From the NCBI GenBank assembly GCA_019058015.1, contig JAHLWH010000091.1:1241-65240 (forward strand): a stretch of 64,000 nt of DNA. Reading direction: 5' to 3'. How positions within the stretch are numbered: position 1 is the first letter of the stretch; each line of letters begins with the position of its first letter. A model generated the notes under the pieces. That model was not told the DNA's origin and made no database searches. It was given only the letters and a program-made list of their open reading frames with translations. The DNA is from Promethearchaeota archaeon. Its GTDB lineage: Archaea > Asgardarchaeota > Lokiarchaeia > Sigyniarchaeales > SOKP01. The translations under genes were made by a program, and so were the position numbers. Shown here in pieces: positions 1 through 64,000 of the stretch.

Positions 1-158
1 AATTTTTATCTAACATTGCTAAAACTTTAGAAAAATTATATTGGTTTCCTATCTCTTCAATTGAAACACTCTTAATATCTGATGAATCATGCTTATTTTT
101 CAAACCAAAATCAAAATTTTTAGCTAAATATATACCTGAAATTTCTTTAAAATTAGAG

Positions 159-647
159 TTGAATTCAGCAACGATGAAAGGTTCTATGTATTTTGTAAGA
201 AGAGTCGCAAGTAAAAATAAGATTTACATGAAGAATGAGCAAAAAAAACAAAATCAAAGAATTGGTGTAATATATTTAGTTTGTGCGATCACTTTCTTAT
301 TAATGAGCTTTTTACCATTTGCGAACATATATAATGACTCTAATTCAGAATTACAGCATTTTGGTTTTACTATATTAATTATGGGAGGCTGGCCAGGATT
401 AATTTTAATTTTTCTATCAATTTACTCAATTTTTACTTTCAATATAATAAATTCCATATTTTGTGGAATTGTTGGCTGTGGTTTAATAGGTATGAACTCA
501 ATAACAATATTATTCTTGTATTATCGACGTATTGTAATCTACTCGCAAACTGTGGTCTTATTATTTCCTTTTTATATAGACTTTATTATCTGGCTTATTT
601 TCTGTGCAGTTAATATTTATATCTATAAACAAAGAGAAAAGTTATAA
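159..647 (+). CDS. Polytopic membrane protein, function unknown
   Basis: 162-aa ORF with a basic N-terminus (KNEQKKQNQR) followed by several long hydrophobic segments (IGVIYLVCAITFLLMSFLPF, FTILIMGGWPGLILIFLSIYSIF, VVLLFPFYIDFIIWLIFCAV). No catalytic motif recognised. Confidence 0.4.
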   Translation: MNSATMKGSMYFVRRVASKNKIYMKNEQKKQNQRIGVIYLVCAITFLLMSFLPFANIYNDSNSELQHFGFTILIMGGWPGLILIFLSIYSIFTFNIINSIFCGIVGCGLIGMNSITILFLYYRRIVIYSQTVVLLFPFYIDFIIWLIFCAVNIYIYKQREKL

Positions 648-953
648 TACCACACACTTTTATCTTTAAATAAAGAAATATTTCTTTTTTAAGAAGATAT
701 TTTATAGTTTAAAACAAAAAAATAAATCAATTCATTCAAAAATGCCAATTAATCGACTTTTTAGTATTTTTCGCAGATATTCCAGATGAGGAAAAGGTGC
801 GAAAAGATGGGATAGAAACCGTATAAAAATAATAAGTTTTTTTGGTGTTATAAATATTGAAATAATTCTAGTAAGTTTTTATATTAGATTCCACGCGTTA
901 ATAAATTTAAATTTATTAAATGATTGTATATAAAATAATATTTCTGATCCAAG

Positions 954-1664
954 ATGATTCAAAAAACAATTTCAGTAAAAATTCAAGGTGAAAACATTGA
1001 AATCTATTTAGGTTTCAATGGTATAAAGGTAAATATCAAAAATTTGAAAGATAAATATAATTTACAAGATAATGTTGATATTATTGATTATTTTGTTAAT
1101 CTTATATCTAAGTTAGAAAGTCAATATAATCAATCTACAATACAAATATTTAATCCAGAATTCGTGATTTCTCCAGAGCATATTATCACGGCATTTTATA
1201 ATACACATAAGGCTTTTTATGATAAAAAAAACATATCAAATCAAAAAAATCTCGAATTTTTATTATATCTCTCAACTAAAAGGCAGATTTCCGAAGCAAT
1301 CAAATATTTCGGCATAAAAGTTGATGAAAAAAAGTTAAAAACCCCGTTAGAACTTACATATTTAATAGCTAGTTATGAAAATAACGTTGAAACCATAAAA
1401 AAGTCTATCACTCAAGTACTTAACACCATTAATGACCCAACTATTATTACAGAAAAATCTATAGCAAAACTTCGAAAAATTATTAATTATTTTAAAATCA
1501 ATATGAATCAATTAGAAATTATATTTCATTCTAATGGAAAGGAATTTAATGAAGAAAATGCGTTTAGAAATAACAATTTAAATGATCTATATGAAGCATG
1601 CCTAGAAATAATTTATGAAAAAATGGCATTTTTATCTTTAGAGAAAACACCTAAGCCTGAATAA
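954..1664 (+). CDS. cgi121: KEOPS complex subunit Cgi121-like protein
   Basis: The core block IQIFNPEFVISPEHIITAFYNTHKAF...LEFLLYLSTKRQISEAIKYFGIK and the C-terminal IYEKMAFLSLEK match the conserved Cgi121 pattern (..H...A...A......E.L...SG.RQI.EAIK..G ... EK.AL.EL). This comparison is from memory of archaeal Cgi121 and is not verified. The ORF is longer than typical Cgi121. Confidence 0.6.
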   Translation: MIQKTISVKIQGENIEIYLGFNGIKVNIKNLKDKYNLQDNVDIIDYFVNLISKLESQYNQSTIQIFNPEFVISPEHIITAFYNTHKAFYDKKNISNQKNLEFLLYLSTKRQISEAIKYFGIKVDEKKLKTPLELTYLIASYENNVETIKKSITQVLNTINDPTIITEKSIAKLRKIINYFKINMNQLEIIFHSNGKEFNEENAFRNNNLNDLYEACLEIIYEKMAFLSLEKTPKPE

Positions 1665-2187
1665 TACGAACTTGTTCTTTAACTACACTCAAAATATCAT
1701 CTTTTGTTATAAATGAAATTCCAGTAAAATTACCTAATATTTCGATATTTACGATTTTATCTGGCTTTCTCAAATTTACTTTATTATTAAGACCTTCTGC
1801 AACGTGTTCGATTATTTCTAATTTTGATGTCTTAAAATTTCTTTTATTAACTTGGATTTTAAATGTTTCATTCTTTTTTACAACTTTAAGAAAATTCTCC
1901 GTTACGATCTTTTTTATTATATTTAAATCGGTCTCGCAAGCGTATTCAATAGGAGTAATTTTCAAGATATATTGAAAAAAATTTAAATTTTTTAGTGCCA
2001 TTTTCCTTAACTTCTCTATACATTTTTTGGGATTTAAATTTGTTAATGCAATAAATAATCCGGGAAATTCCACTCTAAAAATTAAGGGAAATTCATCACC
2101 CATCATAAATAACAAAAACCAAAGTTCTGCTTTGGCATTTATTTCATTATTTCTCGATGTGGATATTAACAGATTAAAATTTTTCAT
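1651..2187 (-). CDS. THUMP-domain RNA-binding protein (Tan1-like stand-alone THUMP)
   Basis: 178 aa. The N-terminal ferredoxin-like part (LLISTSRNNEINAKAELWFLL) and C-terminal part (FKIQVNKRNFKTSKLEIIEHVAEGL...VNLRKPDKIVNIEILGNFTGISF) fit the THUMP fold pattern of small archaeal THUMP proteins. Its ATG overlaps the upstream sua5 stop by 1 nt (TAATG). Confidence 0.5.
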   Translation of the reverse strand: MKNFNLLISTSRNNEINAKAELWFLLFMMGDEFPLIFRVEFPGLFIALTNLNPKKCIEKLRKMALKNLNFFQYILKITPIEYACETDLNIIKKIVTENFLKVVKKNETFKIQVNKRNFKTSKLEIIEHVAEGLNNKVNLRKPDKIVNIEILGNFTGISFITKDDILSVVKEQVRIIQA

Positions 2188-2873
2188 TAAATTCCTCCAT
2201 TATTAAAAATTTTTAAAATTTCTTCCTTGGAAATTGAACCGATTCTTAAAAATTTCAATTCCGACTTCTTTTTTGCTGAAGAACAATCAACAATTGTACT
2301 GGGAAACTGTGTTAATGTCTTTCCACCATCTAATATTACATCTATTTGACCAAATAATAATCTTGGTATATATTCTCCTTCTATAATGTTCTTTTGATTA
2401 GAAATATTTGCAGATGTTCCAATAATTCCAGCAAAATGTCCCTTCTCTTTAAGAACATTTAAAACACTTAGAATAATTTCATTTTCTGGGACTCTGAGAG
2501 CAATAGTCTCCTTACCACCTGTTAATTCGTCTGGAATAAACCCCATTTTTTTTTCAACAACAATAGTAACTTGACCAGGCCAAAATTTTTCAGCTATTTT
2601 TTGAGCAAATTCATTAAATTTTCCAATTTTTAAAGCTTCGTTTAAATCATTTGTTAAAACAGGAAGCCCTTTATCCCTTTCTCTAAATTTCATTTCAAAA
2701 ATCCTATTAATCACTTTAAGATTTTGTGGATCGCCACCGAGACCATAAACGGTATTTGTTGGATATGCAATTATTTTACCTTCAATTACTGCATCAGCTG
2801 CTTTCTTCAAAAATATTTGGTCCAGTTTATTATCTCCACTCAATTTTAATAATAATCCCATTATAAAAATCAA
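2187..2873 (-). CDS. sua5: L-threonylcarbamoyladenylate synthase, YrdC/Sua5 family (short form)
   Basis: YrdC-domain hallmarks are present: IIAYPTNTVYGLGGDP, KFRERDKGLPVL, FWPGQVTIVV, ALRVPENEI, GTSANISNQ. At 228 aa it lacks the long Sua5 C-terminal domain. Confidence 0.8.
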   Translation of the reverse strand: MIFIMGLLLKLSGDNKLDQIFLKKAADAVIEGKIIAYPTNTVYGLGGDPQNLKVINRIFEMKFRERDKGLPVLTNDLNEALKIGKFNEFAQKIAEKFWPGQVTIVVEKKMGFIPDELTGGKETIALRVPENEIILSVLNVLKEKGHFAGIIGTSANISNQKNIIEGEYIPRLLFGQIDVILDGGKTLTQFPSTIVDCSSAKKKSELKFLRIGSISKEEILKIFNNGGI

Positions 2874-2896
2874 CTTAATTTCTTTTTAAAAAATCT

Positions 2897-3343
2897 TTAT
2901 TCCTCTGGTGCTTTCCATTTTTCATAATATTCCCCAAACTTTTTTAGTAAAACCTTTGGTTCTATCTTTCTGTTCTCACTCATTGCTTTAAATGCTTCTA
3001 ACATGACTTCTAATTGTAGTAATTGAAATTCTTGATTTTTTTCATCGCTGGTTGTAAGAAATCGGTGCGTTATTTCATTGGTCTTGAAGATTTCCATAGA
3101 ATTAATGTTGTAAATATCCATAAAATAACCGATAAAAAATGCTCCGAGGAAGATTAGGGGAAATGCAATAATCAATATCCAAATTGTAAGTTCAAATGCT
3201 ATAAAAATAAGAGAAATAGCACTGATTGTAGACATTGCGATTTGATAATATGACTGCCCCATCTTGAGTCGAGACATCTGTCTTCCGACGAATCGAGCTG
3301 TTTTTACCCATCTGGGCTTTCTGACTTTTTTGTTATTAAACAT
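2897..3343 (-). CDS. Small membrane protein, function unknown
   Basis: 148 aa with two adjacent hydrophobic helices (YYQIAMSTISAISLIFIAFELTIWILIIAFPLIFLGAFFIGYF) and a soluble charged C-terminus. Confidence 0.4.
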   Translation of the reverse strand: MFNNKKVRKPRWVKTARFVGRQMSRLKMGQSYYQIAMSTISAISLIFIAFELTIWILIIAFPLIFLGAFFIGYFMDIYNINSMEIFKTNEITHRFLTTSDEKNQEFQLLQLEVMLEAFKAMSENRKIEPKVLLKKFGEYYEKWKAPEE

Positions 3344-3567
3344 CTTTTCACTGTTTGCTTTTATTAATATATTAAGCTTTTCATATTTAAAAAATAAACC
3401 AAATCTAAAGATATCTAAAAAGTAGATTGCTCTTCATCGATCTAAATTTTTAATTAAAAGTCCAAGCCTAAATTATTTCACACTCAAATATCAAGAAAAA
3501 AATGAAATATTTAGTTGATACTTATAATTTTAATTGTTAGTGAATGATTTTTTCAGGTTTTATTCAA

Positions 3568-4485
3568 TTATTTATTTTTTTCCTTTATTTCTAATTCTAA
3601 ATCAATGTATTTCCATGCATTTTTTATATTCTCTTCCCATTTAACTAAACCAACCTCAGTAAGTGTGTTAAATCTCTTTTGAATCTCTAAATACTCTTGA
3701 ATTGGTCTGCGTTTCGAGGGATCCAAATATTTTTTACTCGGCTTAGATAATTTGAATTCACCATTTTCAATTTCATATAATATCCAAAATCCAGTTTCCA
3801 CTGCCATCTTTCCCATTCTTACGGTATCTTCAGAAGCAAAACCCCAACCGGGTGGACAAGGCGCAAGTATATGAATATACCTAAATCCTTGAATATCTTT
3901 CGCTTTCTTTAATTTTTCATAAAGATCAATTGGATAAGAGATACAACATGTAGCTACATATGGGACGTTATGAGCCGCCACTATTGCAGGCAAATTCTTT
4001 TTGAATCGTTGTTTTCCAAAGGGTGTAGTTGTAGTTCTAGCCCCATGAGGTGTAGACGAGCTTCTTTGAATACCGGTATTCATATAAGCTTCATTATCAT
4101 AACAGACATAAAGAATATTAGAGTTTCTTTCTGCTGCACCACTTATACCTTGAATCCCAATGTCCGTTGTTCCACCATCTCCTGCAAATACTAAGGAAGT
4201 CATATCACCCCAACCTTTAGCTTTAAACGCTGCAGCTAGACCAGATGCCGCTGCTGCTGATGCAGCAAATGCCATATTAATAAAGGGGAAATTTGGGGCA
4301 GTTTTAGGCCATAACCCAACAACCACATTAAGGCAACTTGCCGGAGCAACCAGAGCGGTCTTAGGACCGAGCGCTTTCATCGCCCATCTAAGTGCCAACT
4401 CCAATCCACAACCTGCACAAGTTGAATTTCCTGCTAAGAATAATTCTTCTCTAGCTGTGTCTTGTAATTCTTTTAAACTAACCAT
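3568..4485 (-). CDS. porB: 2-oxoacid (pyruvate-type):ferredoxin oxidoreductase, beta subunit (TPP-binding)
   Basis: Shows the N-terminal Cys motif CAGCG and the TPP-binding GDGGTTDIG...NEAYMNTG. It is the last gene of a gamma-delta-alpha-beta operon. Substrate (pyruvate versus 2-ketoisovalerate) cannot be fixed by eye. Confidence 0.85.
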   Translation of the reverse strand: MVSLKELQDTAREELFLAGNSTCAGCGLELALRWAMKALGPKTALVAPASCLNVVVGLWPKTAPNFPFINMAFAASAAAASGLAAAFKAKGWGDMTSLVFAGDGGTTDIGIQGISGAAERNSNILYVCYDNEAYMNTGIQRSSSTPHGARTTTTPFGKQRFKKNLPAIVAAHNVPYVATCCISYPIDLYEKLKKAKDIQGFRYIHILAPCPPGWGFASEDTVRMGKMAVETGFWILYEIENGEFKLSKPSKKYLDPSKRRPIQEYLEIQKRFNTLTEVGLVKWEENIKNAWKYIDLELEIKEKNK

Positions 4486-4487
4486 TA

Positions 4488-5723
4488 TTATTTTACCTCC
4501 AAAATACCATCCCAGAGAGTCCCATGTATCATGTCCTTTGGAAGCTCTCCTGTCTCTTTTAATTTTATTAATTTTTTAAATTCTTCCTTCTGTTGTTCTA
4601 CTGATACTTCTCTCCCTCCAATTCCAGTAATAATCGGTAGAATAATAGTATCAATTCCTGTTCCGTGAAGTGCGCTTTTACATTCAGAACTAACTGCACC
4701 TCCAGTTGGTGATCCAAAAGCTGTATCTCGATCAACTACTCCAATAACATCAACTTTTTTCGCTATGTTTATAATTTCCTCAGTAGGAAATGGTCTAAAA
4801 TGTCTTAATTTTACTGAACCCACTTTATAACCCTCCTGTCTTAGTTCATCTACAGCCTGCTCTGCCTGTAGTGCAAGCCCTCCAATATTAATCAATGCTA
4901 CTTCCGCATCATCCATCTTATATTCTTGAATAAGTCCATTTCCATAACTTCTTCCAAAGATCTTTTCAAATTCTAAAGCAGTTTGTTTAATTATATGCAT
5001 CGATTTCATCATTTCATCATGAATTTTCATTCTGAATTCATAATAAAAACCAGAAGGCATAATTAGATTTCCATGCATCATAGGTCTTTCTGGATCAATA
5101 AAAATATGTGGCCAGCCTTTTTCATCTGGTAAAGGCGGCAGAAACTTTTCTAATTTATCATCAGGCTCAATAATCACAGGTTTAAAAGTATGTGATAACA
5201 CAAAACCTCCATATGCAACAAACATTGGGAGTAAAACCTCCTCATTTTCGCAGATTTTATATGCCATTAAAACACCATCATAAATCTCTTGATGTGAAGA
5301 TGCAAATGCAGTCAACCATCCAGCATCTCTTTGTGAAATTACATCTGTAAAATCAGCCCAAATATTCCATGGAGGAGCAATTCCTCTCGAAGCAATGGTC
5401 ATCACTATAGGCAATCTGGTACCTGCAGCCCAATGAACCATCTCGCTCATATATAATAAACCTTGACCCGCTGTTGCTGAAAAAGTTCTAGTTCCAGCAA
5501 TGCTTGCACCTATTAATGAAGCCATAACAGAATGTTCCGATTCTACTTTAATATATTGGGCGGGCATATCCCCAGAATCAACAAATTCTGATAATTTTTC
5601 CACTACAACGGTTTGTGGTGTAATAGGATACGCACTTATAACTTGAACCTTAGCTGAGCGTGCTGCATAAGCTGCTGCAACATTACCACTAATAAACTTA
5701 ATTTCCTGTTCTTTTTGGCTCAT
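4488..5723 (-). CDS. porA: 2-oxoacid:ferredoxin oxidoreductase, alpha subunit
   Basis: 411 aa. FISGNVAAAYAARSAKVQVISAYPITPQT and SEHSVMASLIGASIAGTRTFSATAGQGLLYM are typical of POR/VOR alpha subunits. It lies 2 nt upstream of porB. Confidence 0.85.
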   Translation of the reverse strand: MSQKEQEIKFISGNVAAAYAARSAKVQVISAYPITPQTVVVEKLSEFVDSGDMPAQYIKVESEHSVMASLIGASIAGTRTFSATAGQGLLYMSEMVHWAAGTRLPIVMTIASRGIAPPWNIWADFTDVISQRDAGWLTAFASSHQEIYDGVLMAYKICENEEVLLPMFVAYGGFVLSHTFKPVIIEPDDKLEKFLPPLPDEKGWPHIFIDPERPMMHGNLIMPSGFYYEFRMKIHDEMMKSMHIIKQTALEFEKIFGRSYGNGLIQEYKMDDAEVALINIGGLALQAEQAVDELRQEGYKVGSVKLRHFRPFPTEEIINIAKKVDVIGVVDRDTAFGSPTGGAVSSECKSALHGTGIDTIILPIITGIGGREVSVEQQKEEFKKLIKLKETGELPKDMIHGTLWDGILEVK

Positions 5724-6052
5724 TATTCAAATTCGCTCTCCCTTTTCATTTCTATTGCTTTTACGGGACATTCTTTCGCACAAATCCCACAGCCTTTACA
5801 ATATACATAGTCTATTGTGAAAAATCCATCCTCACTTTTTTGAATCACTCCTTCAGGACAATACATCCAGCAAAAACCACATTTAGTGCATTTTTTTTTG
5901 TCTATTACGGGTCTAAAAACCCTCCAATCTCCTGTCTCTCCCATACTTCCATAACAAGGAAATGATATGGGAATTGGAGGTAATTCCTTCCAATTTTTAT
6001 AATTTTGAAGTTTAGGTCTTTTATCTTTACTTTCCGCTATTATTTTCCACAT
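5723..6052 (-). CDS. porD: 2-oxoacid:ferredoxin oxidoreductase, delta subunit (2x[4Fe-4S] ferredoxin-like)
   Basis: 109 aa with two ferredoxin Cys clusters, CTKCGFCWMYCP and CKGCGICAKECP. Its stop overlaps the porA start. Confidence 0.85.
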   Translation of the reverse strand: MWKIIAESKDKRPKLQNYKNWKELPPIPISFPCYGSMGETGDWRVFRPVIDKKKCTKCGFCWMYCPEGVIQKSEDGFFTIDYVYCKGCGICAKECPVKAIEMKRESEFE

Positions 6053-6054
6053 AA

Positions 6055-6633
6055 TTAAATCATCTCCTTAACCATTTCAAATGCATCTCTTGCTGTTTTC
6101 ATATTTTTCTCAGCCCTTGAACCAAATTTTTTTTTAATAACTTTTTCCATAATATCTAGGCCATAAAACCCAGATACCTTAGCAAATGCTCCCAACATTG
6201 GAATATTCAAAATTGGAAACCCCTCTATTGCTAATTCATGCTTTAAAGAAATCCCAGTTGCATCAACCATATAGATTTTAACATTTTTTGGCAAATTATT
6301 ATTAAAATAAATTTTAAGATTGCTATTAATGATTAAAATCACTCCCTCTTTAATGGTAGCAAACACTCTGGGAATCATTAATAGAGTAGTATCAAAAATC
6401 AGTATAAAATCCGGGTCTGTTACACTACTATATGATCTAATTTGAGTATCCCTAGATATTTTAGAAAAAGCTTGTATTGGAGCACCCCTTCGTTCAGCAC
6501 CAATTATTGGTATAGCTATCGCATCTTTAAACCCACTTTCATATGCCATTTCCGCCAATAATTGTGAAGCGGTAATTGCTGTTTGACCTCCCCGGCCATG
6601 AAATGCTATTTCAATAATTTTTTTCTCTATCAT
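6055..6633 (-). CDS. porG: 2-oxoacid:ferredoxin oxidoreductase, gamma subunit
   Basis: 192 aa. FHGRGGQTAITASQLLAEMA and ERRGAP are typical of the gamma subunit. It is the first gene of the operon. Confidence 0.8.
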   Translation of the reverse strand: MIEKKIIEIAFHGRGGQTAITASQLLAEMAYESGFKDAIAIPIIGAERRGAPIQAFSKISRDTQIRSYSSVTDPDFILIFDTTLLMIPRVFATIKEGVILIINSNLKIYFNNNLPKNVKIYMVDATGISLKHELAIEGFPILNIPMLGAFAKVSGFYGLDIMEKVIKKKFGSRAEKNMKTARDAFEMVKEMI

Positions 6634-6734
6634 GTTTCAATGCTCCATTGTAATGTATAATTTTAAAGTGTTCAAAATATTTGTTTTTATTTTTAATAAA
6701 ATATTTCATAATAAAATTATATTTATAATTATAT

Positions 6735-7280
6735 ATGGCAAAGATTAAAAAAGATGACTCTGGAAAAGATTTAGGTTTTGATTGTCCGATCTGTAAGAAA
6801 GGAAGACTCATTTTAAGTAAGTATATTCATGAACTTCCAGATGGAGATAAATATCTCATCATAAAATTCGAATGCAATAAATGTGATTTTACGAAAAATG
6901 ATCTTATTCCAGTAGAAACACCCATTAAGCCAGGTAAATTTATTTTAAACGTTAATGAGAAAGAAGACTTAAAATCAAAAGTTTTTAGGTCATCTTCAGG
7001 TGTATTGGAAATCCCTGAATTAAAAATGGAAATTGAGCCAGGTCCTGCAGCAGACTTTTATATTACAAATATTGAAGGTGTATTAACTAGAATGAAAGAT
7101 GCTGTTTCGTTTTTTAAAAAAGGTTTATCTGAAGAAGATCAAAAAGTGAATAAAATCCTTGAAAATATAGATAGGGCCATTAATGGGGAATTTAAATTCA
7201 CATTAATAATAACTGATGAATTAGGTGGGAGTTATATCGTGCCTATTAATGAAAAGTCATTAAAAATTGAATATTTTTGA
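6735..7280 (+). CDS. zpr1: ZPR1-type zinc-finger protein
   Basis: Shows CPICKKG...CNKCDF (a C4 zinc finger) followed by VFRSSSGVLEIPELKMEIEPGPAADFYITNIEGVL. This matches the ZPR1 A-domain signature (S.sa...IPEL.lei.pg...G.itnvEG). Confidence 0.75.
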   Translation: MAKIKKDDSGKDLGFDCPICKKGRLILSKYIHELPDGDKYLIIKFECNKCDFTKNDLIPVETPIKPGKFILNVNEKEDLKSKVFRSSSGVLEIPELKMEIEPGPAADFYITNIEGVLTRMKDAVSFFKKGLSEEDQKVNKILENIDRAINGEFKFTLIITDELGGSYIVPINEKSLKIEYF

Positions 7281-7295
7281 AAAATTATAAACTTT

Positions 7296-8471
7296 TTACT
7301 GTTTTGATTTATAGCGAACTTTAACTAATAAATCCCTTAATTCTATTTTGTCACTATCTTTTGTTATATATTTTTTTCGAGCACCCTCTTCAAGAGGCAT
7401 GGTTAGAACTTTATTCCCTTGAAGTGACACCATTTTACCAAAATCTTCTTTAATCACCTGTTTCATGGCAGCTAAACCAAACCTTAATCCTAAAATTCGA
7501 TCAAATGCATTGGGAGTTCCTGCTCTCATAGTATGCCCTAACACAACACTTCTACATTCAAAATCCACACCATTTTTCTTAAATTCTTCTTTTAAATCGT
7601 CTCGCAAGTTTAATTCTTGAACTAATATTTTACTTATTTTTAACGATGATAATAAAGGATTGCCATATTCATCTTTGTATAAATTATCTATTGTTTTTTT
7701 CGTAATTGTCTTGAAATCTCTTAATAATGATTCTTTACTTGGATAAGCTCCTTCAGAACAAGCAATAAGATGATATTTATAGCCACTATTTACTCTATTT
7801 TTAAGCACATCGATTACATCTGATTCTAAATCAAAAGGAGTTTCAGGAATTAAAATAATATCAGCACCAGTTGAAATTCCACTATACATAGTTAAAAAAC
7901 CAGCATCTCTTCCCATAACTTCGATAATAAACACTCTTTGGTGGGATCTGGCAGTGGTTGTAAGATTATCCATTACATTTGAAGCTAGTTGAACTGCACT
8001 CCAGAATCCAAAGGTATAATGTGTTCCTAATAAATCATTATCTATTGTTTTAGGAACTCCGACAACTTTTGCATTGCAATATTTATACATTGCAGCAGCA
8101 ACTCCTAATGTATCATCACCACCTATAGCAATAAGAGCATCGATATCTAAATCTTTAAATTTCGATGCCATCTCAGTTGCAATTTTTATTGCTAATTGTT
8201 CTTTTTCCTTCTGGTCCGATAGTTTATGTACTGCTTTATAAGGATTATATCTTGATGTATAAATTAATGTTCCTCCAATAGTGTGTAAATCGTCTAACTC
8301 AGCTATATTAAGAGGTTCCTTAATATTTTCCATAAAACCCTTCCATCCCTTTTTAATTCCAATACATTCAATTCCAGAATCAAATGCTTTCAGTAGTATT
8401 CCATATAAAACGGAATTGAGGCCAGGGGCGTCTCCTCCACCCGTCAGAATTCCTACTTTTTTTATAGCCAT
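7296..8471 (-). CDS. pfp: Family-A 6-phosphofructokinase, predicted PPi-dependent
   Basis: Motifs GILTGGGDAPGLN, IGGDDTLG, PKTIDNDL and MGRDAGF are present. Asp in GGDD and Lys in PKTIDND are the residues associated with pyrophosphate specificity rather than ATP. Confidence 0.85.
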   Translation of the reverse strand: MAIKKVGILTGGGDAPGLNSVLYGILLKAFDSGIECIGIKKGWKGFMENIKEPLNIAELDDLHTIGGTLIYTSRYNPYKAVHKLSDQKEKEQLAIKIATEMASKFKDLDIDALIAIGGDDTLGVAAAMYKYCNAKVVGVPKTIDNDLLGTHYTFGFWSAVQLASNVMDNLTTTARSHQRVFIIEVMGRDAGFLTMYSGISTGADIILIPETPFDLESDVIDVLKNRVNSGYKYHLIACSEGAYPSKESLLRDFKTITKKTIDNLYKDEYGNPLLSSLKISKILVQELNLRDDLKEEFKKNGVDFECRSVVLGHTMRAGTPNAFDRILGLRFGLAAMKQVIKEDFGKMVSLQGNKVLTMPLEEGARKKYITKDSDKIELRDLLVKVRYKSKQ

Positions 8472-8554
8472 AAAATTTCACATTAAGTAATTATAATTGA
8501 AATATATTTTTTTATTAGAGTAATTTAAATGTAAAATTATTTTTATTTAATAAT

Positions 8555-9226
8555 ATGTATTACTTCAAAGTATCACTGTTTAATACTTGGAATCCCCGAT
8601 ATGTAAAAATATCATCAAACGTGAATTTACTTTCTTTGAAGTATATACTTGGAAAATTTCCAAAGATCGAAAACAAGTTTTTTGAGGATCTTGAGGAAAA
8701 TATTAAGAAAAAACCACACTATTTTTCACAGAATTCCATAAAAAGAGTTGTTGGACCAGAAAAGGAAGAATATGATATTTCTAATTGGCTTTTTTTATGG
8801 GGTTTTGACTTTAAGAAACGTGGGTATCAATTGTTAATTCAAATTGATAAAGAAGGAAAGGGGATATTAGCAGCGATTGGACCAATGGAATTGGCATCCT
8901 TCTTCGATCGGATGAAATTGAATAGTATATTACCAACTCTATCTTTAATAAATTCAACAGATAAGATGAAATTTGTAGTATTTTTAAAACCTAGAGGTGA
9001 TTCAATTATTAAAGGATTAGAGATGAAAGGCATTGAAAAGGGAAAAATCCAGCAAATAATGGATTATTGGAAAACTTTAAGAAATGTTGATGGTCAATGG
9101 TTTCCAACATTCAAACCTAGATGTCCTAGATGTGGACGTCTTATAGAAGGATTACATGGTTATGAGATAGGTTTTATTCCATTAATATGTCCTAAATGCG
9201 GATATGAGATTAAAAAAAAGAATTAA
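8555..9226 (+). CDS. Hypothetical protein with C-terminal zinc ribbon
   Basis: 223 aa with no family recognised. The C-terminus has CPRCGR...(x17)...CPKCG, a four-Cys ribbon. Confidence 0.4.
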   Translation: MYYFKVSLFNTWNPRYVKISSNVNLLSLKYILGKFPKIENKFFEDLEENIKKKPHYFSQNSIKRVVGPEKEEYDISNWLFLWGFDFKKRGYQLLIQIDKEGKGILAAIGPMELASFFDRMKLNSILPTLSLINSTDKMKFVVFLKPRGDSIIKGLEMKGIEKGKIQQIMDYWKTLRNVDGQWFPTFKPRCPRCGRLIEGLHGYEIGFIPLICPKCGYEIKKKN

Positions 9227-9248
9227 TATTTTTTCAAACTCTTAAACT

Positions 9249-9983
9249 CTATTCTCTTTGAATTTTATCCCTTAATTCAAGAAGTATATCGGGATAATTA
9301 GTATAAATCGCATCCACGTATTTACCATTATGATTCATTTTTAAAAATCTTTTCATAAAAAAAAGAGTATTTACACCCCAAACGTAAAAACTAAAACCAG
9401 CATTTTTGATTTGCTTAAAAAAGTTCAATTTAGCTTGAATATTTCTGATATTGAAACCGTAGATTTTTAATTTATTCATCTTATTGAATTTCAAATCTTT
9501 TTCTTCTATAATTGGGTGTCTTTCTGATATCGAATAAATTAATTTGGCTTCTTTCTCCATTTTTCTTATTTTTGAAAAAAGATAAAAATTATTTCCAACT
9601 AACTCTACTTTCTCAAGTATATTATATTCTCTGGCAAGTCTAATTATTTTAAAACCAACATTATTGCCTTTTAAATCGATACTATACTTAATATTTTTAC
9701 TTTTAAATACATCAAATACTTCACCTAAGTTAGGAATTTTTTTATTTCCTTTAAGGCGAATTTCTTTAATTTCTCTTAAAGTCAATTTATTTATCTCAAT
9801 CTTTTTACCATCTTTTTCCACAATGTAATCGTGAAAGAGAACTATTTGTCCATCTTTAGAAAGATGAGCATCCGTTTCAATTCCATCAACCCCCATCTCA
9901 ACAGCTTTACGAAACGAATCGATTGTATTTTCAACAGAATAAATCCCCGCCCCTCTATGTCCCCATATAAAAGTTCGATTCAA
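9249..9983 (-). CDS. Glycerophosphodiester phosphodiesterase (GDPD family)
   Basis: The N-terminal WGHRGAG...ENTIDSFRKAVEMGVDGIETDAHLSKDGQIVLFHD is the canonical GDPD catalytic signature (HRG...EN...E.D......HD). Confidence 0.8.
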   Translation of the reverse strand: MNRTFIWGHRGAGIYSVENTIDSFRKAVEMGVDGIETDAHLSKDGQIVLFHDYIVEKDGKKIEINKLTLREIKEIRLKGNKKIPNLGEVFDVFKSKNIKYSIDLKGNNVGFKIIRLAREYNILEKVELVGNNFYLFSKIRKMEKEAKLIYSISERHPIIEEKDLKFNKMNKLKIYGFNIRNIQAKLNFFKQIKNAGFSFYVWGVNTLFFMKRFLKMNHNGKYVDAIYTNYPDILLELRDKIQRE

Positions 9984-10138
9984 ATATGAAACACTTAAAA
10001 AATTAATGATAACTCCTAATTTTGAGAATGAATGATTAAATTATTTAAAAATCTTAAATGAATCTTAAAAATTTTTTTATATTATAAGATTTATACAAAT
10101 AATATTTATTAAAGAACAATATTTAAGACTCAAGAATT

Positions 10139-11689
10139 ATGTATGTCGCTGCTTTAGATTTGGGAACATCTGGATGCCGAACAATTATTTTTGATGTTAC
10201 AGGTTCTATAGTTTCAAGCCATTATGAAGAATGGGAGAGCTATTATCCATCACCAGTAATGGTTGAGCAATCTGCAGAACAATGGTATGAAAAATTAAAA
10301 ATTACAATAAAAAATGCAATTGAAAAGGTTTCAATAAACCCACAAGAAATCGTAAGTATTTCAATTACCAATCAGCGTGAAACCATAGTTCCTATTGATC
10401 CAGAAGGCAATTCTTTATATAATGCAATAGTGTGGCAAGATAGAAGAACAACAAATGAATGTGAGATAATTAAAAAAAAGGTTGGAATAGATAAAATCTA
10501 TAAAATAACGGGTTTAACAATAGATCCATATTTTTCTGCCTCAAAAATTCTATGGTTTAAGAACAATAAACAAGAAATTTATAATAAAACACATAAATTT
10601 CTATTGGTTCATGATTATATCTTATACAAATTAACCGGACAGTTTTATACAGATTTTTCTAATGCTTCAAGAACGATGTTATTTGACATCAATACCTTAA
10701 AATGGTCAGATGAGATTGCATCCTTACTTGGAATTGATCTTGATAAAATGCCCACACCTGTAGAAAGTGGTATTGATATAGGTGAATTAACAGCAAAAGA
10801 TACTAGTTTTGATAAAAAAACGCTCGTAATTACCGGGGCGGGCGATCAACAAGCAGCTGCATTAGGTGTTGGAGTAGTTGAACCTGGGCGAATTAAATGT
10901 ACCACCGGAACTGGCTCTTTTATTCTTGCTTATTTAGAAGAACCTCAACTCGACCCAAAAAAGCGAGTATTGTGCAGTTGTCACGCAGTTCCTGGTTCGT
11001 GGGTTCAGGAAGCAAGTATCTTTTCTACTGGAGCTGTTTTTCGTTGGGCTAGAGATCAAATTGGATTTGAAGAACGTGAAAAAATTGAATCTGGAAAAGA
11101 TCCATATGATTTAATGACAAAAATGGCAGAAGAAAGTCCTGTAGGGGCAAATGGGTTAATAATGATCCCCCACTTTGCAGGAGCAGGAGCTCCCTACTGG
11201 AATCCTTATGCTAGAGGGATTTTATTTGGATTAACATTGGGACATACACGAGCTGATATTTATCGTGCAATTATGGAAAGTGTTGCCCTCGAAGTTAAGA
11301 AAAATATTCAAATTTTTAATGAACTGAACTTTAAATCTAAAGAATTAAGAGTTACTGGTGGTGGTTCCCGATCGAATTTATGGAATAGTATTATGGCCGA
11401 TATTGTTGGAATACCAACATTTAGACCGGAATTGGAGGAGGCTACGGCTTTCGGTGCAGCAATACTGGCCGCTTCTGGTGCTGGAATTTATCCTGATATT
11501 GCAAAAGCAGCAAATGATATTTGTAAAATAAGTGATAAATGGTATCCGAATAAAGAAAATAATCAAATATACGAATCAATATTTAATTTTTACAATATTT
11601 TTTATAACAATTTGGAGAACTCCAATATATATCGAAAATTTTACGATTTAAATTTATACAAAAAAAAAGAGGAAGAAAAACAAGAATAA
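10139..11689 (+). CDS. FGGY-family carbohydrate kinase, glycerol-kinase-like
   Basis: 516 aa with ALDLGTSGCR (N-terminal ATPase motif), NQRETIVPID...NAIVWQDRRT (glycerol-kinase-like block), GAGDQQAAALG and TGGGSRSNLW. The substrate is not certain. Confidence 0.8.
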   Translation: MYVAALDLGTSGCRTIIFDVTGSIVSSHYEEWESYYPSPVMVEQSAEQWYEKLKITIKNAIEKVSINPQEIVSISITNQRETIVPIDPEGNSLYNAIVWQDRRTTNECEIIKKKVGIDKIYKITGLTIDPYFSASKILWFKNNKQEIYNKTHKFLLVHDYILYKLTGQFYTDFSNASRTMLFDINTLKWSDEIASLLGIDLDKMPTPVESGIDIGELTAKDTSFDKKTLVITGAGDQQAAALGVGVVEPGRIKCTTGTGSFILAYLEEPQLDPKKRVLCSCHAVPGSWVQEASIFSTGAVFRWARDQIGFEEREKIESGKDPYDLMTKMAEESPVGANGLIMIPHFAGAGAPYWNPYARGILFGLTLGHTRADIYRAIMESVALEVKKNIQIFNELNFKSKELRVTGGGSRSNLWNSIMADIVGIPTFRPELEEATAFGAAILAASGAGIYPDIAKAANDICKISDKWYPNKENNQIYESIFNFYNIFYNNLENSNIYRKFYDLNLYKKKEEEKQE

Positions 11690-11780
11690 TGTTATTGTTT
11701 AATCAAATGATTTAATTATATGAAAATAAATAATTTTATATAATTATTTCATTATTTTTCTGTTGGATATTTAATTAAAT

Positions 11781-12419
11781 TTGGTTGAGATTAAAATGGA
11801 AGTATCAAAAAACGAAAAAATTCAAGATTCCGAAGAAATTGATAAATACTTAAAGCGCCAAATAACTATCGGAAAAATATTTTTCATATTTTTAACTATA
11901 TCAATAATAATATGCATTGGTGGTGCTGTATATACTTTAGCAGATTTATTTATGCCCACTGGAAAACTGGAAGAATTCCTAGCAATGGGATTTGGACTGC
12001 AAATTGCGATTCTAGGGGGTTTATTTGCAAGTCTATTTTTTTTATTAGTTTCTTTCTATGCATTATATAAAAAGGGCAATAAAAAAATACTTAAAATTTT
12101 ATTTAAAGAAAAAAGACAGATTTTAGAAAAATATCGAGGAAAAGCTGGTGTAAAAATTATTGCATTTAGTTTTTTAATAAGTATTTGTGTCATTATAGCT
12201 GGTGTCCTTTATAGTCTTCTTGAGATGCTTTTTCTTAGTGGAAGTGAATCACAAGGTTTAATAGCCTTTTTAATCTCACTTTCCCAAGGACAACTAATCT
12301 TATTAATTGGAATAGCATCCTTATCATTAACTGCGCTTATTTTATTATTTAAATACCTCATTGACCATGGTTATTATCTAATTCTTAAGTTATTATACGA
12401 TATCGAAGAAACTGAATAA
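11781..12419 (+). CDS. Polytopic membrane protein, function unknown
   Basis: 212 aa with about five hydrophobic helices (IFFIFLTISIIICIGGAVYTL, LQIAILGGLFASLFFLLVSFYAL, IIAFSFLISICVIIAGVLYSLL, LILLIGIASLSLTALILLF). It lies directly upstream of the HerA-like ATPase on the same strand. Confidence 0.45.
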   Translation: MVEIKMEVSKNEKIQDSEEIDKYLKRQITIGKIFFIFLTISIIICIGGAVYTLADLFMPTGKLEEFLAMGFGLQIAILGGLFASLFFLLVSFYALYKKGNKKILKILFKEKRQILEKYRGKAGVKIIAFSFLISICVIIAGVLYSLLEMLFLSGSESQGLIAFLISLSQGQLILLIGIASLSLTALILLFKYLIDHGYYLILKLLYDIEETE

Positions 12420-12535
12420 AATATTAAAGATTTTTTTTAATTATTTTTTTATTCTCTTAAAAACTTTCACACTATTGTTATTTAAATAAATCTCATTGTA
12501 CTATGTTTTTAAAAAAAGAGATTTAAAGATCTAAC

Positions 12536-14068
12536 TTGTCAAATAAAATTGGAACAGTATTTTCTATACCTCAGATGGATGTACCAAATGTGTCAAATTA
12601 CGCTTTTGTTTTATCTAAGGGCAAGCAAAATTCTGTTGTTAAAAAGGGTTTATTTTGTATAACTCAAACTGCTGAGGGGTGGCTAATCGGAGTTGTTGAA
12701 AAAATAATTTTAGAAAATGAATATTTTTCTAATGTTCAAACTGTAAAAGATTATAATGAAAATAATCCAAATGTTATTAAAGGAATGTTTCCATCTGAAA
12801 ATTTTGAATATGGAATTGCTATTAATAAGTGTTTGGGAATAATATCCTTTAAAGATGAGACAAAAACAAAAATATCTAGTATTAAACGGATGTTGTTTCC
12901 TGCTAAACCAGGAGCTGAAGTTTATCCATGTAGTAAAGAAATTCTGAGTGAGTTCTTGGGATTCAACAATGAAAATGGTTTAAATTTGGGTAGAGTAAAA
13001 ATTGCAAATTTTGATACAAAAATCGACATTAATAGACTTTTGAATAAACATTTTGCAACTTTAGCAATTTCGGGAGCAGGTAAAAGTTATTTAACCTCAG
13101 TTCTGTTAGAAGAGTTGCTTTTAAGGGATAAAGAGAGCGGGGTTCCAGCAATTATTTTAATTGACGTCCATGGTGAATATGTTTATTTTCATAATATTAA
13201 GAAATTCAAAAATCGAGTAAGCATTCAAGATTCTTCTTATTTTCAGATTTCTGTGCCAAAATTATTTGCTAAATCTTTTAAAAAGTATCAAGAAAATATT
13301 TCAGCTGCCCAAGTAAGAGAATTAAATAAAATTTTAACAAAAATTAGAAATCAAAAACAAAGCAAATCATATACAATCAAAGACATTATTGATAATATTG
13401 AAAATGATGATGAGATTAATAAAAGCACTCAACAAGCCTTAATTGGATGGTTAGATGAATTAGATTACCTACAACTCTTTGGCTCCCAAGAAAATCCTCC
13501 AATTGAGCATCTATTAAAAACTGGAAATTTAACAATCTTCAATTTACAATCTGAGACCTCTATTCGCAAAAAACAGATTATAGTTGATTACATTGCAAGC
13601 CAACTCTTTTATTTCCGAAAGAAAAATAAAATTCCTCCTTTTCTGTTAATTATAGAAGAATCTCATCAATTTTGTCCTGAAGCGGCACAATCAAAGGCAA
13701 TTTCTAAATGGATAATTGAAACAATCGCTCGAGAAGGAAGGAAATTTATGGCATGTTTGAATTTGATCTCCCAGCGTCCAAAACGATTGAGTTCTACTGC
13801 TTTATCCCAATGTAATTCTAAATTAATATTGAAAATCTCTAATCCCTATGATTTAAAACATATTCAAGAATCAGATGAATCCATTACAAAATCATACACT
13901 GATATGATTTCCAGCTTAGCAGTCGGAGAATTATTGATTGTTGGAAATGCAGTAAATTATCCTGCATTTATTGAAGTACGCCAGCGTATTTGCGATCCAA
14001 CAAAATCGCGCTCATTATTAGAAATGTGTAGTCACTGGTGGAATTGTCATGAGAAGGTGAAAAATTAA
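12536..14068 (+). CDS. HerA/FtsK-superfamily ATPase (DUF87-type)
   Basis: TTG start. Walker A is LAISGAGKSYL, Walker B-like is FLLIIEESHQF, and the Arg-finger region is LISQRP. An N-terminal beta-barrel-like region precedes the ATPase core, as in HerA. Confidence 0.75.
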   Translation: MSNKIGTVFSIPQMDVPNVSNYAFVLSKGKQNSVVKKGLFCITQTAEGWLIGVVEKIILENEYFSNVQTVKDYNENNPNVIKGMFPSENFEYGIAINKCLGIISFKDETKTKISSIKRMLFPAKPGAEVYPCSKEILSEFLGFNNENGLNLGRVKIANFDTKIDINRLLNKHFATLAISGAGKSYLTSVLLEELLLRDKESGVPAIILIDVHGEYVYFHNIKKFKNRVSIQDSSYFQISVPKLFAKSFKKYQENISAAQVRELNKILTKIRNQKQSKSYTIKDIIDNIENDDEINKSTQQALIGWLDELDYLQLFGSQENPPIEHLLKTGNLTIFNLQSETSIRKKQIIVDYIASQLFYFRKKNKIPPFLLIIEESHQFCPEAAQSKAISKWIIETIAREGRKFMACLNLISQRPKRLSSTALSQCNSKLILKISNPYDLKHIQESDESITKSYTDMISSLAVGELLIVGNAVNYPAFIEVRQRICDPTKSRSLLEMCSHWWNCHEKVKN

Positions 14069-14341
14069 TTAAGACATATTTTCTAACACTTCTTTATTTA
14101 ATACTCTTTTATTTTTCTGTAACGTAATCATTCTTTTCGTTTTTGTAACTTTCTGTAGATAAATTGCTCCCATCGTTTCTAACTTCAACAAATATTCATT
14201 CAGAATGACCATATTTAAATATGAATAACTTTTTTTTAACAACTCTAAAAGCCTTTGATCCAAAATTTCTCCTTTTTGAGATACAATAATGTCGATTATC
14301 TCGTTGATTACTGGTTTAGCGCTCCAAATTCCTGATTTCAT
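14069..14341 (-). CDS. Small hypothetical protein (possible winged-helix fold)
   Basis: 90-aa ORF convergent with and abutting the HerA-like gene. It has a helical pattern (LDQRLLELLKK...LLKLETMGAIYLQKV). Support is weak. Confidence 0.3.
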   Translation of the reverse strand: MKSGIWSAKPVINEIIDIIVSQKGEILDQRLLELLKKSYSYLNMVILNEYLLKLETMGAIYLQKVTKTKRMITLQKNKRVLNKEVLENMS

Positions 14342-14417
14342 TCTTATATATCACAATTTTTAAAATATCTTTTTAATTAATTATTATAAATTTTTATAAA
14401 AAATATCTATTTGGAAA

Positions 14418-16679
14418 TTAAACAAAAAATTGCTCTTCTGGCTTTTTACCAATGCTACCTCTTCTTAGAATCTTCTCAAATTCTTGGTAAAATTTAACAA
14501 CCTCATCCGTAATTGAAGGATGTATGGATTCTAATGCTTCTTTGAAATGATTCTTGGATACTTTTCTTTTATTAATATTTTCTCTAAGTGCAACCATTGC
14601 TGCTTCTCTGCAAAAGGATTCTATATCTGCTCCTGAAAAATTATTGGTTATTTCTAATAATTCATCAATTTTAACATCAGACGCAAGAGGAATATCTTTG
14701 AGAAAAATTTTAAATATTAATCTTCTATCTTCTTTTGTTGGTGCTGGAATAAATAATAATCTATCAATTCTCCCGGGACGAATTAAAGCTGGATCTAGGA
14801 TATCTGGCCTGTTTGTTGCAGCAATTACAATAACATCTTTCATTTGTTCTAATCCGTCTAATTCAGTTAGAAATTGAGAAATAACACGTTCAGTGACTCC
14901 TGAATCCCCATAATGTCCACCCCGTCGAGGGGCGATTGAATCTAATTCATCGAAAAATATGATACATGGTGCAGCTAATTTAGCTTTTCTAAAGATCTCC
15001 CTTATCGCTTTCTCACTTTCTCCAACCCATTTTGATAATAATTCCGGCCCCTTAATAGAAATAAAATTGGCTTTAGTTTCAGTAGCTACTGCTCTTGCTA
15101 AAAGAGTTTTTCCACAACCTGGGGGTCCAAATAATAATATGCCACGGGGTGGTTTAATACCCATTCTCTCAAAAACTTTTGGGTTAGATAATGGCCAATC
15201 TATAGCTTCTATTAATCGTTGTTTTACATTATCTAAACCACCAACTTCATCCCACTTAACTCGTGGTACTTCAATAAATACCTCTCTAATTCCTGAAGGT
15301 GTGACCTCTTTTAAAGCACTATTAAAATCTTCTTCAATCACTTCTATTTGTTCTAGTAATTCTGGGTCAATTTCTTCAGATTCTAAATCTATATGAGGTA
15401 AATATCTTCGCAATGCTGCCATTGCCGCTTCACGACATACTGCAGAAATATCAGCTCCCACAAATCCATGAGTATGTCTAGATAATTCTTTTAAATTGAC
15501 TCCTTTTGCAAGTGGCATATTTCTTGTATGTATTAAAAATATTTCATAACGTCCTTTCTCGTCAGGGACTTTAATCTCAATTTCTCTATCAAATCGTCCT
15601 GGTCTTCTTAAAGCAGGATCTAAACTATTGGGGCGATTTGTAGCCCCAATGACAATTACTTTACCTCTAGCATGTAATCCATCCATTAAAGCTAACATTT
15701 GAGCAACAACTCTTCGTTCTACTTCACCTGTAACTGTCTCTCTTTTTGGAGCTATTGCATCAATCTCATCAATAAATATAATCCCGGGAGCTTTTTCTTC
15801 CGCTTCTTGAAATAGTTTTCGTAATCTTTTCTCAGATTCACCATAAAATTTACTCATAATTTCAGGTCCATTAATTGATATAAAATGTGCTTCACTTTCA
15901 TTGACTACTGCTTTCGCCAATAATGTCTTCCCACAACCGGGAGGACCACGAAGTAATACACCTTTTGGTGGATCTATCCCTAATCTTTTAAATAATGATG
16001 GATGTCGAAGAGGTAGCTCAATCATTTCTCTCACACGTGTAATTTCTTTATCTAAACCACCAACATCTTCATAAGTTACGTAAGAAACCCCCATTTTTTC
16101 CTCTTCGCTAATTTTTTCGCTTATATGAAGAATCGTCTGCTCATTATTTATGATACAGATTCCTTTAGGATTTGTTCGAATTACTTTAAAAGTAATTTCT
16201 CGAGAGATTCCAATCGAGATGAATATAGTATCATTTATGGTAATAGGATAATTATCTAATTTTCTTTTTACAAAACTTTCAAACCTAGGATTTGATCTAA
16301 TCTTAACTTCGCTAGGAGCTAATATTACATTTTTTGCAATTTTAACATTCACTTTTCGTAGCTCAACTACATCATCAATACTTGCTCCAGTATTTTTACG
16401 AAGCCTTGAGTCAATCCTAACTATATTCAGACCTGAATCTTGAGGATAACTTGGCCATGCTATGCCTGCACTTTCTGTTTTACCTTTAATTGCAACAACA
16501 TCGCCTGTTTTAATATTCAACCGTTCCATAACTTCATGGTCAATTCTTATAATATTTCTTCCGATATCACGCTTTTTGGCTTTCTGAATTCTCAAATGTA
16601 CTTTTTCATAAGAGTCTTCACTCTCTTCTTCCTCATCATCCTCAAAATCATCGTCTTTAGATTCAGCCATAATTTTCAA
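14418..16679 (-). CDS. cdc48: CDC48/VCP-type AAA+ ATPase (two AAA domains)
   Basis: Two Walker A motifs (GPPGCGKT twice) and two Walker B motifs ([16 protein letters not shown]) are present, plus an N-terminal CDC48_N-like region. The track start is TTG at 16679. ATG at 16670 (MAESKDDD) is the more likely start. Confidence 0.95.
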
Positions 16680-16776
16680 TTTTTTTTTTTTTTTAAAAAA
16701 ATCCTAATTTGTTTCTCCTTAAAAATAAGAAATAAACAAATATTGAAAAGTTTTTTGATTTATTACATACATAAAT

Positions 16777-17826
16777 TCATTTAAAAAATTGTTCTAAAGA
16801 TGTTTGTTTTGATGCAGATTCTATTTTTTTTAATCTTTCAAGGGCATTTTTAACCCGAGATTCTGAAAAATTGTGTTTATTAATTAAAAAATCTTCAATT
16901 TTATCAAACTTTTGTTTTCCTTTATTTAATGATGGATAATTCTCCTCAATTGAGGGATTTAGAAATAAATCCTTAACCTTTTCAATTAAATCGAGATTTA
17001 AATCTATTATTTGCCCCCTAACTTTTACTTTTTTTGATACTATCTCTTTTATTGAATTATGTTTTTTTATTAAACTATAAGCCGTCTTTTCACCAATTCC
17101 TTTTACTCCCTCGAAAAAATCTGTTCCAATCAAAATCCCCATCTCAATAAGCTGCTCTCTTGTAATATCCAAATTTTCTAAAAGTCTGGGCAATAGTATC
17201 CATTCGATATCCAAAGTAATGGAAGTGTCACCCACTTTACGAGACCGAGTTACAGCAAAATTTCTCAATAATCTCTTGGCCCCGAATAAAAGAGTATCAT
17301 AATCTTGAGATGCCGAACCCCATACATCTCCCTTATTTACCATATAAGCAATTTGGGCTTCACCCTCTGATGAAGCTTGAACGACTGGAACTCCCATAAA
17401 ATCAAGTAAACTTTTACTGTCCTCAATCATCTTTTCATCTAATTTGGATGTAGCTTGCGCAAATTTTCTCGCTTCTACTAAATCCCCCTTTAATTGCGCC
17501 TCTTCCATTTTTGCTTTTGCTTCTAATTTTCTCTCTTTTCTTTCTCTTATAATTTCCAATTTTAAATTTGAAGGCTTTCCATCAAAAACATAAATTGGGT
17601 GAATATTTCCTTCAAGAAAATTAATTGTTCTATAAAATAACCCAGATAAATGTGAAGTAATATTTCCTTGATAATCCTTTAAGGGAGTACCATCTTGCTG
17701 TCTAATTATAGCAAGGAACTGGTATAAAGTATTGAAAGCATCAATCGCAATCTTCTTATTGAATAAATTCTCAAAAGTGATAATCCTTTTTGTTTCCTTT
17801 ACTAGCTCACTTATTTTAACTCCCAT
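16777..17826 (-). CDS. fen: Flap endonuclease 1
   Basis: Shows MGVKISELV...IAIDAFNTLYQFL...YVFDGKP...EGEAQ..., an H3TH region GTDF..GVKGIGEKTA, and a C-terminal PIP-like SLEQFF. Confidence 0.9.
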   Translation of the reverse strand: MGVKISELVKETKRIITFENLFNKKIAIDAFNTLYQFLAIIRQQDGTPLKDYQGNITSHLSGLFYRTINFLEGNIHPIYVFDGKPSNLKLEIIRERKERKLEAKAKMEEAQLKGDLVEARKFAQATSKLDEKMIEDSKSLLDFMGVPVVQASSEGEAQIAYMVNKGDVWGSASQDYDTLLFGAKRLLRNFAVTRSRKVGDTSITLDIEWILLPRLLENLDITREQLIEMGILIGTDFFEGVKGIGEKTAYSLIKKHNSIKEIVSKKVKVRGQIIDLNLDLIEKVKDLFLNPSIEENYPSLNKGKQKFDKIEDFLINKHNFSESRVKNALERLKKIESASKQTSLEQFFK

Positions 17827-17912
17827 ATGCTTATCGCCCAGTTAAAATTTTTTTAAATCAATTCTCTAAAGTAATAATTCATTTGGACCTTTTAAATCAC
17901 ACTATTTTAATA

Positions 17913-18824
17913 TTACTTTAAAGGTAACCGAATTCTTGGTAAAATCTTTTCACGTAACCTATAAAAATAACTTTTACTAATATTACTTGAGAGTCTTATT
18001 AGCTTGAAAGTTTCTTCTGACATCTTAACCCGAATTTTATTTTTTGGATAGATTTTTGTTATAACGCGGCGTCCATCAATGATTAAGGTTCCATTTAAAT
18101 GCGCTCTTAATAACGTTATTTCAAATTCTGAATCTTTTGGAAAGACCATCGGAACTAATCCTGAACGTGCATATGGGTTTATGGGAACTAATTGGATAAC
18201 CTCCATGTTTGGAGCTAAAATTGTTCCTCCAGCTGAGAATGCATAAGCAGTGCTTCCTGTGGGTGTTGATAATATCAATCCATCTAAATATGCATTTGAG
18301 AGAAATTCACCATTCACTTTAACAGATATTTGCATTACTTTGGATTGCTTTGCAGAAATCAATAACACCTCATTTATTGCCTCATCCAATGGAATAGTTG
18401 AATTAGGAGATGTAGACAAAAAAGTAGATAATCGAGAGCACTTTTCTATTAGATATTTTCCATTTAAAATTTTTTCTAGATCATTATATACAGTCTTTTC
18501 ATTTCCCTCACTTAAAAAGGCAATTGAAGTTCCTATTTTTGCACAACCATATACTGGAGGTGTTTCTTTTTTAGGTAATTTATGAAACACCCGTAAAATC
18601 GATCCATCACCCCCTACTGAAATGACGAACTTTATTATATTTTCTGTCATTAGATTAAGTTCCATTCCTAAATCTCCTCTATCTAATCTATTGCATATCC
18701 TTTTTTCTAAAATAACTTTCTCACCCTTCTCAATTAAGTAACTCATAATTCTTTTTGCTAATCTAATCGATTCAATTGAATCCATACGAGATGTAATCAT
18801 AATTGCTTTTTCTTCTTGCCCCAT
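17913..18824 (-). CDS. ppnK: NAD kinase
   Basis: GGDGSILR and TPTGSTAYAFSAGG are the NAD kinase signatures. Confidence 0.85.
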   Translation of the reverse strand: MGQEEKAIMITSRMDSIESIRLAKRIMSYLIEKGEKVILEKRICNRLDRGDLGMELNLMTENIIKFVISVGGDGSILRVFHKLPKKETPPVYGCAKIGTSIAFLSEGNEKTVYNDLEKILNGKYLIEKCSRLSTFLSTSPNSTIPLDEAINEVLLISAKQSKVMQISVKVNGEFLSNAYLDGLILSTPTGSTAYAFSAGGTILAPNMEVIQLVPINPYARSGLVPMVFPKDSEFEITLLRAHLNGTLIIDGRRVITKIYPKNKIRVKMSEETFKLIRLSSNISKSYFYRLREKILPRIRLPLK

Positions 18825-18953
18825 TTCTACATATGCCTCTATTAATTTTTGTAATAATAATTCAAAATATATTAAAAAAAATTCTTATGAAACAAATATT
18901 TCAGAAAGAAAATATAGTTTTAGATTGAAACAAGAATTATGTATTTGCTTAGA

Positions 18954-19382
18954 TTATTCAGTAATTATCCGCTTGATAATTTTTTTCCCAAGTAAGTCCC
19001 AATATTCAACTGTTGAATGACTCATTTTATCTTCTTCTTGTTTTAATTCCCTGATTTTATTGATTAAGTCTTGTTCTTTAGGCCATTCAATATCAAATGA
19101 CTCATAACTCTCATTATCCATAATCTGCAATGTAGCATCTTCAATAAAATTTATATGAGCACTTCCTTTAAAAATATCGGGAGTATCGACCATATGTCCA
19201 GAAGGAATTGTTAAAGAACGTTTATTTCCATCAAAGAGCCCTACACATACAACCTTCATTTTTGCATGTCCATGTTTACCGGATTTACTTTTTTCTATAG
19301 ATTTAATTAAACAAGGCTCTCCATCCTCAATAATGTAAGACCCCGTTTTTAATTTTTGAATTTCTGTTTTTCTAATTGACAT
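18954..19382 (-). CDS. eif5a: Translation initiation factor 5A (aIF5A)
   Basis: The hypusine-loop motif SKSGKHGHAKMKVV is present and the length is 142 aa. Confidence 0.9.
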   Translation of the reverse strand: MSIRKTEIQKLKTGSYIIEDGEPCLIKSIEKSKSGKHGHAKMKVVCVGLFDGNKRSLTIPSGHMVDTPDIFKGSAHINFIEDATLQIMDNESYESFDIEWPKEQDLINKIRELKQEEDKMSHSTVEYWDLLGKKIIKRIITE

Positions 19383-19481
19383 CTTTAATACTATTTTTTA
19401 ATTTTTGATTATTTTCTTCGTTAATTTATGATATTTTATATTTTTTTTTGTTTTTATTAATCAATTAAACTTACTTATTAT

Positions 19482-19619
19482 TTATAAATCTTTAAAAAGC
19501 ATTTCTTTAAGTTCTTCGGAAATCCCTTCTATATTTCGTAAATCTATAGCAATAAAATTTAACATATCATAAGGTGCCTGCTTTCTTTCCCAAACAATTC
19601 TAATCCAGTTCTCTATCAT
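19482..19619 (-). CDS. Small ORF (45 aa), possibly translationally coupled; not in the supplied ORF track
   Basis: My own translation of the minus strand gives MIENWIRIVWERKQAPYDMLNFIAIDLRNIEGISEELKEMLFKDL*. The ATG at 19619..19617 overlaps the upstream TGA at 19618..19616. Confidence 0.2.
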   Translation of the reverse strand: MIENWIRIVWERKQAPYDMLNFIAIDLRNIEGISEELKEMLFKDL

Positions 19620-19903
19620 TCCAATTTTACATAGGGATCATTTATCATCGATCTAAATGCCGTAATCTTTTTTACTTCTGTTAATTTAACTTCAAGCATA
19701 CATGCTACTGCCCACATATTAATAATCGCTTCTAATTCGGAATCTATAGGAACAAAATTAAAAGCTTTTGTAAAGATTTTTTTTTTGTATTCTATAGATT
19801 CATTACTCATCAAAAGAGCTCGACCTAAATCCATTGCAGTCTTATTTTTTGGTGATTTTTCAAGTGTTGTAAGAAGATCTTGAATTCTATAGGATTCACT
19901 CAT
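19616..19903 (-). CDS. Hypothetical protein
   Basis: 95-aa ORF with no recognisable motif. Its TGA overlaps the ATG of a downstream 45-aa ORF (ATGA). Confidence 0.35.
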   Translation of the reverse strand: MSESYRIQDLLTTLEKSPKNKTAMDLGRALLMSNESIEYKKKIFTKAFNFVPIDSELEAIINMWAVACMLEVKLTEVKKITAFRSMINDPYVKLE

Positions 19904-20093
19904 AAAATATTTATGATGATATCACTTTTTAATTTTTTTATGAAATAGATTCGCATCTATTAAATTTACATCATATATTTAAAGTGAATATGTAGAAAGT
20001 ATTAAATTCTCTTTGGTTAATTCTCATTTACTTAAATTTATTTTTACTAAATAAATTTGAGAACTCAAAAAAAAAATTTGAGAGTGTATTACT

Positions 20094-21200
20094 ATGTCAG
20101 AAGAAAAACCTAAAGAAGGAGACTTAATGAAAAGAATTCTTGGGAGAGAAGAGCTAACCCACAAACGATATGAATGGCTTGACCAATTTAGGGGTTTGAT
20201 TATAATTTTTCTGATCATCTCAGTGATAACATGGGAACTCTCCGGAGATGCAATTGCGGGCGATATCATGGTTGGTCCTCCATTACTTAACCACGGTTTT
20301 CAATATGCTAAATTTTATCCAGCTATTATAACGATTATCGATATTGGGCAACAGATATTCATGTTTTGTATGGGTTATGTAGCATATCTTGCATTTTCAG
20401 GTAGACTGGAAAAAAAAGGTGCAAAAGAAGCTTGGAAACATGGTATAATTCGAGTAGCAATTTTATATATTCTCTCTTTCCTGGATGATGGACTTATTGG
20501 TGGAGACCTCTTAGATGGAGGAACTACTTGGATTAAAAATGTATTTTGGAATGGAACTCTGGCAAATTTAGCAATCGGTACATTTGCTGCTTATTTAGCA
20601 GTATATATAGTGAAGGATGCTGATAAACGATTATATGTTGGAATAGGTATGCTGATTCTCCATTCTATACTATTTGCACTACCATTTTTTGAGCATTATG
20701 GACCATCAACGGGTGATATTGTATTCCCCTTTATCTCATTGAATCATGCTTCAATTGCGATCATAGCAACCTGCTTCTCCCAATGGTATAAAATGGACCC
20801 TGATAACCCCCGTGTTGCTTTTAAAAAGAGAATATTACCTGTAGCTACCATTTGTATTGTGATTTTTTATTGTTTGGATTGGATACAACCAGCCGAACAT
20901 CACGATGTAACAACATCTCTTGCTTTATTAGCTATCGCTACTTCAGCTTTTATGATCACAGTTTTCTACAGTTTGGAACAGCTTGATTTCAAGGTACCCA
21001 TTTTGAGTGAAATGGGGAAAAATATGTTGCTAATTTTCATCTTAACATTGTTTGTGGGGCTATTTGTTGGAATTATTCCTAAAGACTTCCTAGTTGCTAA
21101 TCCATTACTTGCTTTAATACTAGTCGGAATATTGCCGATTGTTATATTAGCGGGAATTGCGATTCTTCTCGATAAAAAAAATATTAAAATTAAAATTTAA
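20094..21200 (+). CDS. Polytopic membrane protein, HGSNAT/DUF1624-like acyltransferase family (tentative)
   Basis: 368 aa with about ten hydrophobic helices. The N-terminal RYEWLDQFRGLIIIFLII resembles the R...lD..RG motif of acyltransferase-3/DUF1624 membrane proteins. Confidence 0.45.
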   Translation: MSEEKPKEGDLMKRILGREELTHKRYEWLDQFRGLIIIFLIISVITWELSGDAIAGDIMVGPPLLNHGFQYAKFYPAIITIIDIGQQIFMFCMGYVAYLAFSGRLEKKGAKEAWKHGIIRVAILYILSFLDDGLIGGDLLDGGTTWIKNVFWNGTLANLAIGTFAAYLAVYIVKDADKRLYVGIGMLILHSILFALPFFEHYGPSTGDIVFPFISLNHASIAIIATCFSQWYKMDPDNPRVAFKKRILPVATICIVIFYCLDWIQPAEHHDVTTSLALLAIATSAFMITVFYSLEQLDFKVPILSEMGKNMLLIFILTLFVGLFVGIIPKDFLVANPLLALILVGILPIVILAGIAILLDKKNIKIKI

Positions 21201-21304
21201 TTTTTTTCTATCTAGCTTCTTTAAAACTTAATAATTTTCTTTTTTTTTCATAGATTAGTAAAAAAAAACAAATTTAAAGCATTAAATTAATTATTAAGAT
21301 TATT

Positions 21305-21598
21305 ATGATTACAGTAATAGCTGAATCTAAAGTAAAAGAGGGAAAGATGGAGCAAGCCATCAATTTATTGAAAGAAATGGTCCCAATTATACTAGAATCT
21401 GAACCTGGTACAAAAGTTTATATTCCCCATACTCTAAAAGGAAGAGAAAACAAGAATATAATTATTTATTACGAAAAATACGAGAATATGGAAGCATTTA
21501 GATTACATATGGTTAATTTATCAAAGTTCGGAACAAAATTAGAACAAGTTTTCGAACCAGGAGTGAAATTAAGAACTTGTTATGAAATCAAAATTTAA
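21305..21598 (+). CDS. ABM/Dabb-type small monooxygenase-like protein
   Basis: 97 aa. MITVIAESKVKEGKMEQAINLLKEMV...IIIYYEKYENMEAFRLH fits the antibiotic-biosynthesis-monooxygenase ferredoxin-like pattern. Confidence 0.5.
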   Translation: MITVIAESKVKEGKMEQAINLLKEMVPIILESEPGTKVYIPHTLKGRENKNIIIYYEKYENMEAFRLHMVNLSKFGTKLEQVFEPGVKLRTCYEIKI

Positions 21599-21726
21599 AT
21601 TTATTTTTTTTTCTTTCCTTCATTCTTTAGTAAAAATATTCTGTTTAGAAAAAAATAAACATAATAATATATTTTAAATTAGTACGATTACAGATAATTG
21701 GAATTATTCGATTTGTGCAATAAAAT

Positions 21727-23088
21727 ATGGTTTTGGAAGCGCTCGGTAGGTCCTTAGATAATGCGATAAGGAAGATTCGTCGGCTGCCACAAGTAGATAA
21801 AGATGCAATCGACGCTTTAATTCAAGAGTTACAAAGGGCCTTACTCTCTTCGGATGTTAAAGTGGAAATTGTTTTTGAAGCCACAGAAAATATCAAAAAG
21901 GAAGCAATGAATACGAAGTTAAGTAGTTCTATTCGACGAAGGGATTATATAATTAAAATTATCCATGATGAATTTGTTAAGATTCTTGGAGGAAAGAGTG
22001 CACCAATAAGGATTAAACCCAACAAACAAAATATAATTCTTATGGTGGGTATTCAAGGTTCTGGGAAAACCACCACAGTAGGCAAACTTGTTCATTATTA
22101 TAAAAGTAAAGGATATACAATTGGTGTAGTTTGCGGAGATAATTTTCGCCCTGGAGCATATGAACAGCTACAACAACTCTGCGAACCTCAAGATGTTAAA
22201 GTATTTGGCAATCCAAATGAAAAAAATACTATAAAACTCGTTCTAAGACAAACTAAACAAGCCTTAAAGGAGAATTATAATATAATAATTATTGATACAG
22301 CAGGACGCCATAAAGAAGAAAAAGAATTGATGAAGGAGATTGAAAATATTGAAAAATCAGTTAAACCAGATGAAGTTATTTTAGTTATTGATGGAACACT
22401 TGGACAACAAGCATATAATCAAGCTCTGGAATTTTCTAAGGCAACCCGAGTGGGTGCAATCATTGTGACAAAACTAGATGGAACAGCGAAAGGCGGAGGC
22501 GCATTATCAGCAGTTGCAGCTACAAACGCTCCTATAAAATTTATTGGAATAGGAGAAAAAATTGAACAATTTGAATTATTTGAGCCAACTCGATTTGTTG
22601 GAACACTACTTGGAATACCTGATTTAGAGGGTTTAGTTCAAAAAGTCCAAGACGCAATGGCTGAACCAGACCCAGAAATGGTTAAGCGAATGATGCGAGG
22701 GAAATTTACATTAGAAGATCTTTATATCCAGCTAAAAGCGATAAAAAAGATGGGTAAATTCGGAAAAATCTTAGGAATGATGGGTATAGGCAATATTCCT
22801 GATGAGGCAAAAGACATGGCCGAACAAAATTTAGATCAATGGGAAGTTGTTTTAAATTCAATGACTGGGGAGGAGAAAGAGAATCCTAAAATCATAAAAA
22901 AGTCTAGAAAGCGCCGGATTGCCATTGGGAGTGGTTCATCATATTCAACAATTAATAAAATGTTAGATCAATATAATCAAATGAAATCAATGATGAAAAA
23001 ATTTATGAAACTAAGAAAAAAAAGCAAACGCGGAGGCTTACCTGGCTTACCTCCTGGTTTTGATTTGCCTTCTGATTTTAAATTATGA
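21727..23088 (+). CDS. srp54: Signal recognition particle protein SRP54
   Basis: The G domain has [16 protein letters not shown] and [11 protein letters not shown] Met-rich M domain follows (MMRGKF...[12 protein letters not shown]...[10 protein letters not shown]). Confidence 0.95.
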
Positions 23089-23216
23089 TTTTTCTACGCA
23101 TTTTCAAACTTTTTATTTTAATTCACAGTACAACAAAAGTTAAATTGTTTAATATCAATTTATTAAGTTTTATAATAAAAAATTATTAAATTATTATTCT
23201 TAATTAACAACATAAA

Positions 23217-23867
23217 TTGCCCAATTTTTTAATCATTACTGAAGCTATTCCAGATTATTCAAAAAAAGATATAGATCGCGGAAAAACGCCAAAAGTTGTA
23301 ATACAACTTTGTTTATGTTTGAAAGAATCGTTTTTCTTAGCATATAAAATTAGAAAATACGTAAATTTTTATATTTATATTGAAGAGAGTGAAATTTTAA
23401 TTAAATTTGAAGGAAAAACTTTAAAATACCTTGGTCCAGATGAGCGGTCTCAATCTCTTCTCTTAGAAAAGGCAATAAAAATGAGTTATTATAAAGAACA
23501 TATTTCTTCCAAGATATTCCATAAATCTACGCCTGGAATCTTTGTTAAAAAGGTTAAATTTAAAGATTTTATCGAAAACCAAAAAGATTTTCAAAATATA
23601 TTTGTTATGAATTCATTTCAAGAAGAGCAACTAAAAAATATTGGAGTTTTTTACAATATAAAGAAGGTTGAAGATTATAAACATTCAATTTTTATATGTT
23701 TTTTAGATCTCAACACAAGTAGATTTAATGATTATATTCCTTATTTAAAGTGTTTAAATAATATAAATGCCTTAGAAGGATTAAGCAATAAAATTGAAAA
23801 TTTATCTTGCTGGGATAAAATATTAAGTATTAATCATTATTTTGACAAGATGACAAATGATTCTTAA
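23217..23867 (+). CDS. TrmY-like (DUF358/SPOUT) protein, divergent
   Basis: TTG start. LCLCLKESFFLAYKIRKYVNFY, IKFEGKTLKYLGPDERSQSLLLEKAI and STPGIFVKK parallel M. jannaschii TrmY blocks (LCRCVSDAFFLSHDIRRDV, IKF.G.ELK..SPDER, STPGIYVRR; recalled from memory). The N-terminal and C-terminal SAM-pocket regions look diverged. Confidence 0.55.
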   Translation: MPNFLIITEAIPDYSKKDIDRGKTPKVVIQLCLCLKESFFLAYKIRKYVNFYIYIEESEILIKFEGKTLKYLGPDERSQSLLLEKAIKMSYYKEHISSKIFHKSTPGIFVKKVKFKDFIENQKDFQNIFVMNSFQEEQLKNIGVFYNIKKVEDYKHSIFICFLDLNTSRFNDYIPYLKCLNNINALEGLSNKIENLSCWDKILSINHYFDKMTNDS

Positions 23868-25266
23868 AAATGCAAGAATATATTCAGACAATGAATTAAA
23901 ACTTGGCTCTATTTATATTTCAAATGGAAAATTTAAGAAATTAATCTTTCATAACAATAAAGATGGAGCACAGTTTGATGATATTAATAATAATGATTAT
24001 GTAATTGATTGTAATAAGAAAATATTATTACCTGGCATAATAGATGTTCATTCTCATCTTAGAGATCTCGAACAAGCTGAGAAAGAAACTTTTATTACAG
24101 GAACTAAAGCAGCAGCTGCATCAGGAATTACAACTGTATTTGATATGCCAAATACAATCCCTCCAGCAATCACTTCTCATGATATTGAAAATTGGATGGA
24201 TGCGGCAAGAAATAATATTTTTATTGATGTAGGCTTTATTGCAGGGGTTCCTGAAAAAATAAACCAAGAGGAATTTGAAAAAATTGTAAATTTAGGCGTA
24301 ATCGGTTTTAAGATATATCCTCATTCACCTATTTCTAAAATTGATTGGATAAACCCCCAAAATATAGAACAAATATTGCATTTTGTATCAAAATATAATG
24401 TTCCATTATTTATTCACCCTCAAATGCCAACAAAAAATTCAGAGGTCTTTAGAAAATTTGAAGATGGCATATCTCAAAAAAGACACGCCTTGAAATTTTT
24501 TAATGAGATTTATTCCAGTGATATTGAAAAGAATTTTATTGACTATTTTCAAAAACATTATGAACGTTTTATTATTAACAATAAAAACATTTCTGCATAT
24601 CCCCATATACATTTTTGTCATGTGAGTTCAAAAGAGGCTTTATACATCCTTCTTAATGCAAGATTTGAAGTGAGTTTATTAAATTTTTCATTTGAAGTTA
24701 CACCTCATCACCTTCTCCTTACTAATAATATGAAGTTTGAGAAAGATAGTTTTGCTAAAGTCTTACCACCTCTTAGAGATGAGCTCGATAGAAATTACCT
24801 TTATCAAAATTTAGAAAATGGAAAAATCGATTTGATTGGAACGGATCATGCTCCTCATACTATTGAAGAAAAATCGAAGCCATTTATTGAAGCTCCATCT
24901 GGTTTTCCAGGTTTTGAAACATATCCTCTTCTATTATTAGAAAATGTATTTAATTCGGATTTACAATTGAAAATCTTTATTAAATGTTCTTCTGAAATGC
25001 CGGCTAAATTATTCGGTTTGAATAATAAAGGTTTTATTAAAGAAGGATTTGATGCTGATTTTTATCTGGTGGAAAAAGTAAATCCTTATACAATTAATCC
25101 TGAAAAGTTTTACAGTAGCGCAAAATTTTCTCCATTCAAAGGGTTCAAAACTACAGTCAAAATCTCCGGAGTATATCTAAGAGGTCAAGAAATATATGAT
25201 GGAGAAAATGTTTTGAGTAATAAAAGAGGTCAAATTATTCATAAAAAGAATAGTATTAAATACTAA
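23857..25266 (+). CDS. pyrC: Dihydroorotase-like cyclic amidohydrolase
   Basis: Metal ligands are PGIIDVHSHLRD and GTDHAPH, with GITTVFDMPNT also present. At 469 aa it is longer than classic PyrC, so allantoinase or dihydropyrimidinase cannot be excluded. Confidence 0.7.
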   Translation: MILKNARIYSDNELKLGSIYISNGKFKKLIFHNNKDGAQFDDINNNDYVIDCNKKILLPGIIDVHSHLRDLEQAEKETFITGTKAAAASGITTVFDMPNTIPPAITSHDIENWMDAARNNIFIDVGFIAGVPEKINQEEFEKIVNLGVIGFKIYPHSPISKIDWINPQNIEQILHFVSKYNVPLFIHPQMPTKNSEVFRKFEDGISQKRHALKFFNEIYSSDIEKNFIDYFQKHYERFIINNKNISAYPHIHFCHVSSKEALYILLNARFEVSLLNFSFEVTPHHLLLTNNMKFEKDSFAKVLPPLRDELDRNYLYQNLENGKIDLIGTDHAPHTIEEKSKPFIEAPSGFPGFETYPLLLLENVFNSDLQLKIFIKCSSEMPAKLFGLNNKGFIKEGFDADFYLVEKVNPYTINPEKFYSSAKFSPFKGFKTTVKISGVYLRGQEIYDGENVLSNKRGQIIHKKNSIKY

Positions 25267-25283
25267 GCAGTATAAGAGTTAAA

Positions 25284-25919
25284 ATGGTAAAAATGGTCCA
25301 AGAAAAAATAACTATTGAAGATGGAATTACTTTAATTAAATTTGCTCGAGAAAATATTGAAACATATTTAAGAACTTCCAAAAAAGCAATTATTCCAGAT
25401 GAAATTGAAAAAAAGTATTCCGGGAAATATGGCGTATTTGTAACTCTTAATAAACTAGATGGTAATAATAAAATGCTTAGAGGTTGCATAGGGTATCCAG
25501 AACCTATTTTTTCACTTATAAAAGCAATTTATAATGTTTCAATTTCTTCAGCAATCGAAGATCCTCGTTTTCCTAATGTTACTCTTGAAGAAATGGATAA
25601 CATTGTAATTGAATTAACTGTATTAACTCCTCCCGAATTGATAGAAGTTAATGAACCTAATGAATACTTGGAAAAAATTAAAATAGGAAGAGATGGTTTG
25701 ATTGTTGAGCATGGAGTGCGAAGAGGATTGCTTTTACCCCAAGTTCCCGTAGATGATGGAAGAAATTGGGATATAAAAACATTTCTTGAACATACATGTA
25801 TGAAAGCATGGCTTTCAGAGGATTCTTGGATGAATAAAGATACTAAAATTTACAAATTTGAGGGAATTATTTTTGAAGAACTTACTCCTCGAGGAGAAAT
25901 CATATTAAAAGAAATTTAA
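25284..25919 (+). CDS. AMMECR1-domain protein
   Basis: LRGCIGYPEP, DPRFPNV and RRGLLLPQV are AMMECR1 signatures. Confidence 0.85.
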   Translation: MVKMVQEKITIEDGITLIKFARENIETYLRTSKKAIIPDEIEKKYSGKYGVFVTLNKLDGNNKMLRGCIGYPEPIFSLIKAIYNVSISSAIEDPRFPNVTLEEMDNIVIELTVLTPPELIEVNEPNEYLEKIKIGRDGLIVEHGVRRGLLLPQVPVDDGRNWDIKTFLEHTCMKAWLSEDSWMNKDTKIYKFEGIIFEELTPRGEIILKEI

Positions 25920-26302
25920 TCTTTTTTAATTACAATATCACTAATTCCTAACCACTCTTTAGCTTCATCAAGAGTCGTAACAATCTTCCTTTTCGGAGAT
26001 ATCGCCTTTTCTAATAAATATTGAAACTCAACATCTAAAGGCGGATTATTTGTAATAACAAAGGCAGATTTTTCCAATCTTTTATTATTTTCTTTTAATA
26101 AATCTAAAATTATATTTATTGATCTACTATCTAAATGACTAGCATCACTAATATCTACAAGAACACAAAATTTTTTCATATTTTTTATTTGATCTTTAAA
26201 ATGATTCACAAATCTTTCAGCTTCAATAGGTGGAAATTTCCCAATTGCTTTTATATAAAAGCAATTTTCACCCATTTTCTGTAATTGATACAAAAATATC
26301 AC
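25916..26302 (-). CDS. SpoIIAA-like/STAS_2-type small protein (tentative)
   Basis: 128 aa. The pattern KFCVLVDISDASHLDSRS...KSAFVITNNP...TLDEAKEWLG resembles STAS_2 domains (..vl.D......d......k.A.V......f.....A..WL). Confidence 0.35.
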   Translation of the reverse strand: MIFLYQLQKMGENCFYIKAIGKFPPIEAERFVNHFKDQIKNMKKFCVLVDISDASHLDSRSINIILDLLKENNKRLEKSAFVITNNPPLDVEFQYLLEKAISPKRKIVTTLDEAKEWLGISDIVIKKD

Positions 26303-26379
26303 CTATTATTTTTATAATTATAATCATTTTTATATCTATTATTTCATGTAAGAATTAAAAAAATATCTAAGGAAAAAAT

Positions 26380-26772
26380 ATGCCAATAATATCACTTCAA
26401 TTAGACGATGATCTATTGGATCGTTTTAATAAGGTTAAAAATAAGCGTGGATATACATCAAAGAGTAAAGCAATAAGAGATTCCATTATTGAATTTATTG
26501 AAAACTATGAAAAATTTGATGATCTAGAGGGATATAAGATTATGATCATAAATCTTATTTATCCAATTGAAGCTGGATTATTATCTGAAATGTCTGAGAT
26601 ATGCAATAAATACAGAAGTTTAATTAAAACAATGATGGACTGGAGGATAGCTTCAAAAAAAATAGAAATTATCTTAACAGTCGGAGAAGTTGATATAATT
26701 AAAGATTTTTATAATGAACTTATTAGAATAAAAGATATAACCTCAACAATACATGAAGTTATAATTGAATAA
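26380..26772 (+). CDS. Ribbon-helix-helix (CopG/NikR-like) transcriptional regulator
   Basis: The N-terminal IISLQLDDDLLDRFNKVKNKRGYTSKSKAIRDSIIEFI is a classic RHH motif. A ~85-aa C-terminal domain follows with NikR-like length, but I do not see the His/Cys nickel ligands. Confidence 0.55.
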   Translation: MPIISLQLDDDLLDRFNKVKNKRGYTSKSKAIRDSIIEFIENYEKFDDLEGYKIMIINLIYPIEAGLLSEMSEICNKYRSLIKTMMDWRIASKKIEIILTVGEVDIIKDFYNELIRIKDITSTIHEVIIE

Positions 26773-26777
26773 TCTTT

Positions 26778-27632
26778 TTAAAAAAATTCTAAAGAAAAAT
26801 CAACTCTTTTATGAGGAAACTGAGTTAAAGATCCTAAACTTATTATGTCCACTCCCGTTTTTACATACTCTTCAATATTTTCTTTGCTAATTGACCCAGA
26901 AGCTTCTATTAAAACCTTCTTTCTTAAATCTTCCATTTCTAATGCTTTTATCGCTTCTTCAATCTCTGCTGGTTTCATGTTATCTAACATAATAATATCT
27001 GCTCCATTTCTTGCGGCAATTAAAACATCTTCAATTTTTTCTACTTCAATTTCAATCTTTTTGGTAAAACTTGCTAAATTTCTAACTTTTTTAAGAATTT
27101 TCTTAATATCACCTGAAAAATATTTTAGATGAGTATCTTTGATCAAAATCATATCATCAAGATTCCAGCGATGAGTCTCCCCCCCTCCTAATTTTACAGC
27201 ACTCTTTTCAAAAATTCTAAAATACGGAGTCGTTTTTCTAGTACAAGCAATTTTTATGTGTTTATTTAATTTCTTGGTTATATTTACAAGATCTCTTGTT
27301 GATGATGTGATAGCACTCATGCGCGTTAAAAGATTTAATGACGTTCTTTCGCCAAATAAAACATCATGAGCATTTCCAGACAATTCACAAATTACCTCAT
27401 TCTCAATAACTTTATCTCCATCTTTTTTAAATATTGTAATTATAATATTTAGAAATTCAAATAATATCTCAATCTCTTTTAATCCCGATATATATCCCGA
27501 ACTTTTAGCAATAATTTTAGCTTTAATTTCCTTATTATCTGGAATAATTTCTGAAGAAATGTCTTGAAATAAGCAATCTTCTTCTAGAAATTCTTGAATT
27601 TTTTTTCTAATTATTATTTTATTCATCATCAT
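26778..27632 (-). CDS. nadC: Nicotinate-nucleotide (quinolinate) pyrophosphorylase
   Basis: CTRKTTPYFRIFEKSAVKLGGGETHRWNLDDMILIKDTH and IMLDNM are typical NadC blocks. Confidence 0.85.
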   Translation of the reverse strand: MMMNKIIIRKKIQEFLEEDCLFQDISSEIIPDNKEIKAKIIAKSSGYISGLKEIEILFEFLNIIITIFKKDGDKVIENEVICELSGNAHDVLFGERTSLNLLTRMSAITSSTRDLVNITKKLNKHIKIACTRKTTPYFRIFEKSAVKLGGGETHRWNLDDMILIKDTHLKYFSGDIKKILKKVRNLASFTKKIEIEVEKIEDVLIAARNGADIIMLDNMKPAEIEEAIKALEMEDLRKKVLIEASGSISKENIEEYVKTGVDIISLGSLTQFPHKRVDFSLEFF

Positions 27633-27704
27633 TCCATATATAGAATCTTATTGTAGATTTTTTAATCACTAATCTTTTAAAAACATTCAGAGATATTTTA
27701 GTTT

Positions 27705-28346
27705 ATGCTTAAAGAAATAAAAATTCCCACACTTAATGAAAATGTCAAGCTTGAGGCTGAAGTTTTTTACCCAGATAATGATAAAAGAAATATGTGCGTT
27801 CTTCTAGCTCATCCACATAGCCTATATGGAGGAAACATGTCAAACAATGTTATATCTTCTCTTTTTTCTACATTGTGTAATGAAAATATTCCAACTTTAA
27901 GATTCAATTTTCGAGGAGTGGGAAAATCTACAGGATCTTATGGTCATGATATAGGAGAGCAAGATGATATTAGAACATGTATAAAATTTTTAATTGAAAA
28001 AGAAGAATTTGCAAAAGTCTTAATTATAGGATACTCATATGGGGCAGCAATTGGATGTTCACAAGTTAATACTTTTGAGAATATTATGGGATATGTTGCT
28101 ATTGCATTTCCATTTGATTTATTTACTGAGCTCAAAAATTTAGCTCAAACTTCTAAACCGAAATTATTCATTCAAGGTGATATGGATAATATCGCAAATT
28201 TTCACACTTTTTTAAAACACTTCGAAGATATGAAACCACCCAAGGATTACAAAATAATAAATAATGCAGACCACTTTTTCTGGGGCTTTGAAAATCAAGT
28301 ATCTAAATTTGCATTTGATTTTGTAAAGAAATTAGAGAATGAATAA
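27705..28346 (+). CDS. Alpha/beta-fold hydrolase (COG2945-like)
   Basis: Shows the nucleophile elbow GYSYGA, the N-terminal LAHPHSLYGGNM typical of this small hydrolase family, and C-terminal D...H (DMDNI ... ADHFF). Confidence 0.6.
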   Translation: MLKEIKIPTLNENVKLEAEVFYPDNDKRNMCVLLAHPHSLYGGNMSNNVISSLFSTLCNENIPTLRFNFRGVGKSTGSYGHDIGEQDDIRTCIKFLIEKEEFAKVLIIGYSYGAAIGCSQVNTFENIMGYVAIAFPFDLFTELKNLAQTSKPKLFIQGDMDNIANFHTFLKHFEDMKPPKDYKIINNADHFFWGFENQVSKFAFDFVKKLENE

Positions 28347-28373
28347 AAAAGTATAATATAAATTTAAAGATAA

Positions 28374-28784
28374 TTAAATACTTGCAAGATTTTTTAATTC
28401 TGTCAGGGAGTTTTCCTCTGCCCAGTCAAGTAATTGGTCATAATATTTCTCAATCTCTTGCGATTCAGGAACGGGCGCAAGAACTGCTAAAATAAATAGT
28501 GTTTTCTCTATTTCAATATTACGGCAGATTATTAAAAATTCCTTAAAAAGAACTTTAATTGATTCTAACTCGGATTTGAGTGAGAGTTCTTCCCCTACTT
28601 TACTTGCAGTATCACTCAGAAGACTTCCCATGGCTGCAACAACAGCTTCATCTACATCGGGTTCTCTCTGAGATGCAAGTACTAAACCCGCTGATGTGCT
28701 AAATAAAGAAGCTCTAAATCCAGCATTTTCATTTAATTCTTTTAATATAAGATCTAAGCGACCCGGAATTTCTAAAACCTCTAT
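28374..28784 (-). CDS. Roadblock/LC7 (MglB-like) domain protein; start codon unresolved
   Basis: The track ORF (28374..28631) starts at an internal Met. The frame is open upstream to a TAA at 28791..28793 and encodes (I)EVLEIPGRLDLILKELNENAGFRASLFSTSAGLVLASQREPDVDEAVVAAM, which is the conserved N-terminal half of Roadblock/LC7. There is no in-frame ATG, GTG or TTG there. The 5' end given is an ATA codon (28784..28782). Confidence 0.6.
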   Translation of the reverse strand: MEVLEIPGRLDLILKELNENAGFRASLFSTSAGLVLASQREPDVDEAVVAAMGSLLSDTASKVGEELSLKSELESIKVLFKEFLIICRNIEIEKTLFILAVLAPVPESQEIEKYYDQLLDWAEENSLTELKNLASI

Positions 28785-28870
28785 TCTCTTTTAATTTGTT
28801 AAAATTTTTATGATATTAATTATATGTTTTTTCCAATTATATAAATTTTTATATACTTATTCTGTAAATT

Positions 28871-29413
28871 TTATTTCTTTTTCTTAAATGGTAATGAAAT
28901 TAAATAGGCAGATGCCAACCCGTTTTCAATATTTAAAATAATTAGTGTCGGTTTAGCTACTGGTTCTTGAAATCCCGGTTTTTTTGGTGGTGCTCGAGGA
29001 TAAGCAATAGAACCAGGATTTAATATCATACATTTTGATTCCAACCCTTTAATGGAAGGAATATGAGTATGTCCGGTTATTAATATATTAAGATTCCTAC
29101 TTTCAATATATTGATCTAATTCATTTATAGGGACTTCATGAATTATCCCAATCCTTTGTCCTTCAACCTCGAGCAATTTTTCCTTGGGTAATCCTTTAAT
29201 TTTATCCGTATTACTTGCTACACAATGAACCGGGGCAATCTCTTTTAATCGCTTTAAAAATATTTCAGAAACTACATCTCCTGCATGTATAATCTCATCC
29301 ACGTTTGATAAATATTTTCCCAATACACTAATAAAATTATCAATCTTTTTAGGATCCCATGTTTCTTCTACATGCGTATCTGAGATAATTCCAAATTTTA
29401 CCAAAATAACCAA
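28871..29413 (-). CDS. Metallophosphoesterase, YfcE/MJ0936 family
   Basis: Motifs FGIISDTHVE, HAGD, GHTHIP and NPGS are present in a 180-aa protein. Confidence 0.8.
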   Translation of the reverse strand: MVILVKFGIISDTHVEETWDPKKIDNFISVLGKYLSNVDEIIHAGDVVSEIFLKRLKEIAPVHCVASNTDKIKGLPKEKLLEVEGQRIGIIHEVPINELDQYIESRNLNILITGHTHIPSIKGLESKCMILNPGSIAYPRAPPKKPGFQEPVAKPTLIILNIENGLASAYLISLPFKKKK

Positions 29414-29439
29414 TTTTTGTAAATTATTTCTTTTTTAAC

Positions 29440-30495
29440 CTAAATAATAAATAGGAAACTCATCAACCAGATTATTAGAATAATTATAATATCAAAAATA
29501 ATTCTAACATTTCTATCCGTTTTTGTCTCATCTAATTTTTGGTTTTTATTAAAATAATTTTTAATATCTTCAAAAATATAATTAATTCCCTTTTTAACAC
29601 GAGAAAACTGAAAAATAACAAAAATAATTCCAATAACTATTAATGGCATATATAGAAGAAGTAATAAATCAAAAAATGATCCACCTTGGATGAAATACCA
29701 TAAAGTAACGGCTGCAATAATATTTGATATAGTATGAGCAAAAATTAACGGAAAAAGCCATTTTTTACGAGTGAGAAAAGATGCAGTAATAAAACCAACA
29801 ATTGTTGCAATAATTCCCCAAAAAATCGGATAGAGTGGGTTATGTCCAGGAAAATTAGGAGAAAATATATACGCGAAGTGACTTAAGCCAAAAAAAAAAG
29901 AGGTAATCATAATAGCGGAATATTTTCCAATATATTGTTCTCCACGAATAATGAAAAAACCTCTATATATCCACTCTTCCTTAAAAGATGAGAGAAATTG
30001 TATAATTATTGCAGAAATAAGAAAAATAAATACTTCTTCACCTAAATATGAACCAAGTGTATTATTAAAAATAACATCCGATTCAAATTCTAAATAACCG
30101 GGAAGTAAATAACTGAATAAACTGAATGGAATATATACAATAAAAAGTATTAATAACCCCCATAGTAATTGATATTTAAAATTACTTTTTTTAATCTTTA
30201 ACAGTAATAATTGTTGTTTTGAGGAGGACATATCAGATTCTACGATTAACTTTTGTTGTTTTGGCTGGAAAATAATATTGACTACAAATAATAATATTGG
30301 AACTGCGATTAAAGCTGCAATTAATTTGAATAAGTGATAAAAATAGGTGTCAATTAATGAGGATGTTTGAAATAATGATCTCATTGCATTAAAAATAATA
30401 TTAAAGATTGTAATTCCTACAAAAACAATGAATAATTCGATTAAAAAATAAATTCTATTATTGAGAATTTCAGTTCTTCTATTAGTTTCGGTCAA
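29440..30495 (-). CDS. CPBP-family intramembrane metalloprotease (CAAX protease/Abi)
   Basis: Polytopic protein with motif 1 FKEEWIYRGF (EExxxR), motif 2 FGLSHF and motif 3 FAHTISN. Confidence 0.7.
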   Translation of the reverse strand: MTETNRRTEILNNRIYFLIELFIVFVGITIFNIIFNAMRSLFQTSSLIDTYFYHLFKLIAALIAVPILLFVVNIIFQPKQQKLIVESDMSSSKQQLLLLKIKKSNFKYQLLWGLLILFIVYIPFSLFSYLLPGYLEFESDVIFNNTLGSYLGEEVFIFLISAIIIQFLSSFKEEWIYRGFFIIRGEQYIGKYSAIMITSFFFGLSHFAYIFSPNFPGHNPLYPIFWGIIATIVGFITASFLTRKKWLFPLIFAHTISNIIAAVTLWYFIQGGSFFDLLLLLYMPLIVIGIIFVIFQFSRVKKGINYIFEDIKNYFNKNQKLDETKTDRNVRIIFDIIIILIIWLMSFLFII

Positions 30496-30636
30496 TATGG
30501 ATTCTCTCTTAAATTAATTTTAATTAACTCTATTATATATTAGGTATTTTTTTCTATTTAGATTCGTATTTAAAGATAGAGTTATACAATAAGAGAAAAA
30601 AGAGGATTTAATATTTTTATCTGTTTCTCATTATTT

Positions 30637-31266
30637 TTACCTTTTAAGAGTTAAAATTCCATTCTCAACAAACCACGCTAAGTTTCCAAAGAGAAACAAC
30701 CATTCTGCAAAACTTTGAAATTCCGGACATAATCCAGGATTTATCTTGTTTAAAATCAATAATATTAGATATAAAGCAAAAAGAAATGCTACTATAAGGT
30801 TCGAAATTGCTTGTAGTTTTGAAAATTCTGGAATTTTGAATTCTAAGATTGCATATATTATTAAATATAATATTCCCGTAAAAAAGAAAATATATTCTGA
30901 GTTTAAATGCATATCTGGAGAGTCAATTTTGTTGAATATTGCTAATAAAATCATGCTAAATGCTGAAACGGAGCCTAAAATAAAACATAGCCAAGTCCCC
31001 TTAGTATTTGCACCTTTATTTTGTAAATAACTAGTAAAATCTATGAGAAAAATAATCACGAAAAAACCTGTAATAATCCAGCAAATATTAAATATTACGT
31101 AATTACTGTTAGTTGGGGCTCCCATATCGCTGATATGATGAATAAATAAGCTAAAATTAGGTTCTACTAATATTGCAATAATAAGTCCTATTAGAAATAT
31201 TGCTACACCTATAAATACAAAATAGCTTCCATGAAATTTTTTAAAAAAATTATCAATTTTTTCCAT
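30637..31266 (-). CDS. Polytopic membrane protein (DUF998-like, tentative)
   Basis: 209 aa with about six hydrophobic helices. HHISDMGAP resembles the iSdlG motif of DUF998. Confidence 0.35.
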   Translation of the reverse strand: MEKIDNFFKKFHGSYFVFIGVAIFLIGLIIAILVEPNFSLFIHHISDMGAPTNSNYVIFNICWIITGFFVIIFLIDFTSYLQNKGANTKGTWLCFILGSVSAFSMILLAIFNKIDSPDMHLNSEYIFFFTGILYLIIYAILEFKIPEFSKLQAISNLIVAFLFALYLILLILNKINPGLCPEFQSFAEWLFLFGNLAWFVENGILTLKR

Positions 31267-31408
31267 AGTATTTCACTTTTTCTTAAAATATTTTAAATAT
31301 AATTTATCTCCATAGGTATTTAATATTTCATCATTAAATTTTGAAATTCACTCTTAGAAAAAAAATTAACGACAATAAAAATTGATACTATGAATAATAA
31401 TCTAAAAA

Positions 31409-32602
31409 TTATAACTTTTCATAATGGAAGTCTCCATAAGGTGTAACTATCTCTAAATTGTTACGTTCTTTTGCCTTTTCGCAATGACCAATAATCTTTG
31501 CATCTAAGTTAAAATTTTTAGAAATCTTAATTATTTCCTCTGCAGTGCTTTCATCAGTCATTAATTCCATACGATGACCCATGTTGAACACTTGGAACAT
31601 TTCTTTCCAATGAGTTTTAGATGAATCTTGAATTATCTTAAAAATCGGAGGGATCTCAAACAAATTATTTTTAACGTAATTTATCTTCTTGCCAAAATTA
31701 AGACATTTTGTCTGCCCTCCGCCGGTATTATGAATAATTCCATGAATTTTTTTTCGATAATTTTTGAAAATCTCAATTAAAACTGGAGTATAAGTTCTAG
31801 TAGGAGACAATAAAGCTTTTCCGATTGAAATGGGTAAGTTTTCTACTCTATCTGTAATTTTATGCTTACCAAAAAAAATATTTCTTTCATCTAAATTCTC
31901 GTCATAACATTCAGGATATTTTTCATAATATTCATGACTCAAAGTTCCATGTCTTGCGAGGGTCAATCCATTACTACCAATACCACTATTATATTCTTTT
32001 TCGTAATTGCATTTTCCATAACTGGCTAATCCAACAATAAAATCATTGGGTTGAATATTACTTGCATCAATTACGTCCTTTTTTCTCAAAGTAGTAAAAA
32101 CGGTAACACCTACAACCAAGGTTTTTATGATATCCCCAATATCTTCAGTTTCTCCACCACATGTAATAATGGGTTGTCCAAATGTTGTCAATTTTTGAGA
32201 AAAATTCTCTATCTCGTTAATTAATATTGAGAGGATTTCACCAGAAATTAATTTTTTATTTCTCCCAATTGTATTTGATAAAATGATTTTATCATTTACT
32301 CCCACGCATAATAAGTCATCAATATTCATAACTATTGCATCCTGGACTACATCTTTAAAAATAGAAATATCTCCTGTTTCTTTATAATAAAGATATGCAA
32401 GATTTGTTTTTGTTCCAGCACTATCTGAATGAAATATCGAACAATAATCTTCTCTACCAGTAATATCCTCTACTATTTTGCAAAAAGCTCTGGGATATAA
32501 ACCCTTATCGATATCCTTTATTGCTTGGTGCAGTTCTTTTTTTTCAGCTGAAACTCCCAATTTCGAATAAATACTCGGCTCTTTATCGTCCATATTCATC
32601 AA
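31409..32602 (-). CDS. purM: Phosphoribosylformylglycinamidine cyclo-ligase (AIR synthase), long form
   Basis: LGVSAEKKELHQAIKDIDKGLYPRAFCKI, HSDSAGTKTNLAYLYYKETGD and DAIVMNIDDLLCVG match the long (about 390-aa) PurM type. It is adjacent to purB. Confidence 0.75.
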   Translation of the reverse strand: MMNMDDKEPSIYSKLGVSAEKKELHQAIKDIDKGLYPRAFCKIVEDITGREDYCSIFHSDSAGTKTNLAYLYYKETGDISIFKDVVQDAIVMNIDDLLCVGVNDKIILSNTIGRNKKLISGEILSILINEIENFSQKLTTFGQPIITCGGETEDIGDIIKTLVVGVTVFTTLRKKDVIDASNIQPNDFIVGLASYGKCNYEKEYNSGIGSNGLTLARHGTLSHEYYEKYPECYDENLDERNIFFGKHKITDRVENLPISIGKALLSPTRTYTPVLIEIFKNYRKKIHGIIHNTGGGQTKCLNFGKKINYVKNNLFEIPPIFKIIQDSSKTHWKEMFQVFNMGHRMELMTDESTAEEIIKISKNFNLDAKIIGHCEKAKERNNLEIVTPYGDFHYEKL

Positions 32603-32620
32603 ATGTTATATTGGCTAAAT

Positions 32621-33973
32621 TTATTTTGTGATCTTATACTTTTCTCTTAAATATTTTATGAGATTTTCAACTTGGGTTATGGCAGTTCCTAAATATTTTT
32701 CTGGAGTTAATAATTTATCCAATTCTTTATTTGAAAATTTTGATTTTACTTCATGAATTTCCATGAAAACTTCTTTAATTGATTTATCATCTTTTCTAGC
32801 TTTAATAATCATTTTTCTTAACAATTCATGAGCATCTTGCCTTCCAATTCCTCTTTTAACAAGTTCAACCATTATTCTTTCTGCTAATATGGCACCCCTT
32901 GTTAAATGAAGGTTTTTTTTAATATTTTGTTCATTTATTTCCAAATTTCTTAAATTCTGTTCCAATTGGGATAGAATAAAATCTAAAAAGATAAAGTTTT
33001 CAGAGATTATTACTCTTTCTGAGGCAGAATTTGTCATATCCCTCTCATCCTCTAATACCATATTATCTAATGCAACAATCGCATTAGATTTTATTACTCT
33101 TCCTAAACTACAAATTCTTTCAGATTTATAGGGGTTCCGCTTGTGTGGCATTGTAGAGCTCCCAACTTGTGTATCTTTCTTGAATGGTTCATACATTTCT
33201 CCAATTTCAGTTCTCTGAAGTATTCTAAACTCTCTTGCAATTTTACTACAAGTACCTGCTATTAATGCAGTTAATAATATGGTTTCAGCGATTCTATCTC
33301 TCTGTATTACTTGATTTGCAATTAACACCGGATTTAGTTTTAATTGCCGCATAACTTCTTGTTGTATTTCAAATCCTTTATCTCCAAAACTTGCCATTGT
33401 TCCAACTGCACCAGACATCTTTCCATATTGAATTCTCTCTCTCACTTCTCTAAGGCGATCTAAATGCCTACTAAATTCATAAGCCCAAACCCCAAATCTC
33501 ATACCATATGTAGTCGGTGTAGCATGTTGGCCGTGAGTTCGACCTATGCAAATTAACTTTTTCTTCCGTTCCGCAAGATTTGTTAAAGTTTTTAAAATTT
33601 TCAAAATTGATCCTTCTAAATAATTTAATGCGTCTTTTATTTGTAGGGCTGTTGCAGTATCCTCTGTATCATAACTAGTAGCACCTAAATGAATATAATT
33701 TCCAGCATTCCCTTCACACTGCTCTTCAAGTGCTTTAACCATTGCCATTAGATCATGATGAATCTCTTTATCAATTTCTTTAACTCTCTCAACCTTTACA
33801 AATTGAATCTTTGCTTTACGTTCAATTTCTTCTGCTGCTTTAGCAGGAATATTTCCTAATTTTGCATGAACTTTAGCTAACGCAGCCTCTACTTTTAACC
33901 AATATTGCAATTTACTTTCTTCACTAAAAAATTGTGATATTGGCGTATTATATCGAATAAATGGATTTTCCAT
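32621..33973 (-). CDS. purB: Adenylosuccinate lyase
   Basis: Carries the fumarate-lyase signature GSSTMPHKRNP. Length is 450 aa and the N-terminus is PISQFFSEESKLQYWLKVEAALA. Confidence 0.9.
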   Translation of the reverse strand: MENPFIRYNTPISQFFSEESKLQYWLKVEAALAKVHAKLGNIPAKAAEEIERKAKIQFVKVERVKEIDKEIHHDLMAMVKALEEQCEGNAGNYIHLGATSYDTEDTATALQIKDALNYLEGSILKILKTLTNLAERKKKLICIGRTHGQHATPTTYGMRFGVWAYEFSRHLDRLREVRERIQYGKMSGAVGTMASFGDKGFEIQQEVMRQLKLNPVLIANQVIQRDRIAETILLTALIAGTCSKIAREFRILQRTEIGEMYEPFKKDTQVGSSTMPHKRNPYKSERICSLGRVIKSNAIVALDNMVLEDERDMTNSASERVIISENFIFLDFILSQLEQNLRNLEINEQNIKKNLHLTRGAILAERIMVELVKRGIGRQDAHELLRKMIIKARKDDKSIKEVFMEIHEVKSKFSNKELDKLLTPEKYLGTAITQVENLIKYLREKYKITK

Positions 33974-34141
33974 TTTATTTCCACGAAAATCTTGTATTTT
34001 TCTTTTAATTTATTTAAATATTACGCTTTAAAAAAAATGATATTTATTTACGTCGTAATAACTTAATAAATATTTTAATTCGAATTTAGATTATATTTTA
34101 TAAGAAGTTATGAAAATATTAAAGGAAAATGGTTAAAGGAA

Positions 34142-34795
34142 TTGCCTAAGAAAGAACTTAAAAAAATGAAAATTGACGAGATAACTCAATATTTCATGAA
34201 TAAAACTACAAAACAAAATATGAAAATTATTAGAGCAATAGACTACCTTATCATTGAGAATTTTGAAGAGTTTGAAAAAGATTTAAAATACGTTATTGAG
34301 AACAAAAAAGAAGAAGAAATTAAGAGAGCATTTGAATCAAAAATCTGGAAAAGCAAGATGATGTTCTCTAAAGCAGATAGAGTGCTAGTGTTTAATAGAA
34401 TTAATAAAATTAGAGATCTGGGTGAGATTCTCGCACGGAAAATGCTCCTTTACCGCGTTGTGTTTCCAGATGAGCAATTTAAGAATGATATAAAAGAAAT
34501 TCTAGAATTACTAAAAACCGTCCTTCTTGATTTAGCTTCAGCCGTAAAATCGATTGGAAAAGATTTAGAACATTCATATGAAGTGTCTCAAAAAATAAAA
34601 AATGAACATTTGAAACTTAGGAATAAGGCATGGGAACTTTTAAGTAATTTATATAATTATGAAATGGATTTTCTCAGTCGAACATTTTTATATTTAAAGG
34701 ATTTAATTGAGGGTATCGTATTTCTAGCCGATGAGGCAGAAAATTTCGCAGGATATCTGCAATTTTTAGCAACAAAATACTTAATTTTTGAATAA
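34142..34795 (+). CDS. DUF47/PhoU-like protein (divergent)
   Basis: All-helical 217-aa protein. The C-terminal LKDLIEGIVFLADEAENFAGYLQFL matches the DUF47 C-terminal helix pattern. It lies immediately upstream of a PiT transporter. Confidence 0.5.
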   Translation: MPKKELKKMKIDEITQYFMNKTTKQNMKIIRAIDYLIIENFEEFEKDLKYVIENKKEEEIKRAFESKIWKSKMMFSKADRVLVFNRINKIRDLGEILARKMLLYRVVFPDEQFKNDIKEILELLKTVLLDLASAVKSIGKDLEHSYEVSQKIKNEHLKLRNKAWELLSNLYNYEMDFLSRTFLYLKDLIEGIVFLADEAENFAGYLQFLATKYLIFE

Positions 34796-34820
34796 TTAGC
34801 CTAATTGGAGGATCTATTTT

Positions 34821-35843
34821 TTGGAATTAACTTCAATATTAATCATAATTTTAGTAATTATGGGTATAGCCCTGGCTTTTTCTATTGGCGCTAATGACGA
34901 AACTCTATCTGCCTTAGTTGGTGCAAATATTACTAAATTTAAAATAGCATTAATTATAGGGGGAATTGCTACAGGAGCTGGGATGATTTTTCTTAGCAAA
35001 GAAGTAGCAAAGACAGTAGGAGAAAATATCTTAGGGGAAGGAATAAATTATACTGATTTTATGTTATTAGCTGTATTAATAAGTAGTATAATTTGGTTGA
35101 TAATTGGTAGTTTTGCGGGGATACCCTTAAGTTCTACACATAGTACTATAGGAAGTATTTTTGGTGTTTTAATTGTTTATTCTCTATCTCAAGGAGGAGT
35201 TAACCCATCAACGGTTCTAAATTATGAAAAATTAAGTAGTCTTGTTATCAGTTGGTTTCTATCTCCATTATTTGGTTTTTTATTTACATATCTCTTTTTT
35301 AAAATCCTCTCAAAATTTTTCTTATCTCATTTAAAAGGTATGAATCAAATTGAAAAGTCGGAAAGAAATTTTTCATGGTTACTCCTAATTTCGGTTATTT
35401 TTGCCGAAGTTTGGGTTGGAGCTAATTCTGCAGAATGTATTGGTCTCTTTTGGGGACTTAAGGATAAAGGTTCATTAACTATAGAAGATTATTACTTTTT
35501 TGTCGTGATATGTGGGATTTTTGTATTTTTAGGAATTTTCACTGCTGGAAGATATGTGATAAAAAACTTAGCAAGTCAAATGACAGATGCTCGCCCAAGT
35601 GAGGGCTTTATTATTCAAATATCTTCATCGATAATTTTAATGGTTTGTACATTATTATCATTACCAATTTCACACAGTCATGTTATTGTATTTTGTATTT
35701 TAGGTCTAAACGCAGGTCAAAAACGTGAAATAGATTACAGAGGTTTAGGTAAAATGGCAATTTACTGGGTTTTAACTTTTTTTATAGCCGGCATTCTCGG
35801 TGGTATGATATATATGGGATTTTTATCAGTAAGCTTAATATAA
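34821..35843 (+). CDS. pit: Inorganic phosphate transporter, PiT family
   Basis: TTG start preceded by GGAGG (34808..34812). The two PiT signature repeats are present (SIGANDETLSALVG and GANSAECIG), plus SSTHSTIGS. The protein is polytopic. Confidence 0.85.
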   Translation: MELTSILIIILVIMGIALAFSIGANDETLSALVGANITKFKIALIIGGIATGAGMIFLSKEVAKTVGENILGEGINYTDFMLLAVLISSIIWLIIGSFAGIPLSSTHSTIGSIFGVLIVYSLSQGGVNPSTVLNYEKLSSLVISWFLSPLFGFLFTYLFFKILSKFFLSHLKGMNQIEKSERNFSWLLLISVIFAEVWVGANSAECIGLFWGLKDKGSLTIEDYYFFVVICGIFVFLGIFTAGRYVIKNLASQMTDARPSEGFIIQISSSIILMVCTLLSLPISHSHVIVFCILGLNAGQKREIDYRGLGKMAIYWVLTFFIAGILGGMIYMGFLSVSLI

Positions 35844-35935
35844 AAAGGAAAATGATTTAATTGAGTGAGAAAATTATTTATGAATGAATTTATTTAAATT
35901 TAAATTGTGAAAAGGAAAAAAAAACGGGAAAAAAA

Positions 35936-36613
35936 ATGGGTTATTTAATTGAATATTTCAAGCAACGAACCGCTGAAAATGCAATAGAAAAAGCAAATAC
36001 TCATGCAAAAACGGCTCAACAATGTGTATTTGAATTAAAAAAAGGATTCAGTGCTCTTTTAATCGAAAAAGATTATGATAAAGCAGAAAAGATTTTCAAA
36101 AATGTAGATAAAATTGAAAGTGATGCAGATGTTCTTAGGAGAGAGATATTAGAAGATATTTCAAAAGGTGAATTAAATCCCAATGTCCGTATGGATCTCT
36201 CTCATTTAGTTAAAAGAATTGATAATATCGCAAATTGTTCGAATGGGGTTGGTAGGCGTATTAATACAATATCAAAAGAATTTTGGGAGAATTGTAGTCA
36301 GGAATCCATAGATTATATAATTCAAATAATTGATAAAACTGTAGAATGTGAAGAACTTTTGGATGATCTTTTAAATGCTATGATTAAATACCGGGAAAAA
36401 GTAAAAGATATTACGATCAAAATCAATAAAATGGAACATGAAATTGATATTTTGAGCCTTAAATTAAAAGAAAGTCTTCAAAAAACCGACTTTAATATAA
36501 ATATTTTTACGGGTTTTTTAATTGCCAATACGCTTAATATTTTAGAAGCAATATCGGATTCGATTGAAGAAGTCGCAGATTATATATTACTTTTAACAGT
36601 TTCAAAAAAATAA
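35936..36613 (+). CDS. DUF47/PhoU-like phosphate-transport regulator homologue
   Basis: KIESDADVLRREILEDISKGELNPNVRMDLSHLVKRIDNIAN and the C-terminal LEAISDSIEEVADYILLL fit the DUF47 (PhoU-related) pattern. Confidence 0.65.
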   Translation: MGYLIEYFKQRTAENAIEKANTHAKTAQQCVFELKKGFSALLIEKDYDKAEKIFKNVDKIESDADVLRREILEDISKGELNPNVRMDLSHLVKRIDNIANCSNGVGRRINTISKEFWENCSQESIDYIIQIIDKTVECEELLDDLLNAMIKYREKVKDITIKINKMEHEIDILSLKLKESLQKTDFNINIFTGFLIANTLNILEAISDSIEEVADYILLLTVSKK

Positions 36614-36679
36614 TCTGGAAAATTATAAATCCATTACTCTTTTCAAATTATTAAAAATCTCTGTTCTATTAATAATAGA

Positions 36680-36922
36680 ATGGTTTATAGAACGAAATAT
36701 ATCTTTTTTAGATGCATTAATTGTGGAGAATGGTATTATACTACTAAAATTATTAAGAGAAAAAAATGCATTAAATGTCATAAATCATTTTCCTTTGAAA
36801 AAGCTTCAAAATTTTTTCAAAAATGTTCCATAAAAGAAGCTATAATAATAATTAAGAAAAAAAAGAAGAAGCAATATTTAATTAGATATAAGAAAGATAA
36901 TCATAAAAAAAATATTATATAA
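36680..36922 (+). CDS. Small zinc-ribbon protein with Lys-rich tail (DUF1922-like, tentative)
   Basis: 80 aa. CINCGEWYY...(x13)...CIKCHK is a C4 ribbon, and the C-terminus is KKKKKKQYLIRYKKDNHKK. Confidence 0.35.
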   Translation: MVYRTKYIFFRCINCGEWYYTTKIIKRKKCIKCHKSFSFEKASKFFQKCSIKEAIIIIKKKKKKQYLIRYKKDNHKKNII

Positions 36923-37024
36923 GACTTTTTATAACTTTATTGATTAGGCATTTCTTTTTTCTTTTATTAGTATTCATTTTATTTTAATGAACCAAAGGAA
37001 TTCTCATATCGATTTTTTCTTAAT

Positions 37025-37588
37025 TTAATTTTTAGCAAGACCTTTATAGATTACAAATAACCTAACAAAAAGACTATTGTAATTCTTCCTTGTAAATTCT
37101 TTGTTAACATAATTGCGTGCAGTAAATTTGTATTTTGTACGCTCTAACAAATAACAAATAACTGTCCTAGGTTCCATACTTCTATACCTTCTCCCATTAT
37201 CTTGAATATTAATTACCTCATCCCATTTGAAAAATTTTTCTTTTTTATTAAAAGTTCTAAAAAATACACCTTGAGTTCCAACAATAAGAAACCTTAAATA
37301 TTTAATAAATATTGCAGATCCCAATATAACAAATAATACCATCCCAAAAAATGATAGTATTCCAAGATTTTCCAATGGGTAAATTAGGAATACACAAAGC
37401 ATAATAAATGCTATTATCCAGCATAGAATTAAAAGAAAATAATCAGTTGTATCAAACCCTCCTTTCATTACAAAAATCTTTTCTTCAGAAAATGCTTTTG
37501 AAATATCTTGGTCAGTACTGTATCTTCCAAAATTATAACTTCTATTTTTATATTTTTGATAGGTTTCTTTTAACTTTTCTATCTCCAT
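37025..37588 (-). CDS. Membrane protein with two TM helices and a cytosolic beta-rich domain (bacterial-PH/DUF304-like, tentative)
   Basis: 187 aa with two adjacent hydrophobic helices (YFLLILCWIIAFIMLCVFLIYPL, GILSFFGMVLFVILGSAIFI), followed by GVFFRTFNKKEKFFKWDEVINIQ. Confidence 0.35.
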   Translation of the reverse strand: MEIEKLKETYQKYKNRSYNFGRYSTDQDISKAFSEEKIFVMKGGFDTTDYFLLILCWIIAFIMLCVFLIYPLENLGILSFFGMVLFVILGSAIFIKYLRFLIVGTQGVFFRTFNKKEKFFKWDEVINIQDNGRRYRSMEPRTVICYLLERTKYKFTARNYVNKEFTRKNYNSLFVRLFVIYKGLAKN

Positions 37589-37953
37589 TTTATTTCGACC
37601 TTCGAAAATTTGAGATTAATATTTTAATCTCACTTATTAAAATTTGCTTTTTAATTTAAAAATTTAATCTAATCCTCTTAAATTTTTTAATTAAAGACAT
37701 TTAAATTAAAGAAACCGTTCTTTTTTTGTAAATATTAATCATCAACTTCTGTTTTTATTCATCCAATATTGTTATAACACCTAACTTTTTTGCATGGATA
37801 AAAAATTCAGTGACAAATTTTCATTAATTTTATTGTTCTAAATCTTAAAAAAATCACTTCTTAATCGATTTAATAAATATATAAAGAATGTAAATGTAAA
37901 TAAATTAAACAAAGGCAAAATTTTAAAAACAGAAATCGTATTGATAATTTAAC

Positions 37954-39366
37954 ATGGAGTCTCCAAAACCTTTAGAAAGCAATTTAATTTCTAAATTAAC
38001 AAAATTAGCTACTCAAAAAAGAATTGAATTTTGGGATATTCGAGTAGCATCTAGTTCTGGAACATTATTAGAATTTACTAATGGAAAAAATAAAGAAGTA
38101 TCATATTCAAATATAAAAGGTGCAGGTATCAGAGCTTTTGTCAATGGAGGTTGGGGGTTTTCTGTAAAACAAAATATATCTGATAGTTCAATAATAGAAG
38201 GATTAAATGAGGCTATAAAATTAGCTCGCTACGCTGAACGATATTCAAAATTCAAATTTAAAATAAAAGAATATGATTTAACAAGAGATAAATATACAAC
38301 CAAATTAAAAACACCTCTAAAGGATGTAGACATTGAACAAAAAATTGATTTTGCATTACAAATTGAAAAGGATGCACATGATTTTGATCCAAGAGTTATC
38401 AATACAAATTCTTTATATACTGATGGAATAATAAATTCTCTTTTTATTAATTCATTTGGAAGTTCAATTGAGCAATCTACCTCAATTTTGAGAATTTTTT
38501 CTATTGTTTACGCTAAGGAAAATGGAAATTTGCAACGAAATTTCGAATCGATTGCTGGGATTGGAGGTTACGAATTAACTAAAAAAGCTGATAAAATAGG
38601 AATTAAATCAGCGAAAAAAGCAATTAAATTATTATCGGCTAAACCAGTTAAAGGAGGAAAATTCACAGTTATTATGGACCCAAAATTAACAGGCGTGTTT
38701 ATTCATGAAGCATTTGGCCACGCTTGTGAGGCAGATTTAGTTATAGCGAAAGAGAGTATTTTAGAAGAAAAATTAGGAGAAAAAGTTGCATCTGAAAATA
38801 TATTTATCATTGATGATCCAACTCCAAGTGATTTATCTCTGTTTGGGTCGTATAAATTTGATGATGAAGGCATAGCTGCAAAACCAGTTCAGTTAGTAGA
38901 AAATGGCGTTTTAAAAACCTACCTTCATGATTTAGAGAGTGCAAGTAGAATGAATGTATTTCCTAATGGACATGGTCGTGCTTCATCATATTCATCTAAA
39001 CCACAAGCAAGGATGGGGGTTACATACCTTAAAGAACAGGATTGGAAATTAAATGAAATGATCGAAGACACAAAAAAAGGTGTTCTCTGTGAAAATTGGA
39101 AATATGGATATACAAACCCAGCAACAGGAAATTTCCAATTTAAAACTCGGAATTGTTATAAAATTGAAAATGGAGAAAAAACTGAATTAATGCGAGATGT
39201 TGGATTATCTGGTTTAATCCTCGAGATTTTAAATAGGGTTTCAGCTATCGGTAATAAAGTAGAATTTAGTGATGGTGTTTGTGGAAAAGGAGGACAACGT
39301 GTTAGAAATTGTAATGGGGGACCTTACCTGCGTGTTGAAGATGTAGTTATGGGAGGTTTGCAATAA
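37954..39366 (+). CDS. tldD: TldD-family metalloprotease
   Basis: Shows the HExxxH-type motif HEAFGHACEAD, the C-terminal GxC motif SDGVCGKGGQ, and a length of 470 aa. Confidence 0.85.
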   Translation: MESPKPLESNLISKLTKLATQKRIEFWDIRVASSSGTLLEFTNGKNKEVSYSNIKGAGIRAFVNGGWGFSVKQNISDSSIIEGLNEAIKLARYAERYSKFKFKIKEYDLTRDKYTTKLKTPLKDVDIEQKIDFALQIEKDAHDFDPRVINTNSLYTDGIINSLFINSFGSSIEQSTSILRIFSIVYAKENGNLQRNFESIAGIGGYELTKKADKIGIKSAKKAIKLLSAKPVKGGKFTVIMDPKLTGVFIHEAFGHACEADLVIAKESILEEKLGEKVASENIFIIDDPTPSDLSLFGSYKFDDEGIAAKPVQLVENGVLKTYLHDLESASRMNVFPNGHGRASSYSSKPQARMGVTYLKEQDWKLNEMIEDTKKGVLCENWKYGYTNPATGNFQFKTRNCYKIENGEKTELMRDVGLSGLILEILNRVSAIGNKVEFSDGVCGKGGQRVRNCNGGPYLRVEDVVMGGLQ

Positions 39367-39368
39367 AA

Positions 39369-40754
39369 ATGTTAGCAAAAAATAATTTTCCAAAAGAAAA
39401 TAATGTTCTTTTTACTAGAGGTAAATTTGGTTTAAGAATTACTGAAAAATTTGATAAAGTAAAATGTTCTGAAATTTATATTCAAAAAACAGAAAGTTTT
39501 ACAATAGGATTAGAAAAAAATTCCATCAAAGATTGCAATAAATCTGAAAGTTGTGGATTTTCGGTAAGAGTTTTTGATGAGAGAGGGTCATTAGGCTTTG
39601 CGTACGCTAACGATATTTCCAGAAAAATAATCGAAAAAACCATAAATAATGCTGTAAAGATGATGAAAGCTGGACCTCCAAATGATGAATTTAAGGATTT
39701 ACCGTTTCCTAAAAAATCTAATTCTAAAATAACAGGAATTTATGACAAAAACATTAAAGATCTTGATTTTGAAACACCATTCGATTTAATTAAAGATATG
39801 ATAAAAATATCCTCTGAAGATTCCCAAGTTGTAACTCAATCTGGGGATTTTTCCTCTCTTTATACTTATTATTACGTATTTAATTCAAATGGGATTGAAA
39901 TATCCTCTGAAGAAACAGCGGCTTCTTTAACATCATCGATTGTAGTTAAAAATAATAGGAAAGATGAGACTGGAAACGGTTTTCATTGGCAAATAGAAAG
40001 AAAATACAAGGATTTAGACGCAATAAAAGTTGCAAATAAAACACTCCAAATGGCTAAAGTGAATTTAAATAGGATTAAAATTGAAACGATGAATGTCCCT
40101 CTTATATTAACTCCAAAAGGAGTAATCAGTTTAATATTAAATCCAATTGCTTCAGCAATAAATGCTGAAACATTTCAATACAACAGAAGCTTTCTTGTAG
40201 AAAAATTAAATCAAAAGATTGGTTCAGATCTGTTAAATATTGAAGATAATGGTTTAATTAATGGAGCTATAGGGTCTTCAGAATTTGATGCTGAAGGTGT
40301 CCCATGTCAAGATAAAAAAATCTTTGAAAATGGAGTATTTTTATCTTTACTTCATAATAGTTTTACCGCCGGAAAAGATAATGTGGAAAGCACTGGAAAC
40401 GCCCAGAGAAATTCTTTTTCTTCAACACCTAATATCGGTTCAACTAACCTATTCTTCAATTCAGGAGATCATAAAACGCAAGAATTATTTGAAGATATAA
40501 AAATTGGAATTCTCTTAGATTATACTGGTGATTCTCCTAATATAGCAACAGGAGATTTCAGCGGGTTGATCTTAAACGGAAATATTATCCGAAATGGAGA
40601 AATTCAAGAATCACTGAATGAAACAATGATTGGAATTAATCTTATTGATCTTTTTGATCGAATAGAGAAAATATCTTCTGAGCAAGAAGTTTATGGCTCA
40701 AAATATGCTCCTTATGTAAAAATAAGTAATGCTCAAATTTCTGGGTCCAAATAA
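39369..40754 (+). CDS. pmbA: PmbA/TldE-family protein (TldD partner)
   Basis: 461 aa. It starts 2 nt after the tldD stop, lacks the HExxxH motif, and has a conserved C-terminal region (FDAEGVPCQ...GNAQR...ATGDFSG). Confidence 0.75.
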   Translation: MLAKNNFPKENNVLFTRGKFGLRITEKFDKVKCSEIYIQKTESFTIGLEKNSIKDCNKSESCGFSVRVFDERGSLGFAYANDISRKIIEKTINNAVKMMKAGPPNDEFKDLPFPKKSNSKITGIYDKNIKDLDFETPFDLIKDMIKISSEDSQVVTQSGDFSSLYTYYYVFNSNGIEISSEETAASLTSSIVVKNNRKDETGNGFHWQIERKYKDLDAIKVANKTLQMAKVNLNRIKIETMNVPLILTPKGVISLILNPIASAINAETFQYNRSFLVEKLNQKIGSDLLNIEDNGLINGAIGSSEFDAEGVPCQDKKIFENGVFLSLLHNSFTAGKDNVESTGNAQRNSFSSTPNIGSTNLFFNSGDHKTQELFEDIKIGILLDYTGDSPNIATGDFSGLILNGNIIRNGEIQESLNETMIGINLIDLFDRIEKISSEQEVYGSKYAPYVKISNAQISGSK

Positions 40755-40769
40755 TATTAGCCTATATAA

Positions 40770-41309
40770 CTAAATTTCTGTTATATTAAGTTTTATAAAT
40801 AAAATATCAAAATAAATTTCTTTATTGTTTTCAATTTTCCATAATTCAAAAATAATCGATTTATTTTGACCTGTATTAGAAAATGAAATGTTTTGAGCAT
40901 CAGAAATCCATTCATTCCCATGTTGAAGTGTTATATTTGGTAATTTCCTAATTAAGGTACCATTGGATCCTGAATCTTTGTTAATCCATGTATTATTATT
41001 TCCTTTAAAGATATGGATTGAAAAAGAAAAATCTGTCTTTAAATAATTACCTACGGTTGCATATAAGGTAATATTTTTACTTATTTTTACTTGCGTGGGA
41101 TAGTCTTCGGCATATCCTTCTGAATTTAATAAACCGTAGGTATAATAACCTGGCTCAACCTTAATTATTTCATAAATAATAAAACAAGAAATTAGAATGA
41201 TTCCAATTAATAAAATAATTCTGGTGATTTTTACCAGATTTTTCCGTTCTTGATTTGAATTATTATGAGAATTTTTCTCTTTCATATTTTCTTTATTCTT
41301 CATTTTCAA
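40770..41309 (-). CDS. N-terminally anchored extracellular protein (DUF1616 C-terminal-domain-like, tentative)
   Basis: 179 aa with one TM helix (IILLIGIILISCFIIYEII), then YYTYGLLNSEGYAEDYPTQVKISKNITLYATVGNYL. This resembles the extracellular region of archaeal DUF1616 proteins. It overlaps the upstream SDR gene by 17 nt. Confidence 0.35.
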   Translation of the reverse strand: MKMKNKENMKEKNSHNNSNQERKNLVKITRIILLIGIILISCFIIYEIIKVEPGYYTYGLLNSEGYAEDYPTQVKISKNITLYATVGNYLKTDFSFSIHIFKGNNNTWINKDSGSNGTLIRKLPNITLQHGNEWISDAQNISFSNTGQNKSIIFELWKIENNKEIYFDILFIKLNITEI

Positions 41310-42360
41310 TACTTATAAACCATTCAATTGTTTTGTTTAATCCTTCCCCTAACGGAGTAGTGGGTTTCCATTTTATTAATGCTTTTGCTTTTTCTAAAAC
41401 AGGACATCTCCTTACGGGATCATCAATTGGTAATGGTTTAAAAATAATTTTTGAATTGGAATTCGTAAGTTCAATGATGAGTTCTGCAAGTTCTAAAATT
41501 GTTAATTCATTATCATTCCCTAAATTGATAACTTCACCATTTGCAGCATCAAAATGGACTGCTTTTAATAATCCTTCAACTTCATCTACAACGTAAGTAA
41601 ATGACCTAGTTTGAGATCCATCACCAAACACGGTTATATCTTTATCATTAAGTGCTTGATGAATAAAATTAGGTATAACTCTCCCAAATAGAGCACCATA
41701 GCGAATTCTTGGACCATAAGTATTAAAAATTCTAATTATTTTAGCTTGTATTTTATGTTGTAATTCATATGCTTTAATGAATGCCTCACCTGCTCTTTTT
41801 GACTCATCATAACAACTGCGAGGTCCAACAGGATTTACATGTCCAAAGTAAGTTTCAGGTGTTGGCACCGCACTGTCTGGAGGATTCCCATAGATTTCAC
41901 TTGTGCTAGTGTAAAAAAATAATGCATTATGCGCTTTTGCTATACCTAAAGCATTCATTGTTCCCAAAGTGTTACTTTTTAAAATTGATATGGGAAATTT
42001 AGTAAATTCGAATGGCGATGCTCTCGAAGCCATATGCATTACTATATCTATCTTTTCGATATCTCCTACACATATTCCCATTGGATGATTAGTAAGTCCG
42101 AAATATATAGGTTTTGAAATATCATGATTTAAAAATCTAAAATTTTTTGAATTCATTAGATGCTTTATATTATAAAAACTACCAGAGGATAAATTATCTA
42201 AACAAATACAATATGCCCCTTGCTCTATAAGCACATCACAAATCCAAGAACCTAAAAAACCGGCACCTCCTGTTACCAAAATAATTTTTTCATTAAATTT
42301 AATACTTTCTTCTTCTAAGCGTTTAATTATCTCTTGAATTTCGTTTTCATGATTATACAT
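41293..42360 (-). CDS. NAD-dependent sugar-nucleotide epimerase/dehydratase (UDP-glucuronate decarboxylase-like)
   Basis: Rossmann motif VTGGAGFLGSWI, catalytic YDESKRAGE (YxxxK), and STSEIYG. The architecture is that of an extended SDR. Confidence 0.75.
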   Translation of the reverse strand: MYNHENEIQEIIKRLEEESIKFNEKIILVTGGAGFLGSWICDVLIEQGAYCICLDNLSSGSFYNIKHLMNSKNFRFLNHDISKPIYFGLTNHPMGICVGDIEKIDIVMHMASRASPFEFTKFPISILKSNTLGTMNALGIAKAHNALFFYTSTSEIYGNPPDSAVPTPETYFGHVNPVGPRSCYDESKRAGEAFIKAYELQHKIQAKIIRIFNTYGPRIRYGALFGRVIPNFIHQALNDKDITVFGDGSQTRSFTYVVDEVEGLLKAVHFDAANGEVINLGNDNELTILELAELIIELTNSNSKIIFKPLPIDDPVRRCPVLEKAKALIKWKPTTPLGEGLNKTIEWFISIENEE

Positions 42361-42433
42361 AGAAAGTCCCGAAATTTTCCCTTAAATTGTTAATAAAAAT
42401 GTTTTGAAATAAAAAAAGCTTTAGGCTAAAAAA

Positions 42434-43033
42434 TTAAATTGAATTATCCTTTTTTTCTGCACAAAATTGACAATAAATTAGCTCTTTTGGATAATAATTT
42501 CCACAAAATTTGCATTTTATTAGAGAATTTTTTAAAATCTCTTTACCCAGCTTTACAAAGATTGACTCGACATTGTATCCCGTTTTAGAGCTGCATTCAA
42601 TTACTTTTCCCTGAAAATCATATCTACTAAAAAAATTCAAGACATCTTTGTTAGAAAGCTGTCTAATTTCTTCTAAATCAAGTTTGGATCCAATTAATAA
42701 TTTAGTATTGGGAGGATTAGGACTATTATTAATAATCTCAAGCCAATTTTCTAAATCTTCTAATGATTTTCTGTTGGTAATATCATACAAAATTAATGCT
42801 CCCGATGCACCGCTAACATATGACGGAAAAAGGGTTCGAAATTTCTCTTCACCTGCAAAATCCCATATGTTAAGTAAAATCACACTATCTTCCACTACAA
42901 CCTTCTTCGTCTCAAAATCAACTCCTATTGTTGATTGCGTCCCTATATTAAATTTCCCAGTACAGAATCTTCTGATTAAGCTTGTTTTACCTACTGCCTT
43001 TGCTCCCGCAACCACTATCTTAAATTTAATCAA
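42434..43033 (-). CDS. Rab/Ras-like small GTPase with C-terminal zinc ribbon
   Basis: G1 is GAKAVGKT, G2 is STIGVDF, G3 is WDFAGEE, G4 is GSKLD and G5 is SSKTG. The C-terminus is CKFCGNYYPKELIYCQFC (aa 174-191), with no CAAX or CC prenylation motif. Confidence 0.85.
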   Translation of the reverse strand: MIKFKIVVAGAKAVGKTSLIRRFCTGKFNIGTQSTIGVDFETKKVVVEDSVILLNIWDFAGEEKFRTLFPSYVSGASGALILYDITNRKSLEDLENWLEIINNSPNPPNTKLLIGSKLDLEEIRQLSNKDVLNFFSRYDFQGKVIECSSKTGYNVESIFVKLGKEILKNSLIKCKFCGNYYPKELIYCQFCAEKKDNSI

Positions 43034-43154
43034 TGTGAAATTTTAATTTTCTTTTTTTAATACAATTTCGTTATAAATAAATGAAATCAATTAATTTATT
43101 ATTTCTTATTAAAATTGATGAATTTGAAAGAAATTTCTATAATTTGAATTATTT

Positions 43155-45494
43155 CTATTTTGATTTAACTTTATCATTTTGATATTTGAAATTTGCGATT
43201 TTATATATTTCCTGTGCTAATTTCTTTCCAATATTAGGTGTTTCCATTAAGTTTCCAATATCAGCATTGAAAATATCCTTAATTTTATGGAATTTTGATA
43301 ATAACCTTTTTGCTCTTAAATAATTAATCCCCGGAACTCCGGCAATAATAAATTCTAATAACCGAGATATTTTTATTGGTGCTTTTTCAAATCTTAATTT
43401 AAATTCTTGCTTTTTTAAAGATTGTTCTTTCTTAACTAAATGGTATAATGTTTTAGCGGTTTCTCGAGAATCCTTTGTTTGATAGATATAAATACCCATA
43501 TTAATCATAACAGAAAAAATAGCACCATATATAGCATTTTCGCTTAGATTTGAAGAAATAATTGGGTTTTCACCTTCGAGAATTAAGATTGGCCGATAAA
43601 AATTTTGTGATAAGTCTTTTAATTCTTTAAAAAAACGTCCATCTTTTATTGAATCTGAAAAATCTTTAGTGCTTTTTCTTTCAACCCCAACCTTTTTTGA
43701 AATAATATAATCCGCAACTTCCAAATTCTGGAGCTTTATTTGAACTCCATATAAAGATAATGTCCTAACTACTGAAGAGGCTGTTTCACGATTATCCACA
43801 TAAATAGTATAATTTTCTGCTCCTCTTATTGGAGTAATCGATTCTGAATCTAAGTAATTTTCCAAACCATTTTTTTTTTTTTGCTCAATATCTTTGATAA
43901 AATCCATTAAATTCTTTTTCTTTTCATACTTTGAATTTTTCATTCTTATCAAACTCTCTTTCATTTTTTTTTCTTTCGTTAATTCCGCCCAATAATAACC
44001 TTCATCTCGGGTGCCCTTTGCGATTAATATTATTATTTTTCCTGCCTTTTGCCTTCCTGTACGTCCACGTCTTTGAATTGATCGAACAACGCTTGGTGTC
44101 ATATCATAAAAAATTACCAAATCACAATCTGGTATATCAAGTCCTTCTTCACCAACATTAGTCGAGACTAATACATTATAAATTCCTTCCTTAAACTTAT
44201 CAAGTATTTCTAATTGATTTTTCTGAGACATACCCTTATCTCGTCCTTTTGTTTGTTGACCTACAAATTTATGAATTTGAATAACGTCATCTTCACCGAA
44301 ATAATTAATTATATTATTAACTGAGTCTCGATATTGTGAAAAAACTAAAATCCTCGAATTTTCATTTAAAGAAATTTGTTCAGATAATAATTCCTTTAAT
44401 TTTTTCATCTTTGGATGAATTATTCCTTCTGAGATTAGCTTTCGTGTTAAATTAATGGCTTTTTTGAAATCTCGATTTTGAAATAACTCATTAAGTGATT
44501 TTGAACTCTTATTATTTTGAATATTTTCCTCACTTTTGGTAAAATATTGCTCTAGAGCTTTAAGACCCTGCGTCTCCAATAGTTCAATCATATGGGATAA
44601 GCGTAAGGCATTTGCAACCATCTTTTTTGCATTAAACATAGCGAATTTCTCATTATCATCAGTTGTTTGAGAAATTTTTAAATCAATTTCTTTATTTAAT
44701 CCCAGTATTTTTAAACGGGATATGTTTCTGATTACTTCGCTTTCAATTAAGTTCTGATGTTTTAAGAATTTATAAGTTTCTTTTAACTTTTTTTCTAAAA
44801 TATTTAAAATTTCTAAAAAGTCTTCAGGTAAATCAATTTTAATCCATATAATATCAACTTTTTGAATATAAGGTTTGACATCTTCATCCTTCTCTGTCCT
44901 AATCTCGATTTTATCGATAAATAAATTTTCTTTTATTATATTAATTTTCTCTTCAGTCGCCCCTGGACTTGCCGTTATTCCTAAGATTTGTTTATTTCCA
45001 CCAAGACTAATATATTTTTGAGCAATAAACGTATACGCATAATTCCCTACTGCTCTATGACATTCATCAAAAATGATTAAAGAAACATTACTGAGAGAAT
45101 AGTTATTTGAGATTATATCATTAGAAGTAGTTTGAGGAGTTGAAAAAACTATTTTTGCATTTTTCCATAATTCTTTTCTTTTTTCTGGTGATATCGCTCC
45201 TGTAAATACAATGAGTTTCTCATCTGGAATATTAGTAAATTCTGAAAAAATTTTTTTATGTTGTACAACCAGTGGTTTAGTTGGAGCAAGAAACAAAATT
45301 TTCGAATTTTTTTTTTCATTTAATTTATACATAACAAGTAATAACGCAATTATTGTTTTACCTAAACCTGTTGGAATAACAACTAAGCAATTTGAATTAA
45401 TACAATTTATAAAAATATTTTCTTGATATTTTCTTCTAATTAATTTATTTCTTTTTAGAAGTGGATGATTAATATAAATCTTATCTTTATTCAA
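43155..45494 (-). CDS. hef: Hef (helicase-associated endonuclease for fork-structured DNA; XPF/FANCM-like)
   Basis: The SF2 helicase part has PTGLGKT, DECH, TASP and QRRGRTGR. The C-terminal ERCC4 nuclease part has VDNRE...GVERKS..DF, followed by an HhH2 region (GVPGINYLRAKRLL...NIGKKLAQEIY). Confidence 0.85.
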   Translation of the reverse strand: MNKDKIYINHPLLKRNKLIRRKYQENIFINCINSNCLVVIPTGLGKTIIALLLVMYKLNEKKNSKILFLAPTKPLVVQHKKIFSEFTNIPDEKLIVFTGAISPEKRKELWKNAKIVFSTPQTTSNDIISNNYSLSNVSLIIFDECHRAVGNYAYTFIAQKYISLGGNKQILGITASPGATEEKINIIKENLFIDKIEIRTEKDEDVKPYIQKVDIIWIKIDLPEDFLEILNILEKKLKETYKFLKHQNLIESEVIRNISRLKILGLNKEIDLKISQTTDDNEKFAMFNAKKMVANALRLSHMIELLETQGLKALEQYFTKSEENIQNNKSSKSLNELFQNRDFKKAINLTRKLISEGIIHPKMKKLKELLSEQISLNENSRILVFSQYRDSVNNIINYFGEDDVIQIHKFVGQQTKGRDKGMSQKNQLEILDKFKEGIYNVLVSTNVGEEGLDIPDCDLVIFYDMTPSVVRSIQRRGRTGRQKAGKIIILIAKGTRDEGYYWAELTKEKKMKESLIRMKNSKYEKKKNLMDFIKDIEQKKKNGLENYLDSESITPIRGAENYTIYVDNRETASSVVRTLSLYGVQIKLQNLEVADYIISKKVGVERKSTKDFSDSIKDGRFFKELKDLSQNFYRPILILEGENPIISSNLSENAIYGAIFSVMINMGIYIYQTKDSRETAKTLYHLVKKEQSLKKQEFKLRFEKAPIKISRLLEFIIAGVPGINYLRAKRLLSKFHKIKDIFNADIGNLMETPNIGKKLAQEIYKIANFKYQNDKVKSK

Positions 45495-45693
45495 ATTAAT
45501 ATCTCCAAATTTAATTACGTTTTTACTTCTTTATCTTTTGTATTTTATGACACTATTCCCTAAAATTCAAAAATATTTTGATTTTGAGTTAAATTAATAA
45601 TTTATAAGAGAATAGAAAAACAGATTTATTAATTAATTAATAGACTTAATAACAGTTTTTTCTGTAATTTGTTATTCTATAAGTAGTTACTTT

Positions 45694-48600
45694 TTAATTT
45701 TCAGTAAAATACAATAAATCCATAATAGATAAATTATCTGGAATCTTTATACCTAAGACTTTACATTGTTGAATGATATAATTCCTAATTGGTTCAAAGT
45801 TTTTAAAAGTATGAATATAATAGGGGATTTCAACTAAAGTAACATTATTTCCTTTACACCTTTTCCTTTTAATTCTACTATTTGCTAATTGTTTTTCAAA
45901 TTCTTCCCTAGTTTTATGATAATAATTTGGAAATTCATAATGTTGAATCCCATGATATTCAAAAGCTATACTTAATTCTTCACAATATCCATCAAGATGT
46001 AATCTATTGCCTTCTTCATTAATTAACCAATGGGGACTTAATTTTGGAAAATTTTTTTTAAATATTTTCTCAAAATATTCACGACAGTTATTTTCACTAC
46101 GACCATAGGAACATTCTGGACACCAATGACCTTCTGTAACATCATTAGGCTTCATTTCAAATGTATGCCCCTTACTACATTCCCACATTAATTTTGTCCT
46201 ATTATTAATATATATTTTTGAAACACATATCCCCCTTTTATCTAATTTCCTCGCAATTAGTTGCATTCTTTCAATATTTCGTTTATTATATTCTTTTTTT
46301 AAATTATCTAATGCCTCTAAAGATTGTTCTTTATTCTTTCCAGATAATTTTTTATTTATTTTATTTTCTAGTTTTTCAATGGTTATGTTTTTTAAGAATT
46401 TATATGAATGCAAGCATTTATTTACATCAATACTAAATTCTAATCCTAATTCGTAATTGCTAATAAATTTCTTATTTACTTCTCTTGAAAAAGCTGTTGA
46501 TAAAGTATCAAAAAATTTTCCCTCGATAGCATTTGCGTTCTTATCTTCAGAATAAAAAGTATTTAATCTTTCTAGTGTTTTTAAAGCTAACTTCTTATTT
46601 TTTCCCGATAAATTCCTTTCTATAGAGTCAATAAAACATCTTAAACTATCATTAGAAATTTTTGAATTATTTTTTAAAGACCGTGTTATATCTAAATTTA
46701 GAATATTTCCCAATTCCTTATTATTTATGAATCGACTTTTTTCATTAACAAAAGCAACACGTAATACCTCAAAAAATCGACCTTCAAGAGATTTTTCGAT
46801 TTTATCAAAATTTTTTTTCTCTTTTAAAGAATTTAAAAGATCTATAGATTTTCTCTTGACATCTCCAGTTAGATATTTATTTATATTATGTTCTATTTCT
46901 TTAATTGTATCATATCTAATTTTCACATTATACTTGGAACACCGATGTATTATTTGATATATATTTCTTGTTATTTTATTTTTATAACCTAGAACATTTG
47001 AGAAGTTTTTACGAATTTTTTTCAATACATCTAATGTGAGTGAAATATCTTTATTTTCAATATTTTCATTTCTGTTTATGTTAGGTCGCATTTTCTTATC
47101 CGACATAACTTCATTTATATATTCTTTATAAGTTTTTCCTAATTTTTTTTTTAACCATTCACTTCTTATATTTTGGAAATATTTTTCTCTTAACCCTTGA
47201 AATTCACTTAAATTTTTAACATTTACAAAATTAATAGAAACTTCCACCTCTTTTTTTAAAAGAGAATATTTTTCATCAAAAAAATCAAGTAATTTCGATT
47301 TTATAGATTTTTTTTCCTCTGATTTAATAGAATTCAAATAATATTGTTCAATAATATAATTAATTTTTCTCCAATCAATCTTAAGTCCTATATTATTTGC
47401 AATTTCTTGTACTTTATTTATATCTAAATTGCAATACTTCAATTTATAGGCAATAAATTTTTCGATTTCCTTATTTTTATTAATGTTAATACATTTTATT
47501 CTTAAACCATTTTCGACCTTTTTATTATAATTTACCCAATACAAAAATTTTTTTGTAAGTCTTAGACCATAATTAGCATTTTTTTTAAAGATTTTTTCAT
47601 ATTCTATAAATATTTTTTGAACTCCTTTATCCATCAAGTTTGTAAATTCCAATGTTTGTTTTAGTTTAATATCCAATTTCGATATCATTTCTTTTTCGTT
47701 GGTTATATTTTCATTTATGTTTTTAAAATCCGAATTTTCTTTATCTATGATATTTTCTTTTTTATTACAATTAATTTCTTCATTTGTTTTTCCAATTTTT
47801 GAAATCGTTTTTTTCTCCACACTAATAGAATTTTTATCTAATGTTTTATCTGATTTTTTTTCTCTAGGAATATTAATGGGAGTTCCATGTGAGCCAGATA
47901 ATTCTTCAATTTCATTTTCAATCTCTCTATTTTTATAATCATTTGGATGCCCTTCTGTGATTTCGTGTGATTTATTATTATATTCATCTAGAACTTCTAT
48001 TTCTCTTGTCTCCTTTTCCAATTTTTCTTTTTCTAAATTATAAATTTTATTACAATATTCCTGCTCTCTTTCCCGTAAATCCAGAAATTCTTTTTTTAAT
48101 TCTCTATTTTCTTTCCTTAAAATTTGATTCTCTGAAATTTCAGTTTCATCAATATCTTTGTAAATTGACTCTGCGAATATCTTGATCTCTATATTATTTT
48201 CCTTAGCAATTTTCTCAATAGTACCAAAACTTATTTCCAATCCTGTATGTTTTTCATAGTCTGAAATAAATTCTAACGGATTATCCTTATTATAAAGTAC
48301 ATCAATTAAGAATTTATCAAATAAATGTTTCTTGTTTATCAGATCACATTTTTCTAAAAGACTTTCTCTATAATGATCAATGACCCCATCGTCTAATTTC
48401 TCAATGTATTCCTTGAACTCTGGTCTTATTTCTGTACCCTTATTAGCAGATATTTTCTTTTCTATAGAAAACTCTTCTAGATACATCTGCAATATGAAAT
48501 CCCCAAAAACTTCAATAGTTTCTTTTCTATACTCTTCGATTTCTTTTTTAGTAATTCCCTCGTGGACCTCTTCTTTTTCTTTATCATCTATCTTTTCTTT

Positions 48601-48990
48601 AAGTTTTTCACTTTTAATATCCTTTGTTTCATCATTTGCCTTTTCTTTATCTTTATCCTTCAATTCTTCTTGATGTCTATCATTTTTTCCATCTTTAGTT
48701 ATTCTCTCATCAATTTCTTTTCTTTTTTGGCTTTCTTCCTCTTCATTCAGTTTTTTCTTCTCTTCTGCTTCTTCTTTTAGCCTTTCTAAATATTCTTTCG
48801 ATTCTCGCTTCTCCTTTTCATCTTGTTCCTTTATCATTTCTTCAAGCTCTTTTTTTTTTAATTTTTCTTCAGAAATATCATCTTTTCTTTCTTGAGGTCT
48901 ATCTTCTATTTTCTCCTTGGGTTTTTCCTTTATTTTTTCTTTAGGCTTCTCATAATAATCTTTACCGCCCCAATCACTACCAAACTCCAT
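45694..48990 (-). CDS. Orphan 1098-aa modular protein: K/E-rich N-terminus, HTH-like helical modules (three tandem ~87-aa repeats), C-terminal zinc ribbon plus Vsr/PD-(D/E)xK-like domain
   Basis: This is one uninterrupted ORF. Aa 1-160 are charged and low-complexity (KEKIKEKPKEKIEDRP...). Aa 648-905 hold three tandem related modules. Aa 931-960 read WECSKGH...HWCPEC. Aa 997-1017 read LHLDGYCEELSIAFEYHGIQH. All antisense ORFs in the track here are shadows of the purine-rich coding strand. Confidence 0.7.
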   Translation of the reverse strand: MEFGSDWGGKDYYEKPKEKIKEKPKEKIEDRPQERKDDISEEKLKKKELEEMIKEQDEKEKRESKEYLERLKEEAEEKKKLNEEEESQKRKEIDERITKDGKNDRHQEELKDKDKEKANDETKDIKSEKLKEKIDDKEKEEVHEGITKKEIEEYRKETIEVFGDFILQMYLEEFSIEKKISANKGTEIRPEFKEYIEKLDDGVIDHYRESLLEKCDLINKKHLFDKFLIDVLYNKDNPLEFISDYEKHTGLEISFGTIEKIAKENNIEIKIFAESIYKDIDETEISENQILRKENRELKKEFLDLREREQEYCNKIYNLEKEKLEKETREIEVLDEYNNKSHEITEGHPNDYKNREIENEIEELSGSHGTPINIPREKKSDKTLDKNSISVEKKTISKIGKTNEEINCNKKENIIDKENSDFKNINENITNEKEMISKLDIKLKQTLEFTNLMDKGVQKIFIEYEKIFKKNANYGLRLTKKFLYWVNYNKKVENGLRIKCININKNKEIEKFIAYKLKYCNLDINKVQEIANNIGLKIDWRKINYIIEQYYLNSIKSEEKKSIKSKLLDFFDEKYSLLKKEVEVSINFVNVKNLSEFQGLREKYFQNIRSEWLKKKLGKTYKEYINEVMSDKKMRPNINRNENIENKDISLTLDVLKKIRKNFSNVLGYKNKITRNIYQIIHRCSKYNVKIRYDTIKEIEHNINKYLTGDVKRKSIDLLNSLKEKKNFDKIEKSLEGRFFEVLRVAFVNEKSRFINNKELGNILNLDITRSLKNNSKISNDSLRCFIDSIERNLSGKNKKLALKTLERLNTFYSEDKNANAIEGKFFDTLSTAFSREVNKKFISNYELGLEFSIDVNKCLHSYKFLKNITIEKLENKINKKLSGKNKEQSLEALDNLKKEYNKRNIERMQLIARKLDKRGICVSKIYINNRTKLMWECSKGHTFEMKPNDVTEGHWCPECSYGRSENNCREYFEKIFKKNFPKLSPHWLINEEGNRLHLDGYCEELSIAFEYHGIQHYEFPNYYHKTREEFEKQLANSRIKRKRCKGNNVTLVEIPYYIHTFKNFEPIRNYIIQQCKVLGIKIPDNLSIMDLLYFTEN
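46276..47049 (-). repeat. Three tandem ~87-aa protein-level repeat modules inside the 1098-aa ORF
   Basis: Repeat anchors are spaced 87-88 aa apart. One set is LTGDVKRKSIDLLNSLKE (aa 707), LSGKNKKLALKTLERLN (aa 794) and LSGKNKEQSLEALDNLKK (aa 882). Another is LEGRFFEVLRVAF (aa 735) and IEGKFFDTLSTAF (aa 822). A third is NNKELGNILNLDITRSL and SNYELGLEFSIDVNKCL. Confidence 0.6.
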
Positions 48991-49091
48991 AATTTATCAC
49001 AATTTATTTTCTATTAATAATATTATAAATTAAACATTTATAAAGAGAAAAATCCTTTATATCAAATACAACCTAACTCACTAATAATGAT

Positions 49092-49195
49092 TAGGCGAGG
49101 GGGAATTCGAATCCCCGATCTCTACGGTCTGCCCATTAATCTAAAATTAAAATAATTGTGAGCGTAGCGCACTAACCGGGCTGTGCTACTCGCCT
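49092..49195 (-). tRNA. tRNA-Val (anticodon CAC) with an intron in the anticodon loop
   Basis: Manual cloverleaf: acceptor AGGCGAG/CTCGCCT; D arm GCAC-AGCCCGGTTA-GTGC; anticodon stem CTACG/CGTAG with loop CTCACA|intron|C; variable loop AGATC; T arm GGGGA-TTCGAAT-TCCCC; discriminator A. CCA is not encoded. A TTTATATA-like element (minus strand, about 49214..49221) lies about 20-26 nt upstream. Confidence 0.85.
49128..49156 (-). other. tRNA intron (about 29 nt) at or near the canonical 37/38 position
   Basis: AUUAUUUUAAUUUUAGAUUAAUGGGCAGA separates A37 from C38. Exon CUCA (32-35) can pair with intron UGGG, and intron UUA can pair with UAA. The 3' bulge is longer than a strict bulge-helix-bulge motif, so the exact boundaries are provisional. 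Confidence 0.55.
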
Positions 49196-49292
49196 ATAAA
49201 TAAAAAATTAATTATATAAAAAACAAATAAACCAAAAAAGATAAATTTGATTAATTTCTAAATTTAATATTAACCTATTTGAGGTCTCATTT

Positions 49293-49595
49293 TTGTCCAC
49301 TCCTAATGAAACAAGAAAATTACGTAAAAAATATAAAGATGTACAAAAAAAAATCAAAATAGGTTCAATTTTTCTTACAAGATTTGAAAAAGCAAGAATA
49401 GTAGGAGCTAGAGCTTTACAGATATCGTTTGGAGCGCCAATTCTTATTATTCGACCCAAAGAAGTTATAGATCCAATCAAAATTGCTCAGTTAGAACTAG
49501 AATCTGGTATCCTCCCCTTGACTTTACGTAGAAGACTTCCAAATGCAGATTATCAAGATATTCCCATAAACTGGCTCGTTATTAAGAAAAGTTAA
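49293..49595 (+). CDS. rpoK: DNA-directed RNA polymerase subunit K (Rpo6/RpoK)
   Basis: LTRFEKARIVGARALQISFGAPILI and ELESGILPLTLRRRLPN are Rpo6/Rpb6 signatures. The only available start is TTG at 49293, preceded by GAGGT at 49281..49285. Confidence 0.85.
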   Translation: MSTPNETRKLRKKYKDVQKKIKIGSIFLTRFEKARIVGARALQISFGAPILIIRPKEVIDPIKIAQLELESGILPLTLRRRLPNADYQDIPINWLVIKKS

Positions 49596-49626
49596 TTATT
49601 TCTTTTAATTGTTTTTTAAAATATAA

Positions 49627-50130
49627 TCACTGAATTCTGTATTTTCCTCTCTCTGTTAAGTAAAAAACATCATTCTCTGCGATTCTTTCCTTGATCACAT
49701 AACCTTTCTTTATTAAACCATTTAAAATTTTTAAAAGATCATCTTTTTTAAATGGTTCAATTCCTAAAGGAATTCTACTCTGATTCGCAATTATTGCTAT
49801 GCGTCTCAAAAACATTCTTTTATCCATAATTGATTCAAGTATCGTCAATTCTTCGTTAGATAACTTTTCAAATTGATCATGTTCTAAAAGTCGATCTTTT
49901 AATACTTTAGATAAATCTTGAACATGTTCCCCAACTTCTTGTTTTTTAGTTTCAACATGAGATAATATAACTAAATCTTTGGCTACTGGAATTTTTTTCT
50001 TTATTTCTTCATCATCCTTCTCATTACTTATTGTATTCTCCATAAACCGATGTTTCTTTAATTTCTCTTTCTTTTTCTCTTTTTCATCTTTTTCAAAATA
50101 ATGCAAATTTTTCAAACCTTTTAATAACAA
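49627..50130 (-). CDS. Hypothetical protein with C-terminal winged-helix-like domain
   Basis: 167 aa with a charged N-terminus. The C-terminal LLKILNGLIKKGYVIKERIAENDVFYLTERGKYRI has the wHTH (MarR/PadR-like) wing pattern. TTG start; an alternative ATG lies at aa 30. Confidence 0.35.
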   Translation of the reverse strand: MLLKGLKNLHYFEKDEKEKKKEKLKKHRFMENTISNEKDDEEIKKKIPVAKDLVILSHVETKKQEVGEHVQDLSKVLKDRLLEHDQFEKLSNEELTILESIMDKRMFLRRIAIIANQSRIPLGIEPFKKDDLLKILNGLIKKGYVIKERIAENDVFYLTERGKYRIQ

Positions 50131-50204
50131 TTAAAAAATTTTAATTTTTATTATATTAAAATTATCTTAATTTTTAAAAATAAAAATATCTCTAATGAAA
50201 AAAT

Positions 50205-50780
50205 ATGAAAAAAAAAATAACATTGCCAAATAGATGTTCCATTATTTTAAAACATGCAAACCGTGAAGATGTTGATGGTGTTTGGAAAAATTTTAATGCT
50301 GTTGTTGATGAAGGAATCTATTTACCAATATTTGAAAAGGTGTGTGATATTGAAAGGGAATCCTGGTTTGAAGATATAAAATTGGGAAGAGATTTATGTG
50401 TTGTGGCTCAAATTCCCGATGCAAGACCTCCAGATAATATCGCAGGGCAATGTGAAATTACAGATCCCGAATGGGATGCAGCGGCACATCATGTCGGAAT
50501 TTTAGGAATCATTATAAGAGAAGATTTTAGGGGATTAGGACTTGGAGAGATATTAATTGATTATGCAATACGTGAGTCAAAAAAATTAAAAAATAAAACT
50601 AAAATTATTTTATCTTGTTTTTCAACTAATAAAATCGCATTATCTCTTTATAAAAAATTGGGTTTTGAAAAAATAGGGATTAGAAAAAAACAATTCTATA
50701 TGAATGAACAATTTTATGATGAAGTTTTAATGGAAATTTTTATTGAAGATTATTTAAAGGATAAAGAAAAAAACCATTAA
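50205..50780 (+). CDS. GNAT-family N-acetyltransferase
   Basis: The acetyl-CoA-binding motif A is IIIREDFRGLGLGEILIDYAI, with SLYKKLGFEKIG downstream. Confidence 0.8.
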   Translation: MKKKITLPNRCSIILKHANREDVDGVWKNFNAVVDEGIYLPIFEKVCDIERESWFEDIKLGRDLCVVAQIPDARPPDNIAGQCEITDPEWDAAAHHVGILGIIIREDFRGLGLGEILIDYAIRESKKLKNKTKIILSCFSTNKIALSLYKKLGFEKIGIRKKQFYMNEQFYDEVLMEIFIEDYLKDKEKNH

Positions 50781-50854
50781 ATAGATACAATTCATATTAT
50801 GTAAATGAACTCATTATTCATAAATGATTAAAGAAATAACAGAATTAAGTTTTT

Positions 50855-53800
50855 TTAGGCTTCTATTATCGGTAGAGTAAAATAAAATTCAGTTCCTTTG
50901 TCTTTTCCTTTTGAAGTTCCCCATATTTTTCCACCATGTGCTTCCACAATTCCTTTTGAAATATAAAGCTCAAGTCCTAACCCCTTTTTTCTATTGATAT
51001 GATCAGCACTCTCTTTCTCAATTACTTCAAATTTTTTGAATAATTTTCTAATATCATGAATATTCAACCCTTTACCGTCATTTCTAACTTTAAACAGAAA
51101 TTGATTTTTAATCTTTTTGGCTGAGATCTCGATATTGCCACCATTCAAAGTGAATTTTACAGCATTTAAGAATAAATTAGAAAATACTTCATAAATTCTA
51201 TTGGGGTCAACTTTCAGATATAAATTTTTTTGAACATCTACAATAACATTAAGTTTTTTATCGTTTATTTGAAAACTTAGTTCTTCAACGCAATTTTCAA
51301 TTATATCGTAGATATTTTTTTCCTCTCGGATTATTTCCATTTTTTTTGCATCAATTTTCATTACATCTAATAATTTCTCGATTAAAAGATTTAATCGCTG
51401 AGAATTTTTTTGGATAAGTAAGAGATCTTTCCTGATTTCAAAATCCAACTCTTTATTATGTGTTAAAATATAATCTGTATACCCCGTGATAGAAACCATA
51501 GGTGTTTTTAATTCATGAGCTGCAATTGTAATAAAATCATTTTTTAACTCATCCAATCTCCTTAATTCAATATTCTGCTTCCTTAATTTTTCTTCAGATT
51601 TTCTTAATTTCTGCTCTGCCAACTTCAAGTTGCTAATATCATCAAAAGTTCCTAATACCTTGATGGTTTTTCCTTCTTGATCTAATGTTGGGACCAATTT
51701 AGATCTAAAGAACATAGACTTCCCCCATTTCGAAATGTAAGGTCGCTCAGAACTGATCTTTCGATTTTCCATTATGCACTTTTTAAAATCAGCGGAAATT
51801 CCTGCCTTCATTAAAAGAGGAAAAGTTAAAAGATTAATCTTTTTAGTAGCTTCTTTAGAAGGAGACCCAAGGAGTTTAAGGGCACTTGTATTGACATTAA
51901 GAATGTTTCCATTGACATCACAAGTCAAGATTCCTATAGGTGCTTCATCAAAAAGTGTTCTATATTTTTCTTCTGATTCTTTTATTTGTTGTTCTGCTTC
52001 TTTACGGTCAGTAATATTTCGTATGAAAATTGCAACTTGTTCCTTAGAAAAAAAGAGAAGTCGTGCTTCGTAATACTGATCTTTACTTTTCATGGGAAGA
52101 CAATATTCTAAAATTTGTGGTTGTTTCGAGCTTATTGTCTTTGATACATATTCTTTAGCCATTTTTCCAAGTTTAAAAGGTAATAAGTTACTCAGTTTTT
52201 CACTAAGAAACTGTTCAGGAGAAATAAAAAATTCTTCCCTTTTTCCACGATAATCTATTATGGTAGTATTCTCATCAACAAGAAAGAATAAATCTGGAAT
52301 TGATTCAAAAATTTGCCTGAATTTTTTTTCAGATTTTTCCAATTCTTTAGTCCTTTCAATTACCTTATTTTCCAATTCTCTATTTAATTTTTTTAATTCC
52401 TTCTCAGCTACTTTCCTTTCTGTTATGTCTTGAAGTATTACTTGAATAAGTTTTTTCTCACCTAATTTCACTAAAGAGATATGTAAATTTATCCATACTA
52501 AAGAACCATCCTCAGTATAGCCAGGAATTTCAATAGTAGGTGTAATCATCCCTCCGAGGATCTTCTTAATTCTATCTTCGAATAAATCTTGGAGCTCAGA
52601 TACCTTAAATAACGGTATAATTTCTTTATAATTCTTATTTAATATCTCTTCTTTTTTAATTTCATATAATTTTTCAATAGTCGAATTACTTTCTATAATG
52701 TTTCCCTTTGTATCTACTAATAAAATTGAAAAAGGTGAATTCTCAAATAAATGTCGATATTTTTCCTCAGATTCTTTTAATTTTTCTTCCGCTCTTTTCT
52801 TGTCAGTGATATCTCTTAATAATGTAATAAAACCTACTACATTCCCATTTTTATCATAGTAATTTTTAGAGGAACTTGATAACCAAATATAATGGCCATC
52901 TTTATGTAATGTTCGAAATTCAACTTCACATTTTTCTAAAACTTGTTTTTGTCTAATGGCTTCAGAAAAAAACTTTATTAAATCTTTAAGATCATTTGGA
53001 TGAATTTTGTCAAATAAATTTGATTTAAGATTAATTTCTCTTCCCATCATTTTAGAAAGCTGAGGAGAAACAAATTTATATTTTCCATCAAATCCAACAA
53101 TTACTATTGCATCCTTCGAATTTTCGATAATATTTCTATATTTTTTCTCGGATTTCCTTAATTTTTCTTCCGCTATTTTCTTATCTGTGATATCTTCCGT
53201 GTGAACTAAAACCAAATCTGGAGGAACAAAACCGTAATTAGTTAAAAGATATTTTTTTTTATTTGTACTTTGATAATAATAAAATATTTCACGAGAAATA
53301 TTAACTCTGTCTTTAATACAACGATATAATTCTTCTAAAATTACCGGTTGATCCTTATATAATTCAGACGCTTTAATTCCTAAATAATTTTTAATTTTAC
53401 TATCAGTTATTTTCTCAGAAGCATTATTATAATCAATTAATACGAGATCATTACCATCCTTTTGCCATGTGTATGTAGGGATTGGGATTCCCTTATAAAG
53501 TGCTTTAAATCTCTCTTCAGATGCTTTTAACTTTTGTTCTGCTATTTTACGCTCAGTAATATCACTAATTATACATCTTACACCCGAAATATTTCCTTCT
53601 TTATAAGTCTGTTTAGAATGAATTCTAGCATAAAAGGTGGTTCCGTTCTTTTCTTTCATTAAATATTCCCGAGGTTTAGGTATTTCACCTTTAATTAATT
53701 CTCTAAAATTTTGCATTACTCTTTCTTTTTCCTCAGGAGCAAACATTTCAAGAGCATTTAAACCTCTGTTAATATCTTCCTGAGAATAGCCAAATTTTTC

Positions 53801-54769
53801 AAATCCAATTTGATTAGAATAAGTTATATTAAATTTAGGACCAACCTCAAAAATAATATCAGGCAATAATTCAACCAATTCTCTATGTTTTTTTTCGGAT
53901 TGTTTCAAATTCTGTGTTCTTTCATCAATTTTTTGTTCTAATTCCTTATTCAAATTATTCAATTTTTTCCCGGATTCTTTTAATGCAATTTCCATTTCCT
54001 TCTTATAAGTAATATCTACTAACGTTATAAAATCTGCAGGTTTTCCTTGATATAAAATTGATCTGGAATATACATCAATATATTTTAACTTTCCAGACTT
54101 TGTGAATATTCTACAAGAATATTGTGTTGCAACGTCTGTTTCTCCGGCTTGTTTTTTTTTTGCTTCATCTACTATAAATGATAAATCATCAGGATGAATA
54201 AATCTAATAAATTCCTGCATTGATAAATCTTTAATTTCTTGAAAAGGACGACCACCAATCTTCGCAGCAGTTTCATTTACATATTTAAAAACACCATCCT
54301 GAAGAATAATAATTCCCATTAATGATTGTTCAGAAATTGATCTGAATTTAGATTCTGATTCTTTTAATTTTTTCTCAGAGTTCTTTCTTTCGGTGATATC
54401 ATTTGCAATGCCCAAAATTGCGTAAATTTCTCCATTTTTTTTTAATGGAATTCCATAGGACTCAACATATATAAAATCGCCATTTTTTGTTTTAAGTTGA
54501 TATTCGCTACGTTTAGATTGTTTGCCATTTTCTCTGAGTTCTTTAATAGTGTTTAATGCATCTACTATTTGACCTTTATCAATTAAATCTTTAAAAGAGA
54601 GATTTGGAATATCTTTTCTCTTATATCCAAGCGTTTCTAATGTAACATCATTTGCATCAATAAAATTTCCCTTTAAATCGTGAGCATAAATTAAATCTAA
54701 GGAATTCTCAAATAACGCTTTATATTCTTTCCTAATCTCAGCTCCATCATATGCCATTTTTATCCTCAA
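50855..54769 (-). CDS. Multi-PAS sensor histidine kinase (eight PAS/PAC units + HisKA + HATPase_c)
   Basis: Eight PAS units are delimited by recurring linkers: DITERK, DITDKK, NITDRK or DISNLK followed by AE.KL+.SEEK(Y/F)R. The H-box is ITIAAHELKTPMVSITGY, the N-box is NLFLNAVKFT, G1 is RNDGKGL and G2 is GLGLELYISKGIVEAHGG. Confidence 0.9.
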   Translation of the reverse strand: MRIKMAYDGAEIRKEYKALFENSLDLIYAHDLKGNFIDANDVTLETLGYKRKDIPNLSFKDLIDKGQIVDALNTIKELRENGKQSKRSEYQLKTKNGDFIYVESYGIPLKKNGEIYAILGIANDITERKNSEKKLKESESKFRSISEQSLMGIIILQDGVFKYVNETAAKIGGRPFQEIKDLSMQEFIRFIHPDDLSFIVDEAKKKQAGETDVATQYSCRIFTKSGKLKYIDVYSRSILYQGKPADFITLVDITYKKEMEIALKESGKKLNNLNKELEQKIDERTQNLKQSEKKHRELVELLPDIIFEVGPKFNITYSNQIGFEKFGYSQEDINRGLNALEMFAPEEKERVMQNFRELIKGEIPKPREYLMKEKNGTTFYARIHSKQTYKEGNISGVRCIISDITERKIAEQKLKASEERFKALYKGIPIPTYTWQKDGNDLVLIDYNNASEKITDSKIKNYLGIKASELYKDQPVILEELYRCIKDRVNISREIFYYYQSTNKKKYLLTNYGFVPPDLVLVHTEDITDKKIAEEKLRKSEKKYRNIIENSKDAIVIVGFDGKYKFVSPQLSKMMGREINLKSNLFDKIHPNDLKDLIKFFSEAIRQKQVLEKCEVEFRTLHKDGHYIWLSSSSKNYYDKNGNVVGFITLLRDITDKKRAEEKLKESEEKYRHLFENSPFSILLVDTKGNIIESNSTIEKLYEIKKEEILNKNYKEIIPLFKVSELQDLFEDRIKKILGGMITPTIEIPGYTEDGSLVWINLHISLVKLGEKKLIQVILQDITERKVAEKELKKLNRELENKVIERTKELEKSEKKFRQIFESIPDLFFLVDENTTIIDYRGKREEFFISPEQFLSEKLSNLLPFKLGKMAKEYVSKTISSKQPQILEYCLPMKSKDQYYEARLLFFSKEQVAIFIRNITDRKEAEQQIKESEEKYRTLFDEAPIGILTCDVNGNILNVNTSALKLLGSPSKEATKKINLLTFPLLMKAGISADFKKCIMENRKISSERPYISKWGKSMFFRSKLVPTLDQEGKTIKVLGTFDDISNLKLAEQKLRKSEEKLRKQNIELRRLDELKNDFITIAAHELKTPMVSITGYTDYILTHNKELDFEIRKDLLLIQKNSQRLNLLIEKLLDVMKIDAKKMEIIREEKNIYDIIENCVEELSFQINDKKLNVIVDVQKNLYLKVDPNRIYEVFSNLFLNAVKFTLNGGNIEISAKKIKNQFLFKVRNDGKGLNIHDIRKLFKKFEVIEKESADHINRKKGLGLELYISKGIVEAHGGKIWGTSKGKDKGTEFYFTLPIIEA

Positions 54770-55085
54770 ACTTATTTTTTTTTAAATTAAATTTTGGCTC
54801 TATATTCTTTAGTAATATAATTATTTTTTTATTTTATTGCTATCCAACATATTTAAAAAAAATTGAGAAACTAAACAAAAAATTTTAAATTTCTTCTAAT
54901 TTATTATCGGCTAAGATATCATATCATCAATTTGACAGAAATAAGTAAAGATTCTAAGACATTATTCAAAAATTCATTAAAAGAATATAAAATTAATTGG
55001 AAAAAATTTATTTTATTAAATATGGATTTTAAATAAAAAAAGGTAGAAAAAAAAGAGTTTTTAATTTCTGTTAAGTTTCTCGATG

Positions 55086-56228
55086 TTAGAAGCACCTATG
55101 GATCACTTGAGGCCCCATTTCCTTATATTCTCGCCTAGTTACCCACATTCTATGGAATGTTTTAAGAGATGCGAGAATGGAGCCACCAATCCATACAGAA
55201 TACATTCTTTCTGGAGGAGCTATAATTTTAACGTCAACACTTTCAGGAATTTGTTCTTTTATTTCCTTGGTCAATCGTTCTTTTAACCCTGGATACATTG
55301 TAGAACCACCAGAAAGCACGATATTTCCATAGAGATCTCTTCTTAAATCGACATCACATTCAGAAATTGACCCTACTATAATATCATCCATGGGCTCCAA
55401 TTCTTTACCAATCACGGATGGGTTAAACATGCATTCAGGTGCAAGGAATCTCTCAACTCCAACATTAATTGTTTCACCATCGGGTAACATATAGGATTTT
55501 TCCATACCTGCTACTTTCTTTGAAAGCATCATTTCCTTTTCCGGATCGACAGCTACATAGCATAATTTCTCTTTAATGTCTCGCACAATTTCTTTTTCAG
55601 CTGAAGTTGTAAATGCATAACCTTTTTGTCTCAATAATCTTTGCAAGTAATTGGTGATGTCTCTACCAGCAAGGTCAATTCTTTGAATTGCATGGCTTAA
55701 GGCAAACCCTTCGAATATTGGGACAACGTGTGAAACACCATCTCCAATATCTATAACACACCCCGTGGTACGACCAGAGGCGTATAGAGATAATACTGCT
55801 TGCATTGCAACATATAATGCAGGAACATTAAAGGTTTCAAACATTATTTCAGCCATTTTTTCTCTGTTTGGCCTTGGGTTTAATGGTGCTTCAGTTAAAA
55901 GTACTGGATGTTCGCTAGGATCGATACGCAGATCGGTATAAAAGGTATAATGCCATATTTTTTCCATAGCGGTCCAGTCTTCTATAATACCGTGCTCGAC
56001 AGGAAACATTAATTTGAGGACGCCTTTGAGTTGTAATGCTTCTTCCCCAATATAATACTCTCTAGTATAGTGCTCTACATCCGTCATTATACTTTCGTAT
56101 TTAGGATATCCTATAAGCGTTGGAAATACGGATCGTGGCTGATCTTCTCCAGCAAAACCATTCTTTGAAATACCAGTTCCATTATCTACGACCAAGGCTT
56201 TAGCGGAAAGAAAATCTTCTTCAGACAT
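55086..56228 (-). CDS. Actin (Asgard 'lokiactin'-type, eukaryote-like)
   Basis: 380 aa. [85 protein letters not shown] is near-identical in pattern to eukaryotic actin ([77 protein letters not shown]). Also present are N-terminal VVDNGTG and C-terminal [12 protein letters not shown]. Confidence 0.95.
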
Positions 56229-56483
56229 TGTATTTTACCAATTTGTTTTAATTTAATATTTTTTTTTATTGTTAATATAAAATTACATATATTTTTGGCT
56301 TTATAATTTTATATTTTTTAGTGAATATTTTCACGTTTTTTATGTAATTTACTTAAAGTTAATTTATATAAACTAGTTGATCTATTTATATGTTTTTATC
56401 TAATTCGATATTAAATGAATGCTTTATGGTTCAGAGATGAAGAAATTATTACCACTTATTGAAAAAAATCTTAGAGTTTTCCG

Positions 56484-56501
56484 ATTTGTATTAATACAAA
56501 T
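56484..56501. repeat. Perfect 18-bp palindrome ATTTGTATTAATACAAAT in the actin / radical-SAM divergent intergenic region
   Basis: Read directly from the sequence: ATTTGTATT and AATACAAAT are exact reverse complements. Function is unknown. Confidence 0.6.
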
Positions 56502-56646
56502 ATCTCGATTATTAGATAAAAAAATCTAAAAAAAATTTAAATATTAATATTTAATGAATTTCTAAATACTAGAAATATTAATGATAATTTCTCATTGTAT
56601 AGCATTGAGAAAAAAATGAAAAATTAACCGTAAAAGAAAGAATATT

Positions 56647-57549
56647 ATGTTAACTGGAATTCATTTTCTTCTAACTTATGCCTGCAATTTTGAATGTGAC
56701 CACTGTTTTTTGCACTGTAATCAGAAATCAGAAGGAACGTTCACACTTAAGCAAATAAGGAACGTTCTTGATGAGGCAACCAAAATTAAAACGATAGAAT
56801 GGATTTATTTTGAAGGTGGGGAACCATTTCTTTACTATCTGCTGATGCTTGAGGGGATAAAAATTGCACGTAATAAAGGATTTAAGGTTGGCATAGTAAC
56901 AAATTCATATTGGGCAACAGCTATTGAAGATGCCTCACTTTGGCTTAAACCAATCCGAGATCTTGAAGTTTCGGATTTCAGCGTTAGTGATGACTTATAT
57001 CATTTTGAAGAAGATAAAGAAAATCTCGCAAAAATAGCTTTCACGGCTGGGAAAAAACTGAATTTACCTATGAATTCAATAACTATTGAGGAACCTACAG
57101 TTGAAGTTGAAAAAAACAAGAAACAAGAAAAAGGAGCACCAGTTATTGGCGGAGGTGCTATGTTTAGAGGAAGAGCTGTCGAAAAGTTGATTGAAGGATT
57201 ACCTCTAAGATGGTGGGAAGAATTTAACCAATGTTCCTATGAAGATTTAGGAGATCCTGGGAGAATTCACGTTGATTCGTATGGAAATGCCCATCTATGC
57301 CAAGGGTTGAGTTTAGGTAATATTTGGGAAAAACCCTTATCACAGTTGATTAAGAAATATAATGCAGATTCACATCCAATCTGCGGACCTTTAATTAGAG
57401 GAGGTCCTGCCCAATTAGTTAAGGAATATGATATTAAACATGAAGATAAATATGTTGATGAATGTCATTTATGTTACCTTGCTCGCTTAGCGTTAATAGA
57501 TAAGTTTCCTAGATATCTTACACCAAGACAGGTATATGGATTAGAATAG
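56647..57549 (+). CDS. Radical SAM enzyme with SPASM/twitch-like Cys-rich C-terminal region
   Basis: CNFECDHC is a CxxxCxxC motif at aa 13-20, and GGEPFL is present. The C-terminal pattern is HVDSYGNAHLCQGLSLGNIWEKPLSQLI plus extra Cys residues (QCSYE, HPICGP, DECHLC). Confidence 0.8.
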   Translation: MLTGIHFLLTYACNFECDHCFLHCNQKSEGTFTLKQIRNVLDEATKIKTIEWIYFEGGEPFLYYLLMLEGIKIARNKGFKVGIVTNSYWATAIEDASLWLKPIRDLEVSDFSVSDDLYHFEEDKENLAKIAFTAGKKLNLPMNSITIEEPTVEVEKNKKQEKGAPVIGGGAMFRGRAVEKLIEGLPLRWWEEFNQCSYEDLGDPGRIHVDSYGNAHLCQGLSLGNIWEKPLSQLIKKYNADSHPICGPLIRGGPAQLVKEYDIKHEDKYVDECHLCYLARLALIDKFPRYLTPRQVYGLE

Positions 57550-57700
57550 CAATAAAGGAAATAAGAAATCAAATTGAATTGAAAAATTTGGCTATTGCAT
57601 ACTTTTAAATATCTTCTTCTGATATTATCTAATGTTTAAAAATCAAAAAATTTTGAATTAACGGATCAAGAATTAATTTTTTCATAATTTTTATTATTGG

Positions 57701-57883
57701 ATGTTATCAATGGGTTATTTCCAATTAAAATATTTGTGGCATACGGATTCTGTAATAAAGGATAAGGAGAAAAAAATTAAAGAATTAAAACAAAAAATAA
57801 ATCAATTAGAAAAGCAAATTTTTAATTTAAAAAAGCAATTAAACATAAAAAATAGTCAGTTAGAAGAATCAAAAACTGGATAA
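57701..57883 (+). CDS. Small coiled-coil ORF (doubtful)
   Basis: 60 aa and K/E/Q-rich (KDKEKKIKELKQKINQLEKQIFNLKKQL). This composition is what AT-rich DNA yields by chance. Confidence 0.15.
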   Translation: MLSMGYFQLKYLWHTDSVIKDKEKKIKELKQKINQLEKQIFNLKKQLNIKNSQLEESKTG

Positions 57884-57993
57884 GAAAAGAGTTAAAAAAA
57901 AAACCTTCAGATCTATAATTCTATTAAGATTTTTCTCTATTCTCTATCATCATATATTAAAAATGAAAGAAAAATTTTAAGTATAATAAAGAT

Positions 57994-59130
57994 TTAGCGT
58001 GTTATTATTAATTCTTCTAATCCTTCTCTCATTTTTTTAACTTTTGGTTTTTCGAAGTGTTCTCGAGCAGACTTCAAAATATCAATTATCTTATTTGCAA
58101 TGCCATTTTTTAGGTCGAGTGGATGAATTTTTTTATCTAAAAATGCATCTTCCAATTCTTGGTAGGAAAAAAATTCTATATCGCCACCATATTGCGCAGA
58201 CCTCTCGATCAGAAAATGAGAGTCTTTTTCTCTGAAGATAATTGATTTTGCCCAATCTAAAATTGGATTAAATGTTATATTCCCTTCAGGACAGAATGCA
58301 GAATTTATTTTTTCTCTTATTTCTTGAGGGTTATCATGAATGAAGACAGCTGATTTTGGAATTGATTTGCTCATTTTCATTTTAGCCCATAATTCTTGCA
58401 GTTGAGATTCATCTGATATTGGCCATATTGGTGGTTTTTGTAAGCCTAATATTAAATGATGATGGACGCAAATAGGCTTAATTTTTTCACCTGTTGTATT
58501 AACAAGGTTATTCTTCCTCATTTTCATTGCAACATCTCGAGCAATCACATGAGCTTTTCTTTGATCATAACCAGCGTGAGCAAAATTAATATTTTGGATA
58601 AAAATATCCGCAACTTGCATAGCTGGGTATAATAATTTTGCGAAATCGATATTTTCTCCATTTTTCCTCCCCATTATTGTAATACTCCTTTGCATTCTAT
58701 GTAATGTGGTATTTTTACAAACATCGATGACTGTCTCCCAATAATTGTCGTTGTAATGGTATAACTCTGTGCCAAGCGTAAAATTAACCTTATCTGGGTC
58801 AGCCCCAACGCACAGTAAGCTTGCCTTTAACCCTTCTTTAAAATATCCAACTGCAACTTCCTTAATTTTTTCCATATCACCTCCCAATTTGTCATTGATA
58901 TAGCTAGGGTAATCAGCTAGGAAAATTGAGCATTTTATTCCAGCATCCAAGAAATCTTTAATTTTACCCATACAGATAATCCCTGTCCCTAAGTGAATCT
59001 TTCCCGAAACTTCAAAGCCAATATAATGATTTAGGGGGATCCCTGTCTCAAGATAAAGTTTTAAATCGTCATCAGTAAGTACTTCTTTAGTTCCTCTTTT
59101 AATTAAGTTAAATTTTTCTTCAACGTCCAT
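57994..59130 (-). CDS. tyrS: Tyrosine--tRNA ligase (archaeal type)
   Basis: HYIGFEVSGKIHLGT (HIGH region), YPAMQVADI, GYDQRKAHVIAR, KMKMSKS (KMSKS), NPQEIREKINSAFCPEG and HPLDLKNGIANKIIDIL run parallel to M. jannaschii TyrRS blocks recalled from memory. Confidence 0.8.
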   Translation of the reverse strand: MDVEEKFNLIKRGTKEVLTDDDLKLYLETGIPLNHYIGFEVSGKIHLGTGIICMGKIKDFLDAGIKCSIFLADYPSYINDKLGGDMEKIKEVAVGYFKEGLKASLLCVGADPDKVNFTLGTELYHYNDNYWETVIDVCKNTTLHRMQRSITIMGRKNGENIDFAKLLYPAMQVADIFIQNINFAHAGYDQRKAHVIARDVAMKMRKNNLVNTTGEKIKPICVHHHLILGLQKPPIWPISDESQLQELWAKMKMSKSIPKSAVFIHDNPQEIREKINSAFCPEGNITFNPILDWAKSIIFREKDSHFLIERSAQYGGDIEFFSYQELEDAFLDKKIHPLDLKNGIANKIIDILKSAREHFEKPKVKKMREGLEELIITR

Positions 59131-59394
59131 ATTAGGAAATAAAAATCCCCTCTTTAATTATTTTATTAATAACATGGGTTAAAAGCAAGTAACTTTTAAC
59201 TCCATTCTAATGGAGATTCTCTAATATTTTAAGATTACTTTTCTAAAACAAAGGATATAACAATTTTTCAACCTAAATTAGATGTTATTAATCCAATCCA
59301 TAAAAAAATTTAAATTGTTAATAAATAAAAATTATATAATTATCTGAATTCAATTAAATAAAGTGATTAAAAACCAAAATCAAGTGAATAAAAT

Positions 59395-60102
59395 ATGAGT
59401 GTAAAAACATTTTTCGAAAATCTTTGCTTGTTTGTGGGTGGAACTGTTTTAATCTTAGGAAATATATATCACGACTTTTTCTTTATCACTATAGGTTCAT
59501 TAATGGGAGTGGTGTCTCTTGTTCTAGCAATATTGATAACAATTGAAAAGAAAGATGAGGAGAATCTCAATGAAAAGATATATTATAATGCTCTCAATTA
59601 TCTCTATATCGTTGGAATAATTTTAACTATTGGATTCCCTACTACAGATCCTACAGTACAACGACTCTTATTTGATGTCGCATTGACTATTGCCACATTT
59701 ATGATTCTTATTTTTATATGGAATATTTTATATTTCAAATATAGCTTTATGAAAATTGATATAGCAGACACAGATTTTCGAGATCCAACTAAAAAAATAT
59801 TACTTCCTAGATTCCTTCTTGTATCATTACTCTTAGGCTTTATACTCGGAGGTATCAATTTCGTTATTAAATTGTTATATAGCTCTATTTATATTAGTAC
59901 TAGTTCAAGCGACACAGCTTTCAAGATATCAAGTTATATTTTACTTATAGTAGTGGCAGTATTCGTTTTAATACTAATCTTTTATCAAAAATTCCAGAAA
60001 ATAGGCGAAAAATTTAAAGAGACTAAAAAGGAAAAACCCAAGAAACCTACAAAAAACAAGGAAGAAACCAAAAAAGAAACACCTCCCCCTCCAGAAAAAT
60101 AA
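59395..60102 (+). CDS. Polytopic membrane protein with Lys/Pro-rich C-terminal tail
   Basis: 235 aa with about six hydrophobic helices. The tail is KETKKEKPKKPTKNKEETKKETPPPPEK. Confidence 0.45.
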   Translation: MSVKTFFENLCLFVGGTVLILGNIYHDFFFITIGSLMGVVSLVLAILITIEKKDEENLNEKIYYNALNYLYIVGIILTIGFPTTDPTVQRLLFDVALTIATFMILIFIWNILYFKYSFMKIDIADTDFRDPTKKILLPRFLLVSLLLGFILGGINFVIKLLYSSIYISTSSSDTAFKISSYILLIVVAVFVLILIFYQKFQKIGEKFKETKKEKPKKPTKNKEETKKETPPPPEK

Positions 60103-60163
60103 AAATTATAAAAAAAAATAAAATTAGAAGAAAATCCAAGTTATTTTTTATTTATTATTTATC

Positions 60164-60784
60164 TTAATTAATTGAAAGAACTTCCTTTATCTCTTCTAAA
60201 ATTTTTGTTTCATTTCGAAATTGGATTCCAACCATTCCAATTTGTTCAGCCACTTTCACATTTTTTCTGTTATCATCTATGAAAATGCATTCACTCGGCT
60301 TATAATTAATATGCTCTAATACATATAAAAATATTTTAAGGTCTGGTTTTATCATTCCAAGTTCATATGAGTAAAAAACTTGGTTAAAATGCTCTCGGAA
60401 GTCTATTATATTTTTTGCAAGAAATTCTACATGCAAGGGGTTGGTATTCGAAAGAGCAAAAACTTTATACTTCTTATCTTGTTTTATTTTTTTTATAAAA
60501 TCAAGAAGCTTATAGTTCAGTGAATCAAAAATGCTATTGAACATATTAAAAAATTCTTCTTTACCTACATCTTGAAATCGAAATCTTTTTTTCGCTTCTA
60601 TATAAAAATTTTCTTTAGAAAATAAGCCTTTATCAAATTTTTCGATTGGTTCCCATAGATCTTTATAAATATTAATCTCTTTATTGTCTGATACTGGGAG
60701 TATTTTCTTGTAAAAATCTCTCATATTCAGATTAACAATAACGTTGCCAAGATCAAAAATTAAAGCCTTGATGGTGTTGGTCAT
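60164..60784 (-). CDS. HAD-superfamily hydrolase (subfamily IA-like)
   Basis: Motif I is LIFDLGNVIV, motif II is ALSNTN, and motif III/IV is K...FIDDNRKNV. Confidence 0.75.
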   Translation of the reverse strand: MTNTIKALIFDLGNVIVNLNMRDFYKKILPVSDNKEINIYKDLWEPIEKFDKGLFSKENFYIEAKKRFRFQDVGKEEFFNMFNSIFDSLNYKLLDFIKKIKQDKKYKVFALSNTNPLHVEFLAKNIIDFREHFNQVFYSYELGMIKPDLKIFLYVLEHINYKPSECIFIDDNRKNVKVAEQIGMVGIQFRNETKILEEIKEVLSIN

Positions 60785-60886
60785 ATTTAAATAAAGTAAA
60801 GAATGAAAGGATTAAAACATTCTTTTTAAAACAATGTAGTAAAAAAATCTTGCCTTTATGTCTTAGTTGAACAGCGATAAATAAAA

Positions 60887-61399
60887 TTATGCACGTATAA
60901 TTACCTTTACTAACCCTTTTTTGCGTAACTTTTCCATCATTTGTTCAATTTCTTCTACAGACTTTTCAGCAATCGCGGCAACCTGTTCTAACGAGTTGTT
61001 TCCATCACAAATCTTCAAAACTTTATATTCTTCTTGAGTGAGCATTCCAAATTGTATTGAAATCTCTGAAACTTCTTTAACAACTATTGGAATTCGAGCA
61101 CCTACACCACCGTAGGATTCGGTAGCTGGAGCTTCACCATAAAATGCTTTGGCTCCTGTAATTTCATATTTATCATTTATATAAATATGGATATTATGTT
61201 CTTCCCAAGATCTATCATCTGTCTTATCGGGATCCGGATTTGGATTATGATGTGGATAACCCTTCGTATAAATACCAGTTTGAAGACCATTGTGAATTTC
61301 TTCTTTATCAATCGTTAATTGGACCATTTCTTGGCATATATCACACCAGACCCAAGCTTCTATCAATTTAAAGTATTTTCGTATTTTATTTCTAGACAT
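60887..61399 (-). CDS. Hypothetical protein: N-terminal Cys/His-containing domain plus C-terminal winged-helix-like domain
   Basis: 170 aa. WCDICQ is near the N-terminus, His-rich YPHHNPNPDP...EEHNIHIYI follows, and the C-terminal LTQEEYKVLKICDGNNSLEQVAAIAEKSVEEIEQMMEKLRKKGLVKV is HTH-like. Confidence 0.4.
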   Translation of the reverse strand: MSRNKIRKYFKLIEAWVWCDICQEMVQLTIDKEEIHNGLQTGIYTKGYPHHNPNPDPDKTDDRSWEEHNIHIYINDKYEITGAKAFYGEAPATESYGGVGARIPIVVKEVSEISIQFGMLTQEEYKVLKICDGNNSLEQVAAIAEKSVEEIEQMMEKLRKKGLVKVIIRA

Positions 61400-61572
61400 T
61401 GTTATCCTCCTTTATGAACTCATTTCAATCGCTTCTTTTTATGAAGATTAACTCAATAAATCATATTTTAATTAGTTAATTAATAAAATATTTGATAAAT
61501 ATTAATATGTTTTTAGAGTTCAAGTGATATATTAAAAATAGTTTTTTAAGCATTTAAATTTTAAATTCATTT

Positions 61573-62616
61573 CTAGGTGATTTTTTTCCTTTTACTTATT
61601 ATAATTATGAAGACGGCTCCAATTACTGAAGAAATAAAAAGTAAAGCCATCGGGTATCCGCTTATAGAAGTAATATGATCTCCATTACCATTACCACCAT
61701 TGGGGTCTTCTCCTGAAGCACAACCTGTTCCATTCCATCCTGCAATTCGCGCCATTAAACACCAGAGCGCTTTTCCTTTAATCTTGCAGCTCTCTAAAGT
61801 CGTGTGTCCAGCATCATTTCCATTGAATTGTTCATGCTCAGTTGGAATGTCTGTATTGTTAAATACATAGGTTTCTTGCTCATTACCATACCAACAATCA
61901 AGATCATCAAAATCAAATAACCATTTACCGTGTTCGAAACAATATTGTCGAATCTGTTCATTTCGTTGGTATCGATTATATCCCGAACTCCCATCTGCTT
62001 GTGCGTTTCCTGTCATATACACGAAAATAATGTTAGGGTAATCCGCTTCAAACGCCGTCATCTGATCTAGATACTCTTGAGTTTCAGTTTCTGAATAATG
62101 ATCTTGTTGGCAACAAAATGACCACATCGATACATTCACAGGATAATTATCCAATACGTACTTTGTGAGCGTAATTCCTGAAGGATCTCCCCATTAATCT
62201 TCTGGTCTTATATAAGTTTTATCTATTTGCCCATCAAGGATGCTAAACGCATCTGTATCGCTTGGAACGTTAGAAGAACTAATTGTATAACTAAAAGTGC
62301 TATTTTCATTTTCGATTAATTCTAAACCTTTTGTAAGTTGTCCACCGTGAGATGTATGAGCATAATGCAAATTCCAAGAGTTTTTTATATTAGCAGTTAA
62401 ATTTTCGGGGATGTTATTGATATTTGTGCAAGTATGGTTTACAGTTTTTAGCCAATTATTCGATGCCTTATTAGAGTGCAAGACATGATCATTTGTAGTT
62501 ATGGCTACTGAAATATGTACATCTACAAATAAAGGAATTAAAAGGCCGAAAAAGCATAATACAATTATTAAAATCAATTTTTGAAATGTTTTTTTGATCA
62601 ACAATATTCCACTCAA
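61573..62616 (-). pseudogene. Secreted/anchored protein gene interrupted by one in-frame TAA (pseudogene, sequencing error or readthrough)
   Basis: Track ORFs 62194..62616 and 61573..62154 are in the same frame. The minus-strand reading is ...[23 protein letters not shown](TTG)[12 protein letters not shown].... The N-terminus is a signal/TM segment (LILIIVLCFFGLLIPLF). The C-terminus is a TM segment plus a basic tail ([23 protein letters not shown]). Confidence 0.6.
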
Positions 62617-62850
62617 CTTAATGATACAAAAACTATAATAAAATGACTTTAAAAATATATGTTCGTCATAATCAATTGAATTGAAAAAAAATCAAATAAA
62701 ATATATTTAATAAACCAGCTTAAATGGAAATTATCCAAATTATATTTAAAATTAATTTTATCTCCTATTTTTCAATTTTTTTAAATGATTTAAGTATTTT
62801 GAGTCAAAAAAATAAAATATTAAAGTTATAGATAATTTTTTTAAATGATT

Positions 62851-63012
62851 ATGGAACAATGTTCTTGTTGTGGTCGAAAAATTACTCCATACGAAAACGC
62901 TGTTCATTTTCCATGTCCAAATTGCGGTGATGTAACAATTTGGCGTTGTGAAAAATGTAGAGAAGCGGGCAACAGTTATACTTGTATTAAATGCGACTTC
63001 TTAGGACCTTAA
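62851..63012 (+). CDS. Small double zinc-ribbon protein (53 aa), not in the supplied ORF track
   Basis: My own translation gives MEQCSCCGRKITPYENAVHFPCPNCGDVTIWRCEKCREAGNSYTCIKCDFLGP*. It has four CxxC pairs. The position immediately upstream of aEF-1beta matches the conserved archaeal Zn-ribbon/EF-1beta gene pair. Confidence 0.6.
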   Translation: MEQCSCCGRKITPYENAVHFPCPNCGDVTIWRCEKCREAGNSYTCIKCDFLGP

Positions 63013-63072
63013 TTAACTATATTTATCAAACTTATCTATATAATATTTAGATTTTAAGATGGTTACAAGGAA

Positions 63073-63342
63073 ATGGGAAAATTTTATGTTGTGATAATTG
63101 AGGTAATTCCAGAAGGTATTGATGTTGATTTTAATGGTATCGTGGAAGAATTAAAAAAAAGGCTTCCAGAAGGTACTTCACTCGTAAAATATGATCAAAT
63201 CCCAATCGCTTATGGATTAGAAAAATTGAGAGTGCAGGTAAAATTTCCAGAAGAAATGGGTTCAGCTGACTCAATTGAAGAAGATTGGGTTCAAATTGAA
63301 GGAATTCAACGTGTAGAAACAATTTTGATTTCAAAGGCGTGA
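63073..63342 (+). CDS. ef1b: Elongation factor 1-beta (aEF-1beta)
   Basis: 89 aa. VIIEVIPEGIDVDFNGIVEELKKRLPEGTSLVKYDQIPIAYGLEKL...IEGIQRVE parallels archaeal aEF-1beta (..IKVMPE..DVDL..L...I....PEG..L......PIAFGL..L). Confidence 0.9.
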   Translation: MGKFYVVIIEVIPEGIDVDFNGIVEELKKRLPEGTSLVKYDQIPIAYGLEKLRVQVKFPEEMGSADSIEEDWVQIEGIQRVETILISKA

Positions 63343-63378
63343 AAGTTAAAGTCTTGTCTATTTATTTTTTCTTCTCTC

Positions 63379-64000
63379 TTATCTCTCCTCTCTTTTATCC
63401 GAATAGTTCTTTTTGTTATTATCTTGCTGTAACCACTTAAGTAAACCTGTATCGCTAGGTAACTCTGTTAATACATTAATTCGATTTCTCTCATTTAATC
63501 GAGATTCAAGTGCATCTTGTTTAAATTTATATTTAGTATTTAAAAGTTCTTTACATTCTTCGGCTAATAATTTTAATTTTATTCGAGCATTCTTATCGAA
63601 AAAAGATTCTCTAGCAAGTTTGACAGCTTCATCAAATTCTCTCAAAAAGCGCCCCTCATATCCAACAAATTCCTTAAATGTATCAGGATTCATAATCTTA
63701 ACATTCTTCCGATAAGGAATATTTTTAGGAGGTGATATAATTTTTTCCTTACTAAATATTGGAACTAATATTAGCATTTTTTCTTTTCCTTGATAACTTT
63801 TATGACTTTTCTTGATGGCTCGTCTCTTGGAATATTTAAGATAATAATCAATATTAACCATTTCAATATTTTTGTATAGGTTTTTTAATTTTAAACTCTC
63901 TCTTAATTTAAAATCTATTAAACAACAATTATCACAATGATTTAAGTTATTTTTATCGCTTAATTTATTAGGATTGATCTCCCAATAAGAAAAACAACCT
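63379..64000 (-). CDS. Hypothetical protein, probably 5'-truncated by the window edge
   Basis: The track ORF starts at Met 63861. The same frame stays open for all 46 upstream codons to the window end (GCFSYWEINPNKLSDKNNLNHCDNCCLIDFKLRESLKLKNLYKNIE-MVNIDYY...). No family recognised. Confidence 0.4.
   Translation of the reverse strand, partial: GCFSYWEINPNKLSDKNNLNHCDNCCLIDFKLRESLKLKNLYKNIEMVNIDYYLKYSKRRAIKKSHKSYQGKEKMLILVPIFSKEKIISPPKNIPYRKNVKIMNPDTFKEFVGYEGRFLREFDEAVKLARESFFDKNARIKLKLLAEECKELLNTKYKFKQDALESRLNERNRINVLTELPSDTGLLKWLQQDNNKKNYSDKREER

Follow-up and report, generated by a model that had tools for sequence, protein, structure and literature searches.

How do the Rab- and Ras-like GTPases of Asgard archaea reach their proper site in the cell if they are not prenylated? 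The locus described here raises this question. Asgard Rab-like proteins are devoid of prenylatable tails and no homologues of REP or RabGGTase have been found (PMC10933270); Tran et al. (2024) detected neither targeting to membranes nor a machinery for prenylation (PMC10933270). Within a stretch of 64,000 nucleotides (the window), we identified on the reverse strand, at 42434..43033, a gene for a RasL/Rab-like small GTPase of 199 aa (TTG start, TAA stop) with a predicted zinc ribbon at its C-terminus. The open reading frame is genuine and strongly conserved; it encodes a Ras-superfamily GTPase, which we predict to be a functional switch for guanine nucleotides within the Asgard RasL group. We hold this identity with high confidence. 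Regarding the mechanism our confidence is modest: on balance, we lean towards a nucleotide switch that would combine a ribbon docking module with a Lys12/Glu62 active site.

The assignment to the Ras superfamily is carried by profile, sequence and structure comparisons. The Pfam Ras profile (PF00071) matches the protein at E=2.3e-42 (144.8 bits, cut-off 21.6), and the only NCBIfam match is the generic TIGR00231 (73 bits, cut-off 42.5). The top sequence matches in the PDB, obtained with HMMER, are Ypt6, Rab43 and Rab6 (E=7e-36 to 1e-33). An AF2 model, for which a 55-sequence alignment served as input, has a mean pLDDT of 89.3 and a pTM of 0.84; in a Foldseek comparison against the PDB, Rab5c, Rab43 and Rab6 fit this model with an rmsd of 1.4-1.7 Å over ~165 residues (TM up to 0.94), and the ribbon is the part that no solved GTPase covers. 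Considering sequence and structure together, Rab6/Ypt6, Rab43, Rab5 and Rab8 are the best matches, at 34-39% identity and with E down to 7e-36. The start codon deserves a comment. The TTG lies four codons past an in-frame TAA, and in close relatives the gene is often annotated six residues shorter, from a GTG. We retained the TTG because the N-terminus that it yields, MIKFK(I/V)VV, is kept across the orthologues, in which the start at this place is mostly ATG. The window also encodes lokiactin (Pfam Actin, E=1.8e-133), which identifies it as Asgard, and the genomes nearest to the GTPase are MAGs of the Promethearchaeia (the Lokiarchaeia class), at 91-97% identity. The preliminary description of the locus, which had seen in it an Asgard small GTPase of the Rab/Ras kind, is borne out by these results.

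A protein search over 5.8 billion proteins returned 1498 matches, of which the best 120 (189-218 aa, 61-97% identity, ~97% query coverage) were aligned with the query to give a set of 121 sequences. Against this background all five G motifs, already pointed out at the outset, could be located by translation and aligned by HMMER, each on the reverse strand. G1, the P-loop, reads GAKAVGKT (42983..43006). G2, in switch I, is represented by Thr35 (42929..42931) in a RabF1-like TIGVDF that aligns to the Rab TIGVDF, and this Thr is found in 121/121 sequences. G3, in switch II, is DFAGE (42848..42862), G4 is SKLD (42677..42688) in place of NKxD, and G5 is SSK (42584..42592), a SAK-type motif in which S148 and K150 are invariant. 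The set is therefore complete, with two deviations: Ser for the G4 Asn, and Glu for Gln right after DxxG. In the HMMER alignments to Ypt6 and Rab43, WDTAGQE stands opposite WDFAGEE and GNKSD opposite GSKLD; Glu62 thus occupies the position equivalent to Gln61, and both substitutions are where they had been proposed to be. Glu62, the W-D-F-x-G-E motif and all four C-terminal Cys residues are present in 121/121 aligned sequences, and K16, T17, T35, D58, G61, K117 and D119 are invariant or nearly so. The G4 Asn is found in a single sequence (1/121), the rest having A, H, S or T, and Ser34 precedes Thr35 in 120/121.

A further near-invariant feature, which the preliminary description had missed, is a Lys at the position of Ras Gly12 (direct numbering; codon 42998..43000), present in 120/121 aligned orthologues. 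The neighbouring P-loop position 13 is Asn in 74/121 orthologues and Ala in the window protein. HAS-GTPases, as reportedly defined by Ash et al. in 2012 and Mishra et al. in 2005, are said to combine the Asn of GxxNxGKS with a hydrophobic residue replacing the catalytic Gln. We considered a cation-dependent or HAS-GTPase identity and dropped it: the window protein has Ala13, and the residue at its Gln position, Glu, is not hydrophobic.

The C-terminus of the protein ends in CQFCAEKKDNSI, with CxxC-x10-CxxC knuckles right after helix alpha5. The predicted C4 zinc ribbon LIKCKFCGNYYPKELIYCQFCAEKK (42449..42523, reverse strand; Cys174, Cys177, Cys188 and Cys191) is fused straight onto this helix. 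Its four-Cys segment CKFCGNYYPKELIYCQFC (42461..42514, reverse strand), confirmed by translation, matches exactly the cysteine tail that had been noticed from the start, and it holds no lipidation motif. The pattern C174-x2-C177-x10-C188-x2-C191 is invariant in the orthologue alignment. The earlier expectation that the cysteines are conserved thus holds. The Cys spacer is 10 residues long in 280/281 ribbon-bearing proteins, and in this set the ribbon has a mean net charge of +2.35 and ~3 aromatics. In the AF2 model helix alpha5 spans residues 155-170 and the ribbon strands span 171-173 and 180-182 (pLDDT ~83-85); the strands start at once after the helix, leaving no flexible linker.

The nature of the ribbon can be read from generic families only. 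Among the Pfam matches of the full window GTPase there is no zinc-ribbon family, and its isolated tail scores 13.6 bits against a zinc-ribbon cut-off of 28.5. The orthologues P0015 and P0042 reach DUF7575 (PF24460) with 29.2 and 29.1 bits, respectively (cut-off 28.5), and P0042 also matches Zn_Ribbon_1 (PF13240) with 26.4 bits (cut-off 25); Zn_Ribbon_1, DZR and DUF7575, the Pfam families obtained for the ribbon, are all generic. Fingers of the RanBP2/NZF type have a CxxC-x10-CxxC spacing and characteristic Trp and Asn residues. This identity was rejected: the Trp/Asn signature is absent and there is no match to Pfam zf-RanBP. Looking for a function by homology, we compared a 30-sequence profile of the ribbon with all PDB sequences and obtained CxxCG knuckles only, with no functional lead: the matches were C2H2 designs, bL32 and Nop10, with whole-sequence E-values of ~1e-4 to 0.2 and single knuckles at chance level. 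In Ras-type folds the end of alpha5 lies across from the nucleotide site. From this known topology, rather than from measured contacts, we infer that the ribbon would sit at the pole away from switch I and II. It takes the place of the hypervariable, prenylated tail, directly after alpha5 in a confident AF2 model, which makes a role of the predicted ribbon in localisation or partner binding reasonable.

Is the window protein an isolated oddity or a member of a family? Two further searches enlarged the set to 278 distinct ribbon-bearing sequences, together with 41 ribbon-less comparators. Within the ribbon-bearing set, 277/278 have Glu at the Gln61 position and 272/278 have a G4 without Asn; Lys at the Ras-Gly12 position occurs in 269/278 of them, versus 0/41 of the ribbon-less comparators. 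The conservation of these three traits and of the 10-residue Cys spacer across ribbon-bearing relatives rules out chance. Many ribbon-less relatives, recovered in a search of 1.84 billion representatives, also carry WDF[AG]GE and [STGA]KxD. Moreover, the portion of the supplementary table of Vargova et al. (bioRxiv 10.1101/2024.02.28.582541) that covers Helarchaeales and Lokiarchaeales holds 80 occurrences of WDFAGE or WDFGGE, counting the repeated sequence of each row. Glu in place of Gln and a G4 without Asn thus characterise the larger Asgard RasL group: the G3 and G4 deviations first noted are real, and they are shared with many ribbon-less Asgard-type sequences rather than peculiar to the window protein.

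By contrast, the ribbon and Lys12 appear to mark a sub-clade within Asgard RasL, with at least two paralogues, for which we find moderate support. In a neighbour-joining (NJ) tree restricted to G-domain columns the ribbon-bearing sequences are monophyletic with a bootstrap of 41/60, a value obtained after removing four rogue or fragmentary sequences (5/40 with them in). When those sequences were kept in, the Glu-type and ribbon clades did not come out as strictly monophyletic. The family groups with WDF-type prokaryotic sequences, apart from those with DTAGQE, NKxD and CC tails, and this split of archaeal from eukaryotic-type sequences has a bootstrap of 14/60 with the four sequences removed. 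We found the GTPase in 80 species-level genomes at 60-97% identity. The labels given to these genomes by their submitters (Thor, Heimdall, Hermod, Odin, Hod) conflict between identical proteins. We regard the subfamily as probably belonging to the Lokiarchaeia, apparently under purifying selection and defined by four co-occurring traits: the rigid ribbon, Lys12, Glu62 and the loss of the NKxD Asn.

Members of this family have been catalogued before. Vargova et al. (bioRxiv 10.1101/2024.02.28.582541) use the RasL grouping of Klinger et al. (2016), and in their supplement the orthologues KKK42647.1, KKK46057.1, OLS12963.1 and TKJ19981.1 and the paralogue TKJ21420.1 are entered as 'RasL / tree'. 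These entries derive from the genomes Lokiarchaeum GC14_75 (KKK42647.1, KKK46057.1), CR_4 (OLS12963.1) and Loki_b32 (TKJ19981.1, TKJ21420.1), according to the same supplement. The trimmed alignment of that study stops short of the ribbon and zinc goes unmentioned in its main text; the authors found no Asgard sequences specifically sister to Rabs (bioRxiv 10.1101/2024.02.28.582541). In common with Asgard RasL, the window protein has a G domain nearest to Rab/Ras/Rho/Ran, and it differs from most RasL sequences, which are without the ribbon and Lys12. A full-text search, with subscription papers such as Klinger 2016 outside its reach, returned no description of a ribbon-bearing RasL, of Lys12 or of Glu62, and no Pfam or NCBIfam model captures the architecture of GTPase plus ribbon. 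What was already known, then, is the membership in RasL; for the ribbon, Lys12 and Glu62 we found no description, and an earlier mention is possible.

Pereira-Leal and Seabra reportedly described, in 2000, five RabF motifs: IGVDF, KLQIW, RFRSIT, YYRGA and LVYDIT. Read against these definitions, the window GTPase has IGVDF (5/5 identical), LLNIW (3/5), KFRTLF (2/6), YVSGA (3/5) and ILYDIT (4/6). Like eukaryotic Rabs, it possesses RabF1 IGVDF and a RabF5-like ILYDIT. Unlike them, it has neither a flexible hypervariable tail nor a CC, CxC, CCxx or CAAX motif, its Gln is replaced by Glu and the Asn of NKxD by Ser, and it has Lys at P-loop position 12. Another Asgard Rab-like single-domain GTPase without a prenylation tail is Thor-Rab (PDB 7EZB; PMC10933270), for which a slow intrinsic GTPase activity similar to that of Rab11B has been reported (Tran et al., 2024, PMC10933270). 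Thor-Rab differs in having a truncated C-terminus and no ribbon, and it is absent from the top 60 PDB matches of both the window GTPase and a ribbon-less Glu-type relative. In the same study 74 GTPases of MK-D1 were surveyed; none was reported to have terminal cysteines and a ribbon goes unmentioned (Tran et al., 2024, PMC10933270).

In the mechanism that we favour, the ribbon would serve as a constitutive docking module where eukaryotic Rabs carry a flexible prenylated tail. Its presumed position at the pole opposite the switches would leave switch I and II free for effectors in the GTP state. The docking target could be a protein, an anionic membrane surface or nucleic acid; the ribbon is basic and rich in aromatics. 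The missing G4 Asn would probably lower nucleotide affinity and speed exchange; Ras N116 mutants are the basis for expecting such looser binding. In the active site, Lys12 would occupy the space of the arginine finger, excluding classical Arg-finger GAPs. Hydrolysis could then be intrinsic: Glu62 would position or activate the water, and charge would be neutralised by Lys12. Alternatively, the enzyme could use a GAP of a non-classical type, as Rheb (Arg15) and Rap (Thr61) do.

Both residues whose replacement makes Ras oncogenic are substituted here (Gly12 by Lys, Gln61 by Glu), K12 and E62 are near-invariant, and the lost G4 Asn is another departure from canonical cycling. Taken at face value, this might describe a switch locked in the ON state, with negligible hydrolysis like that of Rnd and RhoH, which would act as a constitutively GTP-bound adaptor controlled by its expression or by the localisation that the ribbon provides. 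We consider this unlikely. No variation is seen in the ligands of Mg2+ and of the gamma-phosphate or in the switch Thr and Gly, suggesting that the protein still cycles, and the fixation of Glu specifically (277/278) argues for a chemical role. The literature on the corresponding Ras mutant points both ways: one paper cites Ras Q61E as having an increased intrinsic GTPase (PMC2987813), and the summary of Der et al. (1986) given in another has its hydrolysis reduced (PMC6813200). Given the faster hydrolysis cited in the former, reading the Glu as a plain loss of Gln, as was done initially, is not tenable as it stands.

The preliminary description had gone on to deduce from the missing Gln a dependence on a GAP that donates catalytic residues, for example a partner of the Roadblock/MglB type. 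The GTPase would then be catalytically incomplete and be completed by such a protein or a similar one. Asgard genomes do contain many Roadblock/longin proteins (bioRxiv 10.1101/2020.10.19.343400), the GAP MglB is of the Roadblock type (PMC3199381), and Asn-thumb GAPs can serve GTPases whose residue 61 or 12 is atypical, as Rap and Rheb show (PMC2265111). The deduction is nevertheless not supported by the example chosen, since MglB contributes no catalytic residues and MglA uses its own Arg53 and Gln82 (PMC3199381), where the present family has Ser34, not Arg, and Glu. The candidate partner in the window fares no better. The open frame at 28374..28784 is, as had been stated, not adjacent to the GTPase, lying 13.6 kb away; its Roadblock identity is weak, as its 137 open codons match Robl_LC7 with 17.7 bits (cut-off 23) and contain no ATG, GTG or TTG before residue 52. 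By tblastn, none of 97 related loci has a homologue of it closer than ~6 kb to the GTPase, and the Pfam matches of neighbouring genes reveal no Roadblock or GAP-like gene among the conserved neighbours. Completion in trans by a Roadblock-like GAP is, in our judgement, distinctly unlikely.

If a model for the active site is sought elsewhere, Rheb and Rap, which are farnesylated or geranylgeranylated, are better analogies for the window GTPase than MglA/MglB. Rheb, too, is basic at the Gly12 position (Arg15), Rap also lacks the catalytic Gln (Thr61), and both are served by an Asn-thumb GAP rather than an Arg finger (PMC2265111). They differ in that Rheb retains Gln64 and Rap retains Gly12, and neither has the Glu or a zinc ribbon. 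MglA is likewise a Ras-like GTPase of prokaryotes, with a Roadblock dimer as its regulator, but it has its intrinsic Arg53 and Gln82 and an adjacent mglB (PMC3199381), whereas the window family has Ser and Glu and no Roadblock neighbour. A zinc ribbon and a small GTPase also meet in the ArvA/ArvB/ArvC system of Euryarchaeota, an archaeal small GTPase system that involves the zinc-ribbon protein ArvC (PMC10927574). There, however, ArvA is Arf-like with an N-terminal amphipathic helix, and ArvC is a separate gene of the operon rather than a fused domain (PMC10927574). Homologues of ArvA occur in only 8/183 Asgard genomes (PMC10927574).

Could the neighbouring genes reveal what the switch works with? 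In 78/80 species-representative genomes the GTPase gene is preceded, on the same strand, by a gene for Hef, a helicase-ERCC4 nuclease, within 250 nt in 53 of them; in 77/80 it is followed, again on the same strand, by a UXS-like NAD epimerase, within 350 nt in 70. After the epimerase come DUF1616 and two TldD/PmbA genes. At 60-67% identity, the GTPase is better conserved than the neighbouring Hef (55-60%). The same genomes carry a second ribbon-bearing paralogue, 4-6 kb off and beyond Hef, with the signature GAKDVGK[ST], WDF[AG]GEE, TKIDL and CxSCGEVFNKKLKNCQYCG, the last followed by a short tail. This paralogue is absent from the window, where a multi-PAS histidine kinase occupies its place.

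This arrangement invites a nucleic-acid role, in which the basic ribbon would bind DNA or RNA and the GTPase would work with Hef in the processing of stalled forks. The proximity of Hef, the paralogue flanking it on the other side, the basic character of the ribbon and its nearest, non-significant PDB matches, the RNA-binding ribbons bL32 and Nop10, all speak for it. Those PDB matches are, however, at chance level, and the conservation is not specific to the pair: the entire block, comprising GNAT, Rpb6, Hef, the GTPase, the UXS-like epimerase, DUF1616, two TldD/PmbA genes and adenylosuccinate lyase, is equally conserved and functionally mixed. In many genomes an unrelated class-III aminotransferase on the opposite strand (25/78 related genomes) or a small ORF separates Hef from the GTPase, and a 44%-identical ribbon-bearing member sits in a different context with no Hef nearby. 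We therefore regard a partnership with Hef as very improbable. For the inserted unrelated genes, the mixed functions of the block and the distant member without it, the synteny of Hef, GTPase and UXS-like epimerase was also rejected as evidence of an operon.

The spacers flanking the gene are consistent with this view. The AT-rich spacer between Hef and the GTPase (43034..43154, reverse strand; 121 nt) probably holds the GTPase's own promoter, with TTTATTTATAA placed ~40 nt ahead of the start codon; in DNA of 29% GC, however, strings resembling TATA carry no significance. Towards the UXS-like epimerase the spacer, likewise AT-rich, measures 73 nt (42361..42433, reverse strand); directly behind the stop codon it has a T6 and a T7 run that could signal archaeal termination. 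We read the locus as a conserved syntenic block with a GTPase that appears to be separately transcribed, rather than as an operon.

What does the ribbon-bearing RasL mean for the biology of these archaea? In its boldest form, the proposal would join lipid-free targeting by the ribbon, a self-contained centre with Lys12 as a cis 'finger' and Glu62 as general base, and a weak nucleotide affinity into a timer independent of GAPs and GEFs. The ribbon would then dock the switch on a specific membrane-associated or nucleoprotein partner, and the weak affinity would stem from the missing G4 Asn. We think this full combination improbable; if true, it would represent a class of Ras-like switch undescribed in eukaryotes or bacteria, and possibly a precursor state of Rab targeting. 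At the other end, should the ribbon merely stabilise the fold and the enzyme be an ordinary slow GTPase, the family would be a minor architectural variant.

The subfamily is sharply defined: each paralogue is present in single copy in many Lokiarchaeia genomes, with an invariant ribbon exactly at the place of the lipid tail. The Lys12/Glu62 pair sits on the two residues whose mutation activates oncogenic Ras, and the GTPase cycle of ribbon-bearing RasL therefore bears on whether a Ras fold can function with Lys and Glu in its active site. Finally, these proteins offer a concrete test object for the identification of partners, and their architecture hints that Asgard archaea may position Ras-like switches without lipids.

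The N-terminal start region of the GTPase (window 43013..43033, minus strand) comprises its first codons, counted from the upstream TTG. Public gene calls for its closest relatives (P0001 and P0343-P0356) give proteins of 193 aa that begin at a GTG in codon 7. We favour the upstream TTG/ATG start because the MIKFK N-terminus is kept across orthologues. The 193-aa calls thus place the start wrongly, an error that recurs in these AT-rich MAGs. In 22 of the 88 loci (found among L010-L089) the codon aligned to Met1 is ATT or ATA, not ATG, TTG or GTG. These may be genuine non-canonical starts, but more probably the alignment is offset there or the proteins extend further at the N-terminus.

Start codons also bear on the Roadblock gene that the preliminary description had placed at 28374..28784 (minus strand). 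A Roadblock-like frame of 137 codons is indeed open there, bounded upstream by a TAA at 28791..28793, but it scores 17.7 bits against Pfam Robl_LC7 (cut-off 23 bits) and its earliest ATG, GTG or TTG lies at residue 52 (28631). Judged from the reading frame, translation of the N-terminal portion, where the resemblance to Roadblock lies, would need the ATA at 28784 or another non-canonical start.

Related genomes carry a second ribbon-bearing GTPase, the group-B paralogue of the subject's group A, with the signature GAKDVGKS, WDFGGEE, TKIDL and CxxCGExFxKKLKxCxYCG. It was found in L004 (96-707, minus strand), L095 (5001-5606), L097 (4278-5612), L042 and L062, and lies 4-6 kb from the group-A gene with Hef between them. 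L097 has a tandem pair of GTPase genes, a 207-aa one first and then the ribbon-bearing P0277. A gene of the metallo-beta-lactamase fold often adjoins the group-B GTPase. The paralogue is absent from the window. There, the position between the GNAT and actin genes, which in related genomes holds the group-B GTPase, the metallo-beta-lactamase and an LRR protein, is taken by a multi-PAS histidine kinase of 1304 aa (50855..54769, minus strand).

The actin gene (55086..56228, minus strand) encodes a lokiactin-type homologue (Pfam Actin, E=1.8e-133), which confirms the Asgard origin of the window; such a gene also lies near the synteny block in L095. Among the related loci, L016 (DATKTW010000106.1) holds a 67%-identical GTPase orthologue and the complete Lokiarchaeia synteny block, and was deposited as 'Candidatus Nanopelagicaceae bacterium'; the record is likely a mis-binned or mislabelled MAG. 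Finally, the gene for a Lys/Glu-rich protein of 1098 aa that carries a DUF4379 treble-clef zinc finger at its C-terminus (45694..48990, minus strand) is inserted between Hef and Rpb6/RpoK relative to related genomes, and may represent a lineage-specific or mobile insertion.

Follow-up and report, generated by a model that had tools for sequence, protein, structure and literature searches.

The DNA analyzed here is a 64,000-nucleotide stretch from a Promethearchaeota archaeon, referred to as the window, in which a single large ORF separates a tRNA-Val gene from the repair gene hef. The ORF is monocistronic, starts with ATG and occupies positions 45694 to 48990 of the reverse strand, as do all the features described below. 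It encodes a protein of 1098 residues, and in the window only the ORF of a 1304-residue PAS histidine kinase is larger, so that its reality and size rank were as given in a preliminary description of this DNA, whose account of the anatomy also largely held. The ORF is unbroken in three assemblies, and its locus-sharing orthologues are P0001 (99%) and P0002 (91%). A foreign composition was rejected, and the deviation in codon usage considered earlier was not seen: GC3 is typical of the window, and codon usage compared with it is fully native. Whole-protein and profile searches of PDB by sequence yielded no meaningful match for the ORF, a scan against NCBIfam returned noise only, and neither Pfam nor NCBIfam contained a domain for its N-terminal part.

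Both sides of the ORF are flanked by AT-rich spacers (GC content, about 0.19 to 0.22). The spacer on the hef side runs for 199 nt from the ORF stop codon to hef (45495 to 45693), contains no ORF and is unrelated to the spacer found upstream of hef in genomes that lack the gene. On the tRNA side, the spacer measures 101 nt and includes a promoter and 5′ leader region carried with the gene (48991 to 49073), with the TATA-like element CTCTTTATAAATG. The tRNA-Val gene itself (49092 to 49195; Rfam RF00005, 54.2 bits), which an ARAGORN run missed, has a CAC anticodon and an intron of about 31 nt in the anticodon loop. Both the spacers and the intron-containing tRNA gene had been recognized in the preliminary description.

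A nuclease tail related to viral homing endonucleases

The C-terminal 194 residues are predicted to consist of one treble-clef Zn finger followed by a nuclease core of the EDxHD/Vsr group. The Zn finger, of the DUF4379/CapR type, spans residues 906 to 961 (46108 to 46275). It matched Pfam DUF4379 above the cut-off (27.6 versus 24.5 bits) and CapR with an E value of 0.0016, and its CxxxH...CxxC ligands, C938, H942, C957 and C960, are conserved without exception in 33/33 sequences, which confirms the zinc element placed earlier near the C terminus. In the Vsr/DUF559/DUF2726-group core (residues 962 to 1075; 45766 to 46107), E966, D1000, E1011, G1014 and H1017 are invariant across homologues. The last Asp of the core is present in all 32 of 32 homologues and is replaced by Ser1038 in the 1098-residue ORF and its orthologues, suggesting that the nuclease may be weakened. 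The nearest relative, P0001, carries an E1011D replacement.

The "RD" pair of the nuclease family aligns with R96-D97 of Vsr, which places Ser1038 at the position of Vsr Asp97. Among the 33 homologues, Pfam DUF2726 matched 13 and DUF559 matched 1; both families have been grouped with Vsr and I-Bth0305I (PMC3424549). An AF2 model of the nuclease tail, built from 11 sequences, had a pLDDT of 82 and a helix-strand-strand-strand-helix-strand order. Foldseek with this model found no significant match in PDB (1vsr ranked 39th, E = 2), a profile search of the tail against PDB gave no match, and hhalign of the tail against Vsr returned a probability of 0.7%, though in the expected RD register. The Vsr/DUF559-like assignment made earlier agrees with the invariant residues and the Pfam matches; the fold search did not confirm it.

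The same unit is frequent in viruses. The 194 residues matched phrog_559 (E = 4e-26) as well as phrog_9084 and phrog_7140, annotated "homing endonuclease" and "intron encoded nuclease," respectively. We found the Zn-finger and nuclease unit at 225 viral loci in IMG/VR, giant-virus MAGs included, and, under the annotation of homing endonuclease, in 92 phage records; one example is a 445-residue "homing endonuclease" of Enterococcus phage EFP01, which stands on its own between tail genes. Phage homing endonucleases with a CapR/DUF4379-like plus EDxHD/Vsr-like architecture have been described (PMC12350094), as have DNA-binding beads made of Zn fingers and the swapping of domains in genes of this kind (PMC10055350), and "restriction endonucleases" of Marseilleviridae are among the nucleases that combine CapR/DUF4379/DUF723-type Zn fingers with an EDxHD/Vsr-like core (PMC5513546). 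The 194 residues align end to end with these viral enzymes at 35 to 48% identity, with invariant Zn ligands and E/D/E/H residues, and the viral enzymes and the ORF alike stand free between other genes and readily swap domains. Judged by these alignments, the C-terminal unit is part of a described and very common viral homing-endonuclease family.

In contrast to the viral enzymes, which have three to five Zn fingers and homologous ORFs of 176 to 616 residues, the archaeal ORF has one finger and is 2 to 5 times longer. It has about 900 extra N-terminal residues, with modules absent from PHROGs and Pfam, is located in the chromosome of an Asgard archaeon and has Ser1038 in place of the invariant Asp. 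The earlier view that the architecture as a whole was an orphan thus failed for the C-terminal 194 residues and stood for the remainder: the ORF is a virus-style Zn-finger and Vsr-like nuclease tail joined to helical modules that had no earlier description.

The ORF also shares its plan with I-Bth0305I, the prototype of the EDxHD family (PMC3239194; PDB 3r3p), in that an N-terminal multi-module DNA-binding region, predicted in the ORF, precedes a C-terminal Vsr-group nuclease, and the E, D, H and D residues conserved in I-Bth0305I have counterparts in the ORF family. No sequence-level match of the ORF to 3r3p or Vsr was found in PDB sequence and profile searches. I-Bth0305I differs by its NUMOD motifs and its location inside a group I intron; the ORF has neither a NUMOD match nor an intron.

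Helical modules upstream of the nuclease

The N-terminal 150 residues (48541 to 48990) hold the peptide MEFGSDWGGKDY, followed by a low-complexity stretch. Lys, Glu and Asp make up 58 to 64% of residues 1 to 150, in keeping with the charged tail reported in the preliminary description. Then comes the first copy (residues 151 to 268; 48187 to 48540) of a module denoted type A, which has six helices and is HTH-like in its C-terminal part; the copy was delimited by jackhmmer and by an alignment, A2. A charged, coiled-coil-like, low-complexity linker (residues 269 to 439; 47674 to 48186), in which the orthologous locus L003 differs by an in-frame indel of 42 nt at codon 319, connects it to the second copy (residues 440 to 556; 47323 to 47673), recovered by jackhmmer and also present in P0005. 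The two copies, of about 115 residues each, were related by direct pairwise comparison (z = 4.8), and the two HTH-like strings pointed out earlier proved real, lying at equivalent positions in both copies in the jackhmmer and A2 alignments. Their proposed resemblance to NUMOD modules was not borne out, as neither NUMOD nor any other Pfam family matched the type-A module in scans of the ORF and its four segments with E values up to 10.

An AF2 model of the type-A module built on A2 had a pLDDT of 92 and a pTM of 0.84. Foldseek with this model against PDB and BFVD gave no significant fold match, and a word-indexed search that used the type-A alignment recovered a single fragment, already known. 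The module recurs in tandem ahead of four different C-terminal domains, three of which are established nuclease types. This recurrence points to a modular DNA-recognition unit, which makes the type-A module a candidate new nuclease-associated DNA-binding domain.

Three tandem modules of about 87 residues, denoted type B (residues 648 to 735, 736 to 822 and 823 to 905; 46276 to 47049), precede the Zn finger. Their pairwise similarities (z = 15.4 for modules 2 and 3, 6.0 for 1 and 3 and 4.3 for 1 and 2) and their recovery by jackhmmer substantiate the triplication noted earlier. The possibility that type B represents a diverged type A was rejected (hhalign probability, 0.3%), as was the presence of type-B modules in P0004, in which jackhmmer did not detect them. 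The sequence pattern and the confident helical model suggest that modules of both types may bind DNA.

Paralogues with other nuclease domains

At other loci in related genomes, paralogues of the ORF are found as single genes amid ordinary chromosomal genes. They have the same promoter and N-terminal third and end in LAGLIDADG or HNH tails; above Pfam cut-offs, LAGLIDADG_3 was present in P0004, P0016 and P0020, and HNH_3 occurred twice in P0006. The N-terminal peptide is kept in P0004, P0017, P0018, P0019 and P0020. What the paralogues share with the gene begins in its promoter and leader region, with homology to L001, L006 and L007 starting at window positions 49052 to 49068; homology to paralogues stops around residue 332 (position 47995), inside the linker. 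The L007 copy has two frameshifts. At L006, which harbors the HNH variant, the head is a separate 199-residue ORF (P0019) ahead of P0006, so that this copy also appears split. A metagenome scan with the family head found only two loci, both already known.

Nucleotide comparisons indicate that family members swap segments by gene conversion. Between positions 48574 and 48036, the window is 98 to 100% identical to L001 and only 81 to 91% identical to its positional orthologue L003; the region of type-A copy 1 has the same 98 to 100% identity to L001, which carries a LAGLIDADG paralogue.

A recombined block between tRNA-Val and hef

Two syntenic genomes with about 90 to 92% DNA identity (L008 and L009) lack the gene, and their hef begins 150 bp after tRNA-Val. 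Comparison of the hef-to-tRNA-Val junction, as suggested in the preliminary description, thus revealed empty sites in both, showing that the gene is not universal at this locus. The last sequence in common with the gene-less genomes is an 18-mer directly 3′ of the tRNA gene, ATCATTATTAGTGAGTTA (49074 to 49091), which occurs once in the window. The variable block therefore has its left junction at 49073/49074, and the same junction is found in L003, L005, L008 and L009.

The right part of the block consists of the first 372 nt of hef (45123 to 45494). These are of divergent ancestry, with 67 to 79% nucleotide identity to L008 and L009, against 93 to 99% for the rest of hef. Between carriers and gene-less genomes, dS is about 1.0 in the first 372 nt and 0.11 to 0.16 in the remainder; hef is thus a mosaic, and the boundary of the divergent tract is sharp. 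The contrast in dS shows that a block of roughly 4 kb (window positions ~45123 to 49073) came by recombination. As its hef part is far older in divergence than the surroundings, the block was acquired from a divergent donor through homologous recombination. These comparisons show the gene to be an accessory insertion between tRNA-Val and hef, within this recombined block, with tRNA-Val as a neighbor that lies outside it. Carriers and non-carriers may represent two sister clades, one gain or loss sufficing. Contig breaks are frequent at the tRNA-Val/hef locus.

The block, with its single ORF, contains no integrase, and neither terminal repeats, terminal inverted repeats, a target duplication nor an att copy was found at its ends or in the window. 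A transposon or integrative element was rejected for lack of repeats or att sites. We likewise rejected tRNA adjacency as a family trait, since no tRNA lies near L001, L006 or L093; Rfam in gathering mode also overlooked the known tRNA of L003. The idea that the tRNA gene had served as an integration hotspot, raised in the preliminary description, does not agree with the lack of integrase, att and terminal repeats, with the location of relatives away from tRNAs or with the recombination footprint on the hef side.

Possible homing and alternative explanations

In our judgment the evidence is evenly poised for the ORF being a large, modular, free-standing gene of the homing-endonuclease type within a small Promethearchaeia-specific family. 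The preliminary description had envisaged a modular selfish nuclease; the viral-family tail, the empty sites, the hef mosaic and the swapped nuclease tails argue for one of the homing type. The empty sites and the co-inherited divergent tract of hef suggest that the ORF may home. The two type-A modules, the three type-B modules and the Zn finger would jointly read a long DNA site, and the nuclease would cut or nick chromosomes that lack the gene, at the 5′ end of hef or close to it. Repair off the carrier copy would then import the gene together with flanking hef sequence, and the diverged hef sequence would shield the carrier from cutting. Against this reading count the length of the protein relative to its viral homologues, its fully native codon usage, Ser1038, the unconfirmed Vsr-like fold and the chance that carriers and non-carriers are sister clades. 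Ordinary homing endonucleases are also not known to have a conserved N-terminal peptide, a disordered region or a conserved head common to different nucleases.

The free-standing homing genes of T4-like and ICP1 phages (Seg and Mob; PMC10055350) are similar in several respects: they are single genes between conserved genes, polymorphic for presence or absence, co-inherited with a divergent flanking tract and adjacent to an important gene. They differ in their size (200 to 400 residues), their GIY-YIG or HNH domains, their phage location and the demonstrated cleavage of the neighboring gene, whereas the ORF is in a cellular chromosome and known from sequence alone.

The ORF evolves under relaxed constraint, with a dN/dS of 0.60 as compared with 0.13 to 0.23 for its neighbors; by part, the type-A modules have a ratio of 0.27 to 0.44 and the tandem modules and tail one of about 1. 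Together with the absence of the gene from the two syntenic relatives, its position in a recombinant block and the frameshifted copy, this agrees with the earlier view that it is not a housekeeping gene. Ser1038 at the family-invariant Asp position, E1011D in the nearest relative and a tail dN/dS of about 1 suggest that the present copy may be an attenuated or decaying endonuclease, as would be expected late in the life cycle of homing elements.

The replacements at Ser1038 and, in P0001, at E1011 would also fit a descendant of a homing endonuclease, domesticated by the host as a sequence-specific DNA-binding protein (a regulator, chromatin or repair factor) with an inactive nuclease, in which the N-terminal peptide and disordered tail are working parts. 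Native codon usage, an ORF intact in three assemblies, dN/dS values below 1 in the type-A modules and conservation of the head and promoter across paralogues are in line with domestication. We nevertheless consider it unlikely, because the gene is missing in close relatives, one copy is frameshifted, the tandem modules and tail have a dN/dS of about 1, and most catalytic and Zn residues are still present.

Quite improbable is an origin as the cargo or final remnant of a larger integrated element or island aimed at the tRNA-Val/hef junction, in which case the gene would not move by means of its own nuclease. Such an origin could account for an extra 733-bp segment with a 134-residue membrane ORF inside the same block in L003, L004 and L007, for a hef 5′ fragment that is displaced and precedes other DNA in L005 and for the frequent contig breaks. 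However, the locus has neither an integrase nor att or terminal repeats, the block comprises one or two genes only, and the paralogues elsewhere likewise stand alone among ordinary genes of the chromosome, with no tRNA beside them.

Least probable of all is a conflict-system effector, i.e., an anti-virus defence nuclease (a role that the preliminary description had entertained) or a polymorphic-toxin-like protein with an N-terminal sensing or trafficking module and a C-terminal nuclease swapped under arms-race pressure: the conserved N terminus with variable C-terminal nucleases, the strain-variable gene and its fast evolution would suit such an effector, but PADLOC matched no family for the ORF, P0004, P0006, P0017 and P0021, so that a known defence system was rejected, no immunity ORF lies in the 199-nt downstream spacer, no signal peptide or membrane segment was found in the 1098-residue sequence as read, and both LAGLIDADG tails and HTH-like modules in tandem characterize site-specific homing enzymes rather than toxins. 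Polymorphic toxin systems do share with the ORF family a conserved head, swapped nuclease tails and recombination among paralogues. Unlike them, the family lacks both an immunity gene and any domain for secretion or trafficking, and its tails are of homing type (LAGLIDADG, HNH_3 and EDxHD) with site-recognition modules.

Implications

Homing-endonuclease-type selfish genes are best known from phages, organelles and introns. If homing is the right explanation, such genes also stand free in the chromosomes of Asgard archaea and mark a core repair gene, hef, with recombination scars that can be measured, which bears on how genes move in the lineage nearest to eukaryotes. The annotation of the family is corrected as well, from "HNH endonuclease" or "hypothetical" to a domain of the Vsr group.

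A broader proposal, which we make tentatively and regard as unlikely, is that these genes form a previously unrecognized, multi-copy Promethearchaeia family of "mix-and-match" site-specific nucleases. Each protein would combine one to four copies of the six-helix DNA-reading module of about 115 residues and other helical modules with interchangeable nuclease parts (EDxHD/Vsr-like, LAGLIDADG, HNH and a fourth, unknown domain), under one shared promoter, N-terminal peptide and disordered tail, with reshuffling by gene conversion. If this is true, the family would supply a new scaffold for DNA recognition and would actively drive recombination and gene flow in the lineage of archaea most closely related to eukaryotes.

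The ORF between tRNA-Val and hef

The preliminary description had proposed a single large gene between tRNA-Val and hef, and the sequence bears this out: the ORF has an ATG start, encodes 1098 residues and lies at 45694..48990 on the minus strand. As described, it ranks second in length among the window's ORFs, behind a PAS histidine kinase of 1304 aa, and its N terminus is charged, with Lys, Glu and Asp accounting for 58-64% of residues 1-150. Spacers with a GC content of about 0.19-0.22 separate it from the tRNA (101 nt) and from hef (199 nt), and its own GC3 and codon usage are typical of the window. The host is a low-GC Asgard archaeon; among the other genes of the window are those for an actin homologue and for Arf/Ras-type GTPases, and the syntenic contigs come from Promethearchaeia/Promethearchaeota MAGs.

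The neighboring tRNA-Val (49092-49195, minus strand) was detected with Rfam at 54.2 bits. Its anticodon loop reads CU-CAC-A (Val), with an intron of ~31 nt. ARAGORN reported no tRNA across the entire 64-kb window, tRNA-Val included, and gathering-mode Rfam likewise did not detect the tRNA-Val of L003, a related contig that carries the large gene. Intron-containing tRNAs of this genome are easily overlooked, and further ones may hide in the window. In another relative, L005, the orthologous tRNA-Val (9640-9745) has an anticodon-loop intron and a 31-nt T-loop insert, and was not detected by Rfam. The insert could be a second intron or the mark of a disrupted tRNA.

A C-terminal zinc finger and putative nuclease unit

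Residues 905-1098 form a self-contained unit. A Pfam scan placed DUF4379, a treble-clef Zn finger, above the cut-off, with a weak match to CapR, and a PHROGs search returned phrog_559 at E=4e-26 as well as families labelled "homing endonuclease" and "intron encoded nuclease." Together with additional Zn fingers, the unit makes up stand-alone proteins of 225-324 aa. It also occurs in 92 cultured-phage records and in 225 relatives in IMG/VR (ORFs of 176-616 aa), giant-virus MAGs among them. In Enterococcus phage EFP01 it is part of a 445-aa "homing endonuclease" encoded by a free-standing gene between tail genes. Across 33 aligned sequences there is no variation at the Zn ligands C938, H942, C957 and C960 or at E966, D1000, E1011, G1014 and H1017. 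Thirteen of the 33 members match Pfam DUF2726 and one matches DUF559, both of which have been grouped with Vsr and I-Bth0305I (PMC3424549). A phage homing-endonuclease family in which an EDxHD/Vsr-like domain comes after CapR/DUF4379/DUF723-like Zn domains (PMC12350094) has exactly the same architecture. The C-terminal unit adds a new member to a family that is known and widespread. The AF2 model (pLDDT 82) has the expected order helix-strand-strand-strand-helix-strand. PDB fold and profile searches gave no significant match, and the fold is therefore assigned from sequence evidence at the level of the family.

One position departs from the family. An Asp found in 32/32 homologues, which the hhalign register aligns with R96-D97 of Vsr, is Ser1038 in this protein and its orthologues, a change with which the protein may have ceased to cut. 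P0001, the 99% identical orthologue, has only five differences, one of which is E1011D. Domestication of the gene as a DNA-binding protein may be considered here; we regard it as unlikely, if worth keeping in mind.

Two types of helical module and a conserved N-terminal peptide

Three tandem modules of ~87 aa had been noted at residues 648-905, and these stand out from shuffled sequences (z=15.4, 6.0 and 4.3). Two strings described as HTH-like proved to occupy matching positions in two copies of a distinct module of ~115 aa, located by sequence comparison at residues 151-268 and 440-556 of the minus-strand ORF. We refer to the longer module as type A and to the ~87-aa module as type B; no relation between them was detectable. 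In distant relatives, type A occurs in tandem, in up to four copies. Its AF2 model, built from a 21-sequence alignment, is confident (pLDDT 92, pTM 0.84) and has six helices; the last three resemble a helix-turn-helix whose turn contains an invariant Gly. The module matched no Pfam family, and Foldseek searches of PDB and BFVD with the model found no significant match.

The extreme N terminus (residues 1-9, 48964-48990, minus strand) is a short linear motif conserved in relatives. MEFGSDWGG(K/C)DY is kept even in P0017 and P0018, relatives that are only 32-43% identical elsewhere, and its counterpart in P0020 is MGSDGGGRDY.

A small family that exchanges segments

Relatives of the protein are very few, with 8 and 14 matches in exhaustive and indexed protein searches, respectively. 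P0004, encoded at a different locus, has the promoter and residues 1-332 in common with the large gene (93% DNA identity), followed by a different region that ends in LAGLIDADG_3. The head is likewise combined with LAGLIDADG in P0016 and P0020. P0006, which adjoins a CCG-domain gene, ends in two HNH_3 domains, and its frameshifted head is P0019. Five others (P0017, P0021, P0023, P0024 and P0025) have one to four type-A modules, short HTH-like units of ~36 aa and a conserved C-terminal domain of ~220 aa with invariant G, H, Y, D and K. This domain had no match in Pfam or PDB and may add a fourth type of catalytic domain to the family. The neighbors of the P0017 gene (locus L093) are ordinary chromosomal genes, and no tRNA is close by.

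Over 48574-48036 (residues ~140-318), the gene matches the LAGLIDADG paralogue at L001 with 98-100% identity and the positional orthologue at L003 with only 81-91%, whereas 48964-48815 shows the reverse pattern. These nucleotide comparisons indicate that family members recombine with one another.

Presence, absence and junctions in relatives

The gene occupies this locus in three assemblies: in L094 the protein is 99% identical, and in L003 and L004 it is 91% identical. Two frameshifts are present in a fourth copy, L007, and one of these falls within the nuclease and outside any homopolymer. The MAG contigs L008 and L009 are fully syntenic and about 90-92% identical in DNA without the large gene, hef following the tRNA by 150 bp. 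The left junction, at 49073/49074, 18 nt past the tRNA, is identical in every comparison, and 95-97% identity is kept right up to it on the tRNA side. On the right side, homology with the gene-less genomes starts again within hef, whose first 372 nt have a different ancestry from the rest. Compared with those genomes, nucleotide identity in this tract is 67-79% versus 93-99% beyond it, amino-acid identity 56-80% versus 92-100%, and dS about 1.0 versus 0.11-0.16, with a sharp boundary at 45123. The gene therefore lies in a ~4-kb block that was acquired or swapped through homologous recombination, the donor being far more divergent. The block ends have neither terminal inverted repeats nor a target duplication, the post-tRNA 18-mer is not repeated, and there is no integrase. 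That the gene is left over from a larger island, or was its cargo, appears improbable.

Relative to L003, the large gene had a dN/dS of 0.60, compared with values of 0.13-0.23 in hef, the GTPase and the epimerase. Values of about 1 were obtained in the tandem modules and tail, an estimate based on few changes. A role as a defense or toxin effector is improbable, too. A PADLOC search gave no match, and there is no immunity ORF.

Several arrangements vary around the locus. L003, L004 and L007 have an additional 733-bp segment between tRNA-Val and the large gene (L003 3174-3906, placed at window position 49074/49075) that is absent from the window and L094. It comprises ~100 nt from the start of the "empty-site" hef spacer and a 134-aa ORF that appears to encode four hydrophobic, membrane-type segments. 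L005 (9897-11881) has an intact empty-type spacer, the first 29 hef codons and a stop, then P0005 and the contig end. P0005 (585 aa) combines a new repeat-rich N terminus with type-A module 2. Either hef has been interrupted by an insertion at codon ~27, or the assembly is chimeric here.

The neighboring PAS-rich histidine kinase (50855-54769) has 1304 residues in the window, 1223 in L008, 1537 in L009 and 1415 in L005. In blastn, cross-matches occur among its internal PAS segments, which suggests that PAS-unit copy number varies between strains. A segment of about 960 bp (~36854-37814), including a membrane-like ORF of 187 aa (37025-37588, minus strand), is missing in L008 and L010, while other sequence takes its place in L009; it is a second small strain-variable spot.

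A proposed homing-endonuclease-type gene

The most economical reading of these comparisons is that the large gene is a free-standing homing-endonuclease-type gene. All three nucleases identified in the family, EDxHD/Vsr-like, LAGLIDADG and HNH, are classic homing-endonuclease catalytic domains. The gene by itself varies between presence and absence beside an important gene, a co-inherited divergent tract flanks it on one side, and selection is relaxed, with pseudogene copies. The modules of the protein would bind DNA, the target would lie in the hef 5′ region, and repair from a carrier would copy the gene into place. In L005, foreign DNA follows a piece of hef that runs to codon ~27-29, which hints at a break-prone site in that region.

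The central mechanism would fit a known pattern. In phage homing endonucleases, modular Zn fingers arranged as "beads on a string" have been described, as has recombination that swaps domains (PMC10055350), and I-Bth0305I (PMC3239194) has the plan proposed here for this protein, a multi-module DNA-binding region at the N terminus and a Vsr-like domain at the C terminus. Unlike an ordinary homing endonuclease, however, the protein is 1098 aa long, with the conserved N-terminal peptide MEFGSDWGG and a 150-aa charged tail, and its promoter and head are common to members with differing nucleases. We found no description of the protein or its family in the papers searched on Asgard mobile elements. 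What is new in the protein and its small family is a pair of module types without earlier description, a conserved head of an unusual kind and the setting in an archaeal chromosome. For specialists, the recombination scar in hef, the swapping of nucleases and the new module are noteworthy.

Follow-up and report, generated by a model that had tools for sequence, protein, structure and literature searches.

A homing-endonuclease-like gene with a zinc ribbon and a probably attenuated Vsr-like core in the tRNA-Val-hef interval of a Promethearchaeota archaeon

The gene and its insertion site

How did a protein of 1098 amino acids in an Asgard archaeal chromosome come to end in a zinc ribbon and a Vsr-like core, and can that core still cut DNA? 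We addressed this question in a 64,000-nucleotide stretch of Promethearchaeota DNA (the window), within which no further copies of the gene were found. The original prediction, made from the sequence alone, concerned positions 45811-46200, which correspond to aa 931-1060 of the open reading frame, and every residue that it named (C938, H942, C957, C960, D1000, E1011, Q1016 and H1017) agrees with the translation, in which residues 936-960 read WECSKGHTFEMKPNDVTEGHWCPEC. Sequence comparison suggests that these residues probably make up the DNA-targeting and cleavage module at the C-terminus of the protein, and that the gene is a selfish one, free-standing and homing-endonuclease-like, with a nuclease that is most likely inactive or strongly attenuated and an element that would be degenerating. 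The protein consists of a K/E-rich N-terminus, a head (aa 1-332), a central region, two 87-aa repeats, a zinc ribbon and a nuclease-like core. The gene and its surroundings were mapped as follows:

43155..45494, minus strand: hef (helicase, ERCC4 nuclease and HhH, by Pfam), the downstream neighbor, whose 5' end carries a co-imported tract
45123..49073, no strand: imported block relative to the gene-less relatives L001 and L002, made up of the insertion (45480-49073, by blastn) and a divergent tract over hef nt 1-372
45694..48990, minus strand: target open reading frame of 1098 aa (ORF call and translation)
49091..49196, minus strand: tRNA-Val(CAC) with a 29-nt intron (aragorn -i), conserved in L001 and L002

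The gene was present in the window and at four other loci (L012, L005, L006 and L009), and was absent from two related Promethearchaeota genomes (L001 and L002) in which synteny was otherwise conserved. The insertion begins 17 nt past the 3' end of tRNA-Val(CAC), an intron-containing gene that was missed by ARAGORN at its default settings and by Rfam. At the other end, the first 372 nt of hef contain 105 window-specific differences, after which the frequency falls at a sharp boundary to approximately 1 per 60 nt. Identity is 66-79% in this tract compared to 92-99% for the remainder of hef, and amino acid identity is 69% compared to 95.5%. The functional definition of a homing endonuclease gene includes presence/absence polymorphism at a fixed site with co-conversion of the flank, both of which were found here, and also cleavage of the empty allele at a specific site by the encoded protein. 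The interval between tRNA-Val and hef is a variable locus whose cargo differs between genomes, and in L013 a related element interrupts hef itself at nt 81. We infer from these comparisons that the gene is a lineage-specific insertion, with the polarity (insertion rather than deletion in L001 and L002) taken from an unrooted comparison.

The target gene is the only open reading frame of at least 80 aa on the imported block, which means that the block encodes no integrase or transposase, and a search of window positions 45300-49300 for terminal inverted or direct repeats produced only AT-rich chance matches. An island moved by an integrase or transposase was rejected on these two grounds. The block of approximately 4 kb arrived together with the 372 nt of foreign hef, as is seen when a double-strand break is repaired with co-conversion. 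Ancestors of the gene would then have cleaved DNA close to the 5' end of hef and have spread by homing, the head would have continued to recombine with paralogues carrying other nucleases, and the element would now have reached the homing cycle's phase of degeneration. The free-standing homing genes of T-even phages (Seg/Mob type) resemble this arrangement, since they too are intergenic single-gene insertions without integrase or terminal repeats, are present or absent in close relatives, and have replaced the adjacent sequence of a conserved gene as a co-conversion tract. Those phage genes encode enzymes of the GIY-YIG or HNH type that are 200-300 aa long, whereas the gene described here encodes a 1098-aa protein with a Vsr-like core in an archaeal chromosome. 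As an example of homing-type gene flow, here in the chromosome of an Asgard archaeon, the locus is clear and datable: it has exact breakpoints beside a tRNA gene and a 372-nt co-conversion tract in a DNA-repair gene.

The zinc ribbon and the nuclease-like core

The C-terminal module was divided into two parts:

46108..46275, minus strand: CapR/DUF4379-like domain (aa 906-961), a helix and a CHCC treble-clef zinc ribbon (Pfam PF14311)
45751..46107, minus strand: EDxHD/Vsr-like core of restriction-endonuclease fold (aa 962-1080; homologue alignments, AF2, Foldseek and hhalign)

The predicted C-x3-H...C-x2-C zinc ribbon was borne out by Pfam PF14311 (DUF4379, a probable treble-clef zinc finger), which matches aa 923-961 with 27.6-29.1 bits against a curated cut-off of 24.5, and by the conservation of its ligands, which across 1,309 homologous repeats were C in 1308, H in 1277, C in 1309 and C in 1303. 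The match to CapR (PF21817) was sub-threshold (19 bits, E = 0.0016). By inference, the ribbon is a nuclease-associated DNA-binding module.

To gauge conservation of the core, we used 135 homologous domains from a search of 1.8 billion representative proteins (set 1) and an independent set of 112 homologues (set 2). D1000, E1011, G1014 and H1017 were each conserved in 135/135 domains of set 1, while in set 2 the counts were 111, 111, 112 and 112; Q1016 was less constant (121/135 and 108 of 112, or roughly 90-96%). The conserved core residues E966/E974, D1000, E1011, H1017 and K1041 are all retained in the target. The homologues of the module (E = 6e-49 to 1e-13) include stand-alone members of 115-330 aa, with identities of 35-48%, as well as phage genes and giant-virus proteins, in agreement with the expectation that such modules occur alone in bacteria, phages and giant viruses. 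Phage families annotated as homing or intron-encoded nucleases match the core (phrog_559, 4e-26; phrog_9084, 1.5e-9; phrog_7140, 2.5e-8), as do 88 BFVD structures at E <= 1e-3, with names such as "Homing endonuclease" and "Group I intron protein", the best reaching 2e-12 and a TM of 0.8. A profile of the family found 57,468 representative clusters at E <= 1e-3 (7,030 at E <= 1e-30), and 201 phage records with the module are annotated as "homing endonuclease", "HNH endonuclease" or "DUF4379". The target has no Pfam match to an HNH family, and an HNH endonuclease was rejected as its identity for want of the HNH motif. Since the CHCC residues also form a structural site, the "HNH endonuclease" labels of phrog_559 and of GenBank records are probably misnomers for this module and should be corrected; the group of putative homing endonucleases to which the module belongs, spread over phages, giant viruses and bacteria, is among the largest and is for the most part mislabelled.

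The target itself matches neither the DUF559 nor the DUF2726 model of Pfam, two families that we take to belong to the PD-(D/E)xK clan. Among its relatives, DUF2726 was touched by 18 of 59 family cores, all below threshold (best 1.4e-4), and one bridging homologue (P0266), which matches the family profile at 4.6e-12, reaches DUF559 at 7.7e-4 and 19.8 bits against a cut-off of 20.6. These matches support a superfamily link rather than membership. An AF2 model of the core alone (pLDDT 91.4) has the topology alpha-beta-beta-beta-alpha-beta (H4-17, E41-43, E48-53, H68-87, E91-96), with D1000 (residue 40 of the model) at the start of strand 2 and E1011 (residue 51) in strand 3, where a PD-(D/E)xK fold has them. 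The nearest PDB folds found with this model by Foldseek included Vsr (1vsr/1cw0), I-Bth0305I (3r3p), AbaSI/PvuRts1I and the endonuclease-containing R2 retrotransposon protein, a list made up mostly of PD-(D/E)xK-type nucleases in which no single match is significant (E >= 0.2, TM 0.45-0.54); a first, two-domain AF2 model had given a poorer list. PDB sequence searches with the module, a 9-sequence profile and a 59-sequence core profile returned only chance matches (RadA and formin, for example), and an NCBIfam scan of the target returned only noise. In hhalign, a deep profile (A5) aligned with the catalytic fragment of I-Bth0305I at P = 0.0015 with the catalytic residues in register (D1000 with D196, E1011 with E206, H1013 with N208, S1038 with D222 and K1041 with K225), while the A2 profile gave only a spurious 11-residue match to the fragment. 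Taken together, PF14311, the PHROG families, the DUF2726/DUF559 links, the fold and hhalign favor the original reading of a zinc ribbon joined to a Vsr/DUF559-type PD-(D/E)xK core.

[quoted passage not shown] Like the target, its members have zinc modules of approximately 55-60 aa (CapR/DUF4379/DUF723-like) followed by a Vsr-like core of approximately 100-115 aa, and the target has both at least one such zinc module N-terminal to the nuclease and a C-terminal domain of approximately 100 aa homologous to the nuclease core of that family. The differences are that the target has one zinc module rather than the 3-5 of the intron-encoded examples (up to 16 in database proteins), adds approximately 900 aa of unrelated N-terminus, has Ser in place of the last catalytic Asp, and lies in an Asgard archaeal chromosome rather than a phage intron. 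The size of the host protein, which had been thought unusual, is not so, as large proteins with the module are common and carry arrays of up to 16 zinc ribbons; a 900-aa N-terminus devoid of zinc ribbons does remain unusual. The module is ordinary and the architecture is a new variation on it.

By the hhalign comparison, I-Bth0305I (PDB 3R3P; PMC3239194) has its catalytic residues in the same order as the target; in both, the Gly that precedes the next strand lies 11 residues from the Asp column, and both have a bipartite design of DNA binding and nuclease (Foldseek rank 7, TM 0.50). It differs in being encoded by a group I intron, in using NUMOD/HTH modules where the target has a zinc ribbon, and in placing the His 4 residues after the Gly rather than 3, and the similarity is detectable by profile only. 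E. coli Vsr (PDB 1VSR/1CW0; Foldseek ranks 3 and 9, TM 0.45-0.50) likewise has a restriction-endonuclease-like fold, and its E25, D51, H64, H69 and D97 correspond to the conserved E, D, (H, N or Q), H and D of the family. Vsr, unlike the target, contains an internal zinc site and Trp residues that intercalate at mismatches, and is a repair enzyme rather than a mobile gene.

It is very improbable that the core is a genuine Vsr domain for very-short-patch mismatch repair fused to a large host protein, although Vsr structures are among the nearest folds and JGI names one distant homologue "very-short-patch-repair endonuclease". Neither Pfam nor NCBIfam gave a Vsr match, and hhalign of the core profile against verified E. 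coli Vsr, entered as a single sequence, gave a probability of 0.2% with only the D97 helix and a strand aligned. The core lacks the Cys/His cluster of Vsr (the H64-C73 region), having GIQHY there, and the gene is an accessory insertion. Vsr repair is linked to the Dcm methyltransferase, and no methyltransferase was found among nine scanned neighbors. A true Vsr repair enzyme was rejected on these grounds of family, motif and context.

Ser1038 and the evolution of the gene

In canonical relatives, the Mg2+-dependent active site is built from five positions: Glu in helix 1, Asp (Vsr D51) and a Glu/His position in strands, His in a loop (Vsr H69, proposed as the general base) and Asp in helix 2 (Vsr D97). 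The target has the conserved set (E, D, E, H, D) up to the last Asp, at which it has Ser:

45877..45879, minus strand: codon AGT, Ser1038, where homologues have the invariant catalytic Asp (Vsr D97 / I-Bth0305I D222; homologue alignments and hhalign)

This column is Asp in 135/135 domains of set 1 and 108/109 aligned homologues of set 2 (243/244 overall), and is Ser in four alleles, namely those of the window, P0159, P0160 and L009. The AGT codon is two substitutions from GAT or GAC. The residues named in the original prediction are thus correct but incomplete, as the replaced Asp was missed, and its replacement undercuts the active nuclease that was implied. The apparent loss of the fifth catalytic residue (Asp to Ser1038) is a new observation, as are the lineage-specific insertion with its hef tract and the near-neutral evolution of a gene whose head is mosaic. 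Ser1038 sits in the helix that had been described as a basic patch (NSRIKRKRC).

Over codons 471-1098, omega was 0.72-1.22 compared to 0.23 for hef, a value from which it differs (binomial P = 0.0027 to 1.3e-5), while it does not differ from 1. Substitutions within the module are few (1-3 synonymous and 2-7 non-synonymous per pair), and omega there consequently has little power. The P0159 allele has the change E1011D, and the L009 allele has two frameshifts, which could be errors of a short-read assembly; some of the differences in L009 stem from a recombinant patch rather than from independent mutations. Ser1038 in all four alleles, an omega of approximately 1 across the C-terminal 60%, E1011D and the two frameshifts together suggest that the nuclease is most likely inactive or strongly attenuated. 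The gene appears to be decaying, its alleles representing successive stages (loss of the catalytic Asp, E1011D, frameshifts). An open frame of 1098-1115 aa is kept in 3 of the 4 alleles with the other catalytic residues and zinc ligands intact, which is more than expected after long neutral decay.

These intact features bear on an alternative that we consider unlikely, that the protein still cleaves or nicks DNA site-specifically and works as a homing or intron-less mobility endonuclease, with Ser1038, possibly aided by Asn1037 or His998, standing in for the Asp. E966, E974, D1000, E1011, H1017, K1041 and the four zinc ligands are in place, the window, L012 and L005 all keep the long reading frame open, and homing-like transfer did take place, as the hef tract shows. 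A Ser in the place of D97 might be tolerated, for instance if it formed a hydrogen bond with the His. Against this stand the near invariance of the Asp column, the near-neutral omega, and the frameshifted and E1011D alleles, as well as the equivalent D222N change, which abolishes cleavage by I-Bth0305I, where D222 is present and essential (PMC3239194). On our preferred reading of a degenerating element, Ser1038 makes the target a poor candidate for nuclease assays unless it is reverted.

The shared head and mosaic paralogues

Two features upstream of the module were mapped:

47995..49068, minus strand: shared head, 78 nt of upstream sequence and codons 1-332 (blastn, and Pfam on the paralogue tails)
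46279..46800, minus strand: tandem pair of 87-aa repeats (aa 731-817 and 818-904), immediately N-terminal to the zinc ribbon (local alignment)

All paralogues and alleles start with MEFGSDWGGKDYYEKPKEK, and the head, which begins MEFGSDWGGKDYYEK and runs through aa 332, is 92.9% identical to that of L007 over 1081 nt by blastn. For codons 161-240, identity to L007 is 98.8% compared to 84% to the orthologues of the target itself. The same head is fused to a LAGLIDADG tail in L007 (Pfam LAGLIDADG_3, 9.4e-8) and to an HNH tail in L010 (HNH_3, 2.1e-10), the one locus added by a metagenome scan; viral contigs yielded only a distant homologue of the module. On these alignments, the head is shared mosaically among three unrelated nuclease types by recent recombination.

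It is possible, though we hold it only tentatively, that the Promethearchaeota (Loki-type Asgard) carry an undescribed family of mosaic mobile genes of approximately 1,100 aa, in which a conserved promoter and a K/E-rich head of approximately 330 aa are combined with interchangeable tails for DNA binding and cleavage (EDxHD/Vsr-like, LAGLIDADG or tandem HNH) and which have repeatedly invaded the tRNA-Val-hef interval. If so, the head would serve a purpose of its own (tethering, dimerization or the promotion of repair, for example), which would set these genes apart as a separate kind of homing element and not a chance fusion. A head common to three nuclease types suggests that selfish genes of this modular kind form a family in the prokaryotes most closely related to eukaryotes.

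The same recent recombination of one head with Vsr-like, LAGLIDADG and HNH tails might be expected of a domesticated or conflict-system protein, either a pseudo-nuclease acting as a DNA-binding factor or a polymorphic set with swappable nuclease tails for defense or inter-genome conflict, and the loss of the catalytic Asp from a frame that is kept, together with different cargo per genome in the tRNA-Val-hef interval, would fit it as well. We regard this as rather improbable. The next gene is hef, so that no immunity-like gene follows the target; the N-terminal 900 aa or so contain no recognizable domain, and hence no known secretion-associated one; LAGLIDADG_3 and HNH_3 are typical homing-endonuclease domains; and near-neutral evolution argues against a maintained host function. 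A polymorphic toxin was rejected on the first three of these grounds.

Searches of Pfam, PHROG and PDB gave no assignment for the N-terminal 900 aa or so, and no match for the 87-aa repeats within it. The repeats were missed by BLAST self-comparison and confirmed by a shuffle test, in which their alignment scored 132, compared to an average of 34 +/- 6.8 for shuffled sequences (z = 14.5), and they are presumed to bind DNA.

The zinc ribbon and its homologues

The predicted module lies at the C-terminal end of one long reading frame:

45694..48990, minus strand: target ORF, 1098 aa, containing the zinc ribbon and nuclease-like core

Window positions 45811-46200, where the original prediction placed a zinc ribbon fused to a Vsr-like core, correspond to aa 931-1060, and the residues that it quoted (C938, H942, C957, C960, D1000, E1011, Q1016, H1017 and aa 936-960, WECSKGHTFEMKPNDVTEGHWCPEC) are all exact. 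The zinc-ribbon pattern is not due to chance, because aa 923-961 match Pfam DUF4379 ("probable treble clef zinc finger") above the curated threshold and the ligand columns are conserved in 1,309 homologous repeats drawn from profile-search matches (C in 1308, H in 1277, C in 1309 and C in 1303). A Pfam match to the CapR homology domain was just under threshold. The ribbon probably binds DNA.

The last 193 residues of the target match eight stand-alone proteins of 174-327 aa with 35-48% identity, most of which contain two zinc ribbons and a core, with a single ribbon in one and three in another. When a profile of these eight was searched against 1.84 billion cluster representatives, 57,468 matches were found at E <= 1e-3, a count inflated by zinc-ribbon arrays, and 7,030 at E <= 1e-30; in the top proteins as many as 16 ribbons stand in tandem, usually with a single core. 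The module matched phrog_559 ("HNH endonuclease", 4e-26), phrog_9084 ("homing endonuclease", 1.5e-9) and phrog_7140 ("intron encoded nuclease", 2.5e-8), and was present in 201 phage records (tblastn). A viral-protein structure search gave 88 matches at E <= 1e-3 with giant viruses at the top, including a Klosneuvirus protein (44% identity, TM about 0.8), a phage protein named "Homing endonuclease" and a "Group I intron protein". This evidence agrees with a description of homing-endonuclease genes encoding three to five ~60-aa CapR/DUF4379/DUF723-like domains and, over ~100 aa, a distant relative of EDxHD/Vsr; thousands of relatives carry no annotation (PMC12350094). The target is homologous to this group and works like it, but does not have the group's complete catalytic set.

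Many phage homologues (phrog_559, GenBank records) are labeled "HNH endonuclease"; the module contains no such motif, and the label is probably a propagated misannotation. The missing motif also rules out the target as an HNH member.

The nuclease-like core

The target is not a Vsr or DUF559 member, since aa 962-1098 had no Pfam match. Relatives, however, appear to link the core by sequence similarity to restriction-endonuclease-fold families. DUF2726 was touched by 18 of 59 diverse family cores, and DUF559 and Tox-REase-5 by one each; we take DUF2726 and DUF559 to belong to the restriction-endonuclease-fold clan of the Pfam classification. A bridging homologue (P0266), which carries the JGI name "very-short-patch-repair endonuclease", matched both the family profile (4.6e-12) and DUF559 (7.7e-4). 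A core-only AlphaFold model built with 113 sequences had a pLDDT of 91.4 and the topology alpha-beta-beta-beta-alpha-beta. Foldseek against PDB gave no significant E-value for this model; the top list, none of it significant, had Vsr (1vsr) at rank 3 with probability 0.72 and 1cw0 at rank 9 with TM 0.50, together with I-Bth0305I (3r3p, TM 0.50), AbaSI/PvuRts1I, an R2 retrotransposon protein and arenavirus cap-snatching endonucleases. The Vsr structures and the name of the bridging protein might suggest a true Vsr repair enzyme; we regard this as highly improbable.

The best Foldseek neighbors also included two mitoribosomal proteins, one from Toxoplasma (9i05_Xr, probability 0.90, TM 0.54) and one from Tetrahymena (6z1p_AS). 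We suspect that these are RAP/FASTK-type Vsr-like domains, which hints at a structural link between the nuclease family and eukaryotic RNA-binding pseudo-nucleases.

Loss of the catalytic aspartate and relaxed constraint

Using hhalign, the 113-sequence core profile was compared with the I-Bth0305I catalytic fragment (P = 0.0015), which paired D1000 with D196, E1011 with E206, H1013 with N208, S1038 with D222 and K1041 with K225. The published correspondence is Vsr E25/D51/H64/H69/D97 to I-Bth0305I E170/D196/N208/H213/D222 (PMC3239194). As read from the sequences, the D222 column lies 11 residues from the Gly preceding the next strand in Vsr, I-Bth0305I and the target family; the E. coli Vsr sequence used was 100% identical to 1cw0_A, and the 3r3p sequence came from the same search.

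The column of residue 1038 is Asp in 135 of 135 cores from a representative search, and in 108 of 109 aligned sequences from a set of 112 independent homologues. The target has Ser, so the invariant Asp has been lost, which the original prediction missed. The codon, AGT, is two substitutions from GAT or GAC, and all four alleles (the window, P0159 at L012, P0160 at L005, and L009) carry Ser1038. Position 998, Glu in ~90% of the family, is His in the target. In I-Bth0305I, D222N prevents cleavage (PMC3239194), and Ser1038 is likely to inactivate or strongly weaken the predicted enzyme. All conserved residues other than 1038 and 998 are intact, as would suit an enzyme that remains active despite its altered site; with the invariant Asp replaced, we think this unlikely.

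The target is under relaxed constraint. Omega for codons 471-1098 was 0.72-1.22 across all six allele pairs (Nei-Gojobori), compared with 0.23 for the downstream helicase/nuclease gene hef and 0.17 for an epimerase. Three pairs were tested for an excess over hef, which was significant in each (window-L005, P = 0.0027; L005-L009, 1.3e-5; window-L009, 5e-5), and in these the target did not differ from omega = 1. Further signs of decay are two frameshifts in the L009 allele (1 nt lost at codon 725 and 1 nt gained at codon 1027) and E1011D in P0159. A domesticated or conflict-system protein might keep its frame despite the lost Asp; against such values of omega, we consider this somewhat less probable even than a variant active site.

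Insertion between a tRNA gene and hef

The window genome is that of a Promethearchaeota (Loki-type Asgard); the window encodes Hef, a Ras-family GTPase and an actin, the last of which helped to place the host lineage. Two Promethearchaeia/Promethearchaeota MAGs, L001 and L002, have Hef proteins with 90% identity to that of the window and share its gene order: actin, PAS histidine kinase, GNAT acetyltransferase, 167-aa ORF, tRNA, hef and GTPase. Both lack the 1098-aa gene at this otherwise syntenic locus. Two features border the insertion:

49091-49196, minus strand: tRNA-Val(CAC) with a 29-nt intron, the sole tRNA in the window (aragorn -i)
45123-45494, minus strand: divergent hef tract, hef nt 1-372, with 105 window-specific differences from both L001 and L002

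The tRNA, not detected by default ARAGORN or at Rfam gathering thresholds, is kept in L001 and L002 and defines the insertion's left edge. Homology to these genomes ends at 49074, 17 nt beyond the tRNA 3' end, and picks up again at about 45479, the hef start. No terminal repeats were found in 45300-49300. The target is the only ORF of at least 80 aa in the inserted block, which therefore encodes no integrase or transposase.

Past hef nt 372, window-specific differences thin out to roughly one every 60 nt. Measured in 150-nt windows, hef identity to the gene-less relatives is 66-79% over the first ~450 nt and 92-99% elsewhere; for the Hef protein it is 69% in the first 150 residues and 95.5% in the remainder. 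Together with the homology breakpoints, this tract delimits an imported block of about 45123-49073, the pattern expected if the block was acquired by recombination and flanking sequence was co-converted, and the foreign-looking 5' tract implies that the N-terminal part of a repair helicase was replaced together with the insertion. In another Promethearchaeota genome (L013), an L001-type hef is interrupted after nt 81 by P0163 (585 aa, 5896-7758), which has its own QLDL[TS]K[IV]PQ[TS]-type repeats and 71% identity to the target over shared aa 408-560 only; the contig stops before hef could resume, and the interruption may be an intron, an intein or a plain disruption. Thus the 5' end of hef has been struck repeatedly. 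We infer that the ancestors of the target were active homing endonucleases cutting near this site.

An extra 733 bp lies between the tRNA and the gene in L005 (3174-3906), and also in L006 and L009 (1-300). It consists of 97 bp of ancestral spacer and a very hydrophobic 134-aa ORF without family, and has been lost from the window.

A mosaic head

Synonymous divergence is uneven along the target, 0.235 for codons 161-345 and 0.016 for codons 471-935. The N-terminal head (codons 1-332 and 78 nt upstream) is shared with two paralogues:

L007, 207-3680: P0162, 1157 aa, head with a LAGLIDADG_3 tail
L010, 522-3052: P0164, similar head with a tandem HNH_3 tail, in two ORFs (522-1121 and 1154-3052)

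The head is 93% identical between the target and P0162, which is on a differently flanked contig; in L010 the frame is broken between the head and tail ORFs. Over codons 161-240 the window gene shares 98.8% identity with the LAGLIDADG paralogue, compared with 84% for its own orthologues, and this head mosaicism therefore reflects recent exchange. The central region had no recognizable domain apart from two tandem 87-aa repeats (z = 14.5), which may bind DNA. No description of an Asgard head-plus-swappable-tail family was found in two papers on Asgard mobile elements or by text search. The module is of a known kind; the 1098-aa architecture, the replacement of Asp by Ser in the active site and the mosaic family appear to be new.

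Other genes in the window

42434-43033, minus strand: Ras-family small GTPase (Pfam Ras, 2.3e-42)
55086-56228, minus strand: actin homologue, 380 aa (Pfam Actin, E = 1.8e-133)

The GTPase ends in CxxC...CxxC (CKFCGNYYPKELIYCQFCAEK), an apparent zinc ribbon, and the actin is consistent with an Asgard "lokiactin".
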